In this document: piece after piece, positions 1 through 64,000 of the stretch | Numbering within the stretch: the stretch's first letter is position 1 | Layout of the letters: each line of letters begins with the position of its first letter | From: Promethearchaeota archaeon | GTDB lineage: Archaea > Asgardarchaeota > Lokiarchaeia > Sigyniarchaeales > SOKP01 | DNA: 64,000 bases | NCBI GenBank assembly: GCA_019058295.1 | Contig: JAHPZI010000028.1 | Span: 96,001 to 160,000, forward strand | Direction of reading: 5' to 3' | Translations under genes and position numbers: made by a program | The notes under the pieces: model-generated | The model's database searches: none | What the model was told of the DNA's origin: nothing | Seen by the model: the letters and a program-made list of their open reading frames with translations, nothing else

Positions 1-623
1 ATCGATGCTGTAAGAAGTTTACATCCTTCTTTCCAAAATCCTGGCACTAAACAAAAGTTTGGTTGGTAGATAGAAAGCGCCATAGCATTTGCCATTTTCT
101 CAGCATCAAAATTTTTAACTTTAGCAACCGCAGTTGCAGCTCCTAAATTATGTATATAACTCCACATTTGACCATTTAAAGGCCCAAAAAAGCATGAAAG
201 TGAGAGTCTTCCCATTACTTCATTTGTTACTGTAGCTGTGACAATAAGGTCTCTCAGTTTTCCATTGATTGGCTCTAAAAATGCTAATGGTGTGATAACT
301 GAACTATAACCCATATGTCCCATAAGCATATAATCATCAAAATCAAGACTCATTGCATAGGCCGCATTAACAACTGCAGCCTCCTCAGGACCTAATTTCT
401 TTTTTAAAGCAATGACAGTTGAAGTTTGTGAGTTATTACCTTTTATTTTTTCAGCATTATATATTTTTAAAGCCTCTGGATGCCAATCTGAGAATTTAAT
501 TGCTGTAATAGAATTAATTATCTGTAGCTTAATTTTTTCAACAACTCGAGAAGGTATATCTTCAAATTTAGTCTTTGAAGCGAATTGAGCAAATCTTTCT
601 ATAATAGTTTGTTTTTTTGTCAT
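1..623 (-). CDS. MmgE/PrpD family protein (N-terminal part; runs off window start)
   Basis: Manual translation from ATG at 623: MTKKQTIIERFAQFASKTKFEDIPSRVVEKIKLQII...AAVVNAAYAMSLDFDDY..GH, the typical PrpD N-terminal pattern. Not in the ORF track because it is truncated. Confidence 0.85.
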   Translation of the reverse strand, partial: MTKKQTIIERFAQFASKTKFEDIPSRVVEKIKLQIINSITAIKFSDWHPEALKIYNAEKIKGNNSQTSTVIALKKKLGPEEAAVVNAAYAMSLDFDDYMLMGHMGYSSVITPLAFLEPINGKLRDLIVTATVTNEVMGRLSLSCFFGPLNGQMWSYIHNLGAATAVAKVKNFDAEKMANAMALSIYQPNFCLVPGFWKEGCKLLTAS

Positions 624-831
624 ATAACCATACTTTTTATTAATTTTGAATAAATTATAATACTCTTATGATAATATAAGATAGTACAAATAGTATATAT
701 ATTTTAGACCAATTAAAAAATAATCTAAATTAAGAGAAACTAGATCCATAATATCTTAAGGAATTGGAAAAAGAATTAGCTCTATTGTTAATTTAAATGA
801 AAATTTTTTCATTTATTACAATAATTATTCT

Positions 832-1122
832 TTATATTTTCAATAATCTGCTTCCATGAATAATCATTTTTATATGAATTTTTTGTTCTTCTTCATTATA
901 ATGATAAATTATTCGATATTTCTGAATTAATATTTCTCTATCTCTTGGATTTTTAGATTCTGGCACTTTCCTCCCGATTTTAGGAAATTGCTTTAAATAT
1001 TCAATAGATTCAATAATATTCTCAAAAAGAGTTTTTGCATATTGTAGAGAGCTTTTTAAAATATAAGCGATAATGTCATCAAGGTCATTCTCAGCCTCTT
1101 CAGTCCACTCTATTTGAACCAT
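832..1122 (-). CDS. RelE/ParE family type II toxin
   Basis: IEWTEEAENDLDDI...L.QFPKIGRKVPE...REI..KYRIIY..IIHGSR pattern, 96 aa. Confidence 0.85.
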   Translation of the reverse strand: MVQIEWTEEAENDLDDIIAYILKSSLQYAKTLFENIIESIEYLKQFPKIGRKVPESKNPRDREILIQKYRIIYHYNEEEQKIHIKMIIHGSRLLKI

Positions 1123-1313
1123 TTTTTCTTTACCCGTTCAATGACTTGGTCATGAGGATGAGTTTTCCCTTCATTAATTTGACTTTCCGCTCTAAAAAGT
1201 TTTTGTTTTACAAAAAGATGATATTGAATGTCTTCTAAAGTTGTATCTTCAGGTAAATCTTTTATTAGCTTTATTACTTCCTTTTTTACATTCAAATTAT
1301 TGCTCGTATTCAT
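1110..1313 (-). CDS. Putative antitoxin
   Basis: 67 aa, upstream of and overlapping the toxin; LPEDTTLEDIQYHL...EG.T.PHDQV...W pattern typical of ParE-associated antitoxins. Confidence 0.75.
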   Translation of the reverse strand: MNTSNNLNVKKEVIKLIKDLPEDTTLEDIQYHLFVKQKLFRAESQINEGKTHPHDQVIERVKKKWFK

Positions 1314-1520
1314 AATATATCATTATATAAATAGTAATTAAAATATAAATTCTTTTAGCTTTTTGTTTTGAGAAGACTATGAGCAATAATAAATTATGAA
1401 TTTTAGGTTTTAAAGGAAATTAAGCTCTTTAATCTATTTTAACTATAAATCTTCAATAATACAATATTTTATATGAATATATTTTTTAATATCATACAAG
1501 AATAAGTTTAGTTATTAATA

Positions 1521-3248
1521 ATGGTTGTATCTCAGAAAAAAGGAAGTAAAAAAAAAAAGGAACTAGCACAAAGCGAAGAAAAAATTACAGAATTAGCGAA
1601 AATTGCATGGGCTAAAACTTTAAAAGAATTTTATTATCCACCATTAAATGAACCTAATTTTGTCTTTGATTACACTCATAAAGAGGGTTTTTATATAGAT
1701 CCCGATCATAAATGGCAAATTACTATGAATTTAGCAAATACTCCTTTATTTAGAGATGATAATGAGTATATTGATTATTTTCATATTATATCGCTTCACG
1801 AGGTCTCGCATTATCAAATAATACCTTATGATGGAACTATTAACGCCAAATTATTAAAAGCTGCGATGAAACGTGTGAATCAGAATTTTGCACCAATTGT
1901 GGTAAATGTGTTTGGAGATTTAGTAATAGATTTTAAATTATTTAAAAAATATCCGGATTTAATGTTATGGGAGGCTAAGAAGACCTACGAATTTATTATA
2001 AGTAGTAATAAAAATCAACTTAGTAGATTTACGAAATTCCTTTTCAGAGCCTACGAAAAAATGTGGGATGTAGAAATCTCACCTGATAACTCTCTTGACG
2101 AGATGGATTCTTTAGTAAAAAAGGTTATCAATGTAATTTTAAAAAATTTCGAGGACGAAACTAAATGGGAAGAAAAAGTATCAAAGATAGCCTATCATTT
2201 AAGAGGCCTAATTAACGATACTTTCACTTTAATAGGTCGAGGTGTACGATGTGATAAAGGAAAAGTTAAACGGAAAGCCCCTGGAAAAGGTGGAGGTATA
2301 GAATTCCCGGAAGATATTTTAGAACTTATGGATAATCCCTTAGAAAATAAAAACTCAGACAAATTGAAGAGAGATAATGAAGATGACTTAAGACAAAAAG
2401 CAGAGGATTTTGCTAAAGAAACACCTTATTCTGAGTTTGGAGCCCCTGCTGGGCAAGCTGGTATTTTAATTGATGGAAATCCATTAGCTACATGGTATCG
2501 CGGATTAGCAAAAAATCTCATAGAAATTCGAATATTCGAAGAGAAACTAGGGGGCGGACAAGTCCCTATTTGTCCAGAAGTATGGAAAATTGGAGATCCA
2601 ATTGAAGAATTAGATGTTGTTCAATCTCTATTGAATTCTCCAGTAATAATTCCCAATATCACAACACGGAAATGGATTTTTAAAGAAGGACCCGGACACT
2701 TAGAAGAAAAACAAATCCCGGATCTATTGATTGTCTTGGATTCGTCAGGATCAATGGGGTGGAACTATACAGCTAACACAAATAAAGGAAGAGGTGAATA
2801 TCATACTGCGTTAGTAGCCTCCTTCGCAGCACTTCACTTCGCAGCAACTAAAGGTGTTAAATTTAGTATAATAAACTTTTCAAATCGAGCAGATATCTGC
2901 CAATGGACTAACGATTATCAAAAAGCAGAAAGAACTTTGTTAAGATATCAAGGAGGTGGAACTGTTCTTCCGACTAAAGCCATTACAGCTCAATGTGACA
3001 AAGCTGAAAGAAAAGTTCTAATATTTATTATAACCGATTTTGGCATTTACAATTGGAGTGGTGCTAAAAAAAATATGATTAATTTGGCGAATAAAGGTCA
3101 TAAAACAGTTGGGTTCTTCATTGGAGCTTCGAATATACCAAAAAATAGATTTAAAGATATGCTTGACAAAGTTACATTTTATCCAATAAAAAATATTAAA
3201 GATTTAATTAATTTGGTAATAAAAGAAGTTAAAAAATATTATATATGA
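1521..3248 (+). CDS. HEXXH metallopeptidase-like domain plus C-terminal vWA domain protein
   Basis: HEVSH motif; MIDAS motif LDSSGSM, GGGT, ITD. Confidence 0.8.
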   Translation: MVVSQKKGSKKKKELAQSEEKITELAKIAWAKTLKEFYYPPLNEPNFVFDYTHKEGFYIDPDHKWQITMNLANTPLFRDDNEYIDYFHIISLHEVSHYQIIPYDGTINAKLLKAAMKRVNQNFAPIVVNVFGDLVIDFKLFKKYPDLMLWEAKKTYEFIISSNKNQLSRFTKFLFRAYEKMWDVEISPDNSLDEMDSLVKKVINVILKNFEDETKWEEKVSKIAYHLRGLINDTFTLIGRGVRCDKGKVKRKAPGKGGGIEFPEDILELMDNPLENKNSDKLKRDNEDDLRQKAEDFAKETPYSEFGAPAGQAGILIDGNPLATWYRGLAKNLIEIRIFEEKLGGGQVPICPEVWKIGDPIEELDVVQSLLNSPVIIPNITTRKWIFKEGPGHLEEKQIPDLLIVLDSSGSMGWNYTANTNKGRGEYHTALVASFAALHFAATKGVKFSIINFSNRADICQWTNDYQKAERTLLRYQGGGTVLPTKAITAQCDKAERKVLIFIITDFGIYNWSGAKKNMINLANKGHKTVGFFIGASNIPKNRFKDMLDKVTFYPIKNIKDLINLVIKEVKKYYI

Positions 3249-3256
3249 TATACCTA

Positions 3257-3826
3257 TTACATTAATTTTTTTAAGAGATTTTTAACAATATCATTATTTT
3301 CTTCTTTAATTTGAAAATAATCATAGAAATACTTAGTTAAAAATATTGTTTCTTCATTTTCAAAAATTAATTTTAATTTTTTAAGCCTTTCAATATTGTT
3401 ATAAACAGTTTTTGACCTTCCTCTTTTAGAATATAATTTTTTTAGCGTAGCAGATGGTTGCAAATAAGCAATAACAGCTAATGTTTTAATTTCGCTTTTT
3501 CTAAATAAATCGCCTCGAGTAAATTTTTCTATAGAATTGAGTATTGGATCCTTCACCTTCAATTGAAATCTTAAATTCGAAAATTCTACAATTTCAAGAG
3601 AAGTTTTAAATTTTTTATAATCGTCAGCGAGTTCTCGAATTAATTTTAATACAACTCTTTTTTTATTTTTAGGAAATATTTTATATATTTCTTCTGAAGA
3701 CAGAATTCTACGAGCCTTAAAAAGTGCTGCTTCAATTCTTCTTTTAATTTTATCTTGAGCTACCCTTTGAAGGCGAATCTTTTCTTCAGTTTCTAATGAA
3801 TAATGATATTCCTTAGGACTGAGCAA
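3257..3826 (-). CDS. scpB: SMC-Scp complex subunit ScpB
   Basis: IEAALF and TLAVIAYLQP motifs; overlaps the 3' end of smc. Confidence 0.85.
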   Translation of the reverse strand: MLSPKEYHYSLETEEKIRLQRVAQDKIKRRIEAALFKARRILSSEEIYKIFPKNKKRVVLKLIRELADDYKKFKTSLEIVEFSNLRFQLKVKDPILNSIEKFTRGDLFRKSEIKTLAVIAYLQPSATLKKLYSKRGRSKTVYNNIERLKKLKLIFENEETIFLTKYFYDYFQIKEENNDIVKNLLKKLM

Positions 3827-6800
3827 TTTGTTCTAACGCCTCTTTGATGTTTAAATTAAGTACTTCTGTTAATCCATGGACATTTGAGACACCTAATAAG
3901 TGGTCTGTTTTTGTCATTGTCACATCACGATGAGTTATTAAGATAAATTGAGATTTTTCTGACAATTCTTTTATCATTGAAGCAACATGGTTAGCATTAT
4001 TTTCGTCAAAAGCAGCATCAATTTCGTCCAAAATATAATAGGGAGAAGGTATGGCCATTTGGATTCCCAAGATTAATGCAACCACAGTTAGCGTCTTTTC
4101 TCCACCGGACATTGATTGAGTCAAACACCATTTCTTTCCTCCGGGTCTTGCAATTATTTTAACACCTCCTGCGAAGGGATCCTCTTGATTCTCTAATTTT
4201 AATTTAGCTTCCCCACCAGGAGATAATTTGGCAAATATCTCTTTAAAACGATCGTTTATCCCATTGAATGTATTAAGAAAGGTATTTTTCTTTTCAAGTT
4301 CAATTCTTTCTATAAATTCTAAAATCGATATTCTTTCATCTACTACAATCTCATGTTTCTCAATAAGCTCATCGTATCTCTCTTTAATTTTATCGTATTT
4401 TGTTATTGCTCTCATATTAATAGGTTCTAATTGTTGCTTAATTTCGACACATTCATTTATAATATTAGATAATTTATCTTTAGAAAAAGATAAGAGATTT
4501 TGAATTTTTTCTAACTCTTCGTTGCTTATGTGATAATTTTCTTCCAGCTCATCTTTCTGAGATTTTATATTCTGTAAATTGATTTCTAAAGTGTTTATCT
4601 TAATATTTTTTGGAACAATCTTTGATTTTAAATCTTCTATTTCAGTATTGAGTTTCGTTTGAGATAATAACAACTCTTCCCTTTTTGAATAAAATTGTCC
4701 AACAACTTCATTTTTCTTTAATAATTCAGATTCCAATCCTTTAATAGTTGTTTCAATATCAACTAATTCTTTTTCAAGAGATTCGAGCTTAAAAGTATTA
4801 TCTTTGATCTCTTCTTGGGAATTATTTATGGTAGATTCTATTTCAGATTCCCGATTATTTATTACATCTTCTAATTGAGTTCTTAGTTTAGTTACCTCTA
4901 AATTAATTTGCATATAATCTTTTTCTAATTCGGCAATGTTCTTTCTTAAATTGTTGATTTTTTTGGTGAAATCATTATCTTCAAGCAAGGAAATCTTAGA
5001 TTTAAGTTCATTTTCATCATTCATTAATTCAGATAAAATTTGCTCTATATCATTTAATTTCAATTGTTCAGTTTGTAATTTTTCTTCAATATTTTTAATT
5101 TCGGTCTTTATTTCTTCAATTTTAACAATATAATCTTTTAATTCCTCTTCCTTTCTTAAAAAATTGTCTTTTAATACTGCTAATTTTTTTCTTACTTCAC
5201 TTAATTCATTATTAGCTGAAATCTTACTTTTATAACTTAAAGCAATTTGCTTATCAATATTCTTTAATTTTTTCAAATAGGATTCTTCTTCTCTTTTTAA
5301 TTGATTTAACTCTGTTTCCAATTTTGGTATTTTCGATTCCTCCTGTGATATAAAACCTCCTCTCATTGATTGTTTAAACGTGCCACCCGTCATCAAATTC
5401 GACATTTCTACAACGTCCCCGTTTAAAGTTACTTTTCTAGCTTTTATATCTAATTTTGAAGCAGTTTCAATATCAGAAACCACAATAGTTCTTCCAAAAA
5501 CGAATTCAAAAGCTTTTTTAAACAAATCATCGAATTGAATTAAATCTACAGCTCTTCCAATTACATTTTCGTTGTTATTTAAATCATAATTGATGCTATT
5601 AGTTTTTATCTTATCTAAAGGTATAAAAGAAGCACGACCAATTTTCTTCTTCTTAAGAAAATTTATACATTGTTTTGCTGTTGCTTGATTTTCAACTACA
5701 ATATAATTAAATTTATTCCCGCCTGCTATTTGAAGTGCAGTATTATACTCTTCTCTTGTTTTTCCTAACTGAGCAATAGTGCCATAAATGGTTCCTGAAA
5801 TTTTGAGTTTAGAAGATAATTCTCTCTCATTTTTCAATCTTAAAATCGCTTCTAATGCCTTGTTTGATGATAATTTTTGGATTACTTTTATTTTACTCTT
5901 AAGAGATATTAGTTTCTCATGCTTTTCATTTATTATAGATTGAATTTCTTTTAATTTTTTTTCTAAATTTTGCTTTTTACTTTCTAAATCATTAAAACTA
6001 AGGTTATTTTCAGGATTTTCCTTATAATTCTTTTCTTCCAAATCCAATCTCTTTATTTCTTGTTTTATCTTTTCAATCTCTTCATTAAGAACATCTACTC
6101 TATTTACTTTATTACTTAAATTATCTTTAGAACTTTCTAATTTATTTGTTAAAACCTTAATTTCAGATTTTATCTCACTTTTTATTTCATTTTTTTCTGC
6201 AATATTATTTTTTAGAGATTCAAGATTTTCTTGAAAACCTTTATATTTAGAATCAAATTCTTTAGTTTGCTCTTCGCTATGGTATAATTCTTCTTTTAAC
6301 GATTGGAGATTTTCCTTAATTTCCTTTTTCTCTTTCTTCTTAGCCATCAAATTATTTTGAATAATTTTTTTGGTTTCTTCAAGTTCCTCTTTTTTCTTAA
6401 AAGAATCTATTAAATTTTTTTTTAGTTTTAATATTTCTTTTTGAAAATTTTCCTTCTGCGTTTCTTTTTTAGCAATATCAGTTTTCAACTTATTTAGTTT
6501 TAGAGTTAGTTCTTTCAATTCATTTGTTTGAAGTTTTTTAATCTCTTCATTGATTTTATCCAACTCAACAGCAATTTTACTCAAATCTTCTCTTTTTTCT
6601 AGAAGATTATAATTAATTTCTTGAATTTCTTTTATCAAAGTTTCCTTTTTAGCGATAAATCTATCAATCTGTTTTTCAAAATCTCTCAATTTTAAAATAA
6701 TAAGAGCATTTTCAGCGTTTTTTTGCTTTGAATCGTGTTCTTGATATTTTAAGGCGTCATCTTTTTCTTTTTCTAAGGAATCTAATTGAATTGATAGTTC

Positions 6801-7400
6801 ATTTAGTAAAAGAGTAATTTTAGAGATATTTTCTTCTACTTTGGCTAAATCTTTTTCTGCTTTTTCTTTCTTTTCATTATACGAAGCGATTCCGGAAATA
6901 TCTTCAATTAATCCCCTGCGTTCGTTGTTATTCATTGTTATAAGTCTAAAGAGTTCTCCTTGCAAAATAAGATTAGACGAGTTTGGTAATAACCCTGCTA
7001 AATCCAAAATATCTTGTAGTTCTCTCCTCGTAATAACTTTATCATTTAAAAAATATTTTCCTTTACCATCAATATATATCTTTCTCGAAACCTTTACTGT
7101 ATTGCTTTCAACTGGGATGGAAAAAATTCTGTCAGAATTATCGAAAACCACATCTACCCTTGCATATTTAGAAGGAGTCCCTCCATTACTGCCTCCGTTA
7201 CATATTAAGTCTTTTATATTATTTACTCTCATTTTGTTTCCGGATAATTCTCCTATTGCAAATACAAACGCATCTAAGATGTTGGATTTCCCACTTCCAT
7301 TTGAGCCAACTATTGAAGTAAACCCTTTGCTAAAATTGATTTTTGTTTTTTCTTTAAAGCTTTTAAAGCCTTCACAAATTAAAGATTTTATATACACCAT
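3813..7400 (-). CDS. smc: Chromosome segregation protein SMC
   Basis: Walker A GSNGSGKS, coiled coils, hinge (GTIAQL, GRASFIPL, VTLNGD), signature MSGGEK, Walker B YILDEIDAAFD. Confidence 0.97.
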   Translation of the reverse strand: MVYIKSLICEGFKSFKEKTKINFSKGFTSIVGSNGSGKSNILDAFVFAIGELSGNKMRVNNIKDLICNGGSNGGTPSKYARVDVVFDNSDRIFSIPVESNTVKVSRKIYIDGKGKYFLNDKVITRRELQDILDLAGLLPNSSNLILQGELFRLITMNNNERRGLIEDISGIASYNEKKEKAEKDLAKVEENISKITLLLNELSIQLDSLEKEKDDALKYQEHDSKQKNAENALIILKLRDFEKQIDRFIAKKETLIKEIQEINYNLLEKREDLSKIAVELDKINEEIKKLQTNELKELTLKLNKLKTDIAKKETQKENFQKEILKLKKNLIDSFKKKEELEETKKIIQNNLMAKKKEKKEIKENLQSLKEELYHSEEQTKEFDSKYKGFQENLESLKNNIAEKNEIKSEIKSEIKVLTNKLESSKDNLSNKVNRVDVLNEEIEKIKQEIKRLDLEEKNYKENPENNLSFNDLESKKQNLEKKLKEIQSIINEKHEKLISLKSKIKVIQKLSSNKALEAILRLKNERELSSKLKISGTIYGTIAQLGKTREEYNTALQIAGGNKFNYIVVENQATAKQCINFLKKKKIGRASFIPLDKIKTNSINYDLNNNENVIGRAVDLIQFDDLFKKAFEFVFGRTIVVSDIETASKLDIKARKVTLNGDVVEMSNLMTGGTFKQSMRGGFISQEESKIPKLETELNQLKREEESYLKKLKNIDKQIALSYKSKISANNELSEVRKKLAVLKDNFLRKEEELKDYIVKIEEIKTEIKNIEEKLQTEQLKLNDIEQILSELMNDENELKSKISLLEDNDFTKKINNLRKNIAELEKDYMQINLEVTKLRTQLEDVINNRESEIESTINNSQEEIKDNTFKLESLEKELVDIETTIKGLESELLKKNEVVGQFYSKREELLLSQTKLNTEIEDLKSKIVPKNIKINTLEINLQNIKSQKDELEENYHISNEELEKIQNLLSFSKDKLSNIINECVEIKQQLEPINMRAITKYDKIKERYDELIEKHEIVVDERISILEFIERIELEKKNTFLNTFNGINDRFKEIFAKLSPGGEAKLKLENQEDPFAGGVKIIARPGGKKWCLTQSMSGGEKTLTVVALILGIQMAIPSPYYILDEIDAAFDENNANHVASMIKELSEKSQFILITHRDVTMTKTDHLLGVSNVHGLTEVLNLNIKEALEQIAQS

Positions 7401-7700
7401 TGTTAAAATAAAAAATTATTTTTTTGAGAGGTTTTATATATTTCTCCAATTATAGCTGAGAAATATCTACATATATATATCAATAATATAACTATTTCAT
7501 TTCAATTGGAGTAATATTTAGATATTATCTCTTGGATTTATTTGTTAGATAAAAATTTAAGCATTTAAGAATCACAATTAACCTTAGATAGTATAATTGT
7601 CAATTTTTTTAAAAAAATTAAAATATTAAGATGATTAAATTATATTTGTATCGATTTTCATATATATATTCTTATAAAATAGAATTTAGTACAAATACTA

Positions 7701-8090
7701 ATGTCAAATAATAGCGATCTTGGTTCAAATGAAGATAACGGATTAGAAATTAATTTACTTAAGTGGTTGGAACAACTCAAAGAATATAGAAAAGCAGAAT
7801 CAGAAAAAATAACAACCCAACCAGAAGAAACATCAAATGTTGACTTAAAAGAAATGATTAATGTTGCTGCTTATTTTTTATCACAAAACCAGTTGAGTTA
7901 TAATGACTTATGTTGGCTGCTCGCTGAAAAGCAACTTATAATTCAAAAGGGCGATGAAAATGTTTCTGTAGAAGAAATTCGGAAGAAAGCTGAAGAGATA
8001 TTTCGCTCATCTTGTACTTACGATGAACTATGTTGGTTGATATCAGAACTTAAAATTTTAATAGAAAAAAAATTATTGGAAATAGGTTAA
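7701..8090 (+). CDS. Hypothetical protein with two helical repeats (DUF2934-like)
   Basis: AAYFLSQNQLSYNDLCWLLAEKQL and KAEEIFRSSCTYDELCWLISELKI internal repeat. Confidence 0.6.
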   Translation: MSNNSDLGSNEDNGLEINLLKWLEQLKEYRKAESEKITTQPEETSNVDLKEMINVAAYFLSQNQLSYNDLCWLLAEKQLIIQKGDENVSVEEIRKKAEEIFRSSCTYDELCWLISELKILIEKKLLEIG

Positions 8091-8142
8091 ATTTGATTAG
8101 ATTTCACTAGCAAAGTGAAAAATATAATACATGCAATTTCAG

Positions 8143-8799
8143 TTATTGCATTAATTCCTCTATTTCTTTATCTGAGAGAAATCCTTTGATTTCTATCAAT
8201 TCTTGGATTTTTTTTAGAACTTTGGGGGCCTTACTCATCTCTGATTTTTCTGCCTCAAGAGCCTCAAGTTTTTTGTTCAGTGCATCCATTTCATCCCCTT
8301 TTTTTAAAAGATCATTATTGATATTTTCAACTTCTTTATCTTTTTGCTTTAAAATATTTTTAATGTCTTCAATTTCTTTATCTTTTTGTTTTAGAGGGCT
8401 TTCTAAATTCGCTATCTTACTCTTAAGATTTTCTATTTCTTTATCTTTATTTTCTACTGTTTGTTTAAGATCCGCTTCCTTGTCATTAGAGTTTTTTAAG
8501 CTGCTTTCGAAATCGGCACTTTTTGATTCTAAATCGGCTCTTTTTTTTTCTAAATCTTTTATTTTATTTTCTAAATCTGCTATTTTTTTTTCTAAATTAG
8601 ATATTTCATTAGAATTTTCTGATTTAATTTTATCAATTTCTTTATTAGAATCAAGTTTCTGTTTTTCAATATCCTTTTTTGAACTTGATAATTGTTTTTC
8701 TAAATCAGTAATTTTTGCCCTAAGATCTAGTAAGGCTCTTCCATCAACCTTTTGTTTGGCGTCAGGCTTTTCTTCAATGCGTGACCAATCAATAGTCAT
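8143..8799 (-). CDS. Coiled-coil protein
   Basis: Long heptad pattern (K/E/D/L-rich) with short globular ends. Confidence 0.75.
   Translation of the reverse strand: MTIDWSRIEEKPDAKQKVDGRALLDLRAKITDLEKQLSSSKKDIEKQKLDSNKEIDKIKSENSNEISNLEKKIADLENKIKDLEKKRADLESKSADFESSLKNSNDKEADLKQTVENKDKEIENLKSKIANLESPLKQKDKEIEDIKNILKQKDKEVENINNDLLKKGDEMDALNKKLEALEAEKSEMSKAPKVLKKIQELIEIKGFLSDKEIEELMQ
8507..8598. repeat. 21-nt periodic heptad-coding repeat
   Basis: tc(t/g)aaat recurs at 8507, 8528, 8549, 8570 and 8591. Confidence 0.7.
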
Positions 8800-8894
8800 T
8801 TTTTTTTCAACCTTTTATTAGATTAAATATTTTAATTAATATATGTCATTTTATTTAATATTAAATTAAAATTATATATACAAATTTAAAAAAA

Positions 8895-9725
8895 CTATCT
8901 TTTTTTTTTATAAATTTGAATAGCTTTTTCATTTAGGAATTTTCCCTTTTTATTAATTAATTTAATACAGTCAATAATTATTGGTTTTCCATAATTTCTT
9001 TTGAATTCCTTAATAATAACGTTTTTAATTAATTTTTTAGTTTTTCTGTATTTTTTATAATCATAAGGATTTTCTTTTAAATAAATTTGGATATAACTTA
9101 AAATTTGATTCTTCAATGAGTTTTTAACATTTTTATCATAAAATCTAGCAATTCTAAAATTGTTAAAATTAGTACATAATAAATTCCAATTAGGAATAAA
9201 AGTGAAATTAGAGTTTCTGAAATAATAATATTCGAAACCGCTCTGTATTATTTTATCTGTTTTTTTATCTGAAAGGGAATAGTGTAAAGCATATGGTGCA
9301 GAGATTTTACTTTTTGAGTGGGTTACATTTACGTAATAAACTCTCCCGCCATATATTTTATGAAGAAATTTCTCTACTGGATTTATTCTTACATTTTTTT
9401 TGTGTTCGGGAAATTTAGGGCTTGCGACACATTTTCCTTTACCGTGTAAAATCCAGAGTACATATATTTTTTGTTGATTATATTCCTTTGTTCTTTTGAC
9501 AATCTCTTTAATTGAAATTCTGGATTGCTGGATTTCAACAACTATTTCTTGGCCATTTTTCAGTTTAAAATAAACGTCTGCTCTACGATTTTTAACATAT
9601 TTTTCAGTAGAGCTTTCAGCTATATTAAAATTTCTTTCTGATACATATTTAAAGATTAATTGCTTAATCGATTTGTGATAAAACGACTCAGATTTTTTAT
9701 CTAGCAGGATACTTAGATCATCCAT
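8895..9725 (-). CDS. CoiA-like PD-(D/E)XK nuclease
   Basis: ES..HK..K, RRADVY, VEIQQS, RT..Y...IYVLWI motifs. Confidence 0.8.
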   Translation of the reverse strand: MDDLSILLDKKSESFYHKSIKQLIFKYVSERNFNIAESSTEKYVKNRRADVYFKLKNGQEIVVEIQQSRISIKEIVKRTKEYNQQKIYVLWILHGKGKCVASPKFPEHKKNVRINPVEKFLHKIYGGRVYYVNVTHSKSKISAPYALHYSLSDKKTDKIIQSGFEYYYFRNSNFTFIPNWNLLCTNFNNFRIARFYDKNVKNSLKNQILSYIQIYLKENPYDYKKYRKTKKLIKNVIIKEFKRNYGKPIIIDCIKLINKKGKFLNEKAIQIYKKKR

Positions 9726-9959
9726 AGAATATCATTTATTCTGTCAAGTGCATTAATGAAAATTGATACAAATATTATTTAATTCTCATGAGTTCAGAGA
9801 TTTAATAAAAAATTATTGAGTTTGAAATGTGTTTCTTCTATATATAATCAAAAGAAACAGAAAAATGTCATTTTTAAAAAAATTTTTCTTTATATATTGT
9901 GGATTTATTAGGAAATTAACTCACTGTCCTTTTTTAAAAAATATATTGTATTAATAAAA

Positions 9960-10661
9960 TTGATAAATATGACAAATAATCATAGTCAAAGTTTTTTTGG
10001 CCAAGCAACAGGATTAACAATAAATAGTACTTTAAAAGATGATCCTTTCATTTTTTTAAAGTGTATTAAAAAGAAACCTGATGGAACATGGGAAAAACCT
10101 TCACAAGGAGAAGGAAAAACCATTAAACTTTCTCTAGATGAGATGGTTATGATTTTAAAAGTCTTAAAACGCAAGATTGAATCGTGGTCAAGTTTTCACT
10201 CCTATAAAGAAAATAAAACTCAGATTTCTTTCAGTTGGGAGGGGAATGATGGACATAAGCTTTGGATTAATATTGGAAATTATTCAAAATTACTAGGCGA
10301 AGCTCAAATTGAAATATTTAAATTACTATTGAAACATCTAATTAAAGAAAAAATTGAATTTGCTACCATTTCTAACATATCTAAACAAAGAACTATAAAT
10401 GATCCAGAAAATGAAGATTTTAAACCTACAATTATGAATAATTCTGTTATAAAAGAACAGATGTCTGAAAGTAAAAAAGCTGAAATTATTGGGTCAATTA
10501 AGGCTGAAACAGGTAAAGCAATATTACTTGTTTTTAATAATGGGCAAGAGGCATGGATTCCAAAATCAACAATTTATTCGAATTATAAGCCTGAAATAGG
10601 ATTAAATCAAACTTTTCTGACAGAAAACTGGATTTTAAAAAGAAATAATATCTCAACATAA
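9960..10661 (+). CDS. Hypothetical protein, possible Whirly/PC4-like ssDNA-binding domain plus C-terminal beta domain
   Basis: Long ORF; C-terminal ETGKAILL...EAWIPKS module; see finding. Confidence 0.55.
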   Translation: MINMTNNHSQSFFGQATGLTINSTLKDDPFIFLKCIKKKPDGTWEKPSQGEGKTIKLSLDEMVMILKVLKRKIESWSSFHSYKENKTQISFSWEGNDGHKLWINIGNYSKLLGEAQIEIFKLLLKHLIKEKIEFATISNISKQRTINDPENEDFKPTIMNNSVIKEQMSESKKAEIIGSIKAETGKAILLVFNNGQEAWIPKSTIYSNYKPEIGLNQTFLTENWILKRNNIST

Positions 10662-10830
10662 TAAATTTAAAAAAAATCCATAATGTTATGCTCCTAATTT
10701 TCAATTTGATAATGATTCTGTTATTTTATAGATATATTTATTTAAATTTATCATTAATATTCAAAATTAACAAAATTTTATTAATACAGACAGATATAAT
10801 AAACCAAATATTAGCCTTTCTCTATATTTT

Positions 10831-11991
10831 ATGATGATCCCTAAAAGAAACTATATCGTTTATTTCTACGCTTATTTTGTATCAAATTTAATCTTAATTT
10901 TTATTAACGTGATGTTACCTATATTTTTCTTTAACATTTTAAATATAAATAGAATTGAATTAGCTTTTATACAATTTGCCGCTTATTCGATCTTGTTTAC
11001 GAAACCAATAATTTCTATTTATTTTGATAAAGTTAGATCAACGAGAAAGATTTTCCTTATTATTAGCTCTATAGGAACATTATCCAGTTTTATATTTTTT
11101 ACACTATATTTAAATATCTTGGCTGTTTTTGGTATTTTCCTTTCAATTAATTTTCTCTGCGTCTCAGTTATGGATGTTATCATAGATAAGATGATCGTTG
11201 ATTATTCCCCAGAGGAAAAGACTAAGGATCGAAACGCTAGATATATATTTTTAGGAGGTATGAGTGGTGCGATATTCCCCACTATAATATCTTTTCTAAT
11301 TTTTACTGACATGTACTCAATACCCACTTGGAATTTATTTTTTTTAATATTATCTATCGCAATTATCCCTATGGTATTTATGAGTTACTTTTTAAAAGTC
11401 TCCTTAGACTCCAATAAAAAGGAAGTAGATACAATAGACAACGATATTAATAAAAAACCAATTGTGCTATTATGTATATGTGCTTTCTTTGCGTATGGAG
11501 ATAGAATCTACGATTATCCATTAGAACCTTGGCTAGTTGAAAAATGGGGAGAGCAATATTTTTCTTTACTTTTACTCATTCTTATGATTATGATTATATT
11601 AAATGCCTTAGGAATAGTTATAGCAAGTACAGTTTCAAGTAGATACAACAGAAAAAACATTTTATCGCTCTCGTTATTTATATTAGGTTTACTGATGATA
11701 ATTGCTCCCTTTACAGATAAAATTACTTTTTTTATTATTTTTGGCATAATGCAGATTTTTGCGGGATTTTGTGTTGTAAATTTATTTTCTCTTATGGTTA
11801 AACACTCTCACAAAAAAGTATGGATTTTTCAGTTATTAACCTCGTTTTCTCTTTTAGCAAGATTTTTGTTAGTCCCATTAGGTACATATTTATCGGCGTT
11901 TGTGCCCACAGAAATAATAATAGTAATTGCTGGTATATTAGTTTTGCTTTCAGTAATCCCTGTTATTTTTATTAAATATGAAAAGGAATAA
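10831..11991 (+). CDS. MFS transporter
   Basis: About 12 hydrophobic segments in two halves; MDVIID motif like AmpG-type MFS. Confidence 0.8.
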   Translation: MMIPKRNYIVYFYAYFVSNLILIFINVMLPIFFFNILNINRIELAFIQFAAYSILFTKPIISIYFDKVRSTRKIFLIISSIGTLSSFIFFTLYLNILAVFGIFLSINFLCVSVMDVIIDKMIVDYSPEEKTKDRNARYIFLGGMSGAIFPTIISFLIFTDMYSIPTWNLFFLILSIAIIPMVFMSYFLKVSLDSNKKEVDTIDNDINKKPIVLLCICAFFAYGDRIYDYPLEPWLVEKWGEQYFSLLLLILMIMIILNALGIVIASTVSSRYNRKNILSLSLFILGLLMIIAPFTDKITFFIIFGIMQIFAGFCVVNLFSLMVKHSHKKVWIFQLLTSFSLLARFLLVPLGTYLSAFVPTEIIIVIAGILVLLSVIPVIFIKYEKE

Positions 11992-12226
11992 TAAATTATG
12001 AACTCAGACGTATAAATCGCAAAATATACTACAAAAAAAAATAAATCTTATTCAATACAGTAAGATATTCTAATCTTAAGTAATTATTTGACTGCTATTT
12101 TTGAAATTGAAGCTATTATCCTAAATCCAAAAAAAAATAAGAAAATTAATTTAAATATTAATAATTTAAACATTTTAGGACTTATACTAAACATTATATT
12201 TTTAAAATATTAATTAGGGTTAAAAA

Positions 12227-15200
12227 TTGAATATTTTAAATCTTAATATTATAGATTATCGAGATATTGATGAACTTAATCAAAATTTTAAAAAAATATT
12301 AAATAAAATTCAGAATATTCTTAATATTGATATAATTTATTCTGAGGTTTTTTTAAAGTTAAATGAACTTAAGACTCCTATAAGTATTGAAAAAACGGAT
12401 ATATTTGATTTAGGTGTTGAAAGGGACATAAAAAACAATTCTTTATATATTAGGATTAATAAGGATTATAAAAAATTTTTACCCATCATATTATTAAGAG
12501 AAGCCTTTTATTGTTTTATACCTAAAGCAATTGCTCAAAATCAAACAATTAGAATTATCATTAATCTCATCTTGGAATTTGAACTTGAAAAATTTGAACA
12601 TATTAATGAATGGAAGCAGATTTTTCAAGAACAATTTATCGATTTGAATATAAAATATCCCATATTCCATATAATTGATAAATTTCTTTGCCCAGACGGT
12701 TCAAATTTATCAGAATCTTCCATTCGATTCTTTTTTAATCATATAAGAAATAATGTCCAGTTGATAACAGAGGCTAAAGAAGCATTTCATAACAGATTGA
12801 TAAAGGAATATGTACTAAAGACATCTAGATTTCTTTTCGATGATGATATGATTGAATCTATTCGAATTTTAATTGAAATTTTTTATAAAATAAAAAGTTA
12901 TAAAGCGCTTTTAGAATATAAGAATTATTTTAAAGAATTTAAACAAAATGATAAAATATCGACTGACTTAAGCCTTAGACGTTTTATCAAAAGTGTCAAG
13001 TGGATTAATAAGGTTAGTTTTATAGCTCCTACATACGAAATTAATTACCAATTACTAGATTTTGATTGGAATTATTGTTCATTGACTTTCCATCCAGCGA
13101 TTAATAAAAAGAAAATAGACAGAATTATGAATAAGTTTCCTTTTATAATAAGCCCACGTTCATCACCAGGGAAATTTTCATATGAAATTTCTTTTTGGTT
13201 AATTTCCCCAAAATCATATGATAAGGACATAATCCGTTTTATCGAAAAACTTGAAGAATTTGGATACATTATCGATAAAACCTTAATTTTACAAAGAGAA
13301 TTCAAAAATAATAGTATAAACCTTAACTATTTTAGAAAATTTTATAAAAGAGGGAGATTAATAAATCCGAAGCATCCCAATTATGATGAGAAATACGAGA
13401 TATCATTTGAAAACAATTATGGAACTCAAAAATTACATCAAGAAATTTCTATACTAGATACGATGATCCTTGAGAATATTGTCCAATGGAATGTTGATGG
13501 TATCGGTTTTGAAAAAAGGACTAATGTTTTCCGTTTATTAAAATCAAGAATAATATATGAAATTTTAAGCCAAAAAAATCTAATCAAAAATATTAAGAAA
13601 AAAATACAAATAATTCAAGATAATAATGAAATTAAACAATTTTTTATTACATTATTAGAGAATAATAAAAAATTTGGTTTTTTTTACATCAAGGAGTATT
13701 TAGAAGGGATTAAAAAATATTTAATGTTAGTCGACAAGATCTTAAAGCAAAATCCAGATATAAAAAATGTATTTCAATTTCAAGAATTTATCAAGAAGAA
13801 TGGTATTTTTAATAAATTGGATGAGGCTATTCTTTTTGATAGAACTGATTTAAAAAATAATGTTTTTAATAAGTTCATTCCATTATATTTTAGTGATATC
13901 GAGGCCTTCAAGAAGCATCTAAACCACATTGGAATTCTTTCTGATTTTTTCAACTATTGCCATAAGTTGAAAATATTCAACATCAATGCTCTTATGAGAA
14001 TAATTGAAGATAAATTTGTATCAGAGAAAATATATATAAAAAAACAAGAAAAACTTGATAATATACGCCAAGGTATTAAAAACAAAAAAATTACAGGAAT
14101 AGTAGTAGACGAAATAATTGATGAGTTTTGTAATACAAACCCTCCATTATTGAAGCCCTTTTTGATTAGTACTTTAAATACAAGTAATTTTGCGAAATAT
14201 TATCTTGAATTCATCCTTAAATATAGAAATGAGACAATTGAAATCTTATCCAAAATAAAACACTATTTTCCCCGTTTTGTGTTTGTTTATGGACTGAATC
14301 CGTTCATTAAAAAAAAAATTATTCTAATTTATATTTGGATTGTCAATTTAAATAATATTGAAAAAAAATTATTGATAACTATTTTCAATAAATTTTTTAA
14401 AGATGAGATCATTAGCGTTAAAAGATATTTTTCTGATGGTTTTAATGAAATGCCTGATATTAGATCTTATTACGACTTAGAATCTCAAGGTTTTTTCTAC
14501 ACTAAAGATTTAATCGAGCAATATTCTCATTTTGTCAAAACTATAATTGGAAATCAATTTAAAAAATTTATAGAAGTGCCATTCAAGAATCAAGATTTAC
14601 TATGGTCGTCAAAAGAGTCTTTTACTGAATTAATTAGTCGTGTTGAGGATAGAATCTCACGACAACAAATTGATTTTAATGCTAAAAAACTCCAAGATCT
14701 AAAAGCATTTCATTCAAATCTCGAAAATTTAATTTTAAACGTACAAAATTTTAAGCAGGTTAAACAATCAAATTTTTTTAAACAGTATATAAAATCTATA
14801 AAATTTTTCCCAAATTTTCATAATTATGGTATTTCAAATTATTTTTTATATATTCGTCCACTTGATTTAAATCAAATTGATCTTAGACTCTTGTTTAATA
14901 ATACTTTTCAAAAAATTAAATTTCAAGCTTCCATAGGCAAAAGTCAATCATTTTTCATTTCATATCTCTTCCCGTTTAGAAATCCTAACATATCCTACGT
15001 AAATTGGTTAACAAAATCTAAACGCATCATTCTTGAATATTGTATTTTCTACATAAAGACTATACACCTCATCTTCAATTTTCATAGCAATCTCGAATCA
15101 AGTGGTTGGGATTTGGATCATAAAAAATTTGAGACTCACATTCAAGAAATTTTATTCAATCCAAAATTCAAAAAAATACCTCTTGAAATAAAAACATTAA

Positions 15201-15853
15201 AATTAAGTGAGCCCTCTAAATTCCAATTTCTTGGACCAGATACTCCAAATTTTACTAAATTGACTAATATTTACAGAATTGAATCTATTGATATAAAATC
15301 TATAGTGGGAACTAAAAAATATTCCCAGGAAAAAGCTATCATAGATTCATTAAAAGATAAACATATATTTCCATATTTAAAACTTAAAAATTTAGATTTT
15401 CAGGATAAAATTTACCTTATCTTGATTAATCTCAATAAGGAGACGATAGATAAAATAATTAGAATATTCAGTTTCTTCAATTATGGATTTATTTATGAAA
15501 TTGAGGGAGAATATTTCATACAAGAGCTCTTAGATGATGGTAAATTTGAGAATGGCCTTATGATTAAGCTGTATTTCCCTCTGTGCGAAATTAGTGCGTT
15601 TCTAAAAATCTTTAGAAAGTTATTTCATTTCTTACATATCAAGAATTTTTTGATCTTAAATGACTTAATAAGTGGAAAAAATCTAATTAAATCGATTTAT
15701 AGTGATTTTGATTTATCCAAAAATTATAATCCTTTAATAAATCTGAGATGGAATAATAAAGATAAAATGTGGATGAATAATAAACTATATAATGAAAAAT
15801 TCGAGCCTCTTTATCCAGATTTAGTACCTAAAGAACAAAATAATGGAACCTAA
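12227..15853 (+). CDS. Large hypothetical protein with repeated Lrp/AsnC-like modules
   Basis: 1208-aa ORF; recurring P-x-x-N-x-x-x-(L/G)...Y segments. Confidence 0.6.
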   Translation: MNILNLNIIDYRDIDELNQNFKKILNKIQNILNIDIIYSEVFLKLNELKTPISIEKTDIFDLGVERDIKNNSLYIRINKDYKKFLPIILLREAFYCFIPKAIAQNQTIRIIINLILEFELEKFEHINEWKQIFQEQFIDLNIKYPIFHIIDKFLCPDGSNLSESSIRFFFNHIRNNVQLITEAKEAFHNRLIKEYVLKTSRFLFDDDMIESIRILIEIFYKIKSYKALLEYKNYFKEFKQNDKISTDLSLRRFIKSVKWINKVSFIAPTYEINYQLLDFDWNYCSLTFHPAINKKKIDRIMNKFPFIISPRSSPGKFSYEISFWLISPKSYDKDIIRFIEKLEEFGYIIDKTLILQREFKNNSINLNYFRKFYKRGRLINPKHPNYDEKYEISFENNYGTQKLHQEISILDTMILENIVQWNVDGIGFEKRTNVFRLLKSRIIYEILSQKNLIKNIKKKIQIIQDNNEIKQFFITLLENNKKFGFFYIKEYLEGIKKYLMLVDKILKQNPDIKNVFQFQEFIKKNGIFNKLDEAILFDRTDLKNNVFNKFIPLYFSDIEAFKKHLNHIGILSDFFNYCHKLKIFNINALMRIIEDKFVSEKIYIKKQEKLDNIRQGIKNKKITGIVVDEIIDEFCNTNPPLLKPFLISTLNTSNFAKYYLEFILKYRNETIEILSKIKHYFPRFVFVYGLNPFIKKKIILIYIWIVNLNNIEKKLLITIFNKFFKDEIISVKRYFSDGFNEMPDIRSYYDLESQGFFYTKDLIEQYSHFVKTIIGNQFKKFIEVPFKNQDLLWSSKESFTELISRVEDRISRQQIDFNAKKLQDLKAFHSNLENLILNVQNFKQVKQSNFFKQYIKSIKFFPNFHNYGISNYFLYIRPLDLNQIDLRLLFNNTFQKIKFQASIGKSQSFFISYLFPFRNPNISYVNWLTKSKRIILEYCIFYIKTIHLIFNFHSNLESSGWDLDHKKFETHIQEILFNPKFKKIPLEIKTLKLSEPSKFQFLGPDTPNFTKLTNIYRIESIDIKSIVGTKKYSQEKAIIDSLKDKHIFPYLKLKNLDFQDKIYLILINLNKETIDKIIRIFSFFNYGFIYEIEGEYFIQELLDDGKFENGLMIKLYFPLCEISAFLKIFRKLFHFLHIKNFLILNDLISGKNLIKSIYSDFDLSKNYNPLINLRWNNKDKMWMNNKLYNEKFEPLYPDLVPKEQNNGT

Positions 15854-15997
15854 AAAAGATTAAAAATTTTAAAGCACATAAAAAAACCTCCATTCATTAC
15901 ATTATTAGGATATGTATATTGAATAAGTGGAGTTTAAATATTCCATCAACTAAACATAAGTGCACCAAAATTATATCTTAATTGAAGTGATTATTGT

Positions 15998-16114
15998 ATG
16001 GAATTAAGTAAAAAAGTATTGGTTGCTTTAGCTATTTTATTAACAGTTTCCTATGGTTTAAGCATGGCTGCAGCAGGAGTCTCTATTCCTGGTTGCGGAG
16101 AAGCAGCTCCATAG
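15998..16114 (+). CDS. Small 38-aa secreted or membrane peptide (not in ORF track)
   Basis: MELSKKVLVALAILLTVSYGLSMAAAGVSIPGCGEAAP*; SD-like GAAGTGA 7 nt upstream; signal-peptide architecture; T-tract downstream. Confidence 0.65.
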   Translation: MELSKKVLVALAILLTVSYGLSMAAAGVSIPGCGEAAP

Positions 16115-16197
16115 AAAATTCAATCCAGTTTCGGGACATAAAAATAGCTAGCAATATTTTCTCTTTTTTTATAGGAAAAAAATAAATTAAAAAAGAA

Positions 16198-17118
16198 TTA
16201 CTTAAAAAATTTAAGAAATTTGTCTGCTATTTCGAAACTTGAAACTTTAGCAGTATGTTTTACAAATTCCCAGACATCCATTTTTATTTTATAACGCTTG
16301 TAAGGTTCTAAATCTTCTAATTTATTGTATTTTTTAAATCCGTAATAATCGTAAATGTATACTCTCTTTTTCTTTAGATAGCTACATATTGTAATATCTT
16401 CCTTCAGACTTCGATATCCGTCTTTTATATCTCCTAAAAAGATATTATCTCCCTCTTTTTTGGCCGTTTGATAAAACCAAAAATCTTTATATTGTTTTTC
16501 TCTACCCTCTGGAACTCTATACACCATTGTTATGGTTATATCTTCGTCAATCTCATCGAAAGGCACGTTCCGAGTTATCTTTTCAATTTCATAAGCGGAT
16601 GATATTGATCTAATAATTCCAAATCTTTTGTTATCACTGTGTACAGAATTTATAAGACAATTATAACCCCTAATTGCTTTTATCATTTCATTTTTATTAG
16701 GATTCTTATTAAATATATAAGTTAATTTTTTATTCAATGGAAGGGTCTTAATATTTTTTCGATATTTTTTCGATATCTCGGCGTCAATATAGATTTCCTT
16801 AACATAATTGAATATCTTATTGTTTCTTAGCATTTTATAGATTTCTTTAAACTTATGCGAGTTATCTAAATGTGCGAAATCTTTATCCAAAATACACACA
16901 TTAATCCCTATATTATTATCTATTAGGGATTGAATCCTATTATAACACTTTGCCTTCATTGTATGCTTTCCAAGCGCAATAACAAATTCTATCCCTCTTT
17001 TACTAAAATTATTTAAAATATCGTCGTCTTTGGGAAGTCTGAAAGGATCTGACCAAAAAAAATATTTTAATTTGGTTTTTGGTCTGATTTCAATATATTT
17101 CTTGCTTTTTATATCCAT
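16198..17118 (-). CDS. Hypothetical protein
   Basis: 306-aa ORF, no recognisable motif. Confidence 0.6.
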   Translation of the reverse strand: MDIKSKKYIEIRPKTKLKYFFWSDPFRLPKDDDILNNFSKRGIEFVIALGKHTMKAKCYNRIQSLIDNNIGINVCILDKDFAHLDNSHKFKEIYKMLRNNKIFNYVKEIYIDAEISKKYRKNIKTLPLNKKLTYIFNKNPNKNEMIKAIRGYNCLINSVHSDNKRFGIIRSISSAYEIEKITRNVPFDEIDEDITITMVYRVPEGREKQYKDFWFYQTAKKEGDNIFLGDIKDGYRSLKEDITICSYLKKKRVYIYDYYGFKKYNKLEDLEPYKRYKIKMDVWEFVKHTAKVSSFEIADKFLKFFK

Positions 17119-17191
17119 TATAATAAAAGAGAAGTTTAAGAAATTTATTCTATTGCTTATATGAGAATTAGGTTAAAAAAAAAAAAAAGAT

Positions 17192-18019
17192 TTATTCTTG
17201 AGAATAATTAGCTTTTAAACAAAATCCTAAAAAGATAATTAAGAATACAAAGAAATCGATCATTTCAGCAGTGAATATATAGGTTGGCGTTTCACCAAAG
17301 ACAATTTGCAACACTACTCTCGCAATGTTAGATATAAACCATGCTATAAATCCGATTGCGATGATTAAAGGATGAACTTGAGAAAGTCTTTTGTTTTTAT
17401 AAGCAAATAAAAACATCCATATGATTACAAGTATTGAAGGTATAACGATACAAGGCAATAATATACCCATTATCAAGAAGTTAGGCGCTAGAATTACAGC
17501 AGTGGTTTCAATAGCCACAATCACTAACATAATTCTGAACGTAGCTTTATTCCTCTGTTTCTCATCACCAGTAGATTTCCCGCGTAAAGATCGTAAATAT
17601 AAGATCATATTAATACTTAAAAATATTAAAGGGGCCATTTCTAAAATAATTATAAAAAAGCGGATTTTTAATAATAACATCACAAAATCATCATTGAAAG
17701 TAAAAAACGTAAGGTCCCAGAACAAATCTAAGATTTTACCAAATGCCAACAGAAGGAGAAAAATTCCAAATAGAAAGGGGATATCTGAAAGGTACTGTTC
17801 TTCTTGCTTAAACCATCTGTGGAACATATAATAAGACATGACTGATATAAACCCAATTCTAATTAAAATGATTATAACTACCGGCCACGCTCCTTCTGTA
17901 TGAGTAATCGCCTGTTGTATTTCTCGAAGATATAGGAGATATAGTAGTAATAACGGTACTAATCCCGATACAACAATTAATAATAATAAAATTTTATAAG
18001 TCCGTGCTTTTGTCAACAT
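17192..18019 (-). CDS. Multi-pass (7-8 TM) membrane protein
   Basis: Hydrophobic segments; AAAGGT SD upstream. Confidence 0.75.
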   Translation of the reverse strand: MLTKARTYKILLLLIVVSGLVPLLLLYLLYLREIQQAITHTEGAWPVVIIILIRIGFISVMSYYMFHRWFKQEEQYLSDIPFLFGIFLLLLAFGKILDLFWDLTFFTFNDDFVMLLLKIRFFIIILEMAPLIFLSINMILYLRSLRGKSTGDEKQRNKATFRIMLVIVAIETTAVILAPNFLIMGILLPCIVIPSILVIIWMFLFAYKNKRLSQVHPLIIAIGFIAWFISNIARVVLQIVFGETPTYIFTAEMIDFFVFLIIFLGFCLKANYSQE

Positions 18020-18143
18020 AAATTACCTTTTTCATAATAAATTTTATTTATATATAGAATATATTAATACATTCACTTAAAATCATAAAAACCTAACGTA
18101 TTTTTTTTAATAAAATTCTAATATTTTGGGTTTTAAAATAGAT

Positions 18144-18833
18144 TTAATAAATTTTTTCTAATTTAAGTAAATAAAATCCTTGAATCAAGAAACAAATTAT
18201 AAAACTATACATTGTAAGCTTTTGTAAAGTGACTTGAAATACTAATGATTCGAGGCTATTTGCACTATATTTCAGAAAAGTTATGATGAGTAAATTGATA
18301 AATGCAAAAGAAAAAACAAACAATAAGATCAATGCCATTCTATTAGAATATTGCTCTTTGAAGATAATTGCAATTGCATATAATAATATTGTAATCACTC
18401 CTGTAGTAGTAAAAATTAATCCACATAACACATGAAAAGAGCCATATACGTCCCATGGAGTAAGATAACCCACTAACATGAAAATTCCTGAAATTATTCC
18501 GAGAATCATAATAAAATTAGATATTCTTTTTATTTTTGGATCATCTTTGAAGAGATCTCTTAATGTTATGACAAATAAAATAAGTGAAATAGAGAAGAAC
18601 ACCCCCGCAATAGTATAAAGGATTAAAGATATAATGTTTGACTTCCCTGAGATAGATTTAATTCGGCCTAAATCACTAATAAAATTAATAAAAAATGAAT
18701 ATGTTTGAGCGTTTGGATTTATGAGATTACCTCCAGTATAAAAGAACATAGCTATTGTAGTCAGTATTAGATATTGGAAAATACCTATTATAACTAAACA
18801 AAATGAGAATTCGTGATAATTATGAATTTTCAT
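18144..18833 (-). CDS. DUF998-like membrane protein
   Basis: Y.GG...YSF..NFISDLG motif, conserved His, multiple TM helices. Confidence 0.7.
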   Translation of the reverse strand: MKIHNYHEFSFCLVIIGIFQYLILTTIAMFFYTGGNLINPNAQTYSFFINFISDLGRIKSISGKSNIISLILYTIAGVFFSISLILFVITLRDLFKDDPKIKRISNFIMILGIISGIFMLVGYLTPWDVYGSFHVLCGLIFTTTGVITILLYAIAIIFKEQYSNRMALILLFVFSFAFINLLIITFLKYSANSLESLVFQVTLQKLTMYSFIICFLIQGFYLLKLEKIY

Positions 18834-19035
18834 TATAATTCAATTTTAATCAATTTTAAAAATGATTTTGTGCCTAAATATAAAAACACCACGAGAGAAA
18901 ATTTTTAACTTTCTACAGAAAATATTAAAAAGAATTTTTTATAACAATATATAAATCAAAAATTAGAAAAATATTAAGAGTTAACAATTTAAAAAACTAT
19001 TAGGAGAATCAGATAGTAATTTTTTTTAAGAAACC

Positions 19036-19932
19036 ATGATGTTCTTTGAAATTCTGGATAAATTAAAAAGGAAAAGCGCCTCGTTAATAATATATTGCTT
19101 GTTGGATAGAATTCCAATAATTGTGTTTGGAGACAATTCTGATGAAATAGACGATTTTTTAATGGAATTATCAAACCTTATTCATTTTCGAAGAGAATAT
19201 GTCTTTAATACGGATTTTATCTCGATTGAGGACTATAATAATTTAATTCAAACCGAAGATATGGATTATAATTCTGAGAGGGTACATATAAGATGCTCTA
19301 GCAATGTCGCCATGAAAGCTTTAAATCAATTTGATGAAATTAATTCTTGGATTATAGGCGTAGTAGCTCCTAAACACAAGGAGAATTTAGAAGAGATAAA
19401 AAATCTAATTAAAGAGAAGTCAAAAGTATTTCTGAGCATTTTCCTCTCAGATGACACGATTTCTGTAGAATTAGAGGGGACCGATTTAAAATTAATTGAT
19501 CTTTCATTAGAAGAAAATATACTACGGAAGATTTCTGAAGATACAGAGAAATCTATAGTAAAAATGAAAAGAGTTTTATCTGAGAGAACTAAATCAGACA
19601 AACTTAGTAAAGAAATGATTAAAACTCTATTAGATTTTGAAACAGAAAAGAATGAATTAATAAAGAATATCTTTAAAAAAGAAATTCAAAATTTCTATTC
19701 AGGGTCAAAAAGAGCTTTTTTCATTTTATCTAGATTAAGATTATTGACCACTATGGAAATTGAAACTATAATTGGAACCAAAACACTTTTTGATACAATA
19801 GATTACGATGAAGCTACGATAAATCGAATTCTTTCTTTTATTAATCGAGAATGGAAAGAAGATTTTTCCGATTTAATCGAATCTGGCAAAAAGGTAGACA
19901 TAGGGGATAAAATTCAAAGCCTCTGGGGTTAA
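19036..19932 (+). CDS. Hypothetical protein, possible cDENN-like domain
   Basis: IIYCLLDRIPIIVFG...FL.ELSNL pattern. Confidence 0.5.
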   Translation: MMFFEILDKLKRKSASLIIYCLLDRIPIIVFGDNSDEIDDFLMELSNLIHFRREYVFNTDFISIEDYNNLIQTEDMDYNSERVHIRCSSNVAMKALNQFDEINSWIIGVVAPKHKENLEEIKNLIKEKSKVFLSIFLSDDTISVELEGTDLKLIDLSLEENILRKISEDTEKSIVKMKRVLSERTKSDKLSKEMIKTLLDFETEKNELIKNIFKKEIQNFYSGSKRAFFILSRLRLLTTMEIETIIGTKTLFDTIDYDEATINRILSFINREWKEDFSDLIESGKKVDIGDKIQSLWG

Positions 19933-20066
19933 AATTATTAATTATTGCCGTTTATTTTATAAATACAAATAATTATGATTTATTTATAAAAAAAAACATC
20001 TAATTTATTATCGCTTATAATTTCTTCAAAAAAACTTTAATTTTTACTAATTCAAGTGGATATATA

Positions 20067-22466
20067 ATGAAATCTGAGGCTATATTAAAAAGAACTTTAA
20101 GATTGAAAAACAATCTATTGTCAAGTCCTTACGAGATATGCATAGAACGAATCAAATCTGTTACCAAAATCTATAATGAAAATAAAGAAGACCCTGAAAT
20201 CATAAAAAAGGCCAAGGCTATTGCTCATTTATTAAGAAATATGACGATTTTTATTCGAGACGATGATTTACTAGTTGGGAACGAAACCAGCAAAAATTTG
20301 GCAGAAAAAATCAATTGTGATTTATTTTCTTATGAAGGGGCTTTTGGTAAAAGAGATAACGTCAAAAAATTTGTAGAAAGAAAACTCCAACCTTTTAAAA
20401 TTGAAGATCATGAAATCGATGAATTATTAGAAATAATTCCAATTTGGAAAGATAAGGCTTTATATAGCAATATAATATATCAACGACTATTAAAAGAGAA
20501 TTTACTTTCAGGAAATGGTTTAAATGCATCAATGGCACCTAGTATCGCCGTTTTATCGGGAACCAATGAAGGTCATATATCAATGGGATACGAAAAACTT
20601 TTAAAATTAGGCTATAATGGAGTTATTAAAGAGGCAGAATCGTATCAAGAACTTCTAGATAAGAACGATCCTGAATATAAAAAAAAAAATGACTTTTACG
20701 AAGCTGTGAAGATATATTATACAGCTGCGATGAATTACGCTAGGAGATATTCAATTTTAGCTAATTTAATGTCTCGAGAAGAAAAAAATCAACAGCGTAA
20801 GAACGAGCTTAATTTAATCGCCAAAACTATGAAATCTATCGCAATTGAACCTCCAAGTTCTTTTTATGAAGCAATTCAATATATTTGGTTTACTCAAAAT
20901 ATTGCTAATATCATATTTTCTAGAAGTGTATTAGCCTTAGGGAGATTAGATCAACTACTGTGGCCATATTATCAAAAAGATTTGAGAGATAATAGAATAT
21001 CACAAGATTTTGCCCTCGAATTGATTGAAGAATTGAATTTAAAATTAACTTGGAATTGTACATTATTACCTACGGATTACACTACCATATCGAACGCTCT
21101 CGGTTTGAACACGCAAACTATTACAATATCAGGTATGGATAAGGAAGGAAAAGATGCTACAAATGAGATTTCGTATCTTTTTCTAGAGGCCTATAAGAAC
21201 ATAAAATCTCTTACGTCGGATTTATCCATTAGAGTTCATGAAAATACTCCTAAAAAATTTTACATTGAGTGTATAAAGGTGTTCAAAACAACTTCTGGAA
21301 TCGCTTTTTATAACGATGATGTAATAGTTCCAGCTCTAGTTAAATCAGGGTATTCCTTAGAAGATGCTCGTGATTACGTCCTTATTGGATGTGTGGAACC
21401 AACCGGTCAAGGGAATTCTTTTGCAGCGACAGGAAGGATGTTTTTGAATCTACCTGGTGTGTTAGAATTTACTTTAAATAATGGATTTAGTAATGTATCT
21501 AGACAAATAGACGGTTTAGAAACAGGAGATCCCGGAGATTTTGCGACATTTGAGAGTTTCTATGATGCTTTTGCTCGACAGCTCCATTTTAATGTCGAAA
21601 AAACTGTGAAAATTGCGAGAATAGGGGATGAAGAAGTGATAAAATATTTCCAACAACCCTTTGTTTCTGCAAGTCTCGAGGGTTGTATGGAAAGTGGGAA
21701 AGATTACACTTCTGGTGGGGCTAAATATAATTTTTCTTCTATAACCGCTTATGGTTTTGGGACTTTAGTTGACTCTTTTTACATTATAAAAAAGATAGTT
21801 TATGATGAGAAAATAATGTCTTTGCCAGAATTAATTGAAATATTAAACTTAAATTTTAGAAGAAAAGAAAATATTCGGCAAAGTTTTATAAATAAATATG
21901 AAAAATGGGGCAATGATAATGACGATATCGACAAATTAGCAGTAAGATTGTGGGATACTTTTTGTACTGAAGTTGTTAAACATAAAACCATAAGGGGTGG
22001 TCATTATAATCCTGGAGCTTATTCAATGGGAATACATGTTATGATCGGCTTTATAACAAGAGCGTCAGCTGATGGTAGAAAAGCAATGCGCCCCCTTTCA
22101 AATAGTTTATCACCTGTAAATAATGTTGAAAAAAGTGGGATCACAGCGACACTTAACTCTATAGCTAAATTAAATTATGAATTGGCCGCCAATGGTGTAG
22201 CTGTTAACGTACGATTTCATCCCCTAAACTTTGAAAACGATGAAAATGTAGAAAAATTTTATCATCTCTTAAATGGATATTTCGGTTCAGGGGGAATGCA
22301 AATTCAACCTACAGTTGTTTCGACTGAAACCCTTAAAGATGCTCAAAAACATCCTGAAAATTATCCCGATTTAATTGTAAAAGTCGGAGGATATAATGCA
22401 ACCTTTGTTGATCTAGGAATCCCAATTCAAATGGATATAATCGATCGTTTAGAAAACAATTTGTAA
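20067..22466 (+). CDS. Glycyl radical enzyme (PFL2/dehydratase-like family)
   Basis: GRLDQ, Cys loop IGCVEP, ADGRK..PLS, Gly loop LIVKVGGY. Confidence 0.92.
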   Translation: MKSEAILKRTLRLKNNLLSSPYEICIERIKSVTKIYNENKEDPEIIKKAKAIAHLLRNMTIFIRDDDLLVGNETSKNLAEKINCDLFSYEGAFGKRDNVKKFVERKLQPFKIEDHEIDELLEIIPIWKDKALYSNIIYQRLLKENLLSGNGLNASMAPSIAVLSGTNEGHISMGYEKLLKLGYNGVIKEAESYQELLDKNDPEYKKKNDFYEAVKIYYTAAMNYARRYSILANLMSREEKNQQRKNELNLIAKTMKSIAIEPPSSFYEAIQYIWFTQNIANIIFSRSVLALGRLDQLLWPYYQKDLRDNRISQDFALELIEELNLKLTWNCTLLPTDYTTISNALGLNTQTITISGMDKEGKDATNEISYLFLEAYKNIKSLTSDLSIRVHENTPKKFYIECIKVFKTTSGIAFYNDDVIVPALVKSGYSLEDARDYVLIGCVEPTGQGNSFAATGRMFLNLPGVLEFTLNNGFSNVSRQIDGLETGDPGDFATFESFYDAFARQLHFNVEKTVKIARIGDEEVIKYFQQPFVSASLEGCMESGKDYTSGGAKYNFSSITAYGFGTLVDSFYIIKKIVYDEKIMSLPELIEILNLNFRRKENIRQSFINKYEKWGNDNDDIDKLAVRLWDTFCTEVVKHKTIRGGHYNPGAYSMGIHVMIGFITRASADGRKAMRPLSNSLSPVNNVEKSGITATLNSIAKLNYELAANGVAVNVRFHPLNFENDENVEKFYHLLNGYFGSGGMQIQPTVVSTETLKDAQKHPENYPDLIVKVGGYNATFVDLGIPIQMDIIDRLENNL

Positions 22467-22590
22467 TAAAAGAACGTAAAAATTTATTTTACATAGGGTT
22501 TAAATATAGTTTTTTTTATTATAGAACTATTATTTTCTATTCTATTAATTTGAATAACAGTAAAACCATTAAATAAAAAAAGGGTTAATT

Positions 22591-23322
22591 ATGGAAGATA
22601 TTGAGATTCTTATAGGTATTTTTAGTTTAATTTTTTGTTTCATTGCAACTTTAATAGGGCTTCTTATCGCATCAAAATATCGTAAATATAAACAAAATAC
22701 TTTGCTCTATGTGGGAATTTCAATGCCCGGATTATCATTACCATGGTATCCTAGTTGCATTTCATTTTTAATGGCACTGATCACCGGTGAAGGGCTACCG
22801 CCTCAAATTTATTTCTTAATCGGAAATGCTTTTATTCCAGTTACATTATTACTTTGGATATTAGCATTTACAGAAATTATTTTAAAAAAAAACAAAAAAA
22901 TAAAAAAAATAATAATTCTAATAGTATACACTGTTATAGGAATAATATTTGAGATCTTTTTGTTTTATACCGTCTTTACAGACTATAATTCAATCGGAGA
23001 ATTAAAAGGATCTGTTGATGTTGAATATTACGGAATTACAAGATATTACTTAATGTTCACCTTATTAACATTATTTATTTCAAGTTTATTTGGTATTATT
23101 GAAAGTATTAAATCCGATAACGCTGATATTAAGTTAAAAGGAAAATTTCTTCTGGCTGGAATTATTTTATATACCATTGGTGCAATATTTGATGGATTTA
23201 TACCTCAAACATTCGTTACATTACCAATAGTAAGAATAATTTTAATTACAAGTATTCTCATGTATTATAACGGCTGGATTTTGCCTAAGGCAGTGAGGAA
23301 CCTGTTTTTAAAGGAAAAATAA
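22591..23322 (+). CDS. 7TM membrane protein, tandem paralog 1
   Basis: Seven hydrophobic segments; highly similar to the next gene. Confidence 0.8.
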   Translation: MEDIEILIGIFSLIFCFIATLIGLLIASKYRKYKQNTLLYVGISMPGLSLPWYPSCISFLMALITGEGLPPQIYFLIGNAFIPVTLLLWILAFTEIILKKNKKIKKIIILIVYTVIGIIFEIFLFYTVFTDYNSIGELKGSVDVEYYGITRYYLMFTLLTLFISSLFGIIESIKSDNADIKLKGKFLLAGIILYTIGAIFDGFIPQTFVTLPIVRIILITSILMYYNGWILPKAVRNLFLKEK

Positions 23323-23458
23323 GATAATTATAATTAATTATAACCTTTTGTTAATTTCTTTGTATTGATTTAAATAAAAGTTCTAATATTTATTAATTAA
23401 AAAAATCTTTTTCTTATTGAATAAGATTATTGAACATTATTAAAAAAAAGGGTTAAGT

Positions 23459-24178
23459 ATGGAAGATATTGAGATTCTCATTGGTAGTTTTAGCTTAATT
23501 TTTTGTATTATTTCAACTGTTATAGGTCTTATTGTCGCATCAAAATATCGTAAATATAAACAAAATACTTTGCTTTATGTGGGACTTTCATTGCCTGGAT
23601 TAGCATTACCATGGTATCCAAGTGCCATTTCATTTTTATTGGCACTGGGTACCGGTGATGGGCTAACCGCTCCAGTTTATTTCTTGATCGGAAATGCTTT
23701 TGTTCCAATTTCATTATTTCTTTGGATGTTAGCATTAACAGAACTTATTTTTAAAAAACACCAAAAAACAATTCTAATAATATATATTGTTATAGGTATA
23801 ATTTTTGAAATATATTTTCTTTATACCCTCTTTACAGACTATACTGAAATCGGAGAATTAAAAGGAGCTGTTGAATGTACATATCACGGAATTACAGAGA
23901 TTTACTTAATATTCACGTTATTCTCAATATTTATTACAAGTGTATGGTTTAATATTCATTGTTTTAAATCTGATGATGCTGAAGTTAGGTTAAAAGGGTT
24001 ATTTCTTATGATTGGTCTGATTTTATATGTCATTGGTGCTATCGCTGATGGATTTATACCTCTAGACTTCATTACATTACCAATAATAAGAGTGATTTTA
24101 ATTATTTCGATGATTATGTACTATCACGCTTGGATCCTTCCGAATTATGTGAAGAAACTATTTTTAAAGCAAGAATAA
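23459..24178 (+). CDS. 7TM membrane protein, tandem paralog 2
   Basis: Shares MEDIEILIG, ASKYRKYKQNTLLYVG, PWYPS, GELKG and DGFIP with paralog 1. Confidence 0.8.
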   Translation: MEDIEILIGSFSLIFCIISTVIGLIVASKYRKYKQNTLLYVGLSLPGLALPWYPSAISFLLALGTGDGLTAPVYFLIGNAFVPISLFLWMLALTELIFKKHQKTILIIYIVIGIIFEIYFLYTLFTDYTEIGELKGAVECTYHGITEIYLIFTLFSIFITSVWFNIHCFKSDDAEVRLKGLFLMIGLILYVIGAIADGFIPLDFITLPIIRVILIISMIMYYHAWILPNYVKKLFLKQE

Positions 24179-24321
24179 GACAATTTTAATTATTTATACC
24201 ATTTTCTTAATTTTTTTTTATTTTTTTTAAAATAAAAGCTTCATACGCTTTCTTATTATAATTTGAATAATAATTTGTCACACACTATATCAATAAATCT
24301 TATTTCTACTAATTTTTTAAT

Positions 24322-25578
24322 ATGACAGTTCTAACTAATGATGATATTAGTTATATTACGAGGATACTGTTATTATTGAATGATAATATTAAAGATTCCT
24401 CTGTCTCTCGTCAAGGTCTCTCTAAACGCATGGATATGAACCGTAATTATCTTGAGGATTTACAAAAAAGAACAGGCAAGTACGATCAATACATTAAATT
24501 TTTTGATTTAGCCATAAACATTCTCTTAATTGATAAAGATAATTTCAAGTTCAAATCTAAAACACATTACGAGAGATTTAGGGAAGGTTCTTTAGAGCTA
24601 ATATTTCAAGAGATGGTTAGAAAAGGTGTTTATTCGGATGAACTAGTTATCAATTTACAAAAAGCTCAATTTAAAGCTATAAATTATACTCTTTATGCGT
24701 TAACAAAAGCTATGTATAATAAGTTTTCTGAAGATGAGCTCAATCAATTGAAAGAAGGACGGTCCAATAAATTTTTATATTCAATGACTCGGCTTAGTAA
24801 TGATATTGGGGGAGTGGAAACTCTCTCCCAGACTTTGCGTTATGAAATGTTTATAACCCCTGAGAAGATTGCTCTAATTAAATCAATAATAAATCAGTAT
24901 GAGGCATTTGCGTTTGATGAATGTAGATATGCTAAAGAATTAATGGAGGAGATCCCAAGATTAAGAACTAGTAAACGTTCTGCATATATCGGAAGAACAT
25001 CTCATCCAATTTTAGAAAATTTTTTCAGAAAAGTGTGGATCTTAAAGATGAAGATACGATCCAATCACGAATTTGAATTTAATAAACCTAGAAGTAACCA
25101 TAGAATAGATACTTTCTTAGATGTTAGAAATCAGAAGCAATTAAAAGACTTATTAAAAATCTCTTCTGACAAATCTTTAAAGAATTATAAGACATTGTTT
25201 ATTGATTATATTATCCCCTCTTTAAAAGCTCTAAAAAAATGTGTTTTTAGTAAGTTAAGTCCTGATAAACATTATCTTGCTAAAGATCGTGCTTTAATTA
25301 TTGTTTTCTATAGTTCCTATAGCGATAAAATCTTTGAAGAAATAGAGAAACTACTCAATAAGTCGAGTATTCCATATAAAAATAATGTTAGATTCATAGA
25401 TATAATGGATTTTGCTGATTTGTTTAATCTTGATGAATTAAATATTCAGAGATTAAAAGATATAAATAGGATAATCAAGGATGCTATGCTGGGGAATGAT
25501 AAATCTTTAGAGACTCTAGAAGCTATGTCTAATTCTGCTTTATATGAACTTAGTAGAGCTGATAAAAGAAAGAGCTAA
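24322..25578 (+). CDS. Hypothetical protein, possible HTH plus degenerate PD-(D/E)XK domain
   Basis: 418-aa ORF; H..LE...E....RID...IDY pattern. Confidence 0.45.
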   Translation: MTVLTNDDISYITRILLLLNDNIKDSSVSRQGLSKRMDMNRNYLEDLQKRTGKYDQYIKFFDLAINILLIDKDNFKFKSKTHYERFREGSLELIFQEMVRKGVYSDELVINLQKAQFKAINYTLYALTKAMYNKFSEDELNQLKEGRSNKFLYSMTRLSNDIGGVETLSQTLRYEMFITPEKIALIKSIINQYEAFAFDECRYAKELMEEIPRLRTSKRSAYIGRTSHPILENFFRKVWILKMKIRSNHEFEFNKPRSNHRIDTFLDVRNQKQLKDLLKISSDKSLKNYKTLFIDYIIPSLKALKKCVFSKLSPDKHYLAKDRALIIVFYSSYSDKIFEEIEKLLNKSSIPYKNNVRFIDIMDFADLFNLDELNIQRLKDINRIIKDAMLGNDKSLETLEAMSNSALYELSRADKRKS

Positions 25579-25771
25579 CCAAGAAAATTTTTCTTAATAA
25601 TTAGTGTTTTCTAAATTAGGATAAAATCACTAATCTTTATATTTCTTTATTATATATTAAATTAGTTCCATAATATTCTAAACATTTATTAGAACTAAAT
25701 ATATAAGTGATAAAGGATTTTTGATATGATAAAGAAGAATACAATATTAACGAAATATAAATATTGCCAGC

Positions 25772-25883
25772 GCCAGCGTATAAAACTTATAGTTAATATA
25801 AGTTTACGCAACCGAGTAGTAAGGAGGCGGCCTGCAGAGCCGTTGCGCAAGCAGCGTGGGTGCAAATCCCACCGCTGGCTCCA
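25772..25883 (+). tRNA. tRNA-Cys(GCA) with intron 25782-25811 (position 10/11) and long variable arm; CCA encoded
   Basis: Acceptor GCCAGCG/CGCTGGC, U73 plus CCA; anticodon arm GCGGC-CTGCAGA-GCCGT; T arm GTGGG-TGCAAAT-CCCAC; D stem TCCG/AGGA forms only after intron removal; adjacent to cysS. Confidence 0.9.
25782..25811 (+). other. 30-nt tRNA intron with relaxed bulge-helix-bulge (HBh') motif
   Basis: 4-bp helix GCGT/ACGC, 3-nt bulge ATA, 9-bp intron stem AAACTTATA/TATAAGTTT, 3' site AA|C. Confidence 0.82.
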
Positions 25884-25935
25884 TTTTATTAATAAATAAG
25901 TAGTTTAAACTTGATTTTTTGGTGATCTCAATATT

Positions 25936-27369
25936 TTGATGGTTTATAATAGCTTGACATTCCAGAAAGAGGAATTCAAAACAATCAAACCAAATGAAGT
26001 TCTAATGTATGTCTGTGGTCCCACGGTGTATGATAGCCCTCATTTGGGGCATGCTAAATCTGCTGTTGCTTTTGATCTTGTCCATCGTTATTTAAAGTTC
26101 AAAGGCTATAATGTGAAATTAGTAAAGAATTATACTGATATTGATGATAAAATAATACAAAGAGCAAATGAAAGGAACATAGATTTTAATTCATTAAGCG
26201 AGCAATATATAAAAGAATACGAGGATATCATGAATGCTTTAAACGTCGAAAAGGATTATATGAATCCACGAGCTACGGAAACCATCGATTTTATGATTGA
26301 AGTAATTCAAGGATTAATCAAAAATGAGCATGCGTATGAAAGAAATGGTTCTGTATATTATTCTGTTAAAACTTTTCCAAAATATGATTCGATATTTCAG
26401 AATGTAAAAAAAGGAGAGATACACGATGAAAATGAGGATATTGAAGATCAGGATATTGCCTATGGAGATGATAAAGAAGATCTCCGAGACTTTGCATTGT
26501 GGAAAAAACACAAAGAAGGAGAACCTTATTGGGAAAGTCCCTGGGGTAAAGGTCGCCCTGGATGGCATATTGAATGCTCGTCCATGTCAGTTAATATATT
26601 AGGTGAAACTCTTGATATCCATGGAGGAGGTCAAGATTTAAAATTTCCACATCATCGAAACGAAATAGCTCAATCAGAAGGGTATACAGGAAAGAAATTT
26701 GCAAATTATTTTATGCACAATGGCTTTGTTAATGTAGATGATGAAAAAATGTCAAAAAGCCTCGGAAATTTCTTTTTAGTTTCGGAGGTTATAAAAAATT
26801 ACGACCCAATGGTAGTAAGACTATTTCTATTTTCAAGCCATTATCGAAGTTCTATCAATTATTCTTTAGACAATATGAATCAAGCTAAAAAAAACTACAA
26901 TAGGCTTTTAAGTACTATTAGAAATATCCACGAGCTAAATATAAAAGATATTTCTTCTAAAAATATTAAAGAGTTGATTTTAGAAATCGAAAAGGCAGAA
27001 AAATCAATTATCGAAGCTATGGATGATGATTTTAATACTCCCATTGCTCTTGCTGAGTTCTTAGGATTATTTAGAGTAATAAACAGAGAAGTATTAGAAA
27101 ATAAAGTACCTATTAATAAAGATTTCAAGGATAAATTCTTTAATTTTGTAGATAATATGAATAAGATATTTGGTTTATTTCCAAATCTAAAAAGCCAATT
27201 AACACTAGGGGATGAGGTATCTCTTGATGAAAAGGGAACTACTATTCAGAATTTATTGAAAATTATTTATGATGTTAGAGCAGAGCTGAGAACCCGAAAA
27301 ATATATGACTTAAGTGATAAAATCCGTGATAAATTAAAAGAATTAGGCATTAATATTGAGGATAAATGA
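25936..27369 (+). CDS. cysS: Cysteine--tRNA ligase (possible true start ATT at 25933)
   Basis: YVCGPTVY, HLGH, DFALWK, GRPGWHIECS, FPHH.NE, KMSKS. Confidence 0.97.
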   Translation: MMVYNSLTFQKEEFKTIKPNEVLMYVCGPTVYDSPHLGHAKSAVAFDLVHRYLKFKGYNVKLVKNYTDIDDKIIQRANERNIDFNSLSEQYIKEYEDIMNALNVEKDYMNPRATETIDFMIEVIQGLIKNEHAYERNGSVYYSVKTFPKYDSIFQNVKKGEIHDENEDIEDQDIAYGDDKEDLRDFALWKKHKEGEPYWESPWGKGRPGWHIECSSMSVNILGETLDIHGGGQDLKFPHHRNEIAQSEGYTGKKFANYFMHNGFVNVDDEKMSKSLGNFFLVSEVIKNYDPMVVRLFLFSSHYRSSINYSLDNMNQAKKNYNRLLSTIRNIHELNIKDISSKNIKELILEIEKAEKSIIEAMDDDFNTPIALAEFLGLFRVINREVLENKVPINKDFKDKFFNFVDNMNKIFGLFPNLKSQLTLGDEVSLDEKGTTIQNLLKIIYDVRAELRTRKIYDLSDKIRDKLKELGINIEDK

Positions 27370-28038
27370 TTAAAATTTGGCCAATTTTATTTTTCCATTA
27401 TAATACAGCATTTTTCCATCAAAACTAACTTGTACACAGATAATATTGATTTTTTTTTTTCTTGCCTCACTTAATTTTTTAGAGAATTTAGGATCTGTTT
27501 CCCAATTAGGAGCGAAGCTGTCCGCTTTTCGGAATATCAAGAATAATATTATTCCTTTATGTTTAATTATTTCTTCTACATGACGTGTTCCCCGTTCTGT
27601 TGGAGCATCTGGAAATAATGCAAGACCATTTCTCACTAATGTACATCCTTTGACTTCTAAAGGTGTTCCATCTAGTACAAAATCAATTCTGCTCTTTCCT
27701 ATAGTAATTTCCTTATTTATCTCTCTTATTTTTGAGAATTCAGGTAGATAAGAAAAAATTTTCATGGCTATTTTTGAATGTTGTGCACTATCAATTAAAA
27801 CCCATTCGTTGTTATGTTTAACGGCTTTTATGTAGTATTTCAATTTACCACTTGAATTAGTAAAAAGCACTTCAGCCCCCTTAATTAGTAATTCCTTCAA
27901 GCGTCCAGGATCATGGACATGCGCACTTTCCACCCTTCCCTCATATTTAATTTCAGCAATAAAACGGTTCGGTCGGGATAAAAATATGCCTTTCTTTAAA
28001 TTATGTATCTCAAAAACAGGATTTTTTATTTCTTCCAT
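27370..28038 (-). CDS. sfsA: DNA/RNA nuclease SfsA
   Basis: RPNRF, H..DPGRL.EL, SRIDF, EVKG, FPDAPTERG.RH. Confidence 0.93.
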   Translation of the reverse strand: MEEIKNPVFEIHNLKKGIFLSRPNRFIAEIKYEGRVESAHVHDPGRLKELLIKGAEVLFTNSSGKLKYYIKAVKHNNEWVLIDSAQHSKIAMKIFSYLPEFSKIREINKEITIGKSRIDFVLDGTPLEVKGCTLVRNGLALFPDAPTERGTRHVEEIIKHKGIILFLIFRKADSFAPNWETDPKFSKKLSEARKKKINIICVQVSFDGKMLYYNGKIKLAKF

Positions 28039-28154
28039 AAATACTTCTCTTCTTTAAAATTAGGTCTATCTGATAAATTATTCGTCAATATTAAAAAATT
28101 GCTTTATGAAATATAATATAAAGAGATAAAAGGATTTCTTATTTAAGATTACAT

Positions 28155-28394
28155 GTGAATAAAGCAAATAATACGGAGACAGTAGAGAGTTATCGATTTC
28201 ACCATATCGACACTAATAAATGTCGACAATGTACGAGTTATGATTGCGAAGAAGCTTGCTTTAGAGGGATTTATCACGTTATCAATAAAGGTTCAGAACC
28301 TAAATGCATTGTTATAGAAGATCGTGAAGATAGATGCATAAAATGCCATATTTGTACGACACAGTGTAAATATGGCGCCATAAAAATAGATTAA
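28155..28394 (+). CDS. 2x[4Fe-4S] ferredoxin
   Basis: CRQCTSYDCEEAC and CIKCHICTTQC motifs. Confidence 0.85.
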   Translation: MNKANNTETVESYRFHHIDTNKCRQCTSYDCEEACFRGIYHVINKGSEPKCIVIEDREDRCIKCHICTTQCKYGAIKID

Positions 28395-28512
28395 AGTCAT
28401 TTTTTCTTAACGATTAAAAATTTTATTTGACAATCTAATTTTTAATTTATAAATTATAAATTGTAAAAATCAATTTCTTATATAATAGATATAAATTAAA
28501 ATTTGAAATAAA

Positions 28513-29052
28513 ATGATTTCAGAAAAATTAAAATTGGACGATATTGACCGTAAAATAATATCATTAGTTCAAGAGCAACCTCATTTAACTCACACTGAGA
28601 TTGCCGATCAAATAGAAAGAAGCCAACCTACAGTTGGGATGCGTATAAAAAAGCTAGAAAAATCAGGCGTATTACAATTTCAACCTGGTATTAATTTCAA
28701 AAAGGTAGAGATTTTCATGGCAACTGTTGAAGTAAATACTAAAGATCCAGAGCATTTAATGGATATGGCAAAATGCTGCCCGTTCATGCTCAATGCGTTC
28801 CGTGTAAGTGGTGAATATAATGTCTGTATACTTTTAGCGAGTTCAGAACTCAGAAAATTAGAGAATGTTGTGAATTACCATTTCCGTGGGAAACCAGATG
28901 TGAGTAAGGTTTCAATGAATGTTGTAACAGAGATTGCAAAAGATTTTATTCTTCCTATCGATTTTGATTCTGAAGATCACGAACCAACAATAGAAGAAGG
29001 ATGCGGAGAGAAATGTAAATATCTCATCGCTAAAAAAGAAGGTAAGATTTGA
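28513..29052 (+). CDS. Lrp/AsnC family transcriptional regulator
   Basis: LDDIDRKII, HTH SQPTVGMRIKKL, SGEYN. Confidence 0.9.
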   Translation: MISEKLKLDDIDRKIISLVQEQPHLTHTEIADQIERSQPTVGMRIKKLEKSGVLQFQPGINFKKVEIFMATVEVNTKDPEHLMDMAKCCPFMLNAFRVSGEYNVCILLASSELRKLENVVNYHFRGKPDVSKVSMNVVTEIAKDFILPIDFDSEDHEPTIEEGCGEKCKYLIAKKEGKI

Positions 29053-29068
29053 AGTAATAAAAATTTGC

Positions 29069-29638
29069 TTATTCTTCTTTCTCTATCTCTTGAAACTTAA
29101 ATTTGGGTATTTCTTCTTTTAAATGACATCCAGGTCCACAGTAACGTCCGTCGAAATTTTCGATTTGAAAGTCAATAGGTACTACAAAGTCGTGAATACT
29201 TTCAATCAAGATATTTGTCTTGACATTTAGTACATCTACATCTTTCCTAAAACAGAGATCAATTAATTTCTCAATAGTTTGCAAATCTGATGCAGATATA
29301 ATACATAATAGGTTGTATTCTCCGCTAATTTTAAAAGCATGATTAATAAAAGGACAATCTTTAATTTTATCTACGATTTTTTCGACATCCTTCGTTGAGA
29401 TGAATACTATTGTCGATACAATATCGACTTTTTTAATATTAAAGCCAACTTGTTTAGTTATTAAGTTTTTACGCTCTAATTTTATAATTCGGGCGCCCAC
29501 AGCTGGTTGGCTTTTTTCAATTTCCTTTGCGATGTCCGAATGTGTAATATCAGGATTTTTTTCAATCATCTCGATGATCTTTTTATCATCGTCATCAATA
29601 TTTAATAACTCGTTAAATGTTTTTTTTTTCATTTCCAT
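29069..29638 (-). CDS. Lrp/AsnC family transcriptional regulator (paralog)
   Basis: SQPAVGARIIKL, ISGEYN, PIDF. Confidence 0.9.
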   Translation of the reverse strand: MEMKKKTFNELLNIDDDDKKIIEMIEKNPDITHSDIAKEIEKSQPAVGARIIKLERKNLITKQVGFNIKKVDIVSTIVFISTKDVEKIVDKIKDCPFINHAFKISGEYNLLCIISASDLQTIEKLIDLCFRKDVDVLNVKTNILIESIHDFVVPIDFQIENFDGRYCGPGCHLKEEIPKFKFQEIEKEE

Positions 29639-29796
29639 AATGACAATATCTCTAAATAATAAAAATTTAGTGTTAATGAATATAAATCTTTTTAACTGTA
29701 TCGTTGTTAGTTAATAAACCGATTTGAATTTATTGTTTTATTTTATAAATTTTCTTAAAAAAAAATAAATTAGTAATTTATTTTAGTATTTGATTT

Positions 29797-30339
29797 TTAT
29801 AAGACTTCAAGTATAGCTTCAATATTGAGCCATCCTTGTTTTGCGTGGATTATTTTACCATCTGAATCAACAACAAACTGTCCTGGTCCTTGTTGTTCCC
29901 AACCTTCGTAGTCACCGTGTTCAATCCCCGCTTTCATGGACTCTTTTAATTTAGATCTCACTTCTTTTATAGCTTCTGTAGTCATCCTTCCCAATCCATA
30001 ATCTTTATAGAGTTCTTTTTTTGAACTGGGGATAACCGGAAAATTGATATTTTTCTTTTCTATGAATTCTTTTGCTGTTTTTTCTCCGGATTGAGTTATA
30101 TATAGCAATTTAGCACCTTTATTTTCAATTTCAGTTAACCTAGCCAATAAATCGTTTAAATCTAGTTGACAAATAGGACAACCAAAATATCTTGAAAAAA
30201 TTAAGACAATTTTTTGTTTTTCTATTTCCTCTGCCAACTCAATAGTTCCTGCATTGTATGAGTCTAATCTGAATAATGGAGCTTTATCTCCAACCTTTAC
30301 TTCATTTACTACCACTTTTCTTCCCTCTTTTAGTGTCAA
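29797..30339 (-). CDS. AhpC/TSA-type redoxin
   Basis: VGDKAPLF.L, RYFGCPIC, PG.FVVDSDGKI. Confidence 0.85.
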   Translation of the reverse strand: MTLKEGRKVVVNEVKVGDKAPLFRLDSYNAGTIELAEEIEKQKIVLIFSRYFGCPICQLDLNDLLARLTEIENKGAKLLYITQSGEKTAKEFIEKKNINFPVIPSSKKELYKDYGLGRMTTEAIKEVRSKLKESMKAGIEHGDYEGWEQQGPGQFVVDSDGKIIHAKQGWLNIEAILEVL

Positions 30340-30517
30340 GATTTTAAAATTCTATTTGGATCTATAAATTATACATTCAATTTTTAAATTCAATTAGATA
30401 TAATTATTGTGTTAAGAAAATAAATATTTATTATAAAACCATTGAAAGTTTTTAAGATTTAATATATTAAATCTTAATAAATAGTTTAAAATATATACAA
30501 TAGAAGTGATTTATAAA

Positions 30518-31309
30518 ATGGTAAAAAAAGAATATATTTGCGACGCTGGTAAAAAAAGTAAAATAGTTATTGAAGATTTATCGTTTCAGATTAATGAAGG
30601 TGCAACTCTAATATTAGGATTTGCAGGTATTGGATTAATAGGGCCTATCGTGGCAAATCAGCTCATAGAACAAATTCCGGATATTAAAGAAATCGGTTTT
30701 CTAGTAAGTGATTTCCTCCCACCAATAAGTGTATTTTATCAAGGAGTTTTGAAGCATCCATTTAGGCTACTCTATACTCCTCAGCATAACATAATTGTTG
30801 GTGTTTGTGAAGTTCCCTTTCAAACTCCTTCTGCTTACAACGACCTTTCAAAAACTATATGTAATTGGGCACTTTCTGACGATGTAAAGGCAAAAGAAAT
30901 AGTTATTTTTCAAGGAATACCCCAAAGGGGAATAATAGACGATTATCCTGTTTATTATGCTGCTGAAGCCGAAATGATAGACGATCTTGAAAAGCATGGT
31001 ATTCAAAAAGTGGAAAAAGGAATTATTGTGGGTCCTGAAGCCACCGTCCTAAATGAAGCTTTGACAAATAGATTAACCTCTTACGCGCTATTCACGCCCG
31101 TATTAGAAATTCCTACACCTGAGGGTGCCGCAGCAATTATTGAGGTTTTAAATGATATTTACAATTTAAATATAGAGACCAGTAAATTAATTGAGGAGGG
31201 TAAAGAGATTAAAGCTAAAATGCTTGAATTGGCACAAAAAGCACAACAATATCAGAAACAACAACAATTACCTGGAACAGGAAAAGAATATACGCAATAT
31301 TTCCAATAA
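30518..31309 (+). CDS. PAC2 family proteasome assembly chaperone
   Basis: GFAGIGLIGPIV, P.PEGAAA.I, LIEE..EI; start placed at the ATG after GAAGTGA. Confidence 0.88.
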   Translation: MVKKEYICDAGKKSKIVIEDLSFQINEGATLILGFAGIGLIGPIVANQLIEQIPDIKEIGFLVSDFLPPISVFYQGVLKHPFRLLYTPQHNIIVGVCEVPFQTPSAYNDLSKTICNWALSDDVKAKEIVIFQGIPQRGIIDDYPVYYAAEAEMIDDLEKHGIQKVEKGIIVGPEATVLNEALTNRLTSYALFTPVLEIPTPEGAAAIIEVLNDIYNLNIETSKLIEEGKEIKAKMLELAQKAQQYQKQQQLPGTGKEYTQYFQ

Positions 31310-31310
31310 T
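31275..31310 (+). repeat. Repeat A (3' end of PAC2 gene); second copy at 31856-31891
   Basis: 33/36 identical: gaacaggaaaagaatatacgcaatatttccaataat vs gaacaggtagagaatatacgcaatattttcaataat. Confidence 0.9.
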
Positions 31311-31383
31311 ATCTTCAAAAAATGAACTTAATTTTTTAAAAAAATGAACTTTATTAGCTCTTTTTTTCTTAATTTGAATAAGC

Positions 31384-31824
31384 ATGAAAGAAAAATTTAT
31401 ACCCATTCAGATTGATCAAAATCAGTGCTTAAGATGCGAAAGATGTCTAAGAGCTTGTAAAGCAAAAGCAATATATTTTGAACATGGAATTAGACTGGTT
31501 GATTATTCTAAGTGTAAGGCATGTCTTAATTGCGTGCAAGTATGTCCAAGAAATGCTATTGAAGTAACTTCAATAGTTGGCCAACAACAAGTACTTACAG
31601 TTAAAATTGAACACGAACGCTGTAATTTATGCGGGAAATGTGTAGACAATGAAGCTAAATTATGTCCAAATAATCTATTTTACATAGGCAAAATACGAGT
31701 TAATGGTAAGGAAATTGATGGAGTTAAATTTAAATTTAAGGAAATTGCTAAATGTCAAGGTTGCTTAAAGTGTGAATTATCCTGCCCTGAGAACGCAATC
31801 AAACCAATAAAATTTGAAGGTTAG
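31384..31824 (+). CDS. Polyferredoxin (four Fe-S motifs)
   Basis: Four CxxCxxC...C(P) motifs. Confidence 0.9.
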   Translation: MKEKFIPIQIDQNQCLRCERCLRACKAKAIYFEHGIRLVDYSKCKACLNCVQVCPRNAIEVTSIVGQQQVLTVKIEHERCNLCGKCVDNEAKLCPNNLFYIGKIRVNGKEIDGVKFKFKEIAKCQGCLKCELSCPENAIKPIKFEG

Positions 31825-31911
31825 ATTTAATAATAAATAAATTATCTTCTTTTTAGAACAGGTAGAGAATATACGCAATATTTTCAATAATCAATCGGGA
31901 AATTAATTTTT

Positions 31912-32364
31912 TCAATAATTTGATTTTTTCCATGATCTGGCGCCTTCTATTATTGCTAATATACCACTCATTAAAATGATATAAAAGCTAATAAAGGGAG
32001 TTAATATTATTTTGTCCATAGTTAATCCATAGAAATTAAATGTAAAATATAGTCTATTGACCATCCAAAAGTAATAAAAATGCATGAGAAAAAGTGTTAT
32101 AAGACCAGATATCACGAGTATCTTTCCCTCCTTTGTTAAACATAAAACACCATTAACTAATATTAATAAAGTAAACACCAATCCAATAATATCAAATATG
32201 AATAAAACAAAGGTTCCGAATCCAGTCACTAATAATAAACCACCAATCCAATAGAAAATTAGTATAGGTGTTCCATAATATCCTGCAATCAACATTATAG
32301 GGATAAATACTGAAATAAGTTCCGTTATCCCTGCTATTTTCCCCAATATTCCCATCTTTTTCAC
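31912..32364 (-). CDS. Small multi-pass membrane protein
   Basis: 4-5 hydrophobic segments. Confidence 0.65.
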   Translation of the reverse strand: MKKMGILGKIAGITELISVFIPIMLIAGYYGTPILIFYWIGGLLLVTGFGTFVLFIFDIIGLVFTLLILVNGVLCLTKEGKILVISGLITLFLMHFYYFWMVNRLYFTFNFYGLTMDKIILTPFISFYIILMSGILAIIEGARSWKKSNY

Positions 32365-32392
32365 TTTTATCGTTATAAATTCATTATTAGAT

Positions 32393-33376
32393 TCAAAATT
32401 CTAATTTGGATTTTGCCTTTAAATTATTTAAATATAATTTTATAAGAAAATAAACTACAATACCTATCAGTAAGAAACTCACTAAGCTTATTAAGCTTAA
32501 TACAATCATAATTCCAAAATTCGAAGGTAAATTAATAGTTTGAAGCGAAAATTCACATATAAGTTCTTTTTTCTTATTAAAGACTTGAAAATTCACCATA
32601 AATCCTTGCTCATTATAATCTGCTTCAAATCTGAAATCTTCATTTGGAAGTGTATAGTGTCCAAAATCGAAATGTTCCTCTTCAATTTCCGCTTTTAAGG
32701 TAAATTTATGGACTTTATAATCATCTCCAAAGACCATATTCTCCAAATAATCATCAGTCGGAGTTGGAAGCCAGAGAGGTATCCCAAAATCATAATAATG
32801 GAATAAATAATAATAATCTAACAAATCGTCAGTATCGGTATAATACATACCATCTGAAATTTCAATATATTCATCAAAGAATGTGCTGTGCTTATCATTA
32901 GTAATCGAAGGTGGTGTATAATCGTAAGGCATTAATAGTTCAATATCTTCACCCAAATATGTAGGATCCGTATATACGTAAGTAAATGCATCTTCTTCAT
33001 CTGCTCTACCCCATTCAGCATCCATTGTCCATTTCCATAATTTAAATTTTAGTTTAAATACATCTCTATAAAGATATTCGCTTTCTTCTTCTAAATCTTT
33101 GATATACCATCTCATTTTTGCCCCCTGTTCAATATTCTTCCAAAATCCATAGTCATTCCAATCAGGTGTATCCCTTTCAAAATCATCTTCAGGATCAAAA
33201 ATATCACTCATCTCACTTTCATCACATACACTACAAACCCAAATAACCTCACTATCTTCAATAGTATGAGTACTAGTGTAATTATACCCATGAACTATAA
33301 TTATATTTATATAAAATGTACAAATACAAATGCAAACAAAAAAGAATATCGCCAGAATATCTCTTGATCTCATCAA
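32393..33376 (-). CDS. Acidic extracellular protein with signal peptide and C-terminal TM anchor
   Basis: Hydrophobic N-terminus, D/E/Y-rich body, C-terminal TM plus basic tail. Confidence 0.7.
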   Translation of the reverse strand: MMRSRDILAIFFFVCICICTFYINIIIVHGYNYTSTHTIEDSEVIWVCSVCDESEMSDIFDPEDDFERDTPDWNDYGFWKNIEQGAKMRWYIKDLEEESEYLYRDVFKLKFKLWKWTMDAEWGRADEEDAFTYVYTDPTYLGEDIELLMPYDYTPPSITNDKHSTFFDEYIEISDGMYYTDTDDLLDYYYLFHYYDFGIPLWLPTPTDDYLENMVFGDDYKVHKFTLKAEIEEEHFDFGHYTLPNEDFRFEADYNEQGFMVNFQVFNKKKELICEFSLQTINLPSNFGIMIVLSLISLVSFLLIGIVVYFLIKLYLNNLKAKSKLEF

Positions 33377-33384
33377 ATTTCATC

Positions 33385-34509
33385 TCATTTTTTTTTTCCT
33401 AACACCTTCCATTTTTTAAGGATAATTATTGTAATTAATCCGGAAGTAATGATTAGAACGCCGTATAGAATTGATGGATCATAACTACTAATTGTTTTAC
33501 TTTTGTCTTTAAACTGCTCATTTTTTACACTATTTATTATAAGATTATTAATATATGTATTATTTTCACAAGGGGGACCCCCCCCATAATACCATATAGT
33601 ACCAAATCCCTCCTCATTATCAATTAATATATTGTCTTTAAATAGACTATTATGGGTCTCATATATACTAATTCCAGTATCAGTCTCAACTATAAAATTT
33701 GCTTCAATCGTTAAATTATTATTATTATCATAAAGTTCAATTCCACACCAAGCTTCACCAAATATTTGATTAAATGAAATTTCGGTATGTTGGACATATC
33801 CACATCCAATTCCTATAACACAACTAGATATTGTATTATCTGTTAAAAAAGAATTAATCGAATCATATATATCGATTCCAGTGGATGGGCCATTTATTAC
33901 ATTCCCATTAATATCAAGATTATCAGAATTATATCCTCTTATTCCTTTTAAACCCGAAGAAAAGTAAAAATATCCGTCAAGGATGAATTCAATAATATTA
34001 TCAGAAATATTATTGTTATCACTGTTCTGCAAATAAATCCCCACCGAGTCCCACGTCAAATAACTCGACTTAATATAACAATTTCTAATCTCACCATTTG
34101 AAACACTATCAAATCTTATCCCTGTTTGCTTTTGTAGAATTGTACAATTTTTAATTCTAAATGATTCAATAGAATTAGCTATACGTATACCAATTCCAAA
34201 ACTTCCTATCAATGTTATATTTTCAAGTATATAAACTCCATCAACTTTAACACACCAATCTTGTGCCTCTGCCCATGACCAATTACCATCTCCAGCTCCA
34301 CCCGAATCGTCAATGTATATAGAAGTTAATGTCCAAGACCCAGATGATTTTGGAGATATTAAATTATTATCCTCATCGTTTTTGTTAAGTAAATCATTCT
34401 GAACTATATCATTATCTTCTGATATAATTATATTGTTCAAAGAACTTATAATTAGTATGATAGAACTTAAGATTATTGCAAGCTTAATAAACTGCTTCTT
34501 AATTCTCAA
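33385..34509 (-). CDS. Surface protein with NosD/CASH parallel beta-helix repeats and C-terminal anchor
   Basis: GI.L..S.NN.I..N repeats; IYIDD...NW..A....W motif; ISSY plus TM plus KKK tail. Confidence 0.85.
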   Translation of the reverse strand: MRIKKQFIKLAIILSSIILIISSLNNIIISEDNDIVQNDLLNKNDEDNNLISPKSSGSWTLTSIYIDDSGGAGDGNWSWAEAQDWCVKVDGVYILENITLIGSFGIGIRIANSIESFRIKNCTILQKQTGIRFDSVSNGEIRNCYIKSSYLTWDSVGIYLQNSDNNNISDNIIEFILDGYFYFSSGLKGIRGYNSDNLDINGNVINGPSTGIDIYDSINSFLTDNTISSCVIGIGCGYVQHTEISFNQIFGEAWCGIELYDNNNNLTIEANFIVETDTGISIYETHNSLFKDNILIDNEEGFGTIWYYGGGPPCENNTYINNLIINSVKNEQFKDKSKTISSYDPSILYGVLIITSGLITIIILKKWKVLGKKK

Positions 34510-34623
34510 TGATTTTTACCTTTCTAATAAAATAATAATAATTTAAATTTCATAATATTTATATATTTACAAATTTGAAAAATAAATATATAAACTGATT
34601 AGAGTCTTAATTCAAAAAAACAA

Positions 34624-34839
34624 GTGATTATTATAACTAAAATTTCAACGTATATAGGAATTGTTTTGATTTTAATTGGAACTATGATAGCATTTTTGGG
34701 TATTACTCTTATATTTTTTAATTTATATCTTATAATAATTCCTGGTTTTCCCACGATTGTAACAGCTTATGCTGAACTGTCTATCGGATTCGCTATTATC
34801 GCTTTAGGTATAATTTTAATGATATTTATAAAGAAATAA
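34624..34839 (+). CDS. Small two-TM protein
   Basis: 71 aa hydrophobic hairpin. Confidence 0.55.
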   Translation: MIIITKISTYIGIVLILIGTMIAFLGITLIFFNLYLIIIPGFPTIVTAYAELSIGFAIIALGIILMIFIKK

Positions 34840-34896
34840 ATGTCAAGGTTGCTTAAAGTGTGAAAGCAATCAAACCAATAAAATTCGATGGTTAGA
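34837..34896 (+). repeat. Repeat B': degenerate copy of polyferredoxin 3' end (31749-31825)
   Basis: 28-nt exact match taaatgtcaaggttgcttaaagtgtgaa, then an internal deletion, then gcaatcaaaccaataaaatt.ga.ggttaga. Confidence 0.9.
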
Positions 34897-34930
34897 CATA
34901 GTTTTAAAATTATCTTTCTTCTCTTTAGCT

Positions 34931-35356
34931 CTAAACTACTGTTAATCCTATAATTAATAAAGAGATTATTATAAATATTATAAAACCAACAATCAGTCCA
35001 ATTATCAATAAATAAACCAAAATTTTAATGACAAACAATAGAGATACAATGTATTCTTGCTTGTAAAGTTTTGAAGCTAAAAATGAGCCTATAAATATAT
35101 GTATCAAGAAGGAAATTATGAAAGCAAGAAATATACCGTAAGCTATGAAATTGAAAATTGTATAGAATATTATATTTATACCTAACCAAAGGATATTTAG
35201 TATAATAGCTGGTTTGTAGGACTCATCCAGATTTTTCCTTGCGGCAATCCATTTTGTAATAAAAATTCCTATTATAAAGATTATTATTGAAGCGATTATT
35301 ATTATAATGGAGTCAAAAATAATATTCCCTGTAATAAATGCACCTTGCTCAATCAT
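34931..35356 (-). CDS. Four-TM membrane protein
   Basis: Hydrophobic ORF, overlaps the flavoprotein stop by 4 nt. Confidence 0.6.
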   Translation of the reverse strand: MIEQGAFITGNIIFDSIIIIIASIIIFIIGIFITKWIAARKNLDESYKPAIILNILWLGINIIFYTIFNFIAYGIFLAFIISFLIHIFIGSFLASKLYKQEYIVSLLFVIKILVYLLIIGLIVGFIIFIIISLLIIGLTVV

Positions 35357-35904
35357 TTTTCCAATTTTTGTAAAATAATACGTTTTATTTCTGAAAAATC
35401 TGAAATTACAATAATCCCTTCCATTTTTTTTAATTTATTGACGTTTTCAATTTCAATATCCCTGATCTTCAGAATTAAAGGGCTCCCATCTGGTCTGGAG
35501 GTTACGATTGGTTCCAAATGTTGATCTGATGGAAATAAATAGACTATTACACCACCCTTTATTGCTTGGGCAACACAATTCGTAATTAAGGTATCAGCAA
35601 TTCCATAGACAATTTTAGCTACGGAGTTAGCAGACACAGGGCAAACCAAGAAAAGTTCATACTTTCCTAGCTGTAGTGGTCCGGCAAGAAATGGATTATT
35701 CGGTGTCTTTTCAACTTTTACTTTCTTTACAACTTCATTCAAATACTCCCATTGTTTATACCACTTAACTACCACAGCTCCTTCTTTTGAGAGCATAACA
35801 GTTATATCAATTTGCTCCCTGAATTCATTCTGTAGAGCTTTCATTAAATCTATAGATTCTTTTATAAGATAACCAGTTCCACATATCCCCCAAATGAGTT
35901 TCAT
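35353..35904 (-). CDS. Archaeal flavoprotein (AfpA-like, HFCD superfamily)
   Basis: WGICGTG, PVSANSVAKIVYGIADTLITN.VAQA.KG, PSD. Confidence 0.85.
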   Translation of the reverse strand: MKLIWGICGTGYLIKESIDLMKALQNEFREQIDITVMLSKEGAVVVKWYKQWEYLNEVVKKVKVEKTPNNPFLAGPLQLGKYELFLVCPVSANSVAKIVYGIADTLITNCVAQAIKGGVIVYLFPSDQHLEPIVTSRPDGSPLILKIRDIEIENVNKLKKMEGIIVISDFSEIKRIILQKLEK

Positions 35905-36049
35905 ATTGATCTTTCTCGATTATTTTTTGATTTGTTAAATATAATTATTATCTTTTTAAAAAAAACTATACTTATAATATCTTAGAAGAATTCATAATTA
36001 TTTTAACATTTAAAATCCTATTCAAAGTTAACTTTAAGAATTGATTGAA

Positions 36050-37285
36050 ATGACCGATTCAGCATATGTATATTTAGATTATAATGCGACAACTCCAATG
36101 GATCCAAGAGTTATTGAAGTAATTCAAAAACATTTTAAAGAAACTTATGGAAATGCCTCAAGTTTACATGCGGCTGGTCAAAGTGCCCGCCAAGTAATGG
36201 AGCAATCCAGAGAAACAATTGCTTCTTTAATTAATGCCGATAAGGACGATATATTTTTCACATCTTCAGGAACAGAAGCAGATAATCTCGCAATTAAAGG
36301 TGTTGCCTTCAAATGCAAAGATCGTGGTAATCATATTATCACCTCATCTATAGAGCATCATGCCGTTGAAAATACCTGTAAGGAGCTCGAGAAGGGTGGA
36401 TATAAGGTAACTTTTTTGCCTGTTGATAAATATGGCTTAATTGATCTAAACGAATTGGAAAATTCTATAACTGAAAAAACAATTTTAATAACTATTATGT
36501 TCGCCAATAATGAAATTGGCACTATAGAACCAATTAAAGAGATTGGCACAATCGCAAAAAAACATGATATAATTTTTCACACAGATGCCGTTCAAGCTGT
36601 AGGAAAAATTCCTATAGACGTAAATAAAATGAATATAGACATGTTATCTTCGAGTGCTCATAAACTTTATGGTCCTAAGGGTATTGGTATGCTCTATATC
36701 CGAAATAAAGGTAAAAGGGAAGGTTGGGGAAAATATATTGAACCACTTTTGCATGGAGGCGGACATGAAAGAAAAATGAGACCGAGTACTGAAGCAGTTC
36801 CCTTAATTGCTGGTTATGCAAAAGCGATTGAACTTTGCAAAGAAGATATGACAAAAGAAATGGAGCGACAAACAAAACTACGGGATAAAATTATTAAGAC
36901 CGTGACTGAAAATATAGAAGATTCTTATTTGAATGGACACCCAACTCAACGTCTTCCTAATAATGTAAATTTAGGATTTAAGTTTATTGAAGGGGAATCG
37001 ATTTTGCTTAGTTTAGATATGGAAGGTATAGCAGCTAGCACGGGATCGGCATGTTCTTCAAAGTCATTGGAGGCTTCTCATGTATTATTGGCAATTGGTC
37101 TAAAACCAGAAGAAGCGCATGGTTCATTAAGGATTTCATTTGGAAGATTTACAACTGAAGAGAATATTGATTATTTTCTTGAAAAATTACCCCCAATCAT
37201 TGAACGATTGAGGAAGATGTCTCCACTTAAAAAAGGAGTTAAATACATGTTTGATGAAAGCTCAGAATCAGGGCATCATCATTGA
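36050..37285 (+). CDS. iscS: Cysteine desulfurase IscS/NifS
   Basis: YLDYNATTP, HTDAVQ, SSAHKLYGPKG (PLP Lys), STGSACSS. Confidence 0.96.
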   Translation: MTDSAYVYLDYNATTPMDPRVIEVIQKHFKETYGNASSLHAAGQSARQVMEQSRETIASLINADKDDIFFTSSGTEADNLAIKGVAFKCKDRGNHIITSSIEHHAVENTCKELEKGGYKVTFLPVDKYGLIDLNELENSITEKTILITIMFANNEIGTIEPIKEIGTIAKKHDIIFHTDAVQAVGKIPIDVNKMNIDMLSSSAHKLYGPKGIGMLYIRNKGKREGWGKYIEPLLHGGGHERKMRPSTEAVPLIAGYAKAIELCKEDMTKEMERQTKLRDKIIKTVTENIEDSYLNGHPTQRLPNNVNLGFKFIEGESILLSLDMEGIAASTGSACSSKSLEASHVLLAIGLKPEEAHGSLRISFGRFTTEENIDYFLEKLPPIIERLRKMSPLKKGVKYMFDESSESGHHH

Positions 37286-37377
37286 TTGAATTACGAAAAA
37301 AGAAGTATAAAATATTTTTTTAATTCAATCTATCTTTATTATTCTTACTATAAACATTAAATTAGATAGTGGTGTAA

Positions 37378-38232
37378 ATGAAGGATTATAATAGTATTAA
37401 GGTAAAAGAAAGAGAAGATGGTATTTCAATCCTTACTTTCAATAGACCAGAGAGTTTGAATGCGATAAATTTTGAGTTAACACATGAAATGATAGATTAT
37501 CTAAATAGTCTCGAAAATAATCTTGCTATTCGTGTTTTAATTCTTACTGGAGAAGGACGCGGATTTTCATCTGGATTGGACTTGAAAGAAAGTCAAATTG
37601 CACTTAAACCAGCTAAAAAAATTCCTGAAGAATATTCCAGATATGAATATCTGTTTGCAAAAGATAAAATTAAAAGAAATATCGTTGCTCAGAAGATACT
37701 ATCTGAAGTCATGATTCTTCTTAGAAAAATACCTCAACCCGTAATCGCTGCTGTGAATGGTGTGGCATATGGAGGTGGTCTGGGTTTTGCACTTGCATCA
37801 GATATTAGAATAGCAGGAGAGAGCGCTAAATTTTGCAATGCATTTATTAATATTGGAGTGTCTGGAGCAGATATGGGAAGTTCATATTGGCTTCCTCGTC
37901 TTATTGGATTTTCAAGGGCTGCAGAATTTATGTATACAGGGAGAGCTATGGATGCCCAAGAAGCAGATAAAATTGGGCTGGTTTCACGAGTTGTAGCAGA
38001 TAATAAATTGCTCGAAGAGGCCATTGCTGTAGCCCAACAAATCATAGGTAAAAGTCCAATGGGAGTTCGATTCACTAAAGATGCGTTAAATGCGAATGTT
38101 GATGCACAATCACTTGAATCTGCGATTAAATTAGAAAATAGATCTCAGGTTATATGTCTAAACACAAAAGATCTCCTCGAAGGAGTATTTTCTGTTTTAG
38201 AGAAACGCAAACCTAATTACGATGAATGGTAA
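37378..38232 (+). CDS. Enoyl-CoA hydratase/isomerase family
   Basis: NRPE.LNA, FSSGLDL, AAVNGVAYGGG, D.RIA. Confidence 0.92.
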   Translation: MKDYNSIKVKEREDGISILTFNRPESLNAINFELTHEMIDYLNSLENNLAIRVLILTGEGRGFSSGLDLKESQIALKPAKKIPEEYSRYEYLFAKDKIKRNIVAQKILSEVMILLRKIPQPVIAAVNGVAYGGGLGFALASDIRIAGESAKFCNAFINIGVSGADMGSSYWLPRLIGFSRAAEFMYTGRAMDAQEADKIGLVSRVVADNKLLEEAIAVAQQIIGKSPMGVRFTKDALNANVDAQSLESAIKLENRSQVICLNTKDLLEGVFSVLEKRKPNYDEW

Positions 38233-38347
38233 TTGGTAAATTAAATATGCAGATTATATCTTATAACATGATACTTTAAAAATTTATAAATCTTTTTTAC
38301 CTTTATTTAATAAGAAATTCGAAATTTACTTAGTTTGTTACGATCCA

Positions 38348-39289
38348 ATGCTCAATGAAGACGAGATTTTTAGGGAGAATTACAGAAAAATAAGATTAAT
38401 ATGCCCAAGATGTGGAAAAGAGAAGTTCTTGAAAATTCCCATGGAACTGACTAACCATAGTGAAAATATAACAACAATTTCAATTCCCTCTGATTTTGTA
38501 TGCGAACACAGCTTTCAGGCGTTTATAGATAAAAATTTTGCCGTAAGAGCATATCATAATGCCGATTTTGAAATTACTAAAATCGAATTCTATGAAACTG
38601 AATCTATAGATAAGGAAGGGATTGTATCCTATACATTATCCCAATTAATAAAAAATATTGTTGAGATTTTAAGAGAATCATTAATAGATAAAGAAATTTT
38701 AGGGAGTGCAATATTTAATTTAGAAGGAAAAGTAATGTATTCTTCATTACCTGATGAAATCTTTGTAATTATGGCAAGCCAACTAGAGCAAATGGAGAAA
38801 AAGCAACCAATTAATATAAAACAAACAATATTGTTGTTAGAAAATAACCAAAAAATATATTCAACAATAGTTCAACTTAAAGAGATCACTTTAAATCTTG
38901 TTTTGCTTATGTCTTCTGAGCTTAATTTAACTGAAGCGAATAGTTATTTAGAAAATTTAATCGTCAAAATTATCGATTTAGATCGTCCTAAAAAAAAAAT
39001 AGCTAAAATAGTTAAAAAAGATAAAAAATTAGAACAACCACCAAACCAATTTTGGATCTATTCTAAGGTGAACTATTCCTCTTCAAAAAATGGTGATAGG
39101 GTCTATATTGATTCTTTAGGCATTAGAGTCTTGAAATCAGTTATCGTTAACCTTGATGATATTAAAGATAATCCAGAATTTGAGGGAAAAATTTATTTTA
39201 CGCAAAAATACGTCAATTTAATGCAAGGATTAGCATTAACCCTTAAAGATGCGGCAAGTTTTTTGAATAAATTAAATAAAATGCCTTAA
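38348..39289 (+). CDS. Zn-binding domain plus roadblock/longin-like domain protein
   Basis: CPRC...CEHSFQAFIDKNFAVR.Y; ILGSAIFNLEGKVMYSSLP. Confidence 0.65.
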   Translation: MLNEDEIFRENYRKIRLICPRCGKEKFLKIPMELTNHSENITTISIPSDFVCEHSFQAFIDKNFAVRAYHNADFEITKIEFYETESIDKEGIVSYTLSQLIKNIVEILRESLIDKEILGSAIFNLEGKVMYSSLPDEIFVIMASQLEQMEKKQPINIKQTILLLENNQKIYSTIVQLKEITLNLVLLMSSELNLTEANSYLENLIVKIIDLDRPKKKIAKIVKKDKKLEQPPNQFWIYSKVNYSSSKNGDRVYIDSLGIRVLKSVIVNLDDIKDNPEFEGKIYFTQKYVNLMQGLALTLKDAASFLNKLNKMP

Positions 39290-39314
39290 TCACATAAATC
39301 GAGTTAATTTTTCT

Positions 39315-39950
39315 TTAGAAATTTTCTTTAGGATCCTCTTTTTGCTGGATTGCTAAGTTTCGGATATCCTTTAGTTCTTCTCTTTTTTTAGTTAATGAAA
39401 TTACCTCATCAAAATATTTATTTGCTTTATCGATATTTCCAATTCTACGATTTATTTCACCCAATAAATATAATAAGGGATAGAAATGGTCGCTTGGTAT
39501 TTGTCCTTTATCGAATGCGATTTCGTAATATTTTATAACTATTTCACCAAACCGCTTCTCTTCTTCAATACTCATTGACCACCAAAAAGGATTTAACCAA
39601 CTTTCTGCTAATTCATATTCATTTGATTCTACAATGCCAAACTTATTTAAGATTTCTAATGTCTGACATGCTCTTTCTAGTTTTTGCGGTAATGTATGTT
39701 CTTCTAACGGGCCTAATCCAAAAATTTCTTTCTTAACGTCCTCATTCTCAATTTTTATTTCAAATATTTGTCTTGGACCACAAAATCCACAAGGACATAA
39801 ATGAAAGAAATACTCAACTGGATTGAACCCCCAATAATTCGGTCGAAAGTCGGTACGTTTGTTAGCGAACCCACAACTAGCGATTTCATTACTTTTAAAT
39901 GATTTCCCGCACACTGAACAATTTAAAATAATTGGAGCAAAAGTTGTCAT
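39315..39950 (-). CDS. DUF2225-like Zn-ribbon plus TPR protein
   Basis: CSVC, DFRP.Y...NP..Y...CPCG, YLLGEINRRIG...A..YF. Confidence 0.8.
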   Translation of the reverse strand: MTTFAPIILNCSVCGKSFKSNEIASCGFANKRTDFRPNYWGFNPVEYFFHLCPCGFCGPRQIFEIKIENEDVKKEIFGLGPLEEHTLPQKLERACQTLEILNKFGIVESNEYELAESWLNPFWWSMSIEEEKRFGEIVIKYYEIAFDKGQIPSDHFYPLLYLLGEINRRIGNIDKANKYFDEVISLTKKREELKDIRNLAIQQKEDPKENF

Positions 39951-40221
39951 AAGTACAACAAGAAATTGTTGAATATTTAAATATTTGGGGGAAAAAGATG
40001 GGAAATCTTAATAAGATTACAATCTATTTCTTTTTTTTTCAAAAAACTAATTTTTTCAATTTTAAAATTCTAGGTAAATTAGATATTGATGATGAGATTT
40101 TTTGTAAGAACACTAACCTTGAATTCTAAATTTTTTTCATATAAAAGCAAAATTTTATAAATGCAAAAATGGCAATTTTTATTATCGAATTTAAATCAAG
40201 AAAAAATTTTGAGTAGAAAAA

Positions 40222-42048
40222 ATGAAATCGAATATGAAAGCAAAACTTATGTTGATATTTTTGTGCTCACTCATTTCACTCTCTTTTGTCTTTGGTAGTA
40301 ATATCGTTATTTATCCAGCTAAACTCAGCGAAAATCCAGTAAATACCAGCGAGCAGAATGTAGAAAAACCCCACTCTTCCACGAATGGGGCGTTCAAGAT
40401 ATATTACCCTGCCAACGGTACGGCATTAACAGACATTGACGATTTTGATTATCAGGGTAATACTATAATCAGTGATGGTGAAGGAGGTGCTATTATAGCA
40501 TACTGGAGTGTGGCTAATAATGATATTTATGCTCAAAAGATCACATCAAATGGAGATTTACCTTGGGGTTTGAACGGTGTAGTCATATGCAACGCATCTG
40601 GCATACAAGATTGGGTTACTCTCTGTACTGATGATGCGGGTGGCGCGATTATAGCATGGACAGATAATCGAGTGGGTACTGACATTTATGCGCAACATAT
40701 TAATTCAACAGGACATACACAATGGGGTGAATCTTGGTGGAGTCCAAACGATCGGAACGGCACGGTTATCTGCAATGCCACTGATGTTCAATTGAACCCT
40801 CAGATTTGCAAAGACGGGGCTAAGGGCGCAATTATAGCATGGGAAGATGAGAGAAATCCAACCAAGGAGATTTATGCGCAACGTGTGGATTCTAACGGAA
40901 TTACGCACTGGGGGGAATCTTGGTGGAGTCCAAACGATCGGAACGGGACGGTTATCTGCAACGCTACTATTTTCCGAGAGGAAATTCGGATTTGCAGCGA
41001 TGAGAGTAAAGGTGCGATTTTGACATGGTATGATAGAAGAACTGGTACTGATTGTATTTATGCGCAACGTGTGGATTCTGAAGGAAATACACAATGGGGG
41101 GAATCTTGGTGGGGTGGTCCTAACGATCGCAACGGTACGGTTATCTGCAACCATACTAGTTGGACAAATTTTCCTCAGATTTGTAAAGACGGGGCTAATG
41201 GCGCGATTATAGCATGGACAGATAATCGAGTGGGTACTGACATTTATGCGCAACGTGTGGATTCTGACGGAAAAACGCACTGGGGTGAATCTTGGTGGAG
41301 TGGTCCAAACGATCGGAACGGCACGGTTATCTGCGACGACACTGATAGCCAGGATTATGTATATCTTTGTGAAGACGGGGCAGGGGGTGCCCTTTTAACC
41401 TGGGAGGATGGTAGAGGAACTGATGATGTTTATGCCCAGCGAGTAGATTCTGATGGCAATACGCACTGGGGCGATGGAAAAGTATGGGTAGGGAAGCCAG
41501 ATCGTAACGGCACGCTTGTTTGCAACGCACTTGGCAACCAAGATATGCCTCAAATTTGTGCTGATGGGACAGGGGGGGCGATACTGGTGTGGAGTGATTA
41601 TAGGCACGGCTTTGATGATCATATTTATGTTCAACGAGTCAGTTCTGATGGCACGACGCACTGGGGTGATGGAAAAACGTGGGGAGGGAACCCAGATCGT
41701 AATGGCACCGCTATATTTAATGTGGCAGGAGTAGATGGATATACGGAGGATGAGGATCCCGAATTTTCTAATATCTGTAGTGATGATAACGGAGGCGCTA
41801 TCATCTTCTGGGGGGATGAGAGAAACGCTGGTTCTAATTTTGATCTATTTGCGCAACGAGTAAGAGGAGCAATTCTCCCTACAGGTGGCGGAGTACTTCC
41901 CGCTGGAGATGACGATGATGACGACGATGAGGATACGGGAATGGTGGTTGTAGTCGTAGTTATTATCATTATCGCGTGTGTTGGTGGAGTGGTTGTTGTC
42001 GTTATTGTATTAATTAAGAAGGGTGTAATAGGCACATCAAGAGGATAA
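40222..42048 (+). CDS. Cell-surface protein with 8 approx. 62-aa repeats (probable beta-propeller), poly-Asp linker and C-terminal TM
   Basis: Signal peptide; DG.GGAIIAW.D.R...DIYAQRV repeats; locally higher GC. Confidence 0.85.
   Translation: MKSNMKAKLMLIFLCSLISLSFVFGSNIVIYPAKLSENPVNTSEQNVEKPHSSTNGAFKIYYPANGTALTDIDDFDYQGNTIISDGEGGAIIAYWSVANNDIYAQKITSNGDLPWGLNGVVICNASGIQDWVTLCTDDAGGAIIAWTDNRVGTDIYAQHINSTGHTQWGESWWSPNDRNGTVICNATDVQLNPQICKDGAKGAIIAWEDERNPTKEIYAQRVDSNGITHWGESWWSPNDRNGTVICNATIFREEIRICSDESKGAILTWYDRRTGTDCIYAQRVDSEGNTQWGESWWGGPNDRNGTVICNHTSWTNFPQICKDGANGAIIAWTDNRVGTDIYAQRVDSDGKTHWGESWWSGPNDRNGTVICDDTDSQDYVYLCEDGAGGALLTWEDGRGTDDVYAQRVDSDGNTHWGDGKVWVGKPDRNGTLVCNALGNQDMPQICADGTGGAILVWSDYRHGFDDHIYVQRVSSDGTTHWGDGKTWGGNPDRNGTAIFNVAGVDGYTEDEDPEFSNICSDDNGGAIIFWGDERNAGSNFDLFAQRVRGAILPTGGGVLPAGDDDDDDDEDTGMVVVVVVIIIIACVGGVVVVVIVLIKKGVIGTSRG
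40641..41254 (+). repeat. Intragenic tandem repeats (period approx. 186 nt)
   Basis: 56-nt identical blocks at 40641-40696 and 41199-41254; gaatcttggtgg recurs four times. Confidence 0.9.
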
Positions 42049-42160
42049 CCTCAAATTCAAGTCTTTTTTTTTTCTCTTTTTTGAAAGAAATAATTATTAT
42101 CATTCCTAAAATTGGTAATATCGTAAAAATTATTTTATTGGCGAGATTTTGTTTTAAATA

Positions 42161-44419
42161 ATGAGCAAAGAGGAATTTAAGTTTAATAATAAATCTATTT
42201 CAATTGAAGAAAAAAGTGAATTAAGATCTTCTTTTAGAATTAAATCATTTAAGAAGAAATTAGACTTCATGGAAAAAAGTAAAATTCCTCAAAAGGAAAT
42301 AAATGAAGTGTTAGATCATTTATTTAATAAAAATACATCTCTCTCAGATAAAACCAAAAATTCTGTTTCAAAAATCTTATACTCCTTTAAAGATCGCATA
42401 ATTATTGTTATAACTAAACACGGAAAGCAATTTATTTGGAATCGAGATAAATTTATTAAGCTGTATGGTTGGTTTTTCTTTGTTTCCGAGACGGAGGATA
42501 TGAGTAAAGCAAAACCAAAGAAGAAGAAAATTAAAAAAGAAGAAATAACAGTGAAAACAGAAGAATATGAATTTAAAGACCATAAAATTGTAATTAAACA
42601 AAAAGAGAATATGCGAGGATTATATAAGACTAAAGAATACTTCAAATATTTTAAGCTCATAAATTCAAAAAAAATCCCTCAAAAACCGTTTAATGAAGTT
42701 TTGAACCATTTCTTTTTACATAATGAGCAAATCCCTGAAAAAGAGAAATTTGCTATTAAAACAATCAATTATTATTTTAATGAGAAAGTAATCGTCATTA
42801 AATCTTTAATTGGGGATCAAATGTATGAGAATCTTGATGAACTTGTCAAACAATATGGTTGGTATTTTTACATTACGGGAGTTCCTGTAGGTGATAGTGA
42901 TGTTTCAATTGTCGTTGATAAAATTGAGAGAAGATTTACATCTGATTATTTTAAAGATATAAATCTTAGTGAGAATGATTCTGACAAAATTAGAATAACA
43001 CTTTACCCTTTAGTGTTAAAACCTAATCATAATTGTATTATTCTAGGATTGGGTAGATTTAACATACTACTAGATTGCGGAATTACTGAGCATTATTATA
43101 AATTTATTGAAGATTATCTTGAAAACTTACCTCAGTATATTCTCGAGGCCGAAGAAGATCAGATTATAAGTAATAATGAAGATAATGAAACAAAATTAGA
43201 TAATATTTCCTTCAGACCAAAGTTGGACGCAATCTTCATCTCTCATAGTCATTTTGATCATATTTCAGGGCTAAAGGAATTAATTAAATTATATCCGGAC
43301 GTTCCAATTTTATCTTCAAGAATTACTTTAGATCTTTACCTCCTCCGAGATTCTGAGTTCCTAAAACAAGAAAATCATGAGGTTATAGAGGATGAAGATT
43401 ATAGAAATGTAATAAAAAATGTAATTTACGTTGAAAATGGTGAAAAAATAGAATTTAAGAATAAAAATTGTTATCTTTCGTTTTTTCACGCTGGACATAT
43501 GCCAGGAGCTTTAATGCTGTTAGCAAAAATCAAAAATTATCGATTTTTATATACAGGCGATTATACATACTGGGATATTACTCCATTTGCTGGGACAAGA
43601 AGCTTTTTGAAACAAATTTCTCGTCCAATTGATTTTCTCCTTATTGATGCTGTCTGTGCAAATGAAGATTTAGGCGATCAATCTCAGCAATTTCATAGTT
43701 TAATTCTATTCATGGAGCAGAAAGCCGAATATGGTGATAGCTCTTTAATAGGAGCGGATCCTTCCAGTTTAGCAATATCTTTCCTTTTAACTTTTTGGAG
43801 ATATTTTAGAAAGCTCCAATTGAAAAAAGGATATCAAAAGAGGCCCAATATTTATGTAGATCAAATGGTCCGAAAAAATATTCAAGTTATAAATCATCGT
43901 TATGAATATATTTATGGTCCTATTTCGAGATTAATACGAGATAAAGCGAATCCATTTAATAGTATTAAAATCAGGTGGTTTGATCATGAAGATTTAGATT
44001 TTCTACGTAAAAGGAATAATATCATAATTTCTCATCCCCCAGATCTTTCATATGGAATAATTAGGAATATACTTAATATAATAGGAAGAAATCCTCATAA
44101 TTTAGTTTTTCTTTCCGGGGCAATTCATGAACAACCCGGATTAGATCTTATTGGAGGTGCCGAGGAAATTGAGTTTTCTGAAACCTGGAAAATGCCATTT
44201 AGAGCTTTATTTTTGAACAACTTTGCCCCCCAGTTGAAAATAAAACTTCATGGAGATAAACTACAGTTAACTGAAATGATAAAAAATCTTGAGCCCAAGG
44301 AAGTCTGTTTTTTTCACCAAAGTCCAAAGAAATTAATTGATGTAGCAGATTACGTAAAAGAATTGGGTGTAGAAAAAGTTAGTGTACCTCAAAAAAGAAA
44401 ATTATTAATATTAAATTGA
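42161..44419 (+). CDS. MBL-fold beta-CASP nuclease with duplicated N-terminal domain
   Basis: LLDCG, SHSHFDH, AGHMPG, YTGDY, C-terminal LHGD...P..V.FFH. Confidence 0.85.
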   Translation: MSKEEFKFNNKSISIEEKSELRSSFRIKSFKKKLDFMEKSKIPQKEINEVLDHLFNKNTSLSDKTKNSVSKILYSFKDRIIIVITKHGKQFIWNRDKFIKLYGWFFFVSETEDMSKAKPKKKKIKKEEITVKTEEYEFKDHKIVIKQKENMRGLYKTKEYFKYFKLINSKKIPQKPFNEVLNHFFLHNEQIPEKEKFAIKTINYYFNEKVIVIKSLIGDQMYENLDELVKQYGWYFYITGVPVGDSDVSIVVDKIERRFTSDYFKDINLSENDSDKIRITLYPLVLKPNHNCIILGLGRFNILLDCGITEHYYKFIEDYLENLPQYILEAEEDQIISNNEDNETKLDNISFRPKLDAIFISHSHFDHISGLKELIKLYPDVPILSSRITLDLYLLRDSEFLKQENHEVIEDEDYRNVIKNVIYVENGEKIEFKNKNCYLSFFHAGHMPGALMLLAKIKNYRFLYTGDYTYWDITPFAGTRSFLKQISRPIDFLLIDAVCANEDLGDQSQQFHSLILFMEQKAEYGDSSLIGADPSSLAISFLLTFWRYFRKLQLKKGYQKRPNIYVDQMVRKNIQVINHRYEYIYGPISRLIRDKANPFNSIKIRWFDHEDLDFLRKRNNIIISHPPDLSYGIIRNILNIIGRNPHNLVFLSGAIHEQPGLDLIGGAEEIEFSETWKMPFRALFLNNFAPQLKIKLHGDKLQLTEMIKNLEPKEVCFFHQSPKKLIDVADYVKELGVEKVSVPQKRKLLILN

Positions 44420-44533
44420 ATTTTTAATGCAACGATTGTAAAATCCAAAAATACTTTGAATCTTATTTAAATTAAAAAAAAAAAGAAAAAAATAAAAAGT
44501 TATACGTTTAATTAAAAAGAAAAAATATTTTTA

Positions 44534-47500
44534 TTATTCAATTACTTCCATAGGTTTTCCATGGTGCTCTGGGATCGACTGTGCGCCACATGATGAACCC
44601 ATCCAGCAAACCAATTGGTTACCTTCTTTATGCATCGGCTTACCACAATGCATTGGTAAGTCTTGTTCAGCACCACATTCTACACACTTTAATTTTCCCA
44701 CTGTTTTTTCAACCTCCTTTTTTGAATTAATTATTTCTTCATTTTTTTCAATTTCAATATAGTTCTCGGGATTTTTTTTAAATTCAGCAACGCATGATTG
44801 ATTGCAAAAATAATATTTTTTTCCGTTATATTCATGTTCAATCCATTCTTCTGGCTTCCCCTTCATGCCACATACAGGATCCGTAACGAGCTTCTCTTCC
44901 TCTATGCCCTTATGCATTAATTTTGGATCAATGTTGCCAAAGTCCTTATATTTTTCAGGATCTCGTTTAAATTCTACTTCACATGATGAGCTGCAGAAAT
45001 AATATCTCTCACCATTATATTTATACTCAATTGATTGGCTAGGTATTATTTCCATTCCACAGATAGGATCGATTACTTTTTTCTCCACTAGTAATTTTTC
45101 TTCTTGTAGTTGCTGTTCAGTTTTAGGTTCATATCTCTTTAATAATAATGCATTTGTTACAACAGAAACAGAACTTGAAGCCATGAAAATTGCTGCTAAA
45201 TAAGGAGGAAGAAAATATCCAGTAAAGGCAAATAATAATCCAGCTGCTAAAGGAATTCCAATAAGGTTATATATAAATGCCCAGAAAAGGTTAGTAATCA
45301 TCTTTTTATATGTTTTCTGAGATAAATTAATTGCCGCAACCACATTTCTTAAATCTCCTCGCATAAGAACGATATCAGCTGTTTCAATAGCTACATCTGT
45401 CCCAGATCCAATTGCAATTCCAACATCTGCCTGTGCCAATGCAGGGGCATCATTTATTCCATCTCCAACCATAGCAACTTGTATATTATCACCAGAATCT
45501 TGGAGTTTTTTGATGGTCAATGCTTTTTCATTAGGTAATACTTCAGCTAAGATATGATTTTCATCAAAGTTTAAATCCGTTCCAATACTCATCGCGGTTT
45601 GTTTATTATCACCAGTTAACATATATATATCCATTCCTTTCTCTCGTAATTTTTCAAGAGCATAAGGAGCTTGATCTTTTACTCTATCAGCTATACCGAT
45701 GATCCCTTTAATTTGATCATCTATACTAACTAACATTGTAGTATTCCCTTTTTCTTGGTTTTCAATGAATTTAGAATTATATTCAGTAAAATCTAAATTA
45801 TTTTCTAAAAACAATTTTTCATTACCAATTAAAACTCGTTTATTATCTATTTTTGTTATTAGCCCTTTTCCTGGTATTGCATCAAATTCACTGGGAGACA
45901 CTAATGCTAAGCCTTCTTGATTTGCCTCTTCAATAATAGCTTGCCCAAGAGGATGCTCAGAACCCATCTCAGCACTTCCAGCAAAATAAAGAATGTCTTT
46001 TTTTGTTAAACCATTTCCTGTTAAATCATTTTCAGAATAAATTATTGTAACTTTTGGTTTTCCAATAGTTAAAGTACCCGTCTTATCAAAAACAATTGTA
46101 TTAATATTGTTTACAGATTCTAAAGAGTCACCACCTTTCATGAGAATACCATTTTCGGCACCTTTCCCTGTTCCAACCATAATTGCTGTGGGGATTGCTA
46201 ACCCTAAAGCGCACGGACAAGAAATTACTACTATTGATGTAAAAACTAATAACGCAACTTCAAGACCTAAATTTGCTATAAAAAACCAATACAAAAATGC
46301 AAGAGTAGCTGTTATAATTACAATCGGTACAAAATAACTACTTACTTTATCAGCCAAACGTTGTCTTGAACCTTTTCGAGCTTGAGCATCTTTAACAAAA
46401 TCAATTATTTGAAAAAGGAGAGTATCTTTCCCAATTTTTTCAGTTCTCATTTTAATTAATCCAGTTTGATTTACAGTAGCTCCTATAACATCATCACCAA
46501 TTTCTTTTTTAATATACTTACTTTCACCTGTTATCATAGATTCATCAATTTTAGTCTTACCTTCAATTACTTTACCATCAACCGGTATTTTTTCACCAGG
46601 TCTAACAATTAATGTATCACCTATTTCTATCTCTTCAATAGGAATTTCAATTTCTTCACCATCTCTTAATAATGTTGCATTCTTTGGTTGTAACCCTATG
46701 AGTTTTTTTATAGCTTCAGATGCCTGGCCTTTTGTTTTATGTTCTAAATATTTCCCTACTAATATAAATGCAAAAATCATACTCATGGCATCATAAAACA
46801 CTTCACCAGAAATAAAAAATGTAGTCATAACTGAATAAAAATAAGCTGTCGCCGTTCCTAAAATAATCAACACATCCATATTTGTCGTCCGATTTCGCAA
46901 AGATTTATACGCGCCCTTTAGGAAAAAAGATCCTGATATTGCGAAGTTAAAAGTTGCTAGAATCGTTAGGATTAGATTTCGTGTAAAAGTAATAGGTACA
47001 ATAAAATTTATTGGAGTGATTACTGCTGCAAATACTAATGAAATTATAAGAAGGATCAAACGATTTTTCATTTCTTTTTTATGCTGTTCAATTTCTTTAT
47101 CAATGGCTCCCGCTACTTTTTCTATTTTATATCCGAAGCTTTTAACGAGTGAAAAAATTTCATTTTCACTTAATTTTAATTCGTTAAATTCAATGAAGAA
47201 TTTTCTTGCTTCAAAATTGCTCCTAACATGCTGTATACCATTAATTTGTTGAATTTTATTTTCTAACATATTAAACTCATTTTCTGTAAGTGTATCAATG
47301 ATTCCAATGTCCATCTTCGCAAGCGATGCTTTATATCCCAAATTTTTAATAGCACTATTGAAATTATTATAATTCACTATCTTAGGATTGTATTCAACAG
47401 TTGCTTCTTCATTTGCAAAATTTACAACAGAACTATTAACCCCCTCTAGTCCTTTTAGTTTAGTTTCTATTTTTAACGCACAGGAAGCACAAGTCATCCC

Positions 47501-47542
47501 ACCAAGTTTTATTTTAATTTTTTCTTTAGCTTGTTCTTCTAT
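44534..47542 (-). CDS. copA: Cu(I)-translocating P1B ATPase with N-terminal HMA and C-terminal YHS domains (start extended to ATA at 47542)
   Basis: [43 protein letters not shown]; two DP(I/V)CGM...YYFC YHS domains. Confidence 0.95.
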
Positions 47543-47758
47543 TTTATTTCACCTCGGTTTATCATAAAAAAATATCTAATGAGATTATTATAAGTTTTGT
47601 TTATATTTTGTAAATATAGCCTCTCTAATTCTCCTTCAGAATCAAGAAATGTTCTCAGATAACTCACCATATAAAAATAATAATTTTTTCGAATAATGAT
47701 TGCAAATGTCGTTTTTTCTCTGTTACCATTATTTTAAATTCAAAGATATTTTTTATAG

Positions 47759-47798
47759 ATATTACCTTGAAGTATATATAGAAAAGTATATATTTAAA
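47759..47798 (-). promoter_or_regulatory. Conserved promoter/operator copy 1 (upstream of copA)
   Basis: 35/40 identical to 48694-48733; contains minus-strand TTTAAATA TATA box. Confidence 0.7.
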
Positions 47799-47994
47799 AA
47801 TTATCTTTATAATTAATAAAAATATAATGAATCTCACTTTTATCTTAAATTCTGATAAATTTTATTCTAAAATTCTATTTTGCCCCATCTTCTTTCTTAA
47901 AATATTAATGTTTCAGTAAAAATCGTATTTTTAATTTTTTATTAAGGTCTAGAAATAATAATTAAAAAAAATTGGTTTGTTTTTTAAAATTGGT

Positions 47995-48294
47995 TTAAAT
48001 TTCACTTCCACAATATGGGCATAATTTCAATGTTTTATCGTCTAATTCTTCACCACAATTAGGACAAAAATAAGGATTCTTTTCTTCCATCTCTTCAATC
48101 AAGCCAACTTTTGGGGATTCTTGATTGGATAATGCAAAATCTTTATTCTTACTTGTTCCTCGAAATAACAGGTAAATAAGAATAATTACAATTAAAAGAA
48201 AAATAAAAAAGCCCAAAATCATGTAAATCCATATATTTGGATCCCAACCCATCATTGATCCATCCATGTGATCATCCATATGGTCAAAAATCAT
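47995..48294 (-). CDS. Single-TM protein with His/Met-rich N-terminus and C-terminal double zinc ribbon
   Basis: DHMDDHMDGSMMG; TM; CPNCG...CPYCG. Confidence 0.8.
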   Translation of the reverse strand: MIFDHMDDHMDGSMMGWDPNIWIYMILGFFIFLLIVIILIYLLFRGTSKNKDFALSNQESPKVGLIEEMEEKNPYFCPNCGEELDDKTLKLCPYCGSEI

Positions 48295-48328
48295 TTAATC
48301 AACTCCTTTTTATTTAAATTATTTTTCA

Positions 48329-48625
48329 TTATTTATTCTTATTTTCCACAGTTTTAACAGATGTACTCTCGCTGTAATTATGTCTTACCAATAAATAAAG
48401 TATTAAACCGATTACATTAAGAATAAAAGCAATTATTAACCACGTTTCAGAATTAGCGATTCCTCTTCTTATGGCATCTTTATGGACATAATAAGCAATT
48501 ATTATGCTTACAGTGAAATAAATTATCCACCATAATAACATAAAGATCCACCAAAATGGACCAAATATATAAATCCACCAATCCATCATATCATACCCAT
48601 CATGATGATTTTCATCAAAAATCAT
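48329..48625 (-). CDS. Small membrane protein with His/Met-rich N-terminus (PLDc_N-like)
   Basis: HHDGYDMMD; YV.KDA.RRG...W......N.IGLILYL. Confidence 0.75.
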   Translation of the reverse strand: MIFDENHHDGYDMMDWWIYIFGPFWWIFMLLWWIIYFTVSIIIAYYVHKDAIRRGIANSETWLIIAFILNVIGLILYLLVRHNYSESTSVKTVENKNK

Positions 48626-48693
48626 ATTAGCACCTTTTTTGACAATAGTTTTTTATTTGTATAATTTAGTTTTCTATTTTATTGATTTTATTT

Positions 48694-48733
48694 ATATTAC
48701 CTTGGGGTATATATGATAAAGTATATATTTAAA
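48694..48733 (-). promoter_or_regulatory. Conserved promoter/operator copy 2
   Basis: atattaccttggggtatatatgataaagtatatatttaaa, between the membrane-protein operon and the divergent regulator. Confidence 0.7.
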
Positions 48734-48828
48734 TATAATTATTATTTTATATAAAATAAGAATAAATATAATCAACAGGGAAAGTCATTTTTTTTTACCT
48801 TAACTCATAAATTAAGGTGATTTGCTGA

Positions 48829-49272
48829 TTGTTAGAAAAGAATGAAATTAAAGTTCAAAATCTTACAAGGTTTTATACTTTAGCGTTGTTGAAATCAAAA
48901 AAGTCGGTTACTGGCTATTATGTTCTAAAACGACTTGAAGCAGATCTAGGAAAAACAGCCAGTCCTACATATGTTTATGACTTTTTAAAAAAGCTTAAAT
49001 CCGAAGGATTTATTAAAGATGTTCAGATTCCAAAGTCAAAGCGATCAGGTGGTTATCAACTTACTCCTTTAGGTTCGAAATTTGTCGATAGAATCTTTAC
49101 TCGATTTGATAACTTAATAGAAGTAGCAATCCAATCAAAATTAAAAATTTGTGCAAGTTGTGGTGTCAAGCTTTATGATAATTTTTACGTTGAAAAGATT
49201 GGAGGTAAAGAGTTGATTTTCTGTTGTGAACATTGTGCAATGGCTTATAAAAATTTTAATCACAATCATTGA
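48829..49272 (+). CDS. PadR-family regulator with C-terminal TRASH metal-binding domain
   Basis: GY..LK.L, SP.YVY.FL..L...G.I, Y.LT..G; CASCG...FCCEHC. Confidence 0.85.
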   Translation: MLEKNEIKVQNLTRFYTLALLKSKKSVTGYYVLKRLEADLGKTASPTYVYDFLKKLKSEGFIKDVQIPKSKRSGGYQLTPLGSKFVDRIFTRFDNLIEVAIQSKLKICASCGVKLYDNFYVEKIGGKELIFCCEHCAMAYKNFNHNH

Positions 49273-49375
49273 AAAGAACTATGTGAAATAACAAACGTTT
49301 CCCTCAATTTCAGAAGATATGAGCTGAATTTCTTTACTCTTTTATCTAGAATGAAGTTTTAAAAAAATTATACAC

Positions 49376-49756
49376 TTATTTTTTTTTCTCACGGTATACT
49401 TTAATCGCTTCTTTTAATCCATCTGCAACCATAACACTACAATGAATTTTAGGTTCAGGTAATCCACCCAAGGCCTCAACGATTTCCAATTTAGTAATTT
49501 TTTCTGCATCTTCTAAAGTTTTCCCTTTTGCCATCTCGGTGGCAATGCTGGATGAGGCTATAGCTGCTGCGCATCCGAAGGTCTCAAATGAAATGTCATC
49601 AATAATTTCTTGTCCACTTTCTTTTTTTACCTTAATATATACGTGCATATAATCTCCGCATTCAGCACTTCCGGCCGTCCCTACAGCGTCAGCATCTTTC
49701 ATTTCTCTTTGATTTCTGGGATTCTTGAAGTGTTCTAGTACTATATCAGTATAAAT
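49376..49756 (-). CDS. iscU: Fe-S scaffold IscU/NifU paralog (start extended to ATT at 49756)
   Basis: YTDIVLEHFKNPRN, ECGD, TFGCAAAIA, LP.PKIHCS. Confidence 0.92.
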   Translation of the reverse strand: MYTDIVLEHFKNPRNQREMKDADAVGTAGSAECGDYMHVYIKVKKESGQEIIDDISFETFGCAAAIASSSIATEMAKGKTLEDAEKITKLEIVEALGGLPEPKIHCSVMVADGLKEAIKVYREKKK

Positions 49757-49843
49757 TATTAAACACCTCTCAATAAAATATTTATTTACAATTTTAAAAT
49801 AGGTTTCAAGGATTTAAAACTTAATGTTTAGGAAAAGGAGAAC

Positions 49844-50212
49844 TTATTTTTGTTTTTCACGATACTTTTCTATCGCTTTATGTAATCCATCCGCAGCTAA
49901 ATTGCTACAGTGCATTTTGATTGGTGGAAGACCATCTAAGGCATCAGCCACATCACTTCTAGTTATCTCTAATGCTTCGTCCAATGTTTTCCCTTTTGCC
50001 ATCTCAGTGACCATACTTGAAGTAGCTATAGCAGCCCCACAGCCGAAGGTTTGAAAAGAAATATCATCTATTTTATCTTCTTTTACCTTAATATAAATAT
50101 ACATAAGATCTCCACATACAGGATTGCCAACCTCACCGACGGCGTCAGCATCCTCCATTTCACCCATATTTCGGGGATTCTTAAAATGTTCCATTACTTT
50201 ATCAGAATAAAT
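49844..50212 (-). CDS. iscU: Fe-S scaffold IscU/NifU (probable start ATT at 50212; TTG at 50230 is an alternative)
   Basis: YSDKVMEHFKNPRN, NPVCGD, TFGCGAAIA, LPPIKMHCS. Confidence 0.95.
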   Translation of the reverse strand: MYSDKVMEHFKNPRNMGEMEDADAVGEVGNPVCGDLMYIYIKVKEDKIDDISFQTFGCGAAIATSSMVTEMAKGKTLDEALEITRSDVADALDGLPPIKMHCSNLAADGLHKAIEKYREKQK

Positions 50213-50534
50213 TATGACCACCTTAATCAAAAGATAAATAATTATAGTTAAAAATTTAATGATTTTGGATAATAATAATTCATTTTATCAAAATTATTAA
50301 AAACCTAATGAAAAAGTTTATTCAAAAAAGTAGTTAGTGTTGTTTTTAATATTTTATAAATAATAAATTTAAAACAGCTCATTCATATTTTAGATAAATA
50401 ATTGATATAATAGAATATTTATGAATTCCAATGAAATTTTTTAAAAATAATAAAAAACTTTCTATTGTATGTATATTTTACATTATTTAACACATTCAAT
50501 TTACAAAATTGACTAATGATTTGTGAGGAAGCCC

Positions 50535-51536
50535 ATGAAATATTTTCAAAACGTACTGAAATTAATTGGTAGAACCCCTTTAGTCCGCATCAATAAAATT
50601 AATCCGAATAAAAATGTTCTTATGTTGGCTAAATTAGAAAAATACAATCCAGCAGGTTCCGTGAAAGAAAGAATAGCTATAACTATGATAGAAGAAGCTG
50701 AAAAACAAGGAATTTTAACCAAAGATAAGATAATTATAGAACCAAGTTCTGGTAATACTGGAATTGGATTGGCATTGGTTTGTGCAGTAAAGGATTATCA
50801 ATTAGAGATCGTTATGCCTGAAACGATGTCGATTGAACGCCGTAAGATAATGACGGTTTATGGAGCAAAAATAACATTAACTCCAGGAGATAAGGGGATG
50901 GATGGTGCAGAGGATTACGTTGAAGAAATAGTATCGAAAAATCCAGATAAATATTTCTATCCACATCAGTTCTCAAATGAAAATAATCCCCTTGCACATT
51001 ATAGATATACGGCTGGAGAAATAATTAATGATACAGATGGGGAATTAGACGTATTTATTGCAGGTTTGGGTACATCTGGAACATTAATGGGTGTTTCTAA
51101 ACGATTAAAAGAGTATAATCCTAAAATAAAAGTTATAGCAGTTGAACCAGTTCCTAATGCTCCTATTCAAGGTTTAAAAAGCTTAAAAACTTCATATGTA
51201 CCAGCGATTTACGACGAATCAAGAATAGATGAGAAAATTTATGTTTCAATGGAAGATGCCGAACATTTATCTCGAATGTTAGCATTACAAGAGGGCATTT
51301 TTTGTGGTATCAGTTCGGGAGCAGCTATGCATGTCGCTCTTGAAACTGCTAAAAAAATGGATTCTGGAACTATAGTCGTTCTTTTACCAGATGGAGGTGA
51401 AAAATATATCTCTGATCCAATATTCACTCCGGAGAAATGTCTCGCCTGTCAATACCAGTGTAAAGTGACAACGCTATGGACCGAAGATTACATAAAATCT
51501 ATTTCTGAATGGTGGGAAAAAACAGAATCTAAATAA
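50535..51536 (+). CDS. cysK: Cysteine synthase (CysK/CysM family)
   Basis: IG.TPLV, KLE..NPAGSVKER, SSGNTG, GTSGT, GISSGA; ATG after GAGG. Confidence 0.92.
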   Translation: MKYFQNVLKLIGRTPLVRINKINPNKNVLMLAKLEKYNPAGSVKERIAITMIEEAEKQGILTKDKIIIEPSSGNTGIGLALVCAVKDYQLEIVMPETMSIERRKIMTVYGAKITLTPGDKGMDGAEDYVEEIVSKNPDKYFYPHQFSNENNPLAHYRYTAGEIINDTDGELDVFIAGLGTSGTLMGVSKRLKEYNPKIKVIAVEPVPNAPIQGLKSLKTSYVPAIYDESRIDEKIYVSMEDAEHLSRMLALQEGIFCGISSGAAMHVALETAKKMDSGTIVVLLPDGGEKYISDPIFTPEKCLACQYQCKVTTLWTEDYIKSISEWWEKTESK

Positions 51537-51623
51537 CTCCTTTTATTATATTTTAATAGAAATAGAGAAATATTTTTAAAAATTTCTTCGAAAAGATTTA
51601 AATATATAGTAGATAAATTATAA

Positions 51624-51908
51624 ATGATGACAAAAGAAAAAGGCATTGACAAAGAAAGTCTATTAAGTTATATAAAAAAGGCAATTAAGTTATTATGTGA
51701 AAACAACTTATCTGAAGTGGTAATTTTATCATCTTACAAAATAAATTCTGTTCTAAAGGAGAATTTCGGCGTTAACATAAAAGTCGATAAAATTGGGAGA
51801 ATATTAAGCGGTATAGCTAAGCGAAATCAATTAAAAAGATTAAGTACCTCAATACCTAAATACAAATTACGAATATCTAATTTCTCCAGTTTGAAATTTA
51901 AGATTTGA
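51624..51908 (+). CDS. Small basic hypothetical protein (possible winged helix)
   Basis: 94 aa, basic, helix-turn-helix-like spacing. Confidence 0.5.
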   Translation: MMTKEKGIDKESLLSYIKKAIKLLCENNLSEVVILSSYKINSVLKENFGVNIKVDKIGRILSGIAKRNQLKRLSTSIPKYKLRISNFSSLKFKI

Positions 51909-53229
51909 TTATTTTTTTTAATTTTTCAGTTGCTAAATTCATTTCTTTATAAGTTTCTTTAAGATTATTCAGTTCTGTGTTCAATTTTTCAATTTCATTT
52001 GTAATATTCTGCTCTAAAGATGATATATCCGTTGATATGATATTCTCTATTTTATTAGAGAAATTTTCTGTCTCGTTTGAGACTTCTGTGATGTTTTCTG
52101 AGGTCTTGTTCACTGATTCTTCCAACTTAAAGGTTAAACTGCTAGAATTGCTAATTTTATCTGAAAGGTCTTTTAAATTATTTTCTATGTGATTCATAAT
52201 ATTCTTAAAGTTTGTTTCTACGAGGTTATTTAAATCGTTCAAAATCTCGTCTTTAGATGAAGATAATTGGGTTATTAAATCTCTTTGGGCGTCAATCCGA
52301 ATATCTAAATACATAGATATATTTTCCTTAAAGTTTTCAGCAATTTCATCTAAATTTCTTTTAAACCAGTTTGCTACATTGGAAATTCCGTCAGAGATTT
52401 TACCTTTCATATTACTCGTTGAATTTTTCAGAAGCTCAGATCCGGTTAATGCCCCATCTCTAATATCTTTAGTCCAGGTACCTAATTGATGTTCAAATTG
52501 ATCCATAAATAAATCTGCAAATTTTGAAGTTCCTTCTTGAAATCCTGAAATTATTGGTCCTAGGGCGAGTATAGGTTCTTTTGACATAGGGATCTCTTGG
52601 AGATCATCAAGAGGAGATTCCGCCAATTCATTAATTTCTCTGATTAGGATTGGTGCTTTTTTCTGAGTATCTTCAACTAATTTTTGAACCCATTTAAAAT
52701 AGTCAAGAGTGCTTGGAAATTCCAACTCGTATTCAACTTTATGATATTCATTATTTTTATCGTCGGAAGAATCATTTAATCTATAAATTTCAAAACCTAA
52801 ATTCCCTTCTTTACCCATTAAAGTGTGATCGAAAACAACATAAAAACCATAGGGTTTTTGTTCATTCTGGAAAAAGGAATGGTGGGTTTTGATTGCTGAA
52901 TCAGAAAAAAATAGCCCCCATCCTGGGTGGGATGAGTACCAACCTACTATATTCATTTTTTTGCTAGCATATCTATTTTCAATTTCAGAAAAAGTATTAT
53001 AATCATCTGAATTAAAACCTATTGATATTTTTTTTCCATGAGTGATAGGTATGGCATTAATAAGATCAATATCTTTATCGTTTAATTTACCAATGCAAAT
53101 TCCCATCACCTCAACACTTTCGTCTAATGCTTCATTTCCAAATCTTAAAACATGCGTTATCATGTTTCTAAACGCCTCTTTTTTAATTTTTATCTTTCCT
53201 TCTCCTGAATTTTCTTTTTGTGTCGGCAT
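51898..53229 (-). CDS. JAB/MPN domain protein with degenerate JAMM motif plus C-terminal helical/coiled-coil region
   Basis: EVMG retained; GWYSSHPGWGLFFSDSA lacks the first His and the Asp. Confidence 0.88.
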   Translation of the reverse strand: MPTQKENSGEGKIKIKKEAFRNMITHVLRFGNEALDESVEVMGICIGKLNDKDIDLINAIPITHGKKISIGFNSDDYNTFSEIENRYASKKMNIVGWYSSHPGWGLFFSDSAIKTHHSFFQNEQKPYGFYVVFDHTLMGKEGNLGFEIYRLNDSSDDKNNEYHKVEYELEFPSTLDYFKWVQKLVEDTQKKAPILIREINELAESPLDDLQEIPMSKEPILALGPIISGFQEGTSKFADLFMDQFEHQLGTWTKDIRDGALTGSELLKNSTSNMKGKISDGISNVANWFKRNLDEIAENFKENISMYLDIRIDAQRDLITQLSSSKDEILNDLNNLVETNFKNIMNHIENNLKDLSDKISNSSSLTFKLEESVNKTSENITEVSNETENFSNKIENIISTDISSLEQNITNEIEKLNTELNNLKETYKEMNLATEKLKKIIKS

Positions 53230-53234
53230 TTTAG

Positions 53235-54689
53235 TTATTCACCCCCTCCTTCTAGATTTTTAATTTTATTTAATAAATCCTCCTTCTGAGACTCCATTTC
53301 TTTTAATTTATCATTTAAAGATTTAAAAGTGGCTTCAATTTCAGATGATGATGAATCATAATTCGATAAAAATTCTTGTGTTTCATTACGGTAATCAGTA
53401 AATTTATTTAATATATTAGCTATTTTTTCTTTTAAATTGCTTTCAATTTTTCCACAAAATCCCCTTAATTTTTCTGAAGTTAACCTTTCTAAAGATTTAG
53501 TCTTTTCAGATATTTTTTCTAAAGATAATCTTTGTTGAGCTAAACTTTCTGAAGAGAGTTTATTTTTTTGATTAATTTCTGTCAATTTATTTGAATTTTC
53601 AGCGAAATTTTCACTAATTTTATTTAATAAACCATTGACGTTTTGTTCAAATAATTCATTTATCTGTGTAGGGAGTTCTTCTTTTAATTTTTCAATAAAA
53701 TTTTTTGCAATTTCATTGTTTTTATCAAAATTTTCAAACTGATCACCTATATAGGTCTCAAGATCATCTAGCTTATATTTTAATGAGAATTTAAAATTAT
53801 TCTGAAGCTTATCAATTCCTTTCCTTAAATCATCTTTTAAATCAACTAAATCATCTCTAATTTGAATATTATTTTCCATTATATTTTTTATAATCTCTTG
53901 GCTCCAAGAGTTTAAAAAATTTATTAGTGGTTCAATAGATAATTGTAAAAATTGCGAAATTCCATTATGTAAAGCTGAGAGAATATCTTCTAAATTTAAT
54001 TGGGGCTTAGCCGCTAATAATTCCCTTTTGCTTGGAAAGAAAATCTCGCCGAAAAGATCAGGGGTTTCGTTAATCTCCAAAATTGGGGGTTCTTTTGAGT
54101 GAATACAATTAATTAATTCCATTATTTTAAAGTAATAATCTATACTGTCAGGAGGTTCTACAATAGTTTCTACCTCATGATAATCTGATTTTTGACCCTT
54201 GGACGGATCATCAAGTCTAAAAGTTCTAAAACCTAAATCTCCCTGATTTTCTAAAAAAGTATGATCAAAAACTATGCCTATAGCGCTAGGATTTGGAGTT
54301 TGCCAACCCAGCTGATTTATTTTGTCTACTCCCGAGAAAAAAATGTTTAACCCAGGATGTGAATGGAACCAACCAACACTGAAAAGCCCCTTATCAGCGT
54401 ATTTTTCATCTATTAGAGCAAAAGACACATAATCTTCAGGAGCAAAAGCAACCTCAATCGAACCGCCATGCGAAATTGGCACAGCATCTTCAACAATTAT
54501 ATTTTTAATGCCCCTTTTATTTGGTTCACCTTCAAGGCGTCCAATAAGTATTCCCATTACTTCCTTGTATTGTCTCTGATCTCTTACTCTATTACCAAAT
54601 CGCAATATATGGACGAGCATTTTGTAATAGGCAAGTGGTTTGATAAGGACGGACCTATCGCTCTCTTGATGACGTTTACTCAAATTCAT
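53235..54689 (-). CDS. JAB/MPN+ metalloprotease plus C-terminal helical/coiled-coil region
   Basis: EVMG; GWFHSHPGLNIFFSGVD is an intact HxH-x7-S-x2-D. Confidence 0.92.
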   Translation of the reverse strand: MNLSKRHQESDRSVLIKPLAYYKMLVHILRFGNRVRDQRQYKEVMGILIGRLEGEPNKRGIKNIIVEDAVPISHGGSIEVAFAPEDYVSFALIDEKYADKGLFSVGWFHSHPGLNIFFSGVDKINQLGWQTPNPSAIGIVFDHTFLENQGDLGFRTFRLDDPSKGQKSDYHEVETIVEPPDSIDYYFKIMELINCIHSKEPPILEINETPDLFGEIFFPSKRELLAAKPQLNLEDILSALHNGISQFLQLSIEPLINFLNSWSQEIIKNIMENNIQIRDDLVDLKDDLRKGIDKLQNNFKFSLKYKLDDLETYIGDQFENFDKNNEIAKNFIEKLKEELPTQINELFEQNVNGLLNKISENFAENSNKLTEINQKNKLSSESLAQQRLSLEKISEKTKSLERLTSEKLRGFCGKIESNLKEKIANILNKFTDYRNETQEFLSNYDSSSSEIEATFKSLNDKLKEMESQKEDLLNKIKNLEGGGE

Positions 54690-54795
54690 TCACTTTTTTT
54701 TAAAATTTAGATTTGTTAATTCTTATTATTAATATAATTTAACGATTTTAAAATACTATTTATAGAATAAAAAAGAGTAAAATTTTTCCTAAATA

Positions 54796-55524
54796 TTAAT
54801 GCTTATGAGGTATTTCGCGACCGCAGTCTGGACAATATTTAGGAATCAAATTTTTACCGCAATAAGGGCAAAATTCTGATGATTTTTCACTAACTTCCTC
54901 TGTCGAAACTACAGCAGATGATTTTTCACTAACTTTTTCTGTCGAAACTTCAGCAGATGCAGGAGTTTCTTGAGGAGTACCTCCTGGAATTGAAGGTAAT
55001 TTTCTTTTTGTTTTTATAGTAGATGAAGCAGATGCCTGTTCTTCTTTTGCTCTTTCAGCAGCCACTCTTTCTTTAAATGCTTTTCGCTGTTCTTCTAACT
55101 TCTCCTCTTGAGTTTGTTCACCTTCTTGTTTCACCCAACCAGGACCCTTAAAAGCACCTTTGATCTCACTTTGAGGTACTTTTTCTAATTCAACTTTTTT
55201 CGTTTCAGCAACAGGTGCAACAGCTCTTTTTTCTTGTTTTTTACTAATTGCTTGTTTTATTAACGCTTGAGTTGTTTTCATAATTTGGTGTGGGTTTATA
55301 TTTGGTAGCGTAATAGTTCGTAGGACCCAGCCAACAATATAATTCTGATTTGGAAAGTCTCCATCTCCCATTTCAGCATCTTTATATACATAAGAATCGA
55401 TTACGTCCTTACCTTTAAGAAGGCGAGACGCCCAGCGTTTATTTATAAGTCCCAGTTGTAATCGATAAGAAGTACCTGAAATTCCCAACTGGGATGATAA
55501 GGGGATGAAACCTTGTTCTGTAAT
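54796..55524 (-). CDS. Hypothetical protein with low-complexity linker and C-terminal double zinc ribbon (start extended to ATT at 55524)
   Basis: CPYCG...CPDCG; AAGGTGA SD at 55531-55537; 39-nt duplication at 54878-54955. Confidence 0.75.
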   Translation of the reverse strand: MTEQGFIPLSSQLGISGTSYRLQLGLINKRWASRLLKGKDVIDSYVYKDAEMGDGDFPNQNYIVGWVLRTITLPNINPHQIMKTTQALIKQAISKKQEKRAVAPVAETKKVELEKVPQSEIKGAFKGPGWVKQEGEQTQEEKLEEQRKAFKERVAAERAKEEQASASSTIKTKRKLPSIPGGTPQETPASAEVSTEKVSEKSSAVVSTEEVSEKSSEFCPYCGKNLIPKYCPDCGREIPHKH

Positions 55525-55686
55525 GATATTTCACCTTATTATTATTGTAATATTTTGATTATGATTATTATAATAATTATAATTTTACTAATTTATAATT
55601 TTATATGCAAGAAAAAGCATAAATAGAAAAAGTTTTATTATGAATCAACAAGCTTAAAAATATAATAAAAAAACTCATAATAAAAA

Positions 55687-56643
55687 ATGACTGTAATTAT
55701 CCCAAAAAAAGCTTATTTAACTATCGTAGCAGCGTCTGTTAGATTTGCAAATCCTAAGATTCCCTTTGACGATTGGTTAGAAATATATGGTATTTTTACG
55801 GGAAAATCTTCCAAGAATGGTAAGGATTTAATAATTACTGAAGCATATAATATAACACACCAAGTAAAAAGGGAAGAGGATATAATAGACAAGGTATATT
55901 GGTCTGATGAAGATTATATCTCATTTAGTATGATTGATGACGATGCTTTTTCAAGAGGCGAATATACAGTAGGATGGTACCATTCTCATCCTGGTCACAG
56001 AGTAATGATGACTAGTTTAGATATTCGCACTACAGCAACTTATCAACAATATAATCCTCTTGCAGTTTCTCTTGTATTTAATCCACAACGATTAACCAGA
56101 CAAATTGAAGTTCCAGCAAGAAAAGGAGATCCCGAACTAAGATTGGATTGCGATCCCGGTTTTAAAATTTTTAGATTGGGCAATCCTGAAGATGTTGATT
56201 CAAATTACCATGAAGTATATGATTATAAGATTGATGGATTTGAAAGTGAAGAGCAATTAGTAGAATATGCTAAAAAGTTCGCTATAGAAATAACAGATTT
56301 ATTTCCTAAAGATAATGTTGTTGAATCATATAATAATTACGTCAATGATAAATTAAGACAATTAAACTCATTATTGATGGGAACTGAAGATTATTTGAAA
56401 TCATTAGCTCGAAAAGATGAAAAAAGTAGGATCCCTGAAGTGTTAGAAAATCAAAAAAAAGAGATTAATAAATTTGTAGCAGAAACATATGTTAAAATAG
56501 AAAATATGAAAGAATTCCTTGATTATCTCGAATATAAAGAAAAAGATGTTATCATTCCAAAAGTTAAGGACGTCTTATCCAATTGGGATGAAAATATAGC
56601 TAATTTAGATAAGAAATTAGATGAATTATCAAAAAAATTCTAA
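55687..56643 (+). CDS. JAB/MPN domain protein plus C-terminal helical bundle
   Basis: LEIYG; GWYHSHPGHRVMMTSLD (Ser replaced by Thr). Confidence 0.88.
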   Translation: MTVIIPKKAYLTIVAASVRFANPKIPFDDWLEIYGIFTGKSSKNGKDLIITEAYNITHQVKREEDIIDKVYWSDEDYISFSMIDDDAFSRGEYTVGWYHSHPGHRVMMTSLDIRTTATYQQYNPLAVSLVFNPQRLTRQIEVPARKGDPELRLDCDPGFKIFRLGNPEDVDSNYHEVYDYKIDGFESEEQLVEYAKKFAIEITDLFPKDNVVESYNNYVNDKLRQLNSLLMGTEDYLKSLARKDEKSRIPEVLENQKKEINKFVAETYVKIENMKEFLDYLEYKEKDVIIPKVKDVLSNWDENIANLDKKLDELSKKF

Positions 56644-56767
56644 ATTACTTAAAATCAGTTTTTTATTCTCAAAATCAGTAGTTTCTAACTTTAAAAAATC
56701 ATAATAATATTTTTAATAATTGGTTTGTACCAAAAATCTTTTAATTCCTTTTATTTTACTACTTACA

Positions 56768-58978
56768 ATGAAAAAGATTAATTTTCCCTTCACAGCGATA
56801 TTAGGACAAGATAAAATGAAGATGGGTTTAATTTTAAACGTTATAGACCCACAAATAGGAGGAGTTCTTTTAACAGGACATCAAGGGACGGGTAAGTCTA
56901 CGGCTGTAAGGTCTTTAGTAGAAGTTATGCCAAAAATAGAAGTTATCGAAGATTGCCAATTTTCTTGTGATCCAGCATCAAATATTGATGATCTTTGTGC
57001 TTCTTGCCGCCAGAAAAAAAAGGAAGATAAATTAAAAACTTATGTACGCAATATGAGAATCGTTAATCTTCCTCTTGGTGTAACAGAAGATATGGTATGT
57101 GGGAGTTTATCAATTGATAAAGTTCTTACAGAAGGAACTTCTGAACTTCATTCAGGCTTATTAGCTAAAGCTAATCGTGGTATTTTATATGTTGATGAAA
57201 TAAATCTTTTACAAGACCATATAGTTGACGTTCTGTTGGATGCCGCAGCGTCAGGGATCAATATAATAGAGCGCGAGGGAATATCAGTTTCTCATCCATC
57301 TCGATTTGTTTTAGTAGGTTCGATGAACCCTGAAGAAGGGGAATTAAGACCACAGATCGCAGATAGGTTAGGTTTAGAAGTTAAAATAAAGGCACCGAGA
57401 GATCCTACATTGCGGGCCGAAATTACGAAAAGAGTAATAGAATTTGACGATAATCCAAAGGATTTTATTGAGAAATATGAAGAAGAGCAAGAAAAATTAA
57501 GGCAAAAAATACTTAATGCGAGAAAGATCATTAGTACGGTTGAAATTCCAGCGCGTATTTACGAATTAGTATCGAAAATTGTTAATGATCTTGGAATTTT
57601 TTCACAAAGAGCAGATATTACATTCATTAGATGTGCTAGGGCGAACGCTGCTTTAAATGGTAGACAGAGGATTGAACAAGAGGATCTCAATGTTGCAATG
57701 GATTTAGTATTCGAACATCGAATAGCGTCATTACATTATGAAATGACACCTAATGAAATAAAAGCGAAAATTGCCGAAGTTTATGGAAAAATTGAAGAAG
57801 CTATTGAAGATCCAGAAGTATATAAATCAAATCCCGAGACTGAAGGACCTTTAAAGCACGATGATACTCCTCAAGAAGAATTTAAGCGACAATCTATTGA
57901 TCCTGATAAAGTGGATGTTGGGGAAACAAAAGAACAAAAATACCCTCCTCCTAAATATCCAGATAAGAAAAAGAGAAAAGCAAAACCAGCAGGAGGTTGG
58001 AAAGTTAAAGATATACCGTTTGAAGAAGCGGATGATTTTAATTTATCAGATGATGATTTTGATATAACATCATTTATTTATAGAATGGAAAAGAAAATGA
58101 CTTCTATTTTAGATAATATTCGCAGAGAACGTAGAGTTTCTGATTATGGAGGTCGGGGAATTGGTCGTAGAATTAAAATAGCATCGTCTCAAAAAGGAAG
58201 GTATGTATCATATCGGACTCCTAGAGGTCAGCGACCAAAAAGTATAGCTTTAGATGCGACAATTAGGAACTACTTAAAAAATATTGTGTACAATCAAACG
58301 GAAATTAGCTTTCCAATTCGATTTAATAAATATGATTTAATGGATAAAATCTATGAATATCGAGCACCATTAGCGCTATTTTTTGTTCTTGACAGTTCTG
58401 CGTCTATGTACTATGTTATTAAACAAATGACTGATGTTATTTTATCTTTACAAAAGGAAGGATATAGAAAAAGAGATAAAATTTGCCTTATAATCTTTAG
58501 AGGCAAAGAGGCAGTTGTCTTGCAGAAACCGACTGTCATTTTTAAATATGCTTTAAATAAATTAAAAAAAATAGAGGGAAAATCATATACACCAATGGCA
58601 GCTGCCTTAAGGAAAGTTATGGATTTAATAAAGGCAGAGAAAATGAAAAATAAAAATATTGTTCCTGTAATTTTTATTTGTTCAGACTGTGGTGCTAATA
58701 TTTCTGCGAAATATCCTGAGTTAATTGCTCAAATTGAAAGTGATTATGCTATAATTATTCAGGAATTAAAAGAATTGACCAAAAAGCTTTCAAAACAAAA
58801 AGTTCATATAGTTGTGTTAGAACCAAAAAAATCATACGCAACGCAGGCACTAGGTGTACATCCATATTCTGCTGATAAAATTAAGAAAAATTTCAAAAGG
58901 TATGGAGGAGCTGAGATATATAAATTTGATCGATATAATCCTTCATCGCTAATTTTAGAATTAAAAAAGATTCTTTAA
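56768..58978 (+). CDS. BchI/BchD-type AAA+ ATPase fused to vWA domain
   Basis: FPFTAILGQ, GHQGTGKST, LYVDEINLL, MNPEEGELRPQ, Pro/acidic linker, MIDAS LDSSASM, TP. Confidence 0.9.
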   Translation: MKKINFPFTAILGQDKMKMGLILNVIDPQIGGVLLTGHQGTGKSTAVRSLVEVMPKIEVIEDCQFSCDPASNIDDLCASCRQKKKEDKLKTYVRNMRIVNLPLGVTEDMVCGSLSIDKVLTEGTSELHSGLLAKANRGILYVDEINLLQDHIVDVLLDAAASGINIIEREGISVSHPSRFVLVGSMNPEEGELRPQIADRLGLEVKIKAPRDPTLRAEITKRVIEFDDNPKDFIEKYEEEQEKLRQKILNARKIISTVEIPARIYELVSKIVNDLGIFSQRADITFIRCARANAALNGRQRIEQEDLNVAMDLVFEHRIASLHYEMTPNEIKAKIAEVYGKIEEAIEDPEVYKSNPETEGPLKHDDTPQEEFKRQSIDPDKVDVGETKEQKYPPPKYPDKKKRKAKPAGGWKVKDIPFEEADDFNLSDDDFDITSFIYRMEKKMTSILDNIRRERRVSDYGGRGIGRRIKIASSQKGRYVSYRTPRGQRPKSIALDATIRNYLKNIVYNQTEISFPIRFNKYDLMDKIYEYRAPLALFFVLDSSASMYYVIKQMTDVILSLQKEGYRKRDKICLIIFRGKEAVVLQKPTVIFKYALNKLKKIEGKSYTPMAAALRKVMDLIKAEKMKNKNIVPVIFICSDCGANISAKYPELIAQIESDYAIIIQELKELTKKLSKQKVHIVVLEPKKSYATQALGVHPYSADKIKKNFKRYGGAEIYKFDRYNPSSLILELKKIL

Positions 58979-59044
58979 TGATATATCTCGTTTCTAATAT
59001 TTATTCTTTTAATCCTAATTTTAAGGTAATTTATTTAATTTTTT

Positions 59045-59989
59045 TTATTGTTTTTTTGCAAACTCTAAAGCTTTTTCGGTAGCCTCATTTAATAATTTTA
59101 GATGTCTTTTTCCGAATGATATTAATATTTTTCTATAAAGTCCAGGAATGAATCCTCGTAAAAACTGCATTGCTCTTCCATAGCGTCTCTCAAAAATATA
59201 AAGTTTTTTCTTTTTAATCTTTTTAATAAAACGTTTTACAGCTCGCTCTACGGGAAATCCCCCAGCAAAACCATGAGATAATCCTTGCTTTTTAGTGAAT
59301 TCTTCCCAATAATGACTTTTCCCTATTTTAAGTGCTTCTTGCATATCATCAGCATTAATTCCTTCCAATTTTTCAGGGGATATTCCAAATCCAACTGAAT
59401 CAATTAAATTTGTTCTAATTGGAAAAGGACAAATCACAGACACGTCAATTCCTCTATGACTATATTCACTATAGAGTGATTCACAAAATCCTGCATTAGC
59501 AAATTTTGATGTATTATATGGATTTAAGCCACCAACGCCTAAACTTCCCGCAATTGAAGCAGTCACGATAATATGACCAAATTTTTGTTCTAAAAATTTA
59601 GATATAAACGCTTTTACTACATAATACATGCCAAATAAATTGACATTTATAGTTTTCTCCCATTGGGCTTGAGTTATATCCTCAAATGGCCCTCCAGTAG
59701 CAATACCTGCGTTAGAAAATAAAAAATATATCTCTCCTAATTCTTTAATTGAAATTTTAGCTAAATTTCTTACTTGGGAATTTTTTGTCACATCACAATT
59801 AACTGAGATTACCTTTATAGGAAATTCTTCTAATTCTTTTCTTAGTAATTCTAACTTTTCCATATTGATATCAGAGATTACAAGATTACATCCATATTTT
59901 GCTAAGTTTAAAGCAAATTCTCGTCCAATACCACTGGCAGCTCCTGTTATAACAGCACTTTTTCCTTTAAAAAACTTCTTGCTTTTCAT
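59045..59989 (-). CDS. Short-chain dehydrogenase/reductase
   Basis: TGAASGIG, SNAG, YNTSK. Confidence 0.93.
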   Translation of the reverse strand: MKSKKFFKGKSAVITGAASGIGREFALNLAKYGCNLVISDINMEKLELLRKELEEFPIKVISVNCDVTKNSQVRNLAKISIKELGEIYFLFSNAGIATGGPFEDITQAQWEKTINVNLFGMYYVVKAFISKFLEQKFGHIIVTASIAGSLGVGGLNPYNTSKFANAGFCESLYSEYSHRGIDVSVICPFPIRTNLIDSVGFGISPEKLEGINADDMQEALKIGKSHYWEEFTKKQGLSHGFAGGFPVERAVKRFIKKIKKKKLYIFERRYGRAMQFLRGFIPGLYRKILISFGKRHLKLLNEATEKALEFAKKQ

Positions 59990-60097
59990 TATTTTAATTC
60001 ACTTGCTATTTCTAACAATAAATTATAGAATTAAGGAGAATTTAATTAAATTAGCATAATAAATATTTCTTTAAATTCTCTATCTATTATTTTATTA

Positions 60098-61342
60098 ATG
60101 GCTAAAAATTCACGATCCGTATTAGTCGTAGGATTCAATACTCGCCCTCTCACTTATTCTTTAAATAAGGCAGGATATGAGGTATATGCAGTTGATTTTT
60201 TTGGCGATTTAGACTTATATCCAAATGTAAAAGATTGCCTAATCGTAATAAAAGAATTAGAAACTAATTATGATCTTTTAAGAAATAAGTATAGTATTTT
60301 TTTAGCTAATTTGACAATCGAGATATTACAAAAATATCCAAATATAGAATATTTAATAATAGGGAGTGGTCTAGATGATGCTTTTGAGGAAAGGGAGGTG
60401 ATTTTAAAGGAAATAAAAAAATATCAATATTCTATAAAAAATTTAAATAACTCTATAGAATCAATTAAAAAAGCCAGAAATATCGAAATTGTGTATAATA
60501 TTCTGTCATCAAAAGGATATAAAATCCCCCTTACCCTCCCGTATGAAAAACTCAAATCAAAAGAAAATGTGTTGAGATATCCGTTTATTGTAAAGAAAAA
60601 AACGGGAGCCGGAGGTATTAACGTTTATAAAATGGAAAATAAAAGCAGTTTATCCTCCTTTTTACATACACAAGAGGCGAAAGGTTTTAAAGCATCAGAG
60701 TGGCTAATTCAAGAATTCAAAGAAGGTATCCCGGTTAGTTGTACAACAATTTCAAATGGAGAAGAATGCGAAGTGATTTCTATCAATAGACAAATTATTG
60801 GTTTAAAATTTCTAAATCCTCCTAAAGAATTTATGTATTGTGGCAATATTGTTCCTGCTTATTTATTTAAAGAAGATGAGGAATTAATTTCTGAAATTTC
60901 AATAATTTTAACTAAAGAACTCGGATTAAAAGGGATTAATGGATTTGATTATGTGTTAAAAAATCATTATCCTTATCTAATGGAGATTAATCCAAGAATT
61001 CCCGGTTCAATTAATGTTTCGGGAGCTGTCCTTGATCTAAACTTATTGGATTTGTATATTAAAAGTTTTGATGGAAGTAAATGGGACTATATTAAAAAAA
61101 AACTTAATTTAACTCAATCTCAAGGATTTGCAACCAAATTAATTATGTTTGCTCCTAAAGAAATATATAGAGATAAAATACAACAAATAAATCAATTTGA
61201 AAACATACACGATAAAACTGAGCCAAAAATTATATCTAAAGGTGAACCTATATGTACAATATTATATAAAGATAAGAACTTTTCAAGATCTTTTTTTGGA
61301 GCCTTAAAAATTGCGGATGAAATAAAGAAAATCATTGGTTAA
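60098..61342 (+). CDS. ATP-grasp protein (H4MPT-linked C1 pathway-associated type)
   Basis: DFFGDLD, K...GAGG, IQEF.EG, YCGN, G.NG.D, EINPR. Confidence 0.82.
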   Translation: MAKNSRSVLVVGFNTRPLTYSLNKAGYEVYAVDFFGDLDLYPNVKDCLIVIKELETNYDLLRNKYSIFLANLTIEILQKYPNIEYLIIGSGLDDAFEEREVILKEIKKYQYSIKNLNNSIESIKKARNIEIVYNILSSKGYKIPLTLPYEKLKSKENVLRYPFIVKKKTGAGGINVYKMENKSSLSSFLHTQEAKGFKASEWLIQEFKEGIPVSCTTISNGEECEVISINRQIIGLKFLNPPKEFMYCGNIVPAYLFKEDEELISEISIILTKELGLKGINGFDYVLKNHYPYLMEINPRIPGSINVSGAVLDLNLLDLYIKSFDGSKWDYIKKKLNLTQSQGFATKLIMFAPKEIYRDKIQQINQFENIHDKTEPKIISKGEPICTILYKDKNFSRSFFGALKIADEIKKIIG

Positions 61343-61510
61343 TAGAGTAATTAAAAGGATATTCATAATAAAAAAATTATTAGACTAATTAAAATATACA
61401 AATAGGCTATTAAGATCTTTTTTCTCAATAGTAATACTAAAAATTAAATTTTAATAAGAATTGAATATATATAATTTAGAGAAAAAAAGTTATTTTCAAA
61501 AAACCTAATC

Positions 61511-62335
61511 ATGGAAGTAAATGGAGATAAAGAAAAACTCTTAAGAGATACAATAGAGGATATAAAAAAAACCATCGCTCTTAAAGAAGATCAATTAAGC
61601 ACTATTAATTCTACCTTGGTCCTTAAGGATGCGCAAATAAAGACGTTAGAAGACTCGTTAAAAGTTAAAGAAGAAAAAATTGCCGCTTTAGAAAAGACTG
61701 TAAAATTAAAAGAAGATGAATTAAAATCGACGGCAGGCTCAGCAGTTGATGAAGAAATACTAATAGAAAAAGACAAGAAAATTGAAGAACTTCAAAAAGA
61801 GATTGAAATATTAAACGATGAGTTAAATAAATCAGACGAAGTAATCGAGCAGTTAGAATTAGAAAAAGAAAAATTAGAGGAAAAGGAAAAAAATTCCAAA
61901 TCCTCAGATTCGAAAATTATTGACTTTACAAATATTTCTATTAGCGTATCTGAGATTATTGAAAAAATGCGCGAAATTTTACAAAAAGCAATGCATAACG
62001 TAACAATTGCCGTTCCTAATATAACAGATTTACAAGATTTACATCTTTATGAAGTTAGGTCGTCGGTTAATATGAAAATATCTTGTGAAATTAATCCTGG
62101 AATTGAGGAAAACGCTGATTTATTGGATGAATATGAAAGCCTCGACAATATCTCTCTGAGAAATTTTGAGGGAAGCGATAGATATATTATAATAAGAGAT
62201 GGTGAAGAGTTAATGATTGGAGTTATTGGAAAAAACGATAATAATCATCTAGTCTTTCACACAAGTGATCCTTCTCATATAAAACTCTTTAATTCTCTCG
62301 TAATGGAAGGTTGGCTGAGATCACGTAAGATTTAG
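61511..62335 (+). CDS. Coiled-coil protein with C-terminal TrmB/PLD-like domain
   Basis: N-terminal heptads; A..NV.I..P, IIRDGEE.MIG, W..SRK. Confidence 0.6.
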   Translation: MEVNGDKEKLLRDTIEDIKKTIALKEDQLSTINSTLVLKDAQIKTLEDSLKVKEEKIAALEKTVKLKEDELKSTAGSAVDEEILIEKDKKIEELQKEIEILNDELNKSDEVIEQLELEKEKLEEKEKNSKSSDSKIIDFTNISISVSEIIEKMREILQKAMHNVTIAVPNITDLQDLHLYEVRSSVNMKISCEINPGIEENADLLDEYESLDNISLRNFEGSDRYIIIRDGEELMIGVIGKNDNNHLVFHTSDPSHIKLFNSLVMEGWLRSRKI

Positions 62336-62380
62336 CTTCCTACAAAAATATTTTAAATCTAATTTTGTATTAATTTATTT

Positions 62381-63100
62381 TCAAGTGAAAATTGGACAAT
62401 TAATCTTTTCACATCTGTCATTAATACCCGAAAATCTACACTTTATTGGTTCGTAATTTAAAACAATATCAAATTTCTCTTTTAAGAACTTTAATGTTTC
62501 AATAATAGATATTTTTACAGATCTTTTACAGCAATGTTCTAGATTATCTGCGATTTTAGCTAATACTTTTGATGTCATTTGATTTGCTAGTGTTCTTTCT
62601 TTATCTTTTGACGGAGTAGCTCCTGTAAATATACTAATAGCAATCCCAGCGCCCATACCAGCACCACATGTGCCATAAAAACCACACCACCCCCCAGGTA
62701 TTTTGGATGCTCTTTTAATTGCCTCTTTAATATCCATAAAGGTTATATCGTCCCCGTTGGGTTTTTTTACATCATTATTTTTTAAAGCTGTTAATATAAC
62801 TGCTGGGGTTAACACATGATGTTCAGGGCCATAAACTTTAAAATTATTATGCATCATAATCTTATCAGCTATTTCAAAAGGATTTTTTAAATCTGTATTT
62901 TCACAAAATCTTGTTATTATTTCGATTGGAACATTGGAATGGCATGAATCGCATATATAATGACCATTTGGGCAATAGATATTTACAACATCCCGTTTTA
63001 AACAGAATTCACATTGAAGTTCTTTTCGATCATCTAATTGAGTTGCGTAGACTAACTCATGACCACAAATTTCGCATTTATCCTTCTTTTTTTCTGACAT
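62381..63100 (-). CDS. DUF5714-like Cys-rich protein
   Basis: C..C, C..GHY.CD.CH, GPEHH, PGG.CGF.G.CGA, CCKRS. Confidence 0.8.
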   Translation of the reverse strand: MSEKKKDKCEICGHELVYATQLDDRKELQCEFCLKRDVVNIYCPNGHYICDSCHSNVPIEIITRFCENTDLKNPFEIADKIMMHNNFKVYGPEHHVLTPAVILTALKNNDVKKPNGDDITFMDIKEAIKRASKIPGGWCGFYGTCGAGMGAGIAISIFTGATPSKDKERTLANQMTSKVLAKIADNLEHCCKRSVKISIIETLKFLKEKFDIVLNYEPIKCRFSGINDRCEKINCPIFT

Positions 63101-63120
63101 TATTAAATTTACTCTTTTAA

Positions 63121-63975
63121 TTATATTATATCAATAAATGATCTTTTTCTTTGACTAAAAGATGCCAATTTATTGTATCCAATTTTTTTTAATGATTTTA
63201 GCATCTTTTTAAAATCATAAGCAAGTTCATTAGGATCATGTGCGTCAGATCCTAGTAAGATTGGGATGTCTAACTCACACATTTTTTTTAAGATCTCTTC
63301 ACTTGGATATTGTTCTTTAACATCTTTTCTAAATCCTCCTGTATTAATTTCAACAGTTAGATCTCTTTTTTTAATGAGATCAAGTGTTTTTGAAATCTCA
63401 ATCATGATTAAATCTTTTGAATTCTTACTGGGAAATTTATTAAACTTTTTGGGCAAATCAAAATGGCTTACTATATCAAAATCAAATTCCGTTGAATTTA
63501 GCATTTTTTGTATTGTCTGATAATATAGAAGAAAAACACGGTCGGCCCCCAAAGAATTATATTTTTCTAAAAATCTATTATCGTCCATTGCCCAAGGTCC
63601 ATTCTCTAAGAATAATATATGTACCGATCCCAAAATAAAATCCAAGCGAGATTTAATTTTATTCAAATGAGTATTTAATGTTTCTACTTGGTTTTCTATA
63701 TAATCTATTTCAAATCCTATTTTTAAATCGATTTTTTCTCTATATTTCTCTTTTAAATTTTCAATTGTAGAAATATAACTCTCAGTTTCGGTTAAAATCA
63801 TTGCATAATCCTCAATAGGAACTCCATCCATTCCTATTAGATAATCATATGGAAAATGATCGCTTATCCCCAGTAGATCTAAATCCAACTCAATACCTTT
63901 TTTAACATAATCCTCCAGAGATCCAATAGCGTGATGACACATTGAATTATGAGTATGCCAATCTTGTAGCTTCAT
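63121..63975 (-). CDS. hisJ: Histidinol-phosphatase HisJ family (PHP domain)
   Basis: D.HTH...C.HA, SDH.P, GFE.DY, LGSVH, HFDL.K, EINT.G, GSDAH. Confidence 0.88.
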   Translation of the reverse strand: MKLQDWHTHNSMCHHAIGSLEDYVKKGIELDLDLLGISDHFPYDYLIGMDGVPIEDYAMILTETESYISTIENLKEKYREKIDLKIGFEIDYIENQVETLNTHLNKIKSRLDFILGSVHILFLENGPWAMDDNRFLEKYNSLGADRVFLLYYQTIQKMLNSTEFDFDIVSHFDLPKKFNKFPSKNSKDLIMIEISKTLDLIKKRDLTVEINTGGFRKDVKEQYPSEEILKKMCELDIPILLGSDAHDPNELAYDFKKMLKSLKKIGYNKLASFSQRKRSFIDII

Positions 63976-64000
63976 TTTCCTATTATCATAATTTATTTTA

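Follow-up and report, generated by a model that had tools for sequence, protein, structure and literature searches.

The window analysed here, a 64,000-nt stretch of contig JAHPZI010000028.1 from a Promethearchaeota archaeon (Lokiarchaeia), carries a tRNA-Cys(GCA) gene that is interrupted by an intron close to its acceptor stem, preceded by a second copy of its own 5' acceptor strand and followed by the gene for its cognate synthetase. The features of this locus are as follows.

25697..25736, + strand: AT-rich upstream element, the TATA-like AAATATATAAG and then GTGATAAAGGATTTTTGATATGATAAAGAA; kept in L003, L012, L123 and L125, and partly in L162
25766..25772, + strand: leader heptamer GCCAGCG, a copy (mimic) of the 5' acceptor strand, which pairs 7/7 with 25873-25879
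25772..25781, + strand: 5' exon, tRNA nucleotides 1-10 (GCCAGCGUAU); nucleotides 5-8 (25776-25779) are the 5' strand of the BHB central helix
25782..25811, + strand: 30-nt BHB intron at position 10/11, identified with a strict BHB scan and ARAGORN
25812..25883, + strand: 3' exon, tRNA nucleotides 11-76, with the anticodon GCA at 25834-25836
25936..27369, + strand: cysS, cysteinyl-tRNA synthetase (PF01406, 416 bits), starting 52 nt 3' of the tRNA

An interrupted tRNA-Cys gene with a duplicated acceptor strand

The heptamer GCCAGCG occurs twice, at 25766-25772 and at 25772-25778, in registers shifted by 6 nt, such that G 25772, which is G1 of the tRNA, is common to both. UAU follows the second heptamer, CCGAG opens the 3' exon, and the gene ends with the 3' acceptor strand CGCUGGC (25873-25879), U73 (25880) and an encoded CCA (25881-25883). 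The discriminator U73 is the main identity element for cysteinyl-tRNA synthetase and is kept in all tRNA-Cys orthologues. The splice motif consists of a 4-bp central helix between GCGU (25776-25779) and ACGC (25806-25809), with one bulge, AUA (25780-25782), cut after 25781, and the other, AAC (25810-25812), cut after 25811. Within the intron, a perfect, AU-rich inner helix of 9 bp (25783-25791 with 25797-25805, loop 25792-25796) precedes the ACGC strand and the closing AA. Because the central helix is built from tRNA nucleotides 5-8, this motif and the normal acceptor stem cannot coexist. Joining U10 to C11 restores the D-stem and yields the exact mature tRNA.

Neither ARAGORN nor the Rfam models at gathering score reported a tRNA on the unspliced window. 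At a permissive threshold, the Rfam tRNA model (RF00005) scored 27.1 bits on 25802-25880, against a gathering score of 29, with an alignment that covered the D-arm, anticodon arm, T-arm and 3' acceptor strand and left the 5' strand mispaired; the score remains below threshold because the 5' acceptor strand is displaced. Once 25782-25811 was removed, ARAGORN recognized a complete tRNA-Cys(GCA) of 82 nt. Splice solutions were enumerated with a strict BHB scanner whose criteria were an inner helix of 3 bp or more, a central helix of 4 bp and, on the 3' side of each central strand, a 3-nt bulge cut after its second base; every candidate splice product was passed to ARAGORN. Exactly one solution survived, the intron at 25782-25811. 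With an outer helix of 0 bp and an inner helix of 9 bp, the motif takes the relaxed HBh' form and does not meet the strict hBHBh' definition. The first-pass annotation, made from the letters alone, had proposed the cloverleaf without 25782-25811, the intron at 10/11 with cut sites AT|A and AA|C, the recruitment of nucleotides 5-8 into the central helix and the complementarity of the second GCCAGCG to the 3' acceptor strand, and had warned that standard finders could miss the gene; all of this holds.

Comparison with orthologues shows that the gene and its intron are real and, apart from the intron position, ordinary for this lineage. Intronless tRNA-Cys orthologues score 52-59 bits against the Rfam tRNA model. 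One of them, in genome G117, is nearly identical to the spliced gene of the window and has A10-U25 where the latter has U10-A25, which places the predicted splice-junction base in a covarying D-stem pair. Among intron-bearing orthologues, the inner helix of the intron has undergone compensatory changes (AAACUUAUA/UAUAAGUUU versus AAAUUUAUC/GAUAAGUUU), and the central helix a change from U-A to U.G (ACGC versus GCGC). In a related strain, 25737-25755 carries 5 differences and 25756-25853 is unchanged. Metatranscriptome contigs that matched 25500-26700, from small shares of three RNA-labelled runs, covered only parts of cysS and left the tRNA uncovered.

The order tRNA-Cys, then cysS, recurs in several relatives (for example, at L008 and L016), and a homologue search with the synthetase retrieved only distant bacterial and archaeal enzymes of 40-47% identity, uninformative on synteny and taxonomy. 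Between the two genes (25883-25936) lies GGTGAT, a motif resembling a ribosome-binding site. The AT-rich element at 25697..25736 is kept upstream of the orthologues that share the 6-nt shift and is a probable promoter or leader start, the promoter role being inferred. The variable region of the tRNA is 12 nt long (25843-25854) and forms a short hairpin, compared with 5 nt in many relatives. The T-loop reads UGCAAAU (25860-25866), and AG replaces the usual GG in the D-loop; in relatives whose T-loop is UUCAA, the D-loop carries GG, a pattern that suggests covariation of the 18:55 tertiary pair.

The leader copy accompanies the intron in tRNA-Cys genes

We surveyed three tRNA families (Cys, Val-GAC and Tyr) across 135 genomes of the same family as the window genome. 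A BLAST search with the 3' exon of the window gene matched tRNA-Cys in 95 of the 135 genomes, and 97 loci were fetched; by an exact-pattern scan, the matching genomes are Promethearchaeota (Lokiarchaeota) MAGs that come from several studies. An intron at 9/10 or 10/11 is present in nine complete tRNA-Cys genes from four genera, all nine of which have GCCAGCG upstream; a tenth such gene, L001, is truncated by a contig end and was left out of this count. Six of the nine show the arrangement of the window, with a 6-nt shift (GCCAGC-GCCAGCG). Two have a 12-nt shift (GCCAGCG-yCUUU-GCCAGCG), an intron at 9/10 and a central helix formed by nucleotides 4-7, and the remaining one has a 10-nt shift (GCCAGCG-UUC-GCCAGCG) and a relaxed motif. 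In L007 and L029, the central helix contains no more than 3 Watson-Crick pairs in the BHB that yields the conserved mature sequence.

Among the other 82 usable tRNA-Cys genes, none has an upstream heptamer able to pair with its own 3' strand. Ten of these 82 provide a natural control, carrying an intron of similar size at 15/16, with a central helix that uses D-stem nucleotides 10-13, and no leader copy. The first-pass annotation had named a relative that keeps the intron without the leader duplication as something that would refute its reading; such relatives were sought and none was found, the copy being present in 9/9 complete Cys genes with an intron at 9/10 or 10/11. The acceptor sequence GCCAGCG is common to all the Cys genes with this type of intron, leaving no compensatory variation within this one family.

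The place of the intron varies among orthologous tRNA-Cys genes, which may have none, one at 9/10, 10/11 or 15/16, one in the anticodon loop or T-loop, or two at once (L014, L019, L021, L018, L022, L023, L030, L029, L145 and L157), showing rapid intron turnover within a single gene family.

The same arrangement in tRNA-Val and tRNA-Tyr

When the window genome was examined for tRNAs with two nearby upstream partners for the 3' acceptor strand, the only case beyond Cys was tRNA-Val(GAC) on contig C14. A further gene with an acceptor-proximal intron and a copy is tRNA-Tyr on contig C4.

G000:C14:94496-94611 (L178:117-232): tRNA-Val(GAC) with a 29-nt BHB intron at 9/10
G000:C4, about 38380-38574, - strand: tRNA-Tyr with three introns (8/9, 37/38 and T-arm)

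The central helix of the Val intron pairs CGCG (nucleotides 4-7) with CGUG. Its leader strand, GGGCGUG, lies upstream of GGGCGCG, by 13 nt in the window genome and by 13-14 nt across the genomes that have it, and is not identical to it, but pairs 7/7 with CGCGCCC by means of one G.U pair. Among 30 Val loci, intron and copy occur together in the window genome, G002 and G006, with differing intron sequences, and both are absent from G007 and 26 others, three of these 26 having D-loop introns. In G007, the Cys gene is identical to that of the window, yet Val has neither the intron nor the copy. For Tyr, the intron at 8/9 is 28 nt long, with a central helix of CCUC (nucleotides 3-6) and GAGG, and in the window genome CCCCUCU occurs twice, the copy lying 15 nt upstream of C1. 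Across 22 Tyr loci, the four with the 8/9 intron (window genome, G007, G092 and G106) all have CCCCUCU 14-15 nt upstream, with three different spacers in two genera, and the copy is found in none of the 18 genes without this intron.

Taken over the three families, a copy that pairs 7/7 is present in every one (16 of 16) of the genes whose intron lies at 8/9, 9/10 or 10/11 and whose central helix uses acceptor nucleotides 3-8, and in 0 of 127 genes without such an acceptor-invading intron, including 13 with D-loop introns. The copies lie 6, 10, 12, 13-14 or 14-15 nt upstream of G1. Acceptor sequences are unrelated among the three families, and in every case the copy corresponds to the gene that it precedes. 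The genomes, being related, do not count as independent samples, and the covariation argument rests on the three paralogous families. Even so limited, three families and at least five spacings argue for either repeated origin or long maintenance of the copy.

Loose scans for acceptor-proximal BHB motifs gave thousands of chance matches in coding DNA, so strict versions were used; these are blind to tRNAs with further T-arm introns, except where pairing by itself suffices to locate the 3' strand. The strict genome-wide scan of the window genome returned four loci with a nearby copy, namely, Cys, Val, Tyr and C2:86572; the latter, like the 26 strict-scan matches without a copy, is not tRNA-like. 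Within this genome, the copy is present in all three tRNAs with an acceptor-invading intron and in no other tRNA. A copy search that tolerated G.U pairs produced a single match, a T-run upstream of an intronless Tyr gene in L214, which we regard as an artefact. A tRNA-Sec(UCA)-like gene at G000:C30:102560-102700 combines an acceptor stem of 9 bp with a long variable arm and a D-arm insert, and has no leader copy.

Predicted folding of the precursors

The MFE fold of 25760-25883 (z = -3.0) places the upstream copy against the 3' acceptor strand and nucleotides 5-8 against the intron, and the predicted probability that the copy occupies the 3' strand is 0.92. We extended these predictions by partition-function folding to 11 precursors with 20-25 nt of leader. 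With the leader removed, so that the transcript starts at G1, the true acceptor stem formed with P 0.93-1.00 in 11/11 precursors and, as a result, the central helix was lost (P <=0.01). On this prediction, true acceptor stem and splice helix are mutually exclusive. In 10 of the 11 native precursors, the copy occupied the 3' strand (P >= 0.91), the exception being the window genome's own Val (0.25), where the true stem still wins (P = 0.74). The BHB helix itself was predicted in 5/11 native precursors, the four Cys precursors with the 6-nt shift and Tyr, at P(central helix) 0.95-1.00; scrambling the copy in these same five reduced this value to 0.07-0.71. In L007, L029, L026 and two of the three Val precursors, the freed 5' strand entered other pairings, and the BHB was not predicted.

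After in-silico splicing, the leader copy often remained the favoured partner of the 3' strand (P 0.6-0.96), so that a return to the true stem would need tertiary contacts, proteins or an irreversible RNase P cut. Secondary-structure energies alone, as modelled here, do not explain the switch back after splicing. A kinetic reading fits these predictions best, in which the BHB forms first, during transcription, and the 3' strand, emerging about 70 nt later, takes the free decoy and spares the splice helix.

A proposed role for the leader copy in splicing

Our preferred reading, to which we assign a probability of roughly 0.7, is that 25766-25883 encodes a functional tRNA-Cys(GCA) precursor in which the leader copy stands in as the acceptor strand during splicing and is later displaced and removed. 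The copy would pair with the 3' acceptor strand and leave nucleotides 5-8 free, so that the splicing endonuclease meets a BHB that stays formed; once the exons have been released and ligated, the copy would give way to the true 5' strand, and RNase P would then cut at G1, removing the copy. Alternatively, RNase P might cut twice, first before the decoy and then, after splicing, at G1, an order that we infer. The anatomy of the gene, its conservation and the strict co-occurrence of copy and acceptor-invading intron are direct observations, whereas transcription of the copy, its pairing in vivo, the order of processing and the need for the copy in EndA cleavage are inferred, with only folding predictions behind them. 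That the leader is a stand-in acceptor strand had already been suggested in the first-pass annotation; the idea gains from the comparison (16/16 versus 0/127) and from folding and remains unproven at the bench. As a model, the decoy is well supported by comparative data and lacks experimental proof.

A more general and more detailed version can be offered only tentatively, since we consider it slightly less probable than a coin toss. It holds that, in these archaea, an intron a few bases from the acceptor stem can persist only with a leader decoy, which would take the 3' strand during transcription, keep the splice motif open and offer RNase P a false first site, the order of events being a cut upstream of the decoy, splicing, strand exchange and the cut at G1. 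On this version, the position of the decoy, where intronless orthologues have exon 1, suggests that introns of this type are gained or fixed along with a duplicate of the exon, which would bear on how archaeal tRNA introns arise.

Could the copy instead be a neutral by-product of the way in which the intron arose, either as a tandem duplication of exon 1 or as an exon copy co-inserted with the intron, without any role in processing? The repeats do resemble tandem duplications, with periods of 6, 10, 12 and 15 nt, and some extend beyond the seven acceptor bases (GCCAGCGUU in L026, CCCCUCUUA in L225 and AGCCCCUCU in the window genome). The copy also sits at the G1 position of intronless orthologues: the decoy of L225 is colinear with exon 1 of its intronless orthologue L219, and that of L007 lies within 3 nt of the G1 position of L006, relative to a shared upstream element. 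Judging from these alignments, the decoy probably derives from exon 1 by a short duplication. Neutrality, however, sits poorly with the state of the copies, whose seven pairing bases are preserved in every one of the 16 genes, whereas orthologues have diverged in their spacers, flanks and intron loops, which suggests that the decoy is kept by selection. Moreover, the Val copy retains its pairing through G.U despite not being identical, D-loop introns of the same gene family never come with a copy, and copy and intron are jointly absent in close relatives, as in the Val gene of G007. We regard a purely neutral copy as unlikely.

Slightly less probable again is a function of the copy at another step, such as positioning or delaying RNase P, marking the transcription start or checking the 5' end, without enabling formation of the BHB. 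If the copy and the 3' strand formed a helix that stacks on the T-arm, the result would look like a substrate for RNase P with its cut site 5' of the copy, an inference from the recognition of acceptor/T minihelices. TATA-like elements are found upstream of the copy, at a distance of about 25-37 nt. Such a role nevertheless leaves unexplained why the copy is restricted to genes whose central helix uses acceptor bases, and the copy is absent from about 120 other genes with the same promoters, and from genes with D-loop, anticodon-loop or T-loop introns.

Three other interpretations of the repeat were considered and rejected. The upstream copy is not the true exon 1 of a gene with a longer intron, given that no U8 follows it in Cys with the 6-nt shift, in Tyr of the window genome or in L007, and no BHB adjoins it. 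It is not the outer helix of a strict BHB, as it lacks complementarity to the start of the 3' exon. Finally, it is not an attachment-site repeat of an integrated element (cf. PMC3293823), because the repeats are only 6-15 nt apart with nothing between them.

Relation to known tRNA processing systems

The archaeal splicing endonuclease reads only the local shape of the RNA, which allows introns almost anywhere in a tRNA. Near the acceptor stem, the splice shape has to compete with the strongest helix of the tRNA. Asgard tRNA genes are heavily interrupted, and their D-arm introns are systematically missed by tRNAscan-SE (bioRxiv 10.64898/2026.10.13.758758). The intron described here resembles other non-canonical archaeal BHB introns, such as those of Thermoproteales and the Asgard D-arm introns, in its 4-bp helix and two 3-nt bulges cut after the second base (Marck and Grosjean 2003, Sugahara 2008), as well as in its length of about 30 nt with a hairpin, its invisibility to standard finders and the presence of two EndA paralogs in the genome. 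It differs from them in its position at 10/11 (8/9 and 9/10 in Tyr and Val, respectively), in a central helix made of acceptor bases and in the leader copy that is always present. D-arm introns were already known; the new part is the leader decoy that is strictly linked to acceptor-invading introns. The open-access text of the 2026 Asgard census, of Valentin-Alvarado et al. 2024 and of two reviews of archaeal tRNA introns does not mention a leader element or a duplication of the acceptor strand, and the processing of precursors with acceptor-proximal introns is not addressed in the open-access text of the reviews or the 2026 census.

Split and permuted tRNA genes (Nanoarchaeum equitans, Caldivirga, Cyanidioschyzon) likewise rely on sequence outside the mature tRNA to supply pairing for the splicing endonuclease (PMC4090602, PMC4033280); in those genes, the BHB itself arises from pairing between the flanks, whereas here the leader would engage the mature 3' acceptor strand as a substitute, which frees the true 5' strand to enter the BHB. 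By analogy, the arrangement may also be compared to RNA switches, such as attenuators and the expression platforms of riboswitches, in that two partners would compete for one strand and a processing event would decide between them. Unlike in those switches, no ligand or ribosome would be involved, the trigger being excision of the intron and the output, the order of maturation. In Methanopyrus kandleri, RNA-seq indicates that end trimming precedes intron removal (PMC3695527). RNase P, EndA and ligase would take part in both cases, but here an early cut at G1 is predicted by folding to lock the precursor in an unsplicable form, so that either the order is reversed or RNase P acts twice.

If our reading is correct, the conserved leader decoy would represent a new kind of cis-acting element in tRNA maturation. 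It makes testable whether folding of the precursor sets the order of splicing and 5' trimming, why acceptor-proximal introns are rare, and whether intron gain is tied to local duplication. From a practical standpoint, a duplicated acceptor strand is a simple flag for tRNAs that gene finders miss.

Processing machinery and a second tRNA-Cys gene

The window genome encodes an archaeal RNase P RNA (131 bits) and two EndA paralogs (201 aa, 28% identical, each with an N- and a C-terminal domain), encoded in the regions G000:C1:121142-121372 and C26:58847-59095. This pair is compatible with an (alpha-beta)2 enzyme, although its quaternary structure and specificity are undetermined. According to PMC5829648, (alpha-beta)2 and epsilon2 EndA are the only types that cut non-canonical introns.

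An intronless tRNA-Cys(GCA) gene is also present in the window genome, at G000:C22:33015-33090, so that the interrupted gene need not be essential there. That the interrupted gene is merely a decaying pseudogene, with tRNA-Cys supplied by this second copy, is nonetheless highly improbable: four genera retain gene, intron and leader copy, the intron helix has undergone compensatory changes, the discriminator U73, the anticodon GCA and every stem are retained, the place before cysS is kept, and the gene is identical in G007, where neither a comparable array nor a second tRNA-Cys was found. The first-pass annotation had counted another intact tRNA-Cys, with this one unexpressed, among the findings that would refute it; such a gene does exist, but the conservation of the interrupted copy speaks for its maintenance. 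No second, array-type tRNA-Cys was found in G007, G004, G139 or G120 (completeness 99, 91, 84 and 92%, respectively), and the interrupted gene is probably the sole tRNA-Cys of these four genomes.

The intronless gene belongs to an array of 27 intronless tRNA genes for most amino acids, encoded on both strands of G000:C22:30303-33335 (L179:2300-5400). This array is patchily distributed among relatives: its identity is about 91% in G005 and about 70% in both G003 and G009, and it was not found in G007 and others. Many of the dispersed tRNA genes of the window genome have introns, whereas those of the array do not.

Follow-up and report, generated by a model that had tools for sequence, protein, structure and literature searches.

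A class II-like variable arm and a covarying elbow pair, A18/G55, were found together on the body of a tRNA-Cys(GCA) gene in the window, i.e. the whole stretch of 64 000 nucleotides of DNA that was analysed; this combination is common in its order and undescribed as far as could be found. Cysteine tRNAs are textbook class I tRNAs, class II comprising the tRNAs for serine, leucine and selenocysteine, plus tyrosine in bacteria. The window gene departs from class I at two points: its variable loop is 12 nt long instead of 4–5 nt, and it carries A18-G19 and G55-C56 in place of G18-G19 and U55-C56. As in class II, its variable region is 10 nt or longer and folds into a paired arm. The parts of the gene and its neighbour, all on the plus strand, are as follows.

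25766–25771, plus strand: copy, in the leader, of the six bases that open the acceptor 5' strand, identified in the sequence
25772–25781, plus strand: 5' exon, tRNA positions 1–10 (acceptor 5' strand, U8, A9, U10)
25782–25811, plus strand: intron of 30 nt with a bulge–helix–bulge motif, between tRNA positions 10 and 11
25812–25880, plus strand: 3' exon, tRNA positions 11–73
25815–25821, plus strand: D loop of 7 nt, with A18 at 25818 and G19 at 25819
25834–25836, plus strand: anticodon GCA, followed by G37 at 25837
25844–25855, plus strand: variable arm of 12 nt, stem 25844–25846 with 25851–25853, loop GCAA at 25847–25850
25861–25867, plus strand: T loop, with G55 (25862) replacing U55 and C56 retained
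25880–25883, plus strand: U73 (25880) and encoded CCA (25881–25883)
25936–27369, plus strand: cysS, 477 amino acids, Pfam tRNA-synt_1e (9.6e-125) and DALR_2

The earlier note had placed the tRNA-Cys at 25812–25883. tRNA-Cys sequence is indeed present there, but this stretch holds only the 3' exon and the gene starts at 25772. The acceptor 5' strand at 25772–25778 is complementary to 25873–25879 (acceptor stem 7 bp, T stem 5 bp). Two bases lie between the variable stem and the T stem, the second of which is the conserved C48 (25855). The 3' exon is 100% identical in two relatives (G005 and G007).

The splice motif of the intron consists of a 4 bp central helix (25776–25779 with 25806–25809), an inner helix of 9 bp and 3 nt bulges at 25780–25782 and 25810–25812. 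When the window gene was scanned for splice motifs, the best match was this 10/11 intron with its 9 bp inner helix. Cuts after the second base of each bulge join U10 to C11 and form the D stem. As predicted from the motif, the archaeal splicing endonuclease, which cuts at bulge–helix–bulge structures, would release 25782–25811 and the ends would be rejoined. The G+C content of the intron (0.20) is like that of other introns in this tRNA-Cys gene family, and a homologous intron is present in the relatives G004 and G120. A six-base copy of the start of the acceptor 5' strand was found within 25 nt upstream in eight of eight genes of type A (the G55 type) that have an intron at position 8–11, and in none of 61 that do not. 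The genes with such a copy are the window gene (25766–25771) and loci L003, L007, L012, L026, L029, L143 and L156. As long as the splice helix holds the true 5' strand, its leader copy could base-pair with the acceptor 3' strand.

When the exons were joined, ARAGORN called an 82 nt tRNA-Cys(GCA) with a long variable region. In the unspliced 64 kb window no tRNA was reported by ARAGORN or at the Rfam gathering threshold, the 3' part of the gene scoring 27.1 bits with the Rfam tRNA model against a cutoff of 29; the gene is missed in the raw window because the 10/11 intron displaces the 5' exon. Genomes of this kind can therefore seem to lack a tRNA-Cys when tRNA finders of the standard kind are used. 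The assembly from which the window comes amounts to 3.2 Mb and is 79% complete; among its genome neighbours are genomes of 4.4 and 6.0 Mb, each in a single contig, from a sister family, and the order is probably an Asgard one of the Loki type. The locus is very probably a working tRNA-Cys(GCA) gene, as judged from its sequence and that of its relatives. A pseudogene was considered and rejected: the gene type is kept in 48 genomes and is the sole tRNA-Cys found in several that are 100% complete.

The variable region described in the earlier note (12 nt, with a 3 bp stem and a GNRA loop, GCAA) was found as such at 25844–25855. Its spread was surveyed in all 154 genomes of the order with BLAST and a pattern that describes the tRNA-Cys 3' half. 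A variable hairpin of 12–14 nt was detected in 48 of the 154, a count made by a method that can miss genes with introns in the 3' half and on genomes many of which are incomplete; it always occurred in a gene of the G55 type. These are 46 genomes of the family of the window, f1 (genera g1, g2, g6 and g11), and two of a second family. Type A tRNA-Cys carries either such a hairpin or a 5 nt variable loop. The tRNA-Cys genes listed for other Asgard classes have 5 nt variable loops, and in a sample of 400 Asgard genomes no long variable region was found in a tRNA-Cys with a normal TTC T loop. Eight matches to the long-arm pattern in that sample were discarded as introns at 37/38 or chance matches. 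Routine occurrence of such arms in Asgard tRNA-Cys had been named beforehand as a finding that would count against the unusual nature of the gene; the arms are common within one order, and the remainder of the 400-genome sample yielded none.

An alignment was made of 24 distinct long-arm sequences, which contain at least ten different hairpins. All four stem pairs were paired in 100% of the cells for the 24 sequences, compared with 31–80% for controls slid along the alignment, and the pairing was as good as that of the anticodon and T stems in the same alignment. Both partners vary in two of the pairs (CG/GC/UA and UA/CG); the other two vary by wobble only. The loops also vary (GCAA, GAAA and U-rich loops of three or four bases). 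U44 and C48, at the two ends of the arm, are invariant and flank the insert as they do in short-arm genes. A five-arm cloverleaf was the minimum-energy fold in three of five intron-less homologues; the fifth arm was missing from the minimum-energy folds of the other two (G008 and G039). On the evidence of the aligned genes, the arm is conserved as a structure and not as a sequence, and its stem is maintained by selection.

The contact between G18 and Psi55 is among the most conserved of all tRNAs. Both replacements reported for the window gene, AG for G18G19 in the D loop and TGC for TTC in the T loop, were confirmed in the sequence, and the proposed covariation of A18 with G55 held in the larger set: A18-G19 was found in 65 of 65 scorable G55 genes. 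U55 genes (those with the same synteny in genera g8 and g3, those of type B and those of other families) have G18-G19, with the exception of one genome, G023, in which the D loop of the U55-type tRNA-Cys (L026) reads C-C-G at the G18-G19 site. A G55 tRNA-Cys was also detected by pattern in 38 of 87 genomes of a distant Asgard class; the four genes of this class that were read (L167–L170, family f31) have A18 too, all with 5 nt variable loops. The pair was absent from the other tRNAs detected by ARAGORN in the genome of the window. A18 and G55 truly covary, at a tertiary pair that is almost universal, and they do so specifically in cysteine tRNA. The elbow has an old origin and is found widely in Asgard tRNA-Cys; the arm is a later addition, present only on that elbow type and in one order. 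A compact accessory array of 27 tRNA genes is located elsewhere in the same genome, outside the window (contig C22, 30303–33335). Its tRNA-Cys (C22, 33015–33090) has G55, lacks G18 and has a short variable loop; the accessory set copies the odd elbow of the lineage.

Retention of the GCA anticodon and of U73, claimed at the outset, was verified (25834–25836 and 25880), and the tRNA is assigned to cysteine by ARAGORN. Since GCA, G37, U73, G1-C72, G15 and C48 are kept, it would be read as a tRNA-Cys and is predicted to be charged by the CysRS encoded by the cysS gene that starts 55 nt downstream. This CysRS is full-length, and cysS was found as a single copy in a search of the whole genome assembly. 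A search of a contig collection with the CysRS returned only distant bacterial and archaeal CysRS (40–47% identity) and no close relatives. In most genera of the family, type A tRNA-Cys, with an acceptor stem like that of the window gene, lies just upstream of cysS. This order is lost in genus g11 (L005, L009, L128–L141 and L158) despite its many long-arm genes, and the link is also lost in two other families. The suggestion that the remodelled tRNA had co-evolved with the adjacent CysRS found no support for the arm: long-arm and short-arm genomes are not told apart by any column or indel of CysRS. A CysRS tree of 46 rows requires at least five gains or losses of the arm, between close sisters, and sister enzymes adjoin both long-arm and short-arm genes.

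The tRNA-Cys genes termed type B differ from type A in the anticodon stem, and their elbow is canonical, with G18-G19 and TTC in the T loop. They are represented by loci L115–L120, L172 and L174 and can carry D-loop and T-loop introns. Two weak matches to type B (G063 and G004) were confirmed as genuine intron-containing type B genes; a third weak BLAST match (G068) was a tRNA-Phe and was rejected. Over the curated cutoff, SepRS and SepCysS were each detected in 48 of 154 genomes, and the two sets largely overlap. Type B was found in about 35–40 of some 49 SepRS-positive genomes of the family, and only one genome, which is 61% complete, has type B without SepRS. Type B tRNA-Cys tracks SepRS and SepCysS, an association that is new here.

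The relation between the arm and the phosphoserine route was counted by hand in family f1. Among the 46 genomes with the long arm, SepRS was found in two plus one fragment, SepCysS in none and type B in one; among the 29 with the short arm, SepRS or SepCysS was found in 27 and type B in 22. An exception is G155 (99% complete), with a short arm and no SepRS. Four long-arm genomes have a full SepRS, and three of these (G063, G039 and G041) have a second, canonical tRNA-Cys; no second tRNA-Cys was found in the fourth, G008 (72% complete). Neither SepRS nor SepCysS was found in the genome of the window (79% complete) or in G007 (99% complete), the tRNA of which is identical. The long arm is almost confined to genomes without SepRS and SepCysS, which is suggestive; the pattern is phylogenetically clustered and represents few independent events. 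Five independent pairs were available on the CysRS tree, of which two were concordant, none was against and three were ties (not significant). The SepRS fragment just mentioned (G083, contig C13, 4–870) encodes 295 amino acids, lies at a contig end and contains a single in-frame TAG; either gene decay or the assembly edge may account for it. In the genome of the window SepSecS is encoded on contig C30 (102776–104077, 479.8 bits), and no PSTK was found above the cutoff.

The gene was compared with four known systems. Canonical archaeal tRNA-Cys is charged by CysRS and, where present, SepRS. The window tRNA agrees with canonical archaeal class I tRNA-Cys(GCA) in its anticodon, G37, U73, G1-C72, 7/5 acceptor and T stems, G15 with C48, 3 bp D stem with a 13–22 mismatch and location next to cysS, and differs from it in having a 12 nt stem-loop in place of a variable loop of 4–5 nt, A18/G55 in place of G18/Psi55 and an intron at the rare position 10/11. 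With class II tRNAs it shares a D stem of 3 bp and a variable region that measures 10 nt or more and forms a stem-loop between the T and anticodon arms; unlike them it has cysteine identity (GCA, and U73 where the tRNA-Ser of the genome has G73), and its arm, with 2–4 pairs and 12–14 nt in the family, is at the very short end. Its 25782–25811 intron resembles archaeal bulge–helix–bulge introns at noncanonical positions, of which its relatives have examples in the D arm and T loop and at 37/38; the variable-arm insert, in contrast, fails on geometry, length and composition.

The only long-arm tRNA-Cys treated in a review is a bacterial tRNA-Sec-like 8/4 species with a truncated CysRS (PMC7609411). 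These selC*-type tRNA-Cys (Mukai et al., 2017) are described there as bacterial, with an 8/4 structure, a long anticodon stem and often a UCA anticodon, and the partner CysRS as truncated and devoid of the anticodon-binding domain (PMC7609411). The window tRNA shares with them the cysteine identity elements and a long variable arm, and selC* is sometimes beside a dedicated CysRS; unlike them it is archaeal, 7/5 and GCA, and the neighbouring CysRS is full-length (catalytic domain plus DALR_2, 477 amino acids). For Methanosarcina mazei, one paper cites tRNA-Cys isoacceptors of which SepRS and CysRS prefer different ones (PMC9976931). There, as here, more than one tRNA-Cys that differ in the tertiary core can occur per genome alongside the direct and phosphoserine routes; unlike in M. 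mazei, the tRNAs are divided according to elbow pair and variable arm, the division is drawn from co-occurrence across genomes and the window genome has the CysRS side only. SepCysE binds the elbow of tRNA-Cys (PMC5688128), and given such precedent, changes in the variable region or elbow could plausibly affect the phosphoserine route. Neither the arm nor the elbow trait is mentioned in papers on Asgard SepRS (PMC5424206, PMC8762117 and PMC9499178). In the searchable full-text library that was used, neither a long-arm Asgard tRNA-Cys nor a natural A18/G55 pair was found to be described.

The reading that we consider likely is that the locus is a working tRNA-Cys(GCA) gene from which the intron is spliced, that the arm and A18/G55 are lineage traits and, with less confidence, that the arm may be tolerated in the absence of phosphoserine duty. 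The mature tRNA would keep the 12 nt region as a short fifth arm (2–3 bp with a GNRA tetraloop), and its elbow would be held by an A18/G55 contact in place of G18/Psi55. This reading has to be weighed against removal of the segment, as a second, very short intron or by other processing, which would leave an ordinary class I tRNA-Cys. The lineage is rich in noncanonical tRNA introns, one of them in the window gene itself, and the arm is patchily present inside genera, as is typical for introns. However, the true introns of these tRNA-Cys genes (21 distinct; near position 8–11, at 37/38 and in the D and T loops) are 15–33 nt long with a G+C content of 0.19–0.48 (mean 0.32), whereas the variable-arm inserts are 6–9 nt long with a mean of 0.59, the exon value. 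The scanner for splice motifs was very permissive and gives many false matches; it recovers the true introns and was used to look for a shared arrangement. It found no bulge–helix–bulge arrangement at the arm that is common to the variants, and in G008, G039, G041, G063, G076, G099 and G126 it returned no arrangement of any kind; nor was a bulge–helix–loop geometry conserved. Loops of three or four bases on stems of three or four pairs cannot share one cut geometry, and C48 beside the T stem is invariant, as expected for a retained base. Because the inserts are short, exon-like in G+C content and without a shared splice motif, the arm probably stays in the mature tRNA-Cys; removal, the possibility that the earlier note had itself raised against its claim, seems very unlikely now that the segment has been found not to be intron-like in length, G+C content or splice motif. 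A change of identity, in which SerRS would charge the tRNA so that cysteine codons would partly be read as serine or Ser-tRNA-Cys would feed a tRNA-dependent conversion, is hardly credible. It would draw on the fact that long variable arms are SerRS determinants and on the presence of SepSecS (479.8 bits) in the genome. Against it, the tRNA has U73 and an arm of only 2–3 pairs, whereas the tRNA-Ser of the genome has G73 and an arm of about 15 nt with 4–5 bp; a full-length CysRS with an anticodon-binding domain adjoins the gene; and in several 100% complete genomes this is the sole tRNA-Cys found, so that mischarging would affect every cysteine codon. Conversion through SerRS, PSTK and SepCysS was rejected, as SepCysS is absent from every long-arm genome and no PSTK was found above the cutoff in the 79% complete assembly.

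The family has two kinds of tRNA-Cys, a G55 type that is usually beside cysS and a canonical type that travels with SepRS and SepCysS. More tentatively, the hairpin in the variable region might be tolerated, or be mildly useful to the tRNA core, only if the tRNA is spared the phosphoserine route, either because the route is absent, as in the genome of the window, or because another, canonical tRNA-Cys serves it. The arm could instead be a neutral leftover, an insertion or an exonized old intron in which a tight hairpin is kept because the tRNA would otherwise break, the link with SepRS and SepCysS being an accident of ancestry and exchange. This is not likely, but several observations are in its favour: the test on independent pairs was not significant, no matching change was seen in CysRS and the genes gain and lose introns at many positions. 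Hairpins are also common to several genera (GCAA in g1 and g11, a 14 nt form in g1, g6 and g11), and a few alleles may therefore be inherited or exchanged. On the other side, the raw counts are lopsided (SepRS in any form in 3/46 long-arm genomes versus SepRS or SepCysS in 27/29 short-arm genomes), the pattern recurs within three genera, the CysRS tree, with five or more gains or losses, speaks against one frozen accident and no relative was found with a true intron at the variable-arm site. A stronger functional reading goes beyond tolerance: the family would make Cys-tRNA by two routes insulated from each other, CysRS acting on the A18/G55 tRNA-Cys and SepRS/SepCysS on the canonical one, with the elbow pair and the arm as discriminators. 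SepRS, a class II enzyme that approaches from the side of the arm, would for instance be blocked by it, and SepCysE by the altered elbow. We regard this as unlikely at present.

In this gene family a near-universal tRNA contact is swapped for A18/G55 in two separate Asgard classes, and a class II-like arm has been added in one order. If the insulation of the two routes were true, it would constitute a natural pair of mutually orthogonal synthetase–tRNA systems for one amino acid. If the two types of tRNA-Cys are truly dedicated to CysRS and SepRS, respectively, they would provide naturally insulated pairs for phosphoserine genetic-code expansion and would also bear on how direct and indirect cysteine coding coexist.

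Follow-up and report, generated by a model that had tools for sequence, protein, structure and literature searches.

Near-cognate codons behind strong Shine-Dalgarno motifs as probable translation starts in a family of Lokiarchaeial genomes

Results

Genes and candidate start codons at the locus

The window (the whole stretch of 64,000 nucleotides that was analysed) lies on contig C28 of a metagenome bin of 3.2 Mb with 31% GC and an estimated completeness of 79%. The source organism is an uncultured Asgard archaeon of Loki type; its family is denoted here f1, and the sister family f2 includes genome G055. The window contains genes for the copper-translocating ATPase CopA, two copies of the scaffold protein IscU, a conserved zinc-ribbon protein and cysS (Table 1). 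The zinc-ribbon protein is 98% identical to that of Promethearchaeota isolate AMARA_1S, the nearest named record, with Loki_b32 and others next.

Table 1. Candidate near-cognate starts in the window and the genes that they would open
Feature	Position	Strand	SD motif and start	Spacing from GGTG (nt)	Product or match
copA start region	47540..47555	-	GAGGTGA (TGA in frame), 6-nt spacer, ATA 47542	7	
copA	44534..47542	-	ATA 47542		Copper-translocating P1B-type ATPase, 1002 aa from ATA; Pfam HMA, TIGR01511
iscU copy 1	49376..49756	-	GAGGTG, ATT 49756	7	IscU/NifU scaffold, 126 aa from ATT
iscU copy 2	49844..50212	-	AGGTG, ATT 50212	6	IscU/NifU scaffold, 122 aa from ATT
Zinc-ribbon gene	54796..55524	-	AGGTGA (TGA in frame), ATT 55524	7	Conserved Loki zinc-ribbon protein, 242 aa from ATT
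cysS start region	25921..25941	+	GGTGATC, then ATT 25933, TTG 25936, ATG 25939	8	

The first-pass annotation had proposed that these five genes start with ATT or ATA behind strong Shine-Dalgarno (SD) motifs, and all five combinations of motif and codon are indeed present, with a spacing of 6-8 nt in every case. The in-frame TGA that had been noticed within the SD motifs of copA and the zinc-ribbon gene is also there, two codons ahead of the candidate start.

In copA, iscU copy 1 and the zinc-ribbon gene, the conserved coding sequence begins upstream of any ATG, GTG or TTG. The first ATG of copA, at codon 16, encodes the Met of the metal-binding motif GMTCxxC, and a start there would, as proposed, remove the first strand of the HMA domain; the Pfam HMA match at residues 12-71 covers profile positions 3-62, and the TIGR01511 score is above the cut-off. 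No canonical codon precedes the conserved N-terminus of IscU copy 1, again in agreement with the earlier claim, the first one being codon 19; the NifU_N match begins at residue 2, and the ATT codon is aligned to Met1 of a solved archaeal IscU (PDB 4EB5 chain C). The zinc-ribbon gene has its first canonical codon, a TTG, at codon 13. Selenocysteine read-through of the in-frame TGA was considered for this gene and for copA, and was rejected: the stretch from the preceding stop to the TGA contains no canonical start, and thus neither an upstream start nor read-through supplies the N-terminus. The codons upstream of the TGA are not conserved across orthologs of the two genes.

The remaining two cases are less clear-cut. 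For iscU copy 2 the motif stands, but the ATT is not forced, as in-frame alternatives exist at TTG 50230, at GTG 50221 (which lies inside the SD motif) and at an ATG at codon 7. TIGR03419 matches this protein above its cut-off from model position 1, and it is orthology that argues for the ATT start. The motif is likewise present at cysS, but TTG and ATG follow the ATT directly, and in 24 of the 28 other orthologs the start column is that of the TTG, the ATT column being used in 4. The start of cysS is ambiguous; the TTG fits most orthologs, and cysS is probably not a near-cognate case. The observation of apparent near-cognate starts holds for four of the five genes, including the second iscU copy by orthology.

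Truncated forms of CopA (987 aa), IscU copy 1 (108 aa) and the zinc-ribbon protein (230 aa) are present in public collections, and the extended forms of IscU and of the zinc-ribbon protein are absent from the collections checked. Two further candidates in the window, at 60050 and 63124, were not counted; they have weak SD motifs and a good ATG just downstream.

Between copA and iscU (47995-49272) lie genes for two small membrane proteins in tandem, whose N-termini are rich in His and Met, and a divergent gene of 147 aa that has a TTG start behind a strong SD motif, a Cys-rich C-terminus and no NCBIfam match; the genes of this interval are possibly copper-related. A cysteine synthase-like gene beside the iscU pair has an in-frame ATG at 50535. 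The zinc-ribbon gene is surrounded by three JAB/MPN-domain genes with long helical tails (51898-56643), and a region on the reverse strand (62381-63100) matches positions 34-266 of the 468 positions of the double selenoprotein model MbdU, with a score below the cut-off.

Start columns of orthologous genes

Alignment of ortholog N-termini, which the first-pass annotation had suggested as a check, places the near-cognate codons in the column of the orthologous Met1, where relatives have ATG, TTG or GTG. Among 33 distinct Loki copies of iscU, the start column holds ATT in 13, ATA in 10 (in one of them a codon upstream), ATC in 1, GTA in 1 and ATG in 8, so that 24 of 33 have ATT, ATA or ATC (ATH). 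In the ATH copies, codons 2-6 change only synonymously or conservatively while the codons upstream vary freely, and in 10 of them a TGA lies in frame three codons ahead of the start; many iscU orthologs offer an ATG at codon 7. At 72 iscU loci of other archaea and bacteria, the start is canonical throughout. A TTA in the start column of iscU in genome G006 was rejected as a start, being explained by the ATA one codon upstream. The GTA, which differs from ATG at two positions, belongs to the iscU of genome G034 (locus L003), where its distance from GGTG is 7 nt and a TGA lies upstream in the same frame; it is a single case, and GTA is not enriched genome-wide.

The 26 distinct orthologs of the zinc-ribbon gene have ATG (10), TTG (9), GTG (3), ATT (2) or ATA (2) in the start column. 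Orthologs of copA mostly have ATG, TTG or GTG there; four of 30 loci lack a canonical start (ATA in three, CTG in one), each codon lying 7 nt after GGTG, and the relatives concerned are G201 and G207 with ATA and G153 with CTG. When iscU and the zinc-ribbon gene are pooled, an SD match of at least 5 nt precedes 22 of 28 ATH starts, 9 of 12 TTG or GTG starts and 1 of 18 ATG starts, counts for which no p-value is given because related genomes are not independent. In the orthologs of these two genes, near-cognate starts thus carry stronger SD motifs than ATG starts.

The ribosomal protein operon follows the same pattern. Some genomes of family f1 have ATH where others have ATG, at uS3 and uL22 in the source genome and at uL22, uL14, uS14 and eS4 in its relatives; the gene names are presumptive, having been assigned from operon order and general knowledge. 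The operons of three f2 genomes contain no ATH starts. The PF00181 profile had no match in the Loki genomes.

Genome-wide distribution

Initial tallies against the raw background diluted the signal, and a first scan of ortholog columns was dominated by antisense ORFs and internal Met/Ile changes; stricter tests were used instead. For the codon tally behind SD motifs, another check proposed at the outset, the first ten codons of ORFs of at least 100 codons were considered ahead of any canonical codon, with an SD match of at least 5 nt at a spacing of 6-8. ATT, ATA, ATC, CTG or ACG met these conditions in 60 of 1233 instances, compared with 16 of 5570 for other codons, an excess much larger than chance would produce. 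The 60 comprise ATT (25), ATA (23), CTG (5), ATC (4) and ACG (3), and enrichment is limited to these five codons, each of which is one mismatch from AUG; AAG, AGG, TTA, GTA and GTT showed no enrichment in the same test. The spacing is 7 in 40 of the 60 cases, and 7 is also the mode for ATG, which is spread over 5-11. This corresponds to about 2.2% of 2638 ORFs, which is a lower bound; by our estimate, at least 2-5% of genes in the source genome and its family most probably have near-cognate starts. Among the strong-SD starts of the f1 lineage, near-cognates make up between about a fifth and a quarter. The functions of the roughly 60 cases are mixed and presumably include, from motifs and general knowledge, ribosomal proteins, an RNA polymerase subunit, and HisA-like, flavodoxin-like and ABC proteins.

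In an independent comparison with genome G006, covering 630 ortholog pairs, 21 genes combined a conserved extension with a near-cognate codon backed by an SD motif, in addition to cases with weaker SD motifs such as uL22. Two of the 21 were discounted as probable selenoprotein genes broken at TGA. These two ORFs, on contigs C18 and C1 (strand offsets +23088 and -19966), open directly behind a TGA that lies in frame within a Cys-x-TGA-Gly context; they probably reflect selenocysteine in HdrA-like proteins, which mimics near-cognate starts. Among extensions of at least 15 codons, an SD motif of 5 nt was found in 11 of 38, compared with 1-2% in control windows, and some of the genome-wide extensions span 50-110 conserved codons.

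The same excess of near-cognates was observed in G006 and in G033/G016. In G044 it was weak (6 of 347 ORFs, p 0.02), and G050 and G055 showed none of it (0 of 125, a small sample). No excess was found in 1242 ORFs of Methanobacteriales, Bathyarchaeia, other archaea and bacteria, although these controls are GC-richer and small.

Initiation factor and initiator tRNA genes

Neither aIF1 nor 16S rRNA nor a recognisable initiator tRNA was found in searches of the source assembly, which is 79% complete, and the arguments concerning all three therefore rest on relatives. In all 20 f1 copies of aIF1 (L102-L120 and L166), ATT, ATC or ATA occurs 6-7 codons before the zinc knuckle CxxC, preceded by a weak SD motif, and 16 of these copies lack a canonical codon after the upstream stop. 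Copies from f2 start with TTG or ATG. Unlike iscU or copA, the aIF1 start shows no reversion to ATG in the f1 sample. The first-pass annotation had proposed that aIF1 be inspected for changes in start-fidelity residues; the basic L1 loop is kept in the f1 proteins, and no fidelity-breaking change was identified. In other Asgard families, four aIF1 genes (L073, L093, L096 and L162) have no canonical codon before the zinc knuckle and offer ATA or CTG as candidates, and many others have GTG or TTG.

Outside the window, the source genome has 27 tRNA genes, all without introns, in a divergent array among ordinary-looking chromosomal genes (C22:30303-33335). The array includes a tRNA-Ile with the anticodon UAU, which is unusual for archaea.

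Discussion

The near-cognate codons are very probably real translation starts, and their use appears to be a habit of the Lokiarchaeial family f1. The original proposal that AUU and AUA initiation is frequent in this lineage is backed by the ortholog start columns, the genome-wide positional test and the outgroup controls. In the published model of archaeal initiation, the SD motif anchors the 30S subunit, the codon in the P site is tested for pairing with Met-tRNAi, and a poor match is made unstable by aIF1 (PMC6412873). The 16S 3' end of genomes of the same order is complementary to the SD motif, and the spacing peaks at 7. Pairing of the two would keep the near-cognate codon in the P site, where the ordinary Met-tRNAi (CAU) would match two of its three bases and the protein would begin with Met; a strong SD motif at spacing 7 could hold a one-mismatch codon long enough for initiation. 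Start-codon proofreading in f1 may be loose enough to permit drift from ATG to ATH in an AT-rich genome, given a strong and well-spaced SD motif. If such changes are tolerated whenever the SD motif is strong, most cases would be nearly neutral and not gene-specific switches.

It should be noted that the same sequences could be read in other ways. Translation might begin at the next canonical codon and yield shorter proteins, the upstream similarity being a remnant of ancestral ATG starts. The shorter forms are those in public databases, and the ATG at codon 7 is available in the second iscU copy and in many iscU orthologs; nevertheless, this possibility is quite improbable, as the extensions are conserved at the protein level, in some genome-wide cases over the 50-110 codons mentioned above, the first HMA strand of CopA and the first helix of IscU copy 1 would be missing, and the sharp peak at spacing 7 would be left unexplained. 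That assembly or consensus errors changed ATG to ATT or ATA might be suspected of a metagenome bin, but identical codons occur in an independent assembly (G007/AMARA_1S), and some two dozen other genomes also have ATH in the corresponding column, a recurrence that excludes this explanation. A dedicated tRNA or an altered code, with AUA read as Met or an initiator tRNA carrying a UAU or GAU anticodon, might be seen in the tRNA-Ile(UAU) of the 27-gene array. This tRNA lacks the three G-C pairs of the initiator anticodon stem, five different codons are in use, and at least ten genomes of the family have standard initiator-type CAU anticodon arms, as judged by pattern match only. Internal ATA codons are aligned to Ile in 52-64% and to Met in 3-6% of cases (64% and 3% in G033), and thus code for Ile; recoding of AUA as Met is excluded, and the wider idea of a special tRNA or code is highly improbable.

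A further reading, which the first-pass annotation had raised for the Cys/Fe-S genes, is that near-cognate starts serve to regulate genes for cysteine, Fe-S clusters or metals. Both copies of iscU do cluster with copA within 3 kb, adjoining a cysteine synthase-like gene, and the high ATH share of iscU could mean selection for low or tunable output. The proposal is not supported, and we consider it unlikely: the start of cysS is probably its TTG, an ATG is present in the cysteine synthase-like gene, the iscU pair consists of tandem paralogs from a single family, iscU and copA switch between ATG and ATH among close relatives, and the genome-wide set spans unrelated functions.

The proofreading factor itself, aIF1, could set the looseness of proofreading, with its own ATH start acting as a negative feedback like those of bacterial infC and eukaryotic eIF1; the persistence of ATH at aIF1, which never reverts to ATG in the f1 sample, matches the prediction of feedback of this type. 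This part of the interpretation is more speculative, with about an even chance of being right. The full proposal, that start-codon selection in f1 is relaxed globally, at a set point maintained by autoregulation of aIF1 via its own AUU, AUC or AUA start, is put forward tentatively, and we would rate it at somewhat below even.

In bacteria, near-cognate starts behind SD motifs are known for single genes, and only a handful of genes with such starts are known in E. coli. The infC gene (IF3) of E. coli has an AUU start and is under translational autoregulation (Butler 1987, reviewed in PMC4705826). The f1 lineage resembles it in the near-cognate AUU start behind an SD motif and, in the relatives, in the conserved ATH start of a proofreading-factor gene; it differs in that archaeal aIF1 and aIF2 are not IF3, at least 60 genes are concerned, most cases switch freely with ATG, and feedback on aIF1 is a candidate. 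The same review covers autoregulation of eIF1 by a poor start context (Ivanov 2010, reviewed in PMC4705826). aIF1 is a homolog of eIF1 and has a poor start in f1, but eIF1 starts from an AUG whose Kozak context is poor and depends on scanning, whereas aIF1 has a non-AUG codon behind a weak SD motif. It is also described there that aIF1 of S. solfataricus rejects AUU in vitro (PMC4705826).

Reviews of archaeal translation list AUG, GUG and UUG only as starts (PMC7531240, PMC6412873). The anti-SD and the SD-positioned local search for a start codon are the same in f1, the difference being the share of near-cognates, about a fifth to a quarter, among its strong-SD starts. Compensation between start codon and SD motif is known for AUG, GUG and UUG in prokaryotes (Belinky, Rogozin, Koonin 2017, PMC5622118). 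In f1, weaker start codons likewise pair with stronger SD motifs, but the compensation reaches AUU, AUA, AUC, CUG and ACG, and near-cognate starts would thus extend the known trade-off. The one published ATT start found for Asgard archaea concerns a single gene, AtubA of Kariarchaeaceae, which was truncated in GenBank, was corrected to an ATT start behind a ribosome binding site and was described as rare (PMC13394414). The f1 cases are similar in having ATT behind such a site and a truncated database form, but AtubA is one gene of another Asgard class, and no lineage-wide pattern was reported for it. In the literature searched, mostly outside subscription journals, near-cognate starts as a lineage-wide habit of Asgard archaea were not found to be described. 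SD motifs have been stated to be rare in Lokiarchaea (PMC12993045), a statement that may be biased because the SD-led genes are the mis-started ones.

Standard gene finders would shorten the proteins with such starts, and database entries of f1 probably lack their N-termini, as seen here for CopA, IscU copy 1 and the zinc-ribbon protein; for Asgard proteins this matters whenever structures are predicted, genes are expressed heterologously or domains are surveyed. Initiation at AUU, AUA, AUC, CUG and ACG in dozens to a hundred or more genes per f1 genome, including genes for ribosomal proteins, would revise the current picture of archaeal initiation, and would bear on the origin of strict AUG selection in eukaryotes. 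If the feedback on aIF1 is real, it would be an archaeal counterpart of the infC and eIF1 feedback loops in the lineage nearest to eukaryotes, tuning several percent of the proteome at once.

Follow-up and report, generated by a model that had tools for sequence, protein, structure and literature searches.

Two adjacent, co-oriented genes in the window (the whole 64,000-nucleotide stretch of DNA that was analysed) encode paralogous MPN proteins, hereafter A and B, of which A possesses an intact JAMM zinc site and B lacks two of the three zinc ligands. The names attached to the matching sequences mark the organism as an Asgard archaeon of the Promethearchaeota/Lokiarchaeia type. We propose, with a probability of roughly 60%, that A and B are coupled duplicates whose products would form an MPN heterodimer, with A as the enzyme and B as a dead partner, in parallel to the eukaryotic pairs. 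Pairs of active and inactive MPN proteins are a hallmark of the eukaryotic ubiquitin machinery, including the proteasome lid, the COP9 signalosome, and BRISC/BRCA1-A. A 2018 structural study stated that an Rpn11/Rpn8-type organisation was not known in archaea (PMC6043591), and we found no published description of the A/B pair.

BLASTP aligned A and B end to end in 461 columns, of which 27% were identical and 50% positive (E = 4e-53), and on sequence this similarity is far above chance level. The TAA stop codon of A lies at 53237-53235 and the ATG of B at 53229-53227, leaving a spacer of 5 nt, and the purine-rich AGGAGGGGGTGA (53250-53239) lies within the last codons of A, at the Shine-Dalgarno position for B. 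From this junction we infer translational coupling of A and B, and the 106-nt spacer 5' of A is probably the promoter of the A-B unit. The original prediction had described two co-oriented paralogs 5 nt apart, with which the ORFs, the BLASTP result, and the junction sequence all agree; every motif that it had listed as common to A and B was found, and the long C-terminal helical tails that it had assigned to both proteins appear as helices in the AF2 models. The coordinates of all features are given in Table 1.

Table 1 Features of the A/B locus and its surroundings, in positions of the window
Feature	Position	Strand	Description
Gene A	53235..54689	minus	ORF; 484 aa, MPN+ protein
Gene A domains			MPN aa 10-197; conserved disordered linker aa 198-231; long helix aa 233-480 (AF2 model me89958072911)
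A catalytic Glu43 codon	54561-54563	minus	Translation and alignment columns
A JAMM core	54324..54365	minus	H109-S-H111-x7-S119-x2-D122; translation and alignment columns
Predicted A interface	54099..54638	minus	α1 aa 18-36; α4 and flanks aa 177-202; aa 146-152; model only
Gene B	51898..53229	minus	ORF; 443 aa, paralog of A, MPN- in this genome
Gene B domains			MPN aa 10-188; linker aa 192-229; long helix aa 224-442 (AF2 model m4ec654d2ed73)
B degenerate motif	52894..52935	minus	S99-S-H101-x7-S109-x2-A112; E40 kept; translation and alignment columns
Predicted B interface	52645..53172	minus	α1 aa 20-35; α4 and flanks aa 169-195; aa 138-144; model only
A-B junction	53230..53250	minus	SD-like AGGAGGGGGTGA, TAA stop, 5-nt spacer, then B ATG
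Spacer 5' of A	54690..54795	minus	106 nt, AT-rich, TATA-like stretches, AAGTGA ahead of ATG (sequence only)
Zinc-ribbon protein	54796..55488	minus	230 aa, C-terminal zinc ribbon (Pfam DZR below cut-off); upstream of A
Paralog C	55687..56643	plus	Third MPN+ protein, 318 aa (HSH...T..D), shorter helical tail; divergently transcribed
AAA+-vWA fusion	56720..58978	plus	ChlI/ChlD-type, 752 aa; Pfam; TIGR02442 583 bits, below cut-off; downstream of C
SDR gene	59045-59989	minus	Between AAA+-vWA and ATP-grasp genes
ATP-grasp ligase-like gene	60098..61342	plus	Pfam ATP-grasp_3, 2e-29
Small conserved gene	51624..51908	plus	94 aa; convergent on B 3' end

Pfam JAB (PF01398, gathering cut-off 22.5 bits) matched A, B, and C with 41.2, 56.9, and 48.5 bits, respectively, and Prok-JAB (PF14464) scored lower than JAB and under its own cut-off. 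In Foldseek, both AF2 models matched Rpn11, CSN5, and BRCC36 chains (E ~1e-11 to 1e-12, probability 1.00), the best matches being Rpn11, BRCC36, and CSN5 for A and Rpn11 and CSN5 for B, with a target-normalised TM of up to 0.72-0.76 for Rpn11. The low-confidence linker and the tail brought the mean pLDDT of these models down to ~69; that of the B MPN core was mostly 84-92. The best PDB sequence match of A was CsRpn11 from Caldiarchaeum subterraneum (E 1.6e-8). The complete E...HxH-x7-S-x2-D motif that defines JAMM/MPN+ proteins was present in A, where E43, H109, H111, S119, and D122 could all be read from the translation, and absent from B, where S99 and A112 replace the first His and the Asp. 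Both motif states are as originally predicted, and since two of its three zinc ligands are lost, B was not classified as an enzyme. In addition, B has S69 at the position of a Glu that is found in intact B orthologs and in A (E79). Five independent metagenome assemblies (P0002-P0006), 85-88% identical to B, carried the same dead motif, and it is therefore no assembly error.

The species representatives of one Lokiarchaeial family comprised 80 loci with A and 78 with B. A and B were adjacent in 77 of the 78 species; the gap between them had a median of 6 nt, was mostly 0-15 nt, and did not exceed 20 nt in 76 of the 78. This synteny confirms a conserved and tightly coupled gene pair. The exception, a close relative (L050), has 6 kb and four unrelated genes between A and B, both of which are intact. 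The E-HxH-S-D motif of A was intact in all 80 species representatives and in all 117 full-length metagenome homologs; full-length A was limited to families f1, f2, and part of f3. All three zinc ligands of B were kept in 40 of 78 orthologs, four of which lack the catalytic Glu, and were lost in the other 38 orthologs, with more than 10 different substitution patterns and with a full-length ORF (438-471 aa) in every case. An MPN+/MPN- module with one dead partner was therefore found here and in 38 of 78 species but not in the other 40. The original prediction was to count as refuted if orthologs of the second gene mostly kept HxH/D, and about half of them do. As half of the B orthologs are intact, the description as enzyme plus pseudo-enzyme fits this genome and some lineages, not the whole family.

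A-B was the one MPN pairing that was modelled, and it gave an ipSAE of 0.82 compared with 0.00 for the best control. Of 80 solved complexes, 58 attained this mark, as did 2 of 110 mismatched pairs, counts that apply just roughly because self-made alignments were used; moreover, such a test is often passed by near relatives of the true partner, and similarity to solved MPN dimers could account for the score. The model runs shared at least 55% of their contacts, and the pLDDT of the partner was at least 69. Binding of A to B is thus supported at the level of a model, with a modelled interface that would be a bundle of the α1 and α4 helices in which equivalent residues are paired in parallel. The original prediction had drawn a parallel to eukaryotic heterodimers joined through C-terminal helices; in the A-B model, the confident contacts lie in α1 and α4 of the MPN domains, and the helical tails are absent from them.

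The sequences of the B family bear on the same interface. The predicted interface residues were the best-conserved part of the B MPN domain, with a column entropy of 1.19 compared with 1.59 for the remaining domain (Mann-Whitney p 0.005), and family-specific differences occurred at equivalent positions, for example, A Y22 (99%) versus B R21 (85%) and A K188 (82%) versus B W180 (95%). The tails measured 268-428 aa in A and 222-262 aa in B, and their lengths showed no covariation (rho -0.01).

It is conceivable that A and B form no heterodimer at all and that each acts by itself, or in a homodimer, on a helical stalk of its own, linkage merely securing co-expression; A would then be an isopeptidase and dead B a non-catalytic receptor or decoy binding the same ubiquitin-like ligand. 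We regard this as unlikely, since the A-B model far exceeded its best control and the most conserved surface of the B MPN domain coincides with the predicted interface rather than with the substrate groove. Dead B copies have also lost residues of the motif region, among them the Glu that corresponds to A E79, and the family-specific interface differences fit a specialised hetero-pair. The almost invariable adjacency and short gaps of the genes point the same way, although L050 shows that the two can be separated, and the tail lengths vary without regard to each other. Homodimers are nevertheless plausible, given that the interface helices of A and B are alike (shared H-x-L-R-F-G-N), and the intact B proteins of 40 species could be independent enzymes. 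CsRpn11 likewise formed a homodimer via H1 and H4 in crystals, yet was monomeric in solution (PMC6043591).

According to the heterodimer reading that we prefer, a tandem duplication within one Lokiarchaeial lineage produced A and B, which are probably made from one bicistronic, translationally coupled message and whose products most likely pair as an MPN heterodimer. The model has both proteins contribute α1 and α4, the latter being the last helix of the MPN domain, to a pseudo-symmetric four-helix bundle, out of which helical tails of ~220-250 residues would project. A would be the sole zinc-dependent isopeptidase site of the heterodimer in this genome, and it probably cleaves an isopeptide or peptide bond that follows the C-terminus of a ubiquitin-like protein. 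B, with two zinc ligands gone, would be a non-catalytic structural or regulatory partner; the purifying selection on dead B and the conservation of its interface are indirect evidence for such a role. Both subunits were presumably active ancestrally, and we propose that one active site suffices for the complex, so that the B site could decay independently in at least five lineages while the fold and predicted interface of B stayed under purifying selection.

The genes around the pair are also conserved. The zinc-ribbon gene occupied the same position in 76 of the 80 loci, with a spacer to A of 72-230 nt in most species. Paralog C, which has Thr in place of the JAMM Ser, was present in 67 loci and formed a separate clade outside A+B; its orthologs were also found in genomes of the sister family f3 that have no close homolog of A or B. 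The AAA+-vWA protein was 72-90% identical across loci, and CobN, the usual partner of a ChlID-type AAA+-vWA protein, was found in 15 of 41 genomes of the family and in none of the five genomes of this genus. Synteny of the ATP-grasp gene was kept in 60 loci, and in most relatives it directly follows the AAA+-vWA gene. The 94-aa gene was found in 69 loci with 61-81% identity, and no Pfam or NCBIfam family matched it above threshold.

This neighbourhood raises the question of whether A/B could be the deconjugating head of a larger, undescribed ATP-driven machine for tagging and untagging or remodelling that is encoded by the whole conserved locus. It would consist of A, B, and C on their helical stalks, the zinc-ribbon protein as an adaptor, an orphan ChlID-type AAA+-vWA motor that works without CobN, and an ATP-grasp ligase, and the tag removed by the MPN proteins need not be ubiquitin but could be, for example, a peptide or amino-acid tag added by the ATP-grasp protein. 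Most of the 80 loci share the gene order (ATP-grasp <- AAA+-vWA <- C)(Zn-ribbon -> A -> B), the AAA+-vWA protein is well conserved in spite of the patchy occurrence of CobN, and vWA proteins accompany eukaryotic MPN pairs, such as Rpn10 in the proteasome and MERIT40 in BRISC. If it existed, the machine would be a functional analogue of the lid/base or BRISC-type assemblies. We consider it improbable, however, because the conserved neighbourhood is the sole link between its parts, the two halves are divergent transcription units, an unrelated SDR gene splits the AAA+-vWA and ATP-grasp genes in the window, and C orthologs occur in f3 genomes without A and B.

Ubiquitin-like proteins that exceed the Pfam cut-off are encoded in the genome, as are two E1/E2 clusters of the ubiquitin type, both with a short JAMM gene of their own. 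Deubiquitination can therefore be explained without A/B. The A/B locus contains no Ub/Ubl gene; the ubiquitin-like proteins of the genome are possible substrates of A/B.

The phylogenetic trees covered Lokiarchaeial sequences. A and B were the closest relatives of each other, with C, D, and the homologs of other Lokiarchaeial families all falling outside, and, by these sequences, the pair is a duplication inside one Lokiarchaeial order. B was monophyletic and sister to A, and its earliest branches were intact, which makes the dead state of B derived; with 40 of 78 B orthologs zinc-intact, the pair was ancestrally MPN+/MPN+, and the pseudo-enzyme state arose recurrently. The intact or dead state required six changes on the B tree (five forced by starred branches) and 10 on the A tree (six forced). 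On this reconstruction, the B zinc site was lost independently at least five times. The A and B trees shared the same major clades, consistent with co-descent. The dN/dS of dead B was 0.12-0.32 for the whole gene and 0.09-0.26 for the MPN domain alone (nine close species pairs), compared with 0.09-0.28 for A in all 17 close pairs, and, by this measure, dead B copies are still under purifying selection. B evolved faster than A, with longer branches and an MPN-domain column entropy of ~1.5 versus ~0.9.

The faster evolution of B and the absence of two zinc ligands would suit a gene in decay, or one whose product still hydrolyses via substitute ligands. Both possibilities appear very remote, since all 38 species with dead B retain full-length ORFs, the dN/dS values are low, and the dead motif is identical in the related assemblies; moreover, zinc ligands His and Asp are not replaceable by Ser and Ala.

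If the heterodimer reading is correct, the pair would show that the eukaryotic design of an enzyme with a dead partner arose on its own in an Asgard lineage. Living relatives display every stage, from both sites intact through loss of the catalytic Glu and of one ligand to loss of all ligands, and the five or more independent losses would amount to a natural replicate experiment in which a duplicated enzyme subunit becomes a pseudo-enzyme with its interface preserved. With active and dead B variants available from sister species, A/B would offer a tractable two-protein system for probing the contribution of a dead partner.

The original prediction had called the pair either related to or convergent on the eukaryotic design. 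The convergent alternative survives and the related one is not supported, as A and B are sister clades and B is nearest to MPN+ proteins. At E<=0.01, the PDB sequence matches of B were only CSN5, Rpn11, BRCC36, and CsRpn11, with no MPN- subunit among them, and CSN6 first appeared at Foldseek rank 38 for the B model. Because A and B are sisters and B was ancestrally intact, the pair is best read as a parallel invention, not as an ancestor of Rpn11/Rpn8 or CSN5/CSN6, and would say nothing about how Rpn8, CSN6, or Abraxas arose. B was also considered as an ortholog of Rpn8, CSN6, eIF3f/h, or Abraxas/ABRO1, and this was rejected, since B is instead sister to A within Lokiarchaeia and has no specific sequence affinity to them. 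Homology of A/B to the eukaryotic MPN+/MPN- pairs through an ancestral or shared pre-LECA origin is hardly credible given the mutual affinity of A and B over C, D, and other Lokiarchaeial families, the restricted range of full-length A, the MPN+ state of ancestral B, and the lack of MPN- subunits among the PDB matches, even though the fold and best sequence matches are of the eukaryotic type, Pfam JAB outscores Prok-JAB, and an α1/α4 bundle is one of the two Rpn8-Rpn11 interfaces (10.1101/2024.09.18.613619).

Among known systems, BRCC36-Abraxas and BRCC36-KIAA0157 (ABRO1), the cores of BRCA1-A and BRISC, resemble A/B in combining an MPN+ enzyme with a paralogous MPN- partner and in having helical extensions C-terminal of the MPN domain on both, and A/B have BRCC36 among their best matches in both sequence and fold. 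The activity of BRCC36 depends on its pseudo-DUB partner in eukaryotes, and the BRCC36-KIAA0157 dimer consists of a β-sheet fusion and an α4/α5 coiled-coil bundle (PMC4579573). By contrast, the confident contacts in the A-B model involve just α1 and α4, with no confident pairing of the tails, which at ~220-250 aa are far longer than those of the eukaryotic proteins. B also differs from Abraxas in that it is no ortholog and half of its own orthologs are still MPN+.

Rpn11-Rpn8 and CSN5-CSN6 of the proteasome lid and COP9 signalosome are likewise MPN+/MPN- heterodimers, as proposed for A/B. In Rpn8-Rpn11, α1 and α4 from both proteins make up the four-helix bundle of interface 2 (10.1101/2024.09.18.613619), and the A-B model uses the same elements, whereas the α2-α2 contact of interface 1 is missing from its confident contacts. 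The register is parallel in the A-B model, and Rpn8-Rpn11 has been described as antiparallel (PMC6043591). Unlike these systems, from which its origin would be independent, A/B has long single helices instead of a MitMem_reg-type C-terminal domain, and a Pfam search found no PCI gene, hence no PCI-domain partner, in the conserved locus. PCI-like winged-helix matches occurred on other contigs of the genome, with a profile that also matches control prokaryotes.

CsRpn11 (PDB 6fju/6fjv) is, like A, an archaeal JAMM of the eukaryotic type. Its crystal homodimer is parallel and the protein is active alone (PMC6043591); the A-B model involves the same helices in apparently the same orientation. CsRpn11 is encoded singly, as part of a Ub/E1/E2/E3 operon (PMC6043591), whereas A/B is tailed, duplicated, and from a different lineage. 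The counterparts of CsRpn11 in this genome are JAMMs of 163 aa and 266 aa that adjoin the E1/E2 genes.

The two genes lie head to tail on the minus strand (coordinates are collected in the table), with the TAA stop of A, the MPN+ gene, separated by a five-base spacer from the ATG of its paralog B. A purine-rich AGGAGGGGGTGA lies within the last codons of A at a Shine-Dalgarno distance from the B start, and the 106 nt upstream of A form an AT-rich spacer containing TATA-like stretches. The products align end to end by BLASTP with 27% identity and 50% positives (E 4e-53), which, together with the ORFs and the spacer, bears out the original prediction of co-oriented tandem paralogs 5 nt apart. 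Both exceed the Pfam JAB/MPN cut-off, with lower scores for Prok-JAB. The motif of A reads E43 + H109-S-H111-x7-S119-x2-D122 and that of B reads E40 + S99-S-H101-x7-S109-x2-A112, so that an intact JAMM in A and the loss of two zinc ligands (the first His and the Asp) in B were also correctly foreseen. The dead motif of B recurs unchanged in five independent assemblies, 85-88% identical, indicating that it is not an assembly error. AF2 models, built on alignments of 32 (A) and 38 (B) relatives, gave both proteins a common plan of MPN domain, linker and single long helix, confirming the expected helical C-terminal tails; the initial observation is thus borne out in full. The linker has low model confidence and a highly conserved sequence with a common P-I-L-x-x-I-N-E stretch. 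The segment following the last MPN helix is among the most conserved of both families, yet its pLDDT stays under 50 when the proteins are modelled as monomers; a docking motif that becomes ordered only on complex formation is a possible explanation.

Coordinates of the features (window nucleotides unless a locus or amino acids are named)
Feature	Position	Strand	Remarks
Gene A	53235-54689	-	ORF, 484 aa
Gene B	51898-53229	-	ORF, 443 aa
MPN domain	A aa 10-197, B aa 10-188		AF2 models
Single long helix	A aa 233-480, B aa 224-442		AF2 models
Post-MPN-helix segment of A	aa 199-203 (54081-54095)		P-I-L-E-I-N-E
Post-MPN-helix segment of B	aa 193-203 (52622-52654)		P-I-L-I-x-E-I-N-E, then L-Q-E-I-P
Paralog C	55687-56643	+	divergent third MPN+ paralog
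ChlI/ChlD-type AAA+-vWA fusion	56720-58978	+	TIGR02442-like, below cut-off
94-aa gene	51624-51908	+	convergent on 3' end of B; 69 of 80 loci, 61-81% identity
608-aa ORF	40222-42048	+	
163-aa JAMM	L003:1372-1863	-	adjoins E1-like, E2-like and GTPase-like genes
266-aa JAMM	L004:1279-2079	-	adjoins E2 gene, E1-like fragment and membrane zinc-finger protein
Paralog D	L006:1432-2541	+	369-aa tailed MPN+, closest to A; own genome, other contig
Separated A and B of closest fetched relative	L050:11465-17510		both intact
Split C orthologs	L014:7987-8971, L031:7880-8870, L035:7882-8881, L036:7880-8866, L040:7883-8870, L041:7883-8865, L043:306-1293, L045:7877-8863, L048:7821-8798		two ORFs each

Database and literature searches returned no NCBIfam family matching A or B, no Rfam family at gathering score in the whole 64-kb window, no usable protein-atlas match for the tail of A (aa 232-484) and no published description of the pair. 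A defence-system reading was rejected, as PADLOC gave weak JAB matches and coiled-coil noise (JetC, ZorA, LmuB; E 1e-3 to 1e-6). The sequence is carried by 20 DNA sequencing runs, all from sediment metagenomes, with no RNA run among them. Homologs are named Promethearchaeota, Lokiarchaeia and similar, and the G+C content of the window is ~29%. Full-length matches to an A profile were found in all 134 other genomes of the same GTDB family, in a second family and in part of a third; the three other genera of the third gave only weak MPN-domain matches (E ~1e-20 to 1e-34), which are orthologs of paralog C in the two complete-looking genomes examined. In other families of the class, tailed MPN genes are scattered and none is in tandem, and other Asgard classes match at the MPN-domain level only. 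A protein-representatives search with the MPN domain of A gave 596 matches at E<=1e-3 and 224 at E<=1e-10; the best 150 of the 596 (E<=3e-17) are unnamed and apparently further archaeal tailed MPN proteins.

Linkage was assessed in 80 loci, each from a species representative and taken with 10 kb of flanking sequence. A is present in all 80 and B in 78, with a median gap of 6 nt and a gap of at most 20 nt in 76 of the 78, so synteny across relatives is kept. The one real exception is the closest fetched relative of the window genome, the sole locus with intervening genes, in which A and B lie 6 kb apart with four unrelated genes between them (a hexapeptide transferase, a weak Arf-like GTPase match and two unknown genes). 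Conservation extends to the wider gene order: a zinc-ribbon protein gene, A and B run in one direction, the small 94-aa gene faces B, and on the upstream side paralog C, a ChlID-type AAA+-vWA gene and an ATP-grasp gene follow one another in the opposite direction.

The E-HxH-S-D motif of A is intact in all 80 species loci and in all 117 full-length metagenome homologs, and that of C wherever the gene is whole among 67 species loci. In the 78 B genes, 36 have the complete motif, 4 keep the zinc ligands with the catalytic Glu changed to Q or A, and 38 lack one or more zinc ligands, with over ten loss patterns, including SxH..A, LxH..G, SxH..E, HxR..D, IxR..T and CxN..H. On a tree rooted with A, the B genes form a single clade (SH-aLRT 100) in which the first lineages to branch off have intact motifs. 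When C, D (a fourth, tailed paralog of the same genome) and other-family homologs are added to a tree of MPN domains, A and B come out as sister clades (93), both of them monophyletic (97 and 99). The intact early branches and the sister relationship imply that the ancestor of B was an MPN+ protein derived from duplication of A within this lineage. The same major clades are recovered by the A and B trees, which points to vertical co-descent. Mapped on the B tree, the intact/dead state requires 6 changes, of which well-supported branches force 5; on the A tree it requires 10, with 6 forced. Since regain of a lost metal site is improbable, we take this to mean at least five independent losses in B. 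Judged from sequence, the pseudo-enzyme state of B is thus a recurrent derived condition of about half of the family.

A near-identical dead motif, G-W-Y-I/L-S-R-P-G-W-G-L-D-F-T-D/E-I-T, occurs in two clades (L019, L025, L029, L034 and L048; L066, L067, L080, L082 and L086) that are well separated on both trees, one of them nested among intact G-Y-Y-H-S-H-P-S-W-G copies. Over alignment columns 60-120 the two dead clades tend to be closer to each other (49-60% identical) than the nested clade is to its intact neighbors (44-47%). The shared motif could be convergence or short gene conversion.

Dead B ORFs are full length (438-471 aa) in all 38 species with a dead B. By the Nei-Gojobori method, dN/dS was 0.12-0.32 for the whole gene and 0.09-0.26 for the MPN domain alone in nine close species pairs with dead B, 0.09-0.28 in all 17 close pairs for A and 0.19-0.63 for intact B. 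The MPN domain of B is more variable than that of A (mean column entropy ~1.5 versus 0.9); conservation in B peaks at helix α1 and from the last MPN helix into the linker behind it. Dead copies have lost the motif region and also the second Glu (E79 in A, S69 in the B of the window).

To the complex prediction, in which A-B was the sole pair modelled, we supplied residues 1-310 of A and 1-300 of B, with a separate alignment for each. The ipSAE was 0.82 (best of three controls, 0.00). In calibration, 58 of 80 solved complexes and 2 of 110 mismatched pairs attained this mark, counts that apply only roughly because own alignments were supplied; cousins of a true partner often pass such a test, and familiarity of the predictor with solved MPN dimers may account for the pass. 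Runs agreed in at least 55% of contacts, with partner pLDDT of at least 69. The prediction supports A-B binding, short of proof. Confident contacts fall at 18-36, 177-202 and 146-152 of A and at 20-35, 169-195 and 138-144 of B, so that α1 and α4 of both proteins form a pseudo-symmetric bundle; the first ~70 tail residues were modelled and are absent from these contacts. The best-defined pairs join equivalent residues in register (A185-B177, A189-B181 and A192-B184), which points to a parallel arrangement. Interface columns are better conserved than the rest of the B MPN domain (p 0.005) and carry conserved family-specific differences (A Y22/B R21, A K188/B W180, A N194/B E186), differences that fit a specialised hetero-interface in the predicted complex. 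Tail lengths of A and B did not covary (rho -0.01), a test of an in-register coiled coil that is uninformative rather than negative. Mutual information at predicted contact columns was not enriched (0.18 versus a background of 0.28), a comparison that covers only 9 variable pairs, is confounded by phylogeny and is uninformative. Of the enzyme/pseudo-enzyme complex proposed originally, a conserved and, according to the model, probably heterodimeric pair with a pseudo-enzyme B in this genome stands; in the family at large, B is dead in about half.

The proposal had left open whether the pair is related to or convergent on the eukaryotic design. A and B alike have Rpn11, CSN5, BRCC36 and the Caldiarchaeum Rpn11-like protein as top fold and sequence matches, and no MPN- subunit is among the PDB sequence matches of B; for Rpn11, Rpn8, CSN5/6, BRCC36 and AMSH this comparison uses PDB sequence and fold rankings, the trees covering A, B, C, D and homologs from other families. 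The Rpn8-Rpn11 dimer is joined at two sites, an α2-α2 interface and a four-helix bundle of α1 and α4 (10.1101/2024.09.18.613619); the bundle is common to the A-B model, whereas the α2-α2 interface is absent from it. CsRpn11 crystallises as a parallel H1/H4 homodimer and is a monomer in solution, and its authors remark that archaea are not known to have the Rpn11/Rpn8 arrangement (PMC6043591). BRCC36-KIAA0157 combines β-sheet fusion with an α4/α5 coiled-coil bundle, and its pseudo-DUB is required for activity (PMC4579573). BRCC36-Abraxas is closest in kind to the A/B architecture (an MPN+ protein, a dead paralog and helical extensions), and the modelled interface most resembles the α1/α4 bundle seen in Rpn8-Rpn11 and CsRpn11. 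With A and B as sisters, their descent is, on these trees and rankings, independent of all these pairs; they resemble the eukaryotic pairs through parallel evolution, and only the convergent half of the alternative survives.

The window genome has genes for ubiquitin-like proteins that exceed the Pfam cut-off, and two E1/E2 clusters with a short JAMM gene in each (163 and 266 aa; with paralog D, three further MPN genes), making a Ub/Ubl isopeptide a plausible substrate of A. These genes have no specific link to A or B, and we put the chance of such a substrate at somewhat under one half. Given the neighboring ATP-grasp ligase, a different tag is a possibility.

The AAA+-vWA fusion is 72-90% identical across the family. 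A classical cobaltochelatase reading is weakened because CobN, the large chelatase subunit, is missing from most family genomes (present in 15 of 41, and in none of 5 of the same genus, 4 of them at least 91% complete). The protein is an orphan chelatase-type motor in an apparent operon with paralog C, plus the ATP-grasp gene in most relatives. The 94-aa gene surpasses both A and B in conservation and matched no Pfam or NCBIfam family above threshold. Elsewhere in the window, G+C reaches 43% over 2 kb, compared with ~29% in the rest; the 608-aa ORF found there had no above-threshold Pfam match. Paralog C is a single ORF in the window; in 9 of 67 species it is divided into two, and the break falls precisely within the JAMM motif. 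The N-terminal ORF stops directly past W-H-S-H-P-G-F, followed by 8-12 odd codons and stops, often in two frames; the second has an AAGGTGA Shine-Dalgarno-like site and ATGATG, starts M-M-S-H-I-D and holds the Ser/Asp half of the motif. This junction, which is conserved, looks like gene fission with termination-reinitiation rather than random decay.

Follow-up and report, generated by a model that had tools for sequence, protein, structure and literature searches.

Characteristically, the proteasome lid, the COP9 signalosome, eIF3 and BRISC pair an active MPN protease with a dead one. The 26S proteasome combines MPN, vWA and AAA+ parts, and BRISC combines MPN and vWA. Outside the eukaryotes, beta-grasp carriers of several kinds are substrates of JAB enzymes. 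No known organisms are more closely related to eukaryotes than the Asgard archaea. For the archaeal Rpn11 homologue of Caldiarchaeum subterraneum (CsRpn11; PDB 6fnn/6fjv), the complex with ubiquitin has been characterised experimentally (PMC6043591). NorQ-NorD (PMC13036017), CbbQ-CbbO and CoxD-CoxE pair an ATPase with a MIDAS-vWA partner and act on a protein client, not on a tetrapyrrole.

We analysed a locus in a 64,000-nt stretch of DNA (hereafter, the window) from a Promethearchaeota archaeon (GTDB lineage Archaea; Asgardarchaeota; Lokiarchaeia; Sigyniarchaeales; SOKP01; assembly GCA_019058295.1, contig JAHPZI010000028.1, positions 96,001-160,000 of the forward strand). Five ORFs were confirmed, and their domains were assigned using Pfam and NCBIfam. 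The original prediction had a zinc-ribbon gene followed by MPN+ and MPN- genes, transcribed divergently from a third MPN gene (MPN3) and an AAA+-vWA gene, and this layout holds in its ORFs, strands and domains. The conservation of the neighbourhood was checked across relatives, as had been proposed; the five-gene arrangement recurs in 13 genera and thus is not due to chance. Ubiquitin/E1/E2 and BchH/CobN genes are absent from the window, as had been noted. Two ubiquitin/E1/E2/JAB operons are present elsewhere in the genome, one of them ~23 kb beyond the end of the window. The proposed search of the genome, which is 79% complete, for cobN/bchH found none. The features of the region, in window coordinates, are:

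51624..51908, plus strand: orf94, conserved, 94 aa, convergent with the MPN- gene
51898..53229, minus strand: MPN- paralogue, 443 aa, JAB domain (Pfam JAB, E 2e-15) and a helical tail of ~250 aa
53235..54689, minus strand: MPN+ paralogue, 484 aa, JAB domain (Pfam JAB and motif) and a helical tail of ~290 aa
54796..55524, minus strand: "zinc-ribbon" protein, 242 aa when read from its probable start codon, ATT (ORF as listed, 54796-55488)
55525..55686, no strand: AT-rich intergenic region common to both divergent arms, a putative promoter region
55687..56643, plus strand: MPN3, 318 aa, compact JAMM protein with a four-helix C-terminal domain (Pfam JAB; HSH..T..D)
56768..58978, plus strand: ChlI/ChlD-type AAA+-vWA fusion, 736 aa, from ATG 56768 (ORF as listed, 56720-58978)
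59045-59989, minus strand: SDR gene, here between the AAA-vWA and ATP-grasp genes
60098..61342, plus strand: ATP-grasp ligase, 414 aa, directly after the AAA-vWA gene in most relatives
61511..62335, plus strand: coiled-coil protein, 274 aa, with a globular domain at its C-terminus; two families have it close to the AAA-vWA gene

The locus genes are single-copy and vertically inherited, and we describe them by their domains, motifs, fold, phylogeny and synteny. We found no paper on the locus. PADLOC returned generic JAB and coiled-coil matches only, and no defence-system protein model. Our overall reading, which we hold with about even confidence, is that the locus encodes a Lokiarchaeia-specific (Promethearchaeia) set of eukaryote-type JAMM/MPN isopeptidases, alongside a CobN-independent, chelatase-derived motor that probably has a separate job. 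The better supported units are the MPN pair and the pair formed by the zinc-ribbon protein and MPN3. At the edges of the block, orf94 is found in the same position in 9/9 genomes from 8 genera, with 65-83% identity. Searches of Pfam and NCBIfam gave no family for it, and the winged-helix-like pattern that we see in its sequence is our own reading only. The 274-aa coiled-coil protein had no family match in profile searches.

All three MPN proteins match the JAB model (PF01398), with E-values of 2e-15, 2e-10 and 9e-13, and fit this eukaryote-type model better than the Prok-JAB model. The JAMM site of the MPN+ protein is complete (E43, H109, H111, S119 and D122, i.e., Glu plus HSHPGx5S..D). The corresponding motif of MPN- is SSHPG..S..A, and thus this protein lacks the first His and the Asp of a catalytic JAMM site. 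The MPN+ gene lies 5 nt upstream of the MPN- gene, and the spacing is -8 to +16 nt in 14 genomes; the two are translationally coupled. The proteins share 29% identity over nearly their full length, tails included. In profile searches the tails had weak matches to generic coiled-coil families. Sequence matches of the MPN+ protein in the PDB include CsRpn11, CSN5, Rpn11 and BRCC36.

The two paralogues are under asymmetric constraint, one predicted to be active and the other inactive. E/HxH/S/D are invariant in 15 orthologues of the first. The second has decayed in most lineages, at differing residues: the JAMM site is complete in five lineages, the Glu alone is missing in two genomes, and His, Asp or Ser have been lost in differing ways in the remainder. 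The pattern of loss differs even between two genomes of one genus. As the second paralogue is still complete in five lineages, loss of the JAMM site must have occurred inside Lokiarchaeia. Identity among orthologues is 27-71% for the second paralogue vs 38-68% for the first, and the second evolves faster. Common descent of MPN- with the eukaryotic MPN- lineages was ruled out; it is a tandem duplicate of the first paralogue and shares its tail. Two further families have the MPN pair but not the other locus genes, and the pair is a link older than the adjacency of the motor. By analogy with eukaryotic pairs, we infer that the two proteins most likely form an asymmetric heterodimer, in which the first subunit would catalyse and the second, dead in this genome, would serve as a scaffold or regulator.

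MPN3 also has a complete JAMM site (E32, H99, H101, T108 and D112; T108 is Ser in most orthologues), and its catalytic residues are kept in 17/17 orthologues. Thus conserved, it is predicted to be a compact, always-active JAMM enzyme. The AF2 model (pLDDT 90.9) has the MPN fold, with Z scores of 15-17.5 against Rpn11, CSN5 and CsRpn11. Structurally, it matches best the ubiquitin-bound homologue from Caldiarchaeum, at Z 17.5 and rmsd 1.9 A, with 29% identity over 142 aligned residues. Foldseek and VIA-align did not separate CSN5, Rpn11 and BRCC36 as the nearest eukaryotic family. Residues 188-317 form a conserved four-helix domain.

The gene divergent from MPN3 encodes the zinc-ribbon protein. 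Comparison of orthologues places its probable start at ATT 55524, 12 codons upstream of the listed start. The protein starts with a conserved N-domain of ~95 aa and has a ribbon of the pattern CPxCG..CPxCG (CPYC..CPDC here) at its C-terminus; the linker joining them is disordered and carries short motifs that are conserved. Its AF2 model is confident for the N-domain only. A wide structural search with the N-domain found nothing above noise (best Z 6.3), and profile comparisons with PDB, Pfam and NCBIfam matched the ribbon alone. The conserved N-domain and short linear motifs suggest an adaptor role. The divergent pair of this gene and MPN3 is kept in two families, including four genomes of the sister family, and is likewise a link older than the adjacency of the motor. 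MPN3 probably works with this protein.

The original prediction went further, and placed all five proteins in a single proteostasis or remodelling system rather than a chelatase. As an explanation of the locus, we regard this as unlikely, although it is the most probable of the alternatives. One system for tagging or de-tagging and remodelling would be formed by the three MPN proteins, the zinc-ribbon protein and the motor, perhaps together with the ATP-grasp ligase; among Asgard archaea it would correspond to BRISC or to the lid and base of the proteasome. Recognition of a client bearing the tag would fall to the MIDAS domain and its remodelling to the motor, and the MPN enzymes would take the tag off. 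The domain combinations of the 26S proteasome and BRISC are consistent with this, as is some of the linkage. MPN3 is directly followed by the AAA-vWA gene in 50/66 genomes of the family, and a further 6 have the two no more than 5 kb apart. Of 9 genomes (8 genera), 8-9 have the entire block between orf94 and the coiled-coil gene, these two included, whereas farther neighbours are present in only 5-7. Where the block is split, in two genomes, the break is at the divergent promoter and both halves are intact. In four sister-family genomes, MPN3 and the AAA-vWA gene are within 10-40 kb on the same contig. Given this looser linkage and the direct adjacency in 50/66 genomes, functional coupling of MPN3 to the motor is possible.

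However, the tight adjacency occurs in a single family, where synteny extends broadly across the region and takes in many unrelated neighbours. Only there, in the family of the window itself, is the order MPN3, AAA-vWA, ATP-grasp fixed. Genomes of the sister family have the MPN genes 10-40 kb from the motor gene or on other contigs, and in them neither the MPN pair nor MPN3 adjoins the motor. Between MPN3 and the motor gene, 1-3 genes are inserted in three genomes and in others besides, and a T-run and a TATA-like box are present here. Of the 150 best relatives of the MPN+ protein, none has an MPN domain fused to a vWA, AAA or ATP-grasp domain. As an ATPase, the motor falls in the BchI clade and not among the unfoldases of the classical clade. 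Complex prediction of MPN3 with the two halves of the AAA-vWA protein, run without controls, gave a score of 0.00, which counts neither for nor against an association. Of the predicted system, the claim that the motor is not an ordinary chelatase part stands, as the motor belongs to a CobN-independent clade (see below). The claim of a single five-protein system is not established, given adjacency in one broadly syntenic family, distances of 10-40 kb in the sister family, and the T-run and TATA-like box. The motor is possibly an unrelated neighbour of the MPN enzymes. We consider it improbable that all three MPN proteins, a zinc-ribbon adaptor, the CobN-independent motor and the ATP-grasp ligase make up one Asgard-specific machine. 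If they do, this machine would remodel tagged proteins in an ATP-driven, MIDAS-mediated way and link this remodelling to the loss of their tag. It would be an independent prokaryotic counterpart to the proteasome lid and base or to BRISC, using a chelatase-type rather than a classical AAA+ ring.

The likely substrates of the MPN enzymes would be ubiquitin or ubiquitin-like conjugates or precursors, supplied by the two E1/E2 operons elsewhere in the genome. A JAB protease is already encoded in each canonical ubiquitin operon, so the enzymes of the locus may have a substrate other than ubiquitin. They could cleave a different amide-linked tag or precursor, such as an adduct of a ThiS/MoaD-type sulfur carrier, or a peptide or amino acid that the ATP-grasp enzyme attaches as a tag, a reading that we consider doubtful. 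The range of carriers used by JAB enzymes outside eukaryotes allows for it. The family conserves an ATP-grasp amide ligase two genes downstream of MPN3, and genes for cysteine synthase and two NifU proteins are just upstream in this genus. However, the linkage of the ATP-grasp gene is confined to one family, and the preference of all three MPN proteins for the eukaryote-type JAB model argues against such a substrate, as does the nearest solved structure to MPN3, that of a ubiquitin-bound archaeal deubiquitinase. The cysteine synthase neighbour is specific to the genus, and the block includes no carrier ending in Gly-Gly (orf94 ends in KFKI). On the latter two grounds we also rejected a CysO/Mec+-type sulfur system, which the cysteine synthase and NifU neighbours had suggested.

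Comparison of orthologues places the probable start of the AAA-vWA gene at ATG 56768. The protein has the architecture of a class I chelatase motor: Walker A and B motifs, a Cys4 insert and, after a Pro-rich linker, a vWA domain whose MIDAS motif (DSSAS..T..D) is complete. The Walker, sensor and MIDAS residues are invariant among orthologues. CobN/BchH (PF02514) was found in 0/9 genomes of the genus, some of them 98-99% complete, so that within the genus no CobN/ChlH/BchH large subunit was found as a partner for this motor. CobN is present in 12/41 relatives, always beside a second, shorter paralogue, and was not found in the other 29/41, which carry an AAA-vWA orthologue. The orthologues of the motor and the CobN-linked paralogues form two separate clades with 100/100 support; three genomes have one copy in each. 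The clade of the motor is present in three families. Usual linkage of the AAA/vWA gene to cobN/bchH had been named as the finding that would count against the original prediction, but the orthologues never adjoin CobN. The Cys4 insert is also present in the CobN-linked paralogue, and is not special to the clade of the motor. A "GW(V/K)K" motif of the zinc-ribbon protein and the motor linker was considered as a common docking motif, and dropped because the CobN-linked paralogue also has a Gly-aromatic motif there.

The motor is a paralogue of the class I chelatase motor that is independent of CobN, and no ordinary chelatase subunit left stranded by accident. That it is an ordinary cobalto- or magnesium-chelatase motor whose CobN/ChlH partner is missing from an incomplete assembly is very improbable. 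In favour of this, the genome is 79% complete, the protein strongly resembles ChlI (6l8d, E 7e-97) and the BchD vWA domain (4e-6), and TIGR02442 is its best NCBIfam match, but that match (583 bits) is below the family cut-off of 779, and the distribution of CobN and the separate clade argue against it. By analogy, the motor would draw on ATP and on its MIDAS site either to exert a pull on a client or to load it with metal. For a motor without CobN, the most plausible mode is one of the NorQ-NorD type, with a protein as the client. A chelatase-type AAA+/MIDAS motor that is strictly conserved across an archaeal order, mostly without the chelatase large subunit, raises the question of the role of such motors outside tetrapyrrole metal insertion.

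Among known systems, the motor shares its ChlI-type AAA+ domain, Cys4 insert, Pro-rich linker and complete MIDAS vWA domain with BchI/BchD, ChlI/ChlD and fused ChlID (TIGR02442). It differs from these in its score, in having no CobN/ChlH in the genus, and in forming a clade apart from CobN-linked paralogues of the same order. NorQ-NorD, CbbQ-CbbO and CoxD-CoxE are unlike it in that they use MoxR-family ATPases and are each encoded beside the client enzyme, whereas no client is evident at the locus.

CsRpn11 resembles MPN3 in being archaeal, in having an active JAMM site (in MPN3, a predicted one) and in coming from a genome with a ubiquitin/E1/E2 system. Unlike MPN3, it is ~150-230 aa long and encoded inside the ubiquitin operon; MPN3 has the additional four-helix domain, and its gene is outside both ubiquitin operons. 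The likeness to BRISC/BRCA1-A (BRCC36-Abraxas/KIAA0157, MERIT40) is one of architecture alone. In both, MPN+ and MPN- proteins each have a coiled-coil tail, and a vWA-domain protein and a zinc-finger adaptor (RAP80) are part of the eukaryotic assembly. BRCC36 is also among the fold and sequence matches. However, the vWA domain of the locus forms the C-terminal part of an ATPase of the BchI/BchD type and is similar in sequence to the BchD vWA, and no UEV/BRE-like gene was seen in the locus.

A further parallel is with Rpn11-Rpn8 and CSN5-CSN6. The eukaryote-type JAB fold with C-terminal helices is common to these and the locus, as is an active paralogue encoded with a decayed one; sequence matches have E-values of 1e-7 to 1e-10 and fold matches have Z scores of 15-17. 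The tails at the locus, at 250-290 aa, are much longer than the eukaryotic ones. The locus encodes no PCI partners for a lid-like scaffold, and PCI-like hits in the genome are in unrelated proteins of 792-1480 aa on other contigs. A separate tandem duplication within Lokiarchaeia gave rise to the pair, and several lineages retain a complete second paralogue. The enzyme/pseudoenzyme arrangement arose on its own here. Because living lineages are at different stages of decay, the route from two active enzymes to an enzyme-scaffold pair is directly testable. By analogy, the MPN pair appears to follow the logic of Rpn11-Rpn8, CSN5-CSN6 and BRCC36-Abraxas, via a separate duplication inside Lokiarchaeia.

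All five ORFs of the original prediction are present as described in the window's genome (3.2 Mb, 79% complete). They lie within a longer block that is nearly universal in the window's family, where the genes follow in this order:

Genes of the block as found in the window
51624-51908, plus strand: orf94, a small gene
51898-53229, minus strand: MPN-, a JAB/MPN protein of 443 aa with the motif S-S-H..S..A, in which neither the first His nor the Asp is present
53235-54689, minus strand: MPN+, a JAB/MPN protein of 484 aa with a complete JAMM site (Glu, HSHPG, Ser, Asp), 5 nt from the MPN- gene
54796-55524, minus strand: zinc-ribbon protein with a C-terminal CPYC..CPDC zinc ribbon, upstream of the MPN pair
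55687-56643, plus strand: MPN3, a JAB protein of 318 aa (HSH..T..D), divergent from the zinc-ribbon gene
ending at 58978, plus strand: motor ORF of 752 aa, combining a ChlI-type AAA+ module with a vWA domain whose MIDAS motif is complete, downstream of MPN3
60098-61342, plus strand: ATP-grasp protein
61511-62335, plus strand: coiled-coil protein

Alignment with orthologues led us to revise two start sites. The conserved first 12 codons of the zinc-ribbon gene (55488-55524, minus strand) are upstream of the first ATG, GTG or TTG, and orthologues begin M-T-E-K/Q-G-F at the position of an ATT located 7-8 nt behind a GGTGA box. Thus, ATT at 55524 (minus strand) is most likely the start codon. The motor gene most likely starts at ATG 56768. 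We also noted that orf94 (94 aa) matches no known family and shows the highest conservation among the block's small genes (65-83% identity). It and the MPN- gene are always convergent, and in the window they share 11 nt at their 3' ends. Elsewhere in the window, positions 40001-42000 have 42.6% G+C vs about 28% in the remainder, and a 608-aa ORF without a Pfam match (40222-42048) overlaps this stretch.

The locus is best read as a Lokiarchaeia-specific set of deubiquitinase-like enzymes beside a CobN-independent motor of chelatase type. The asymmetric MPN+/MPN- pair would form the first part of this set and MPN3 would be a compact third enzyme working with an adaptor; the motor may be a neighbour with no functional link to the MPN genes. 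The genome encodes two operons of the ubiquitin type, both of which include a short JAB protease of their own; the three MPN genes of the locus are extra to these canonical sets. One operon (L041, G000:C12:2500-12000) is on another contig and has the order Ub-E1-E2-JAB, where the JAB protein has 266 aa, and an additional Ub-fusion gene is located close to it. The other (L042, G000:C28:180500-187500) lies about 23 kb after the window ends and has the order JAB (163 aa)-E1-like-E2-like. Conjugates from these operons are possible substrates of the MPN enzymes. PCI-like matches in this genome were confined to unrelated large proteins, defence-system models gave no match to the locus proteins, and our literature search found no paper on the locus.

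The original prediction that the AAA+/vWA protein is not a tetrapyrrole chelatase was borne out. Genes for CobN/BchH (PF02514) were not identified in the window's genome or in any of nine congeneric genomes, including two that are 98-99% complete. CobN is present in 12 of 41 relatives, where it adjoins a second, shorter BchI/D paralogue (656-685 aa) and never an orthologue of the window's motor gene. In a maximum-likelihood tree the CobN-linked paralogue and the window-type motor form separate clades with 100/100 support; three genomes (G016, G036 and G027) carry one copy in each, and the window's gene belongs to a clade that covers three families of the order. Its orthologues, 62-91% identical within the family, have invariant Walker A/B and MIDAS residues. 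The gene is therefore a distinct chelatase-motor paralogue, conserved across the order and independent of CobN, and not a stray chelatase subunit. Directly upstream of the motor orthologue, two genera of the sister family carry two paralogous ORFs (about 210-226 aa) that match no known family (L020:362-1802 and L036:11066-12426); neither ORF was found in the window's genome.

It was also proposed that the MPN proteins, the zinc-ribbon protein and the motor work together as a single proteostasis or complex-remodelling system. The original interpretation is supported in part: the block is nearly universal in the family, but we consider a single machine rather unlikely. The motor gene is directly downstream of MPN3 in 50 of the 66 family genomes that have MPN3, and within 5 kb in six more. 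However, unrelated genes (for a beta-CASP nuclease, a copper ATPase, NifU, PAC2 and a PHP protein) recur within 20 kb of the block, in 5-8 of nine family genomes, which indicates broad regional synteny and makes the adjacency weaker evidence than it appears. Several genera have one to three genes inserted between MPN3 and the motor gene, and in the window a T-run after the MPN3 stop codon and a TATA-like box before the motor's ATG separate the two. In the sister family, the orthologues are 10, 13, 21 or 40 kb apart on one contig, or on separate contigs, and the long-tailed MPN pair is located elsewhere, with neither gene beside it. The window's own PAC2-family gene (proteasome assembly chaperone 2-like; 30506-31309, plus strand) is 20 kb upstream of the block; such a gene was near the block in four of nine genomes compared.

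The tandem MPN pair and the divergent zinc-ribbon/MPN3 pair are associations older than the block. The divergent pair is kept in four sister-family genomes (G030, G034, G036, G038). Where the block is split within the window's family, MPN3 keeps the zinc-ribbon gene in G013, and the MPN pair keeps it in G016, G161 and G176. The zinc-ribbon protein has a conserved N-domain (about 95 aa), then a disordered linker in which short motifs are conserved, and the zinc ribbon, which is replaced by a helical segment in one genus. A structural search with the N-domain gave no clear fold match. The domain (about 90 aa) is widespread in other Asgard families (L071-L076) in proteins of 285-390 aa whose linker is rich in Pro/Glu and which end in another type of C-terminal domain that contains Cys; it matches no Pfam family, and these loci have no MPN gene nearby.

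The catalytic residues of MPN3 are invariant in 17 orthologues, with Ser in most at the position of Thr in the window's genus. The predicted structure is of high confidence (pLDDT 90.9) and has the MPN domain packed on four long helices. Foldseek placed CSN5, BRCC36 and Rpn11 about equally, and the best VIA-align match (Z 17.5, rmsd 1.9 A, 29% identity) was the ubiquitin-bound Rpn11 homologue of Caldiarchaeum, a characterised archaeal deubiquitinase (PMC6043591). In six genomes of one genus, the orthologues carry an insertion of 31-32 nt immediately 3' of the HSHPGF codons (L067:650-920, L068:640-910, L069:330-600 and L070:330-600 in relatives G239, G268, G085 and G297). The insertion holds an in-frame TAA and a 5-6 bp stem that covaries across species (AAAACG/CGTTTT, AAAGT/ACTTT, AGAGC/GCTCT, AAAGC/GCTTT). 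It may represent a mini-intron of the bulge-helix-bulge type within a protein-coding gene, or mark a shared pseudogene.

MPN+ and MPN- are tandem duplicates of each other (29% identity over residues 8-456, tails included). The pair is found in three families, translationally coupled in all cases, and its protein family is small (63 cluster representatives at E <= 1e-30 among 1.84 billion). A further class among MPN+ relatives has a TPR-like helical-repeat domain (about 250 aa) N-terminal to a similar MPN domain (P0066, P0071, P0076, P0080, P0086, P0087, P0138); none of the six JAB matches in the window's genome is of this size (about 480-690 aa). Glu, both His, Ser and Asp are kept in all 15 MPN+ orthologues. 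The second paralogue evolves faster: its JAMM residues are intact in five lineages, Glu alone is missing in two, and elsewhere His, Ser or Asp are lost in combinations that differ even between two genomes of one genus. Such repeated, one-sided loss of catalysis would fit an obligate pair that needs one active site. Because the second paralogue is intact in some lineages, its MPN- state arose within Lokiarchaeia, and it is independent of the MPN- state of Rpn8, CSN6 and Abraxas.
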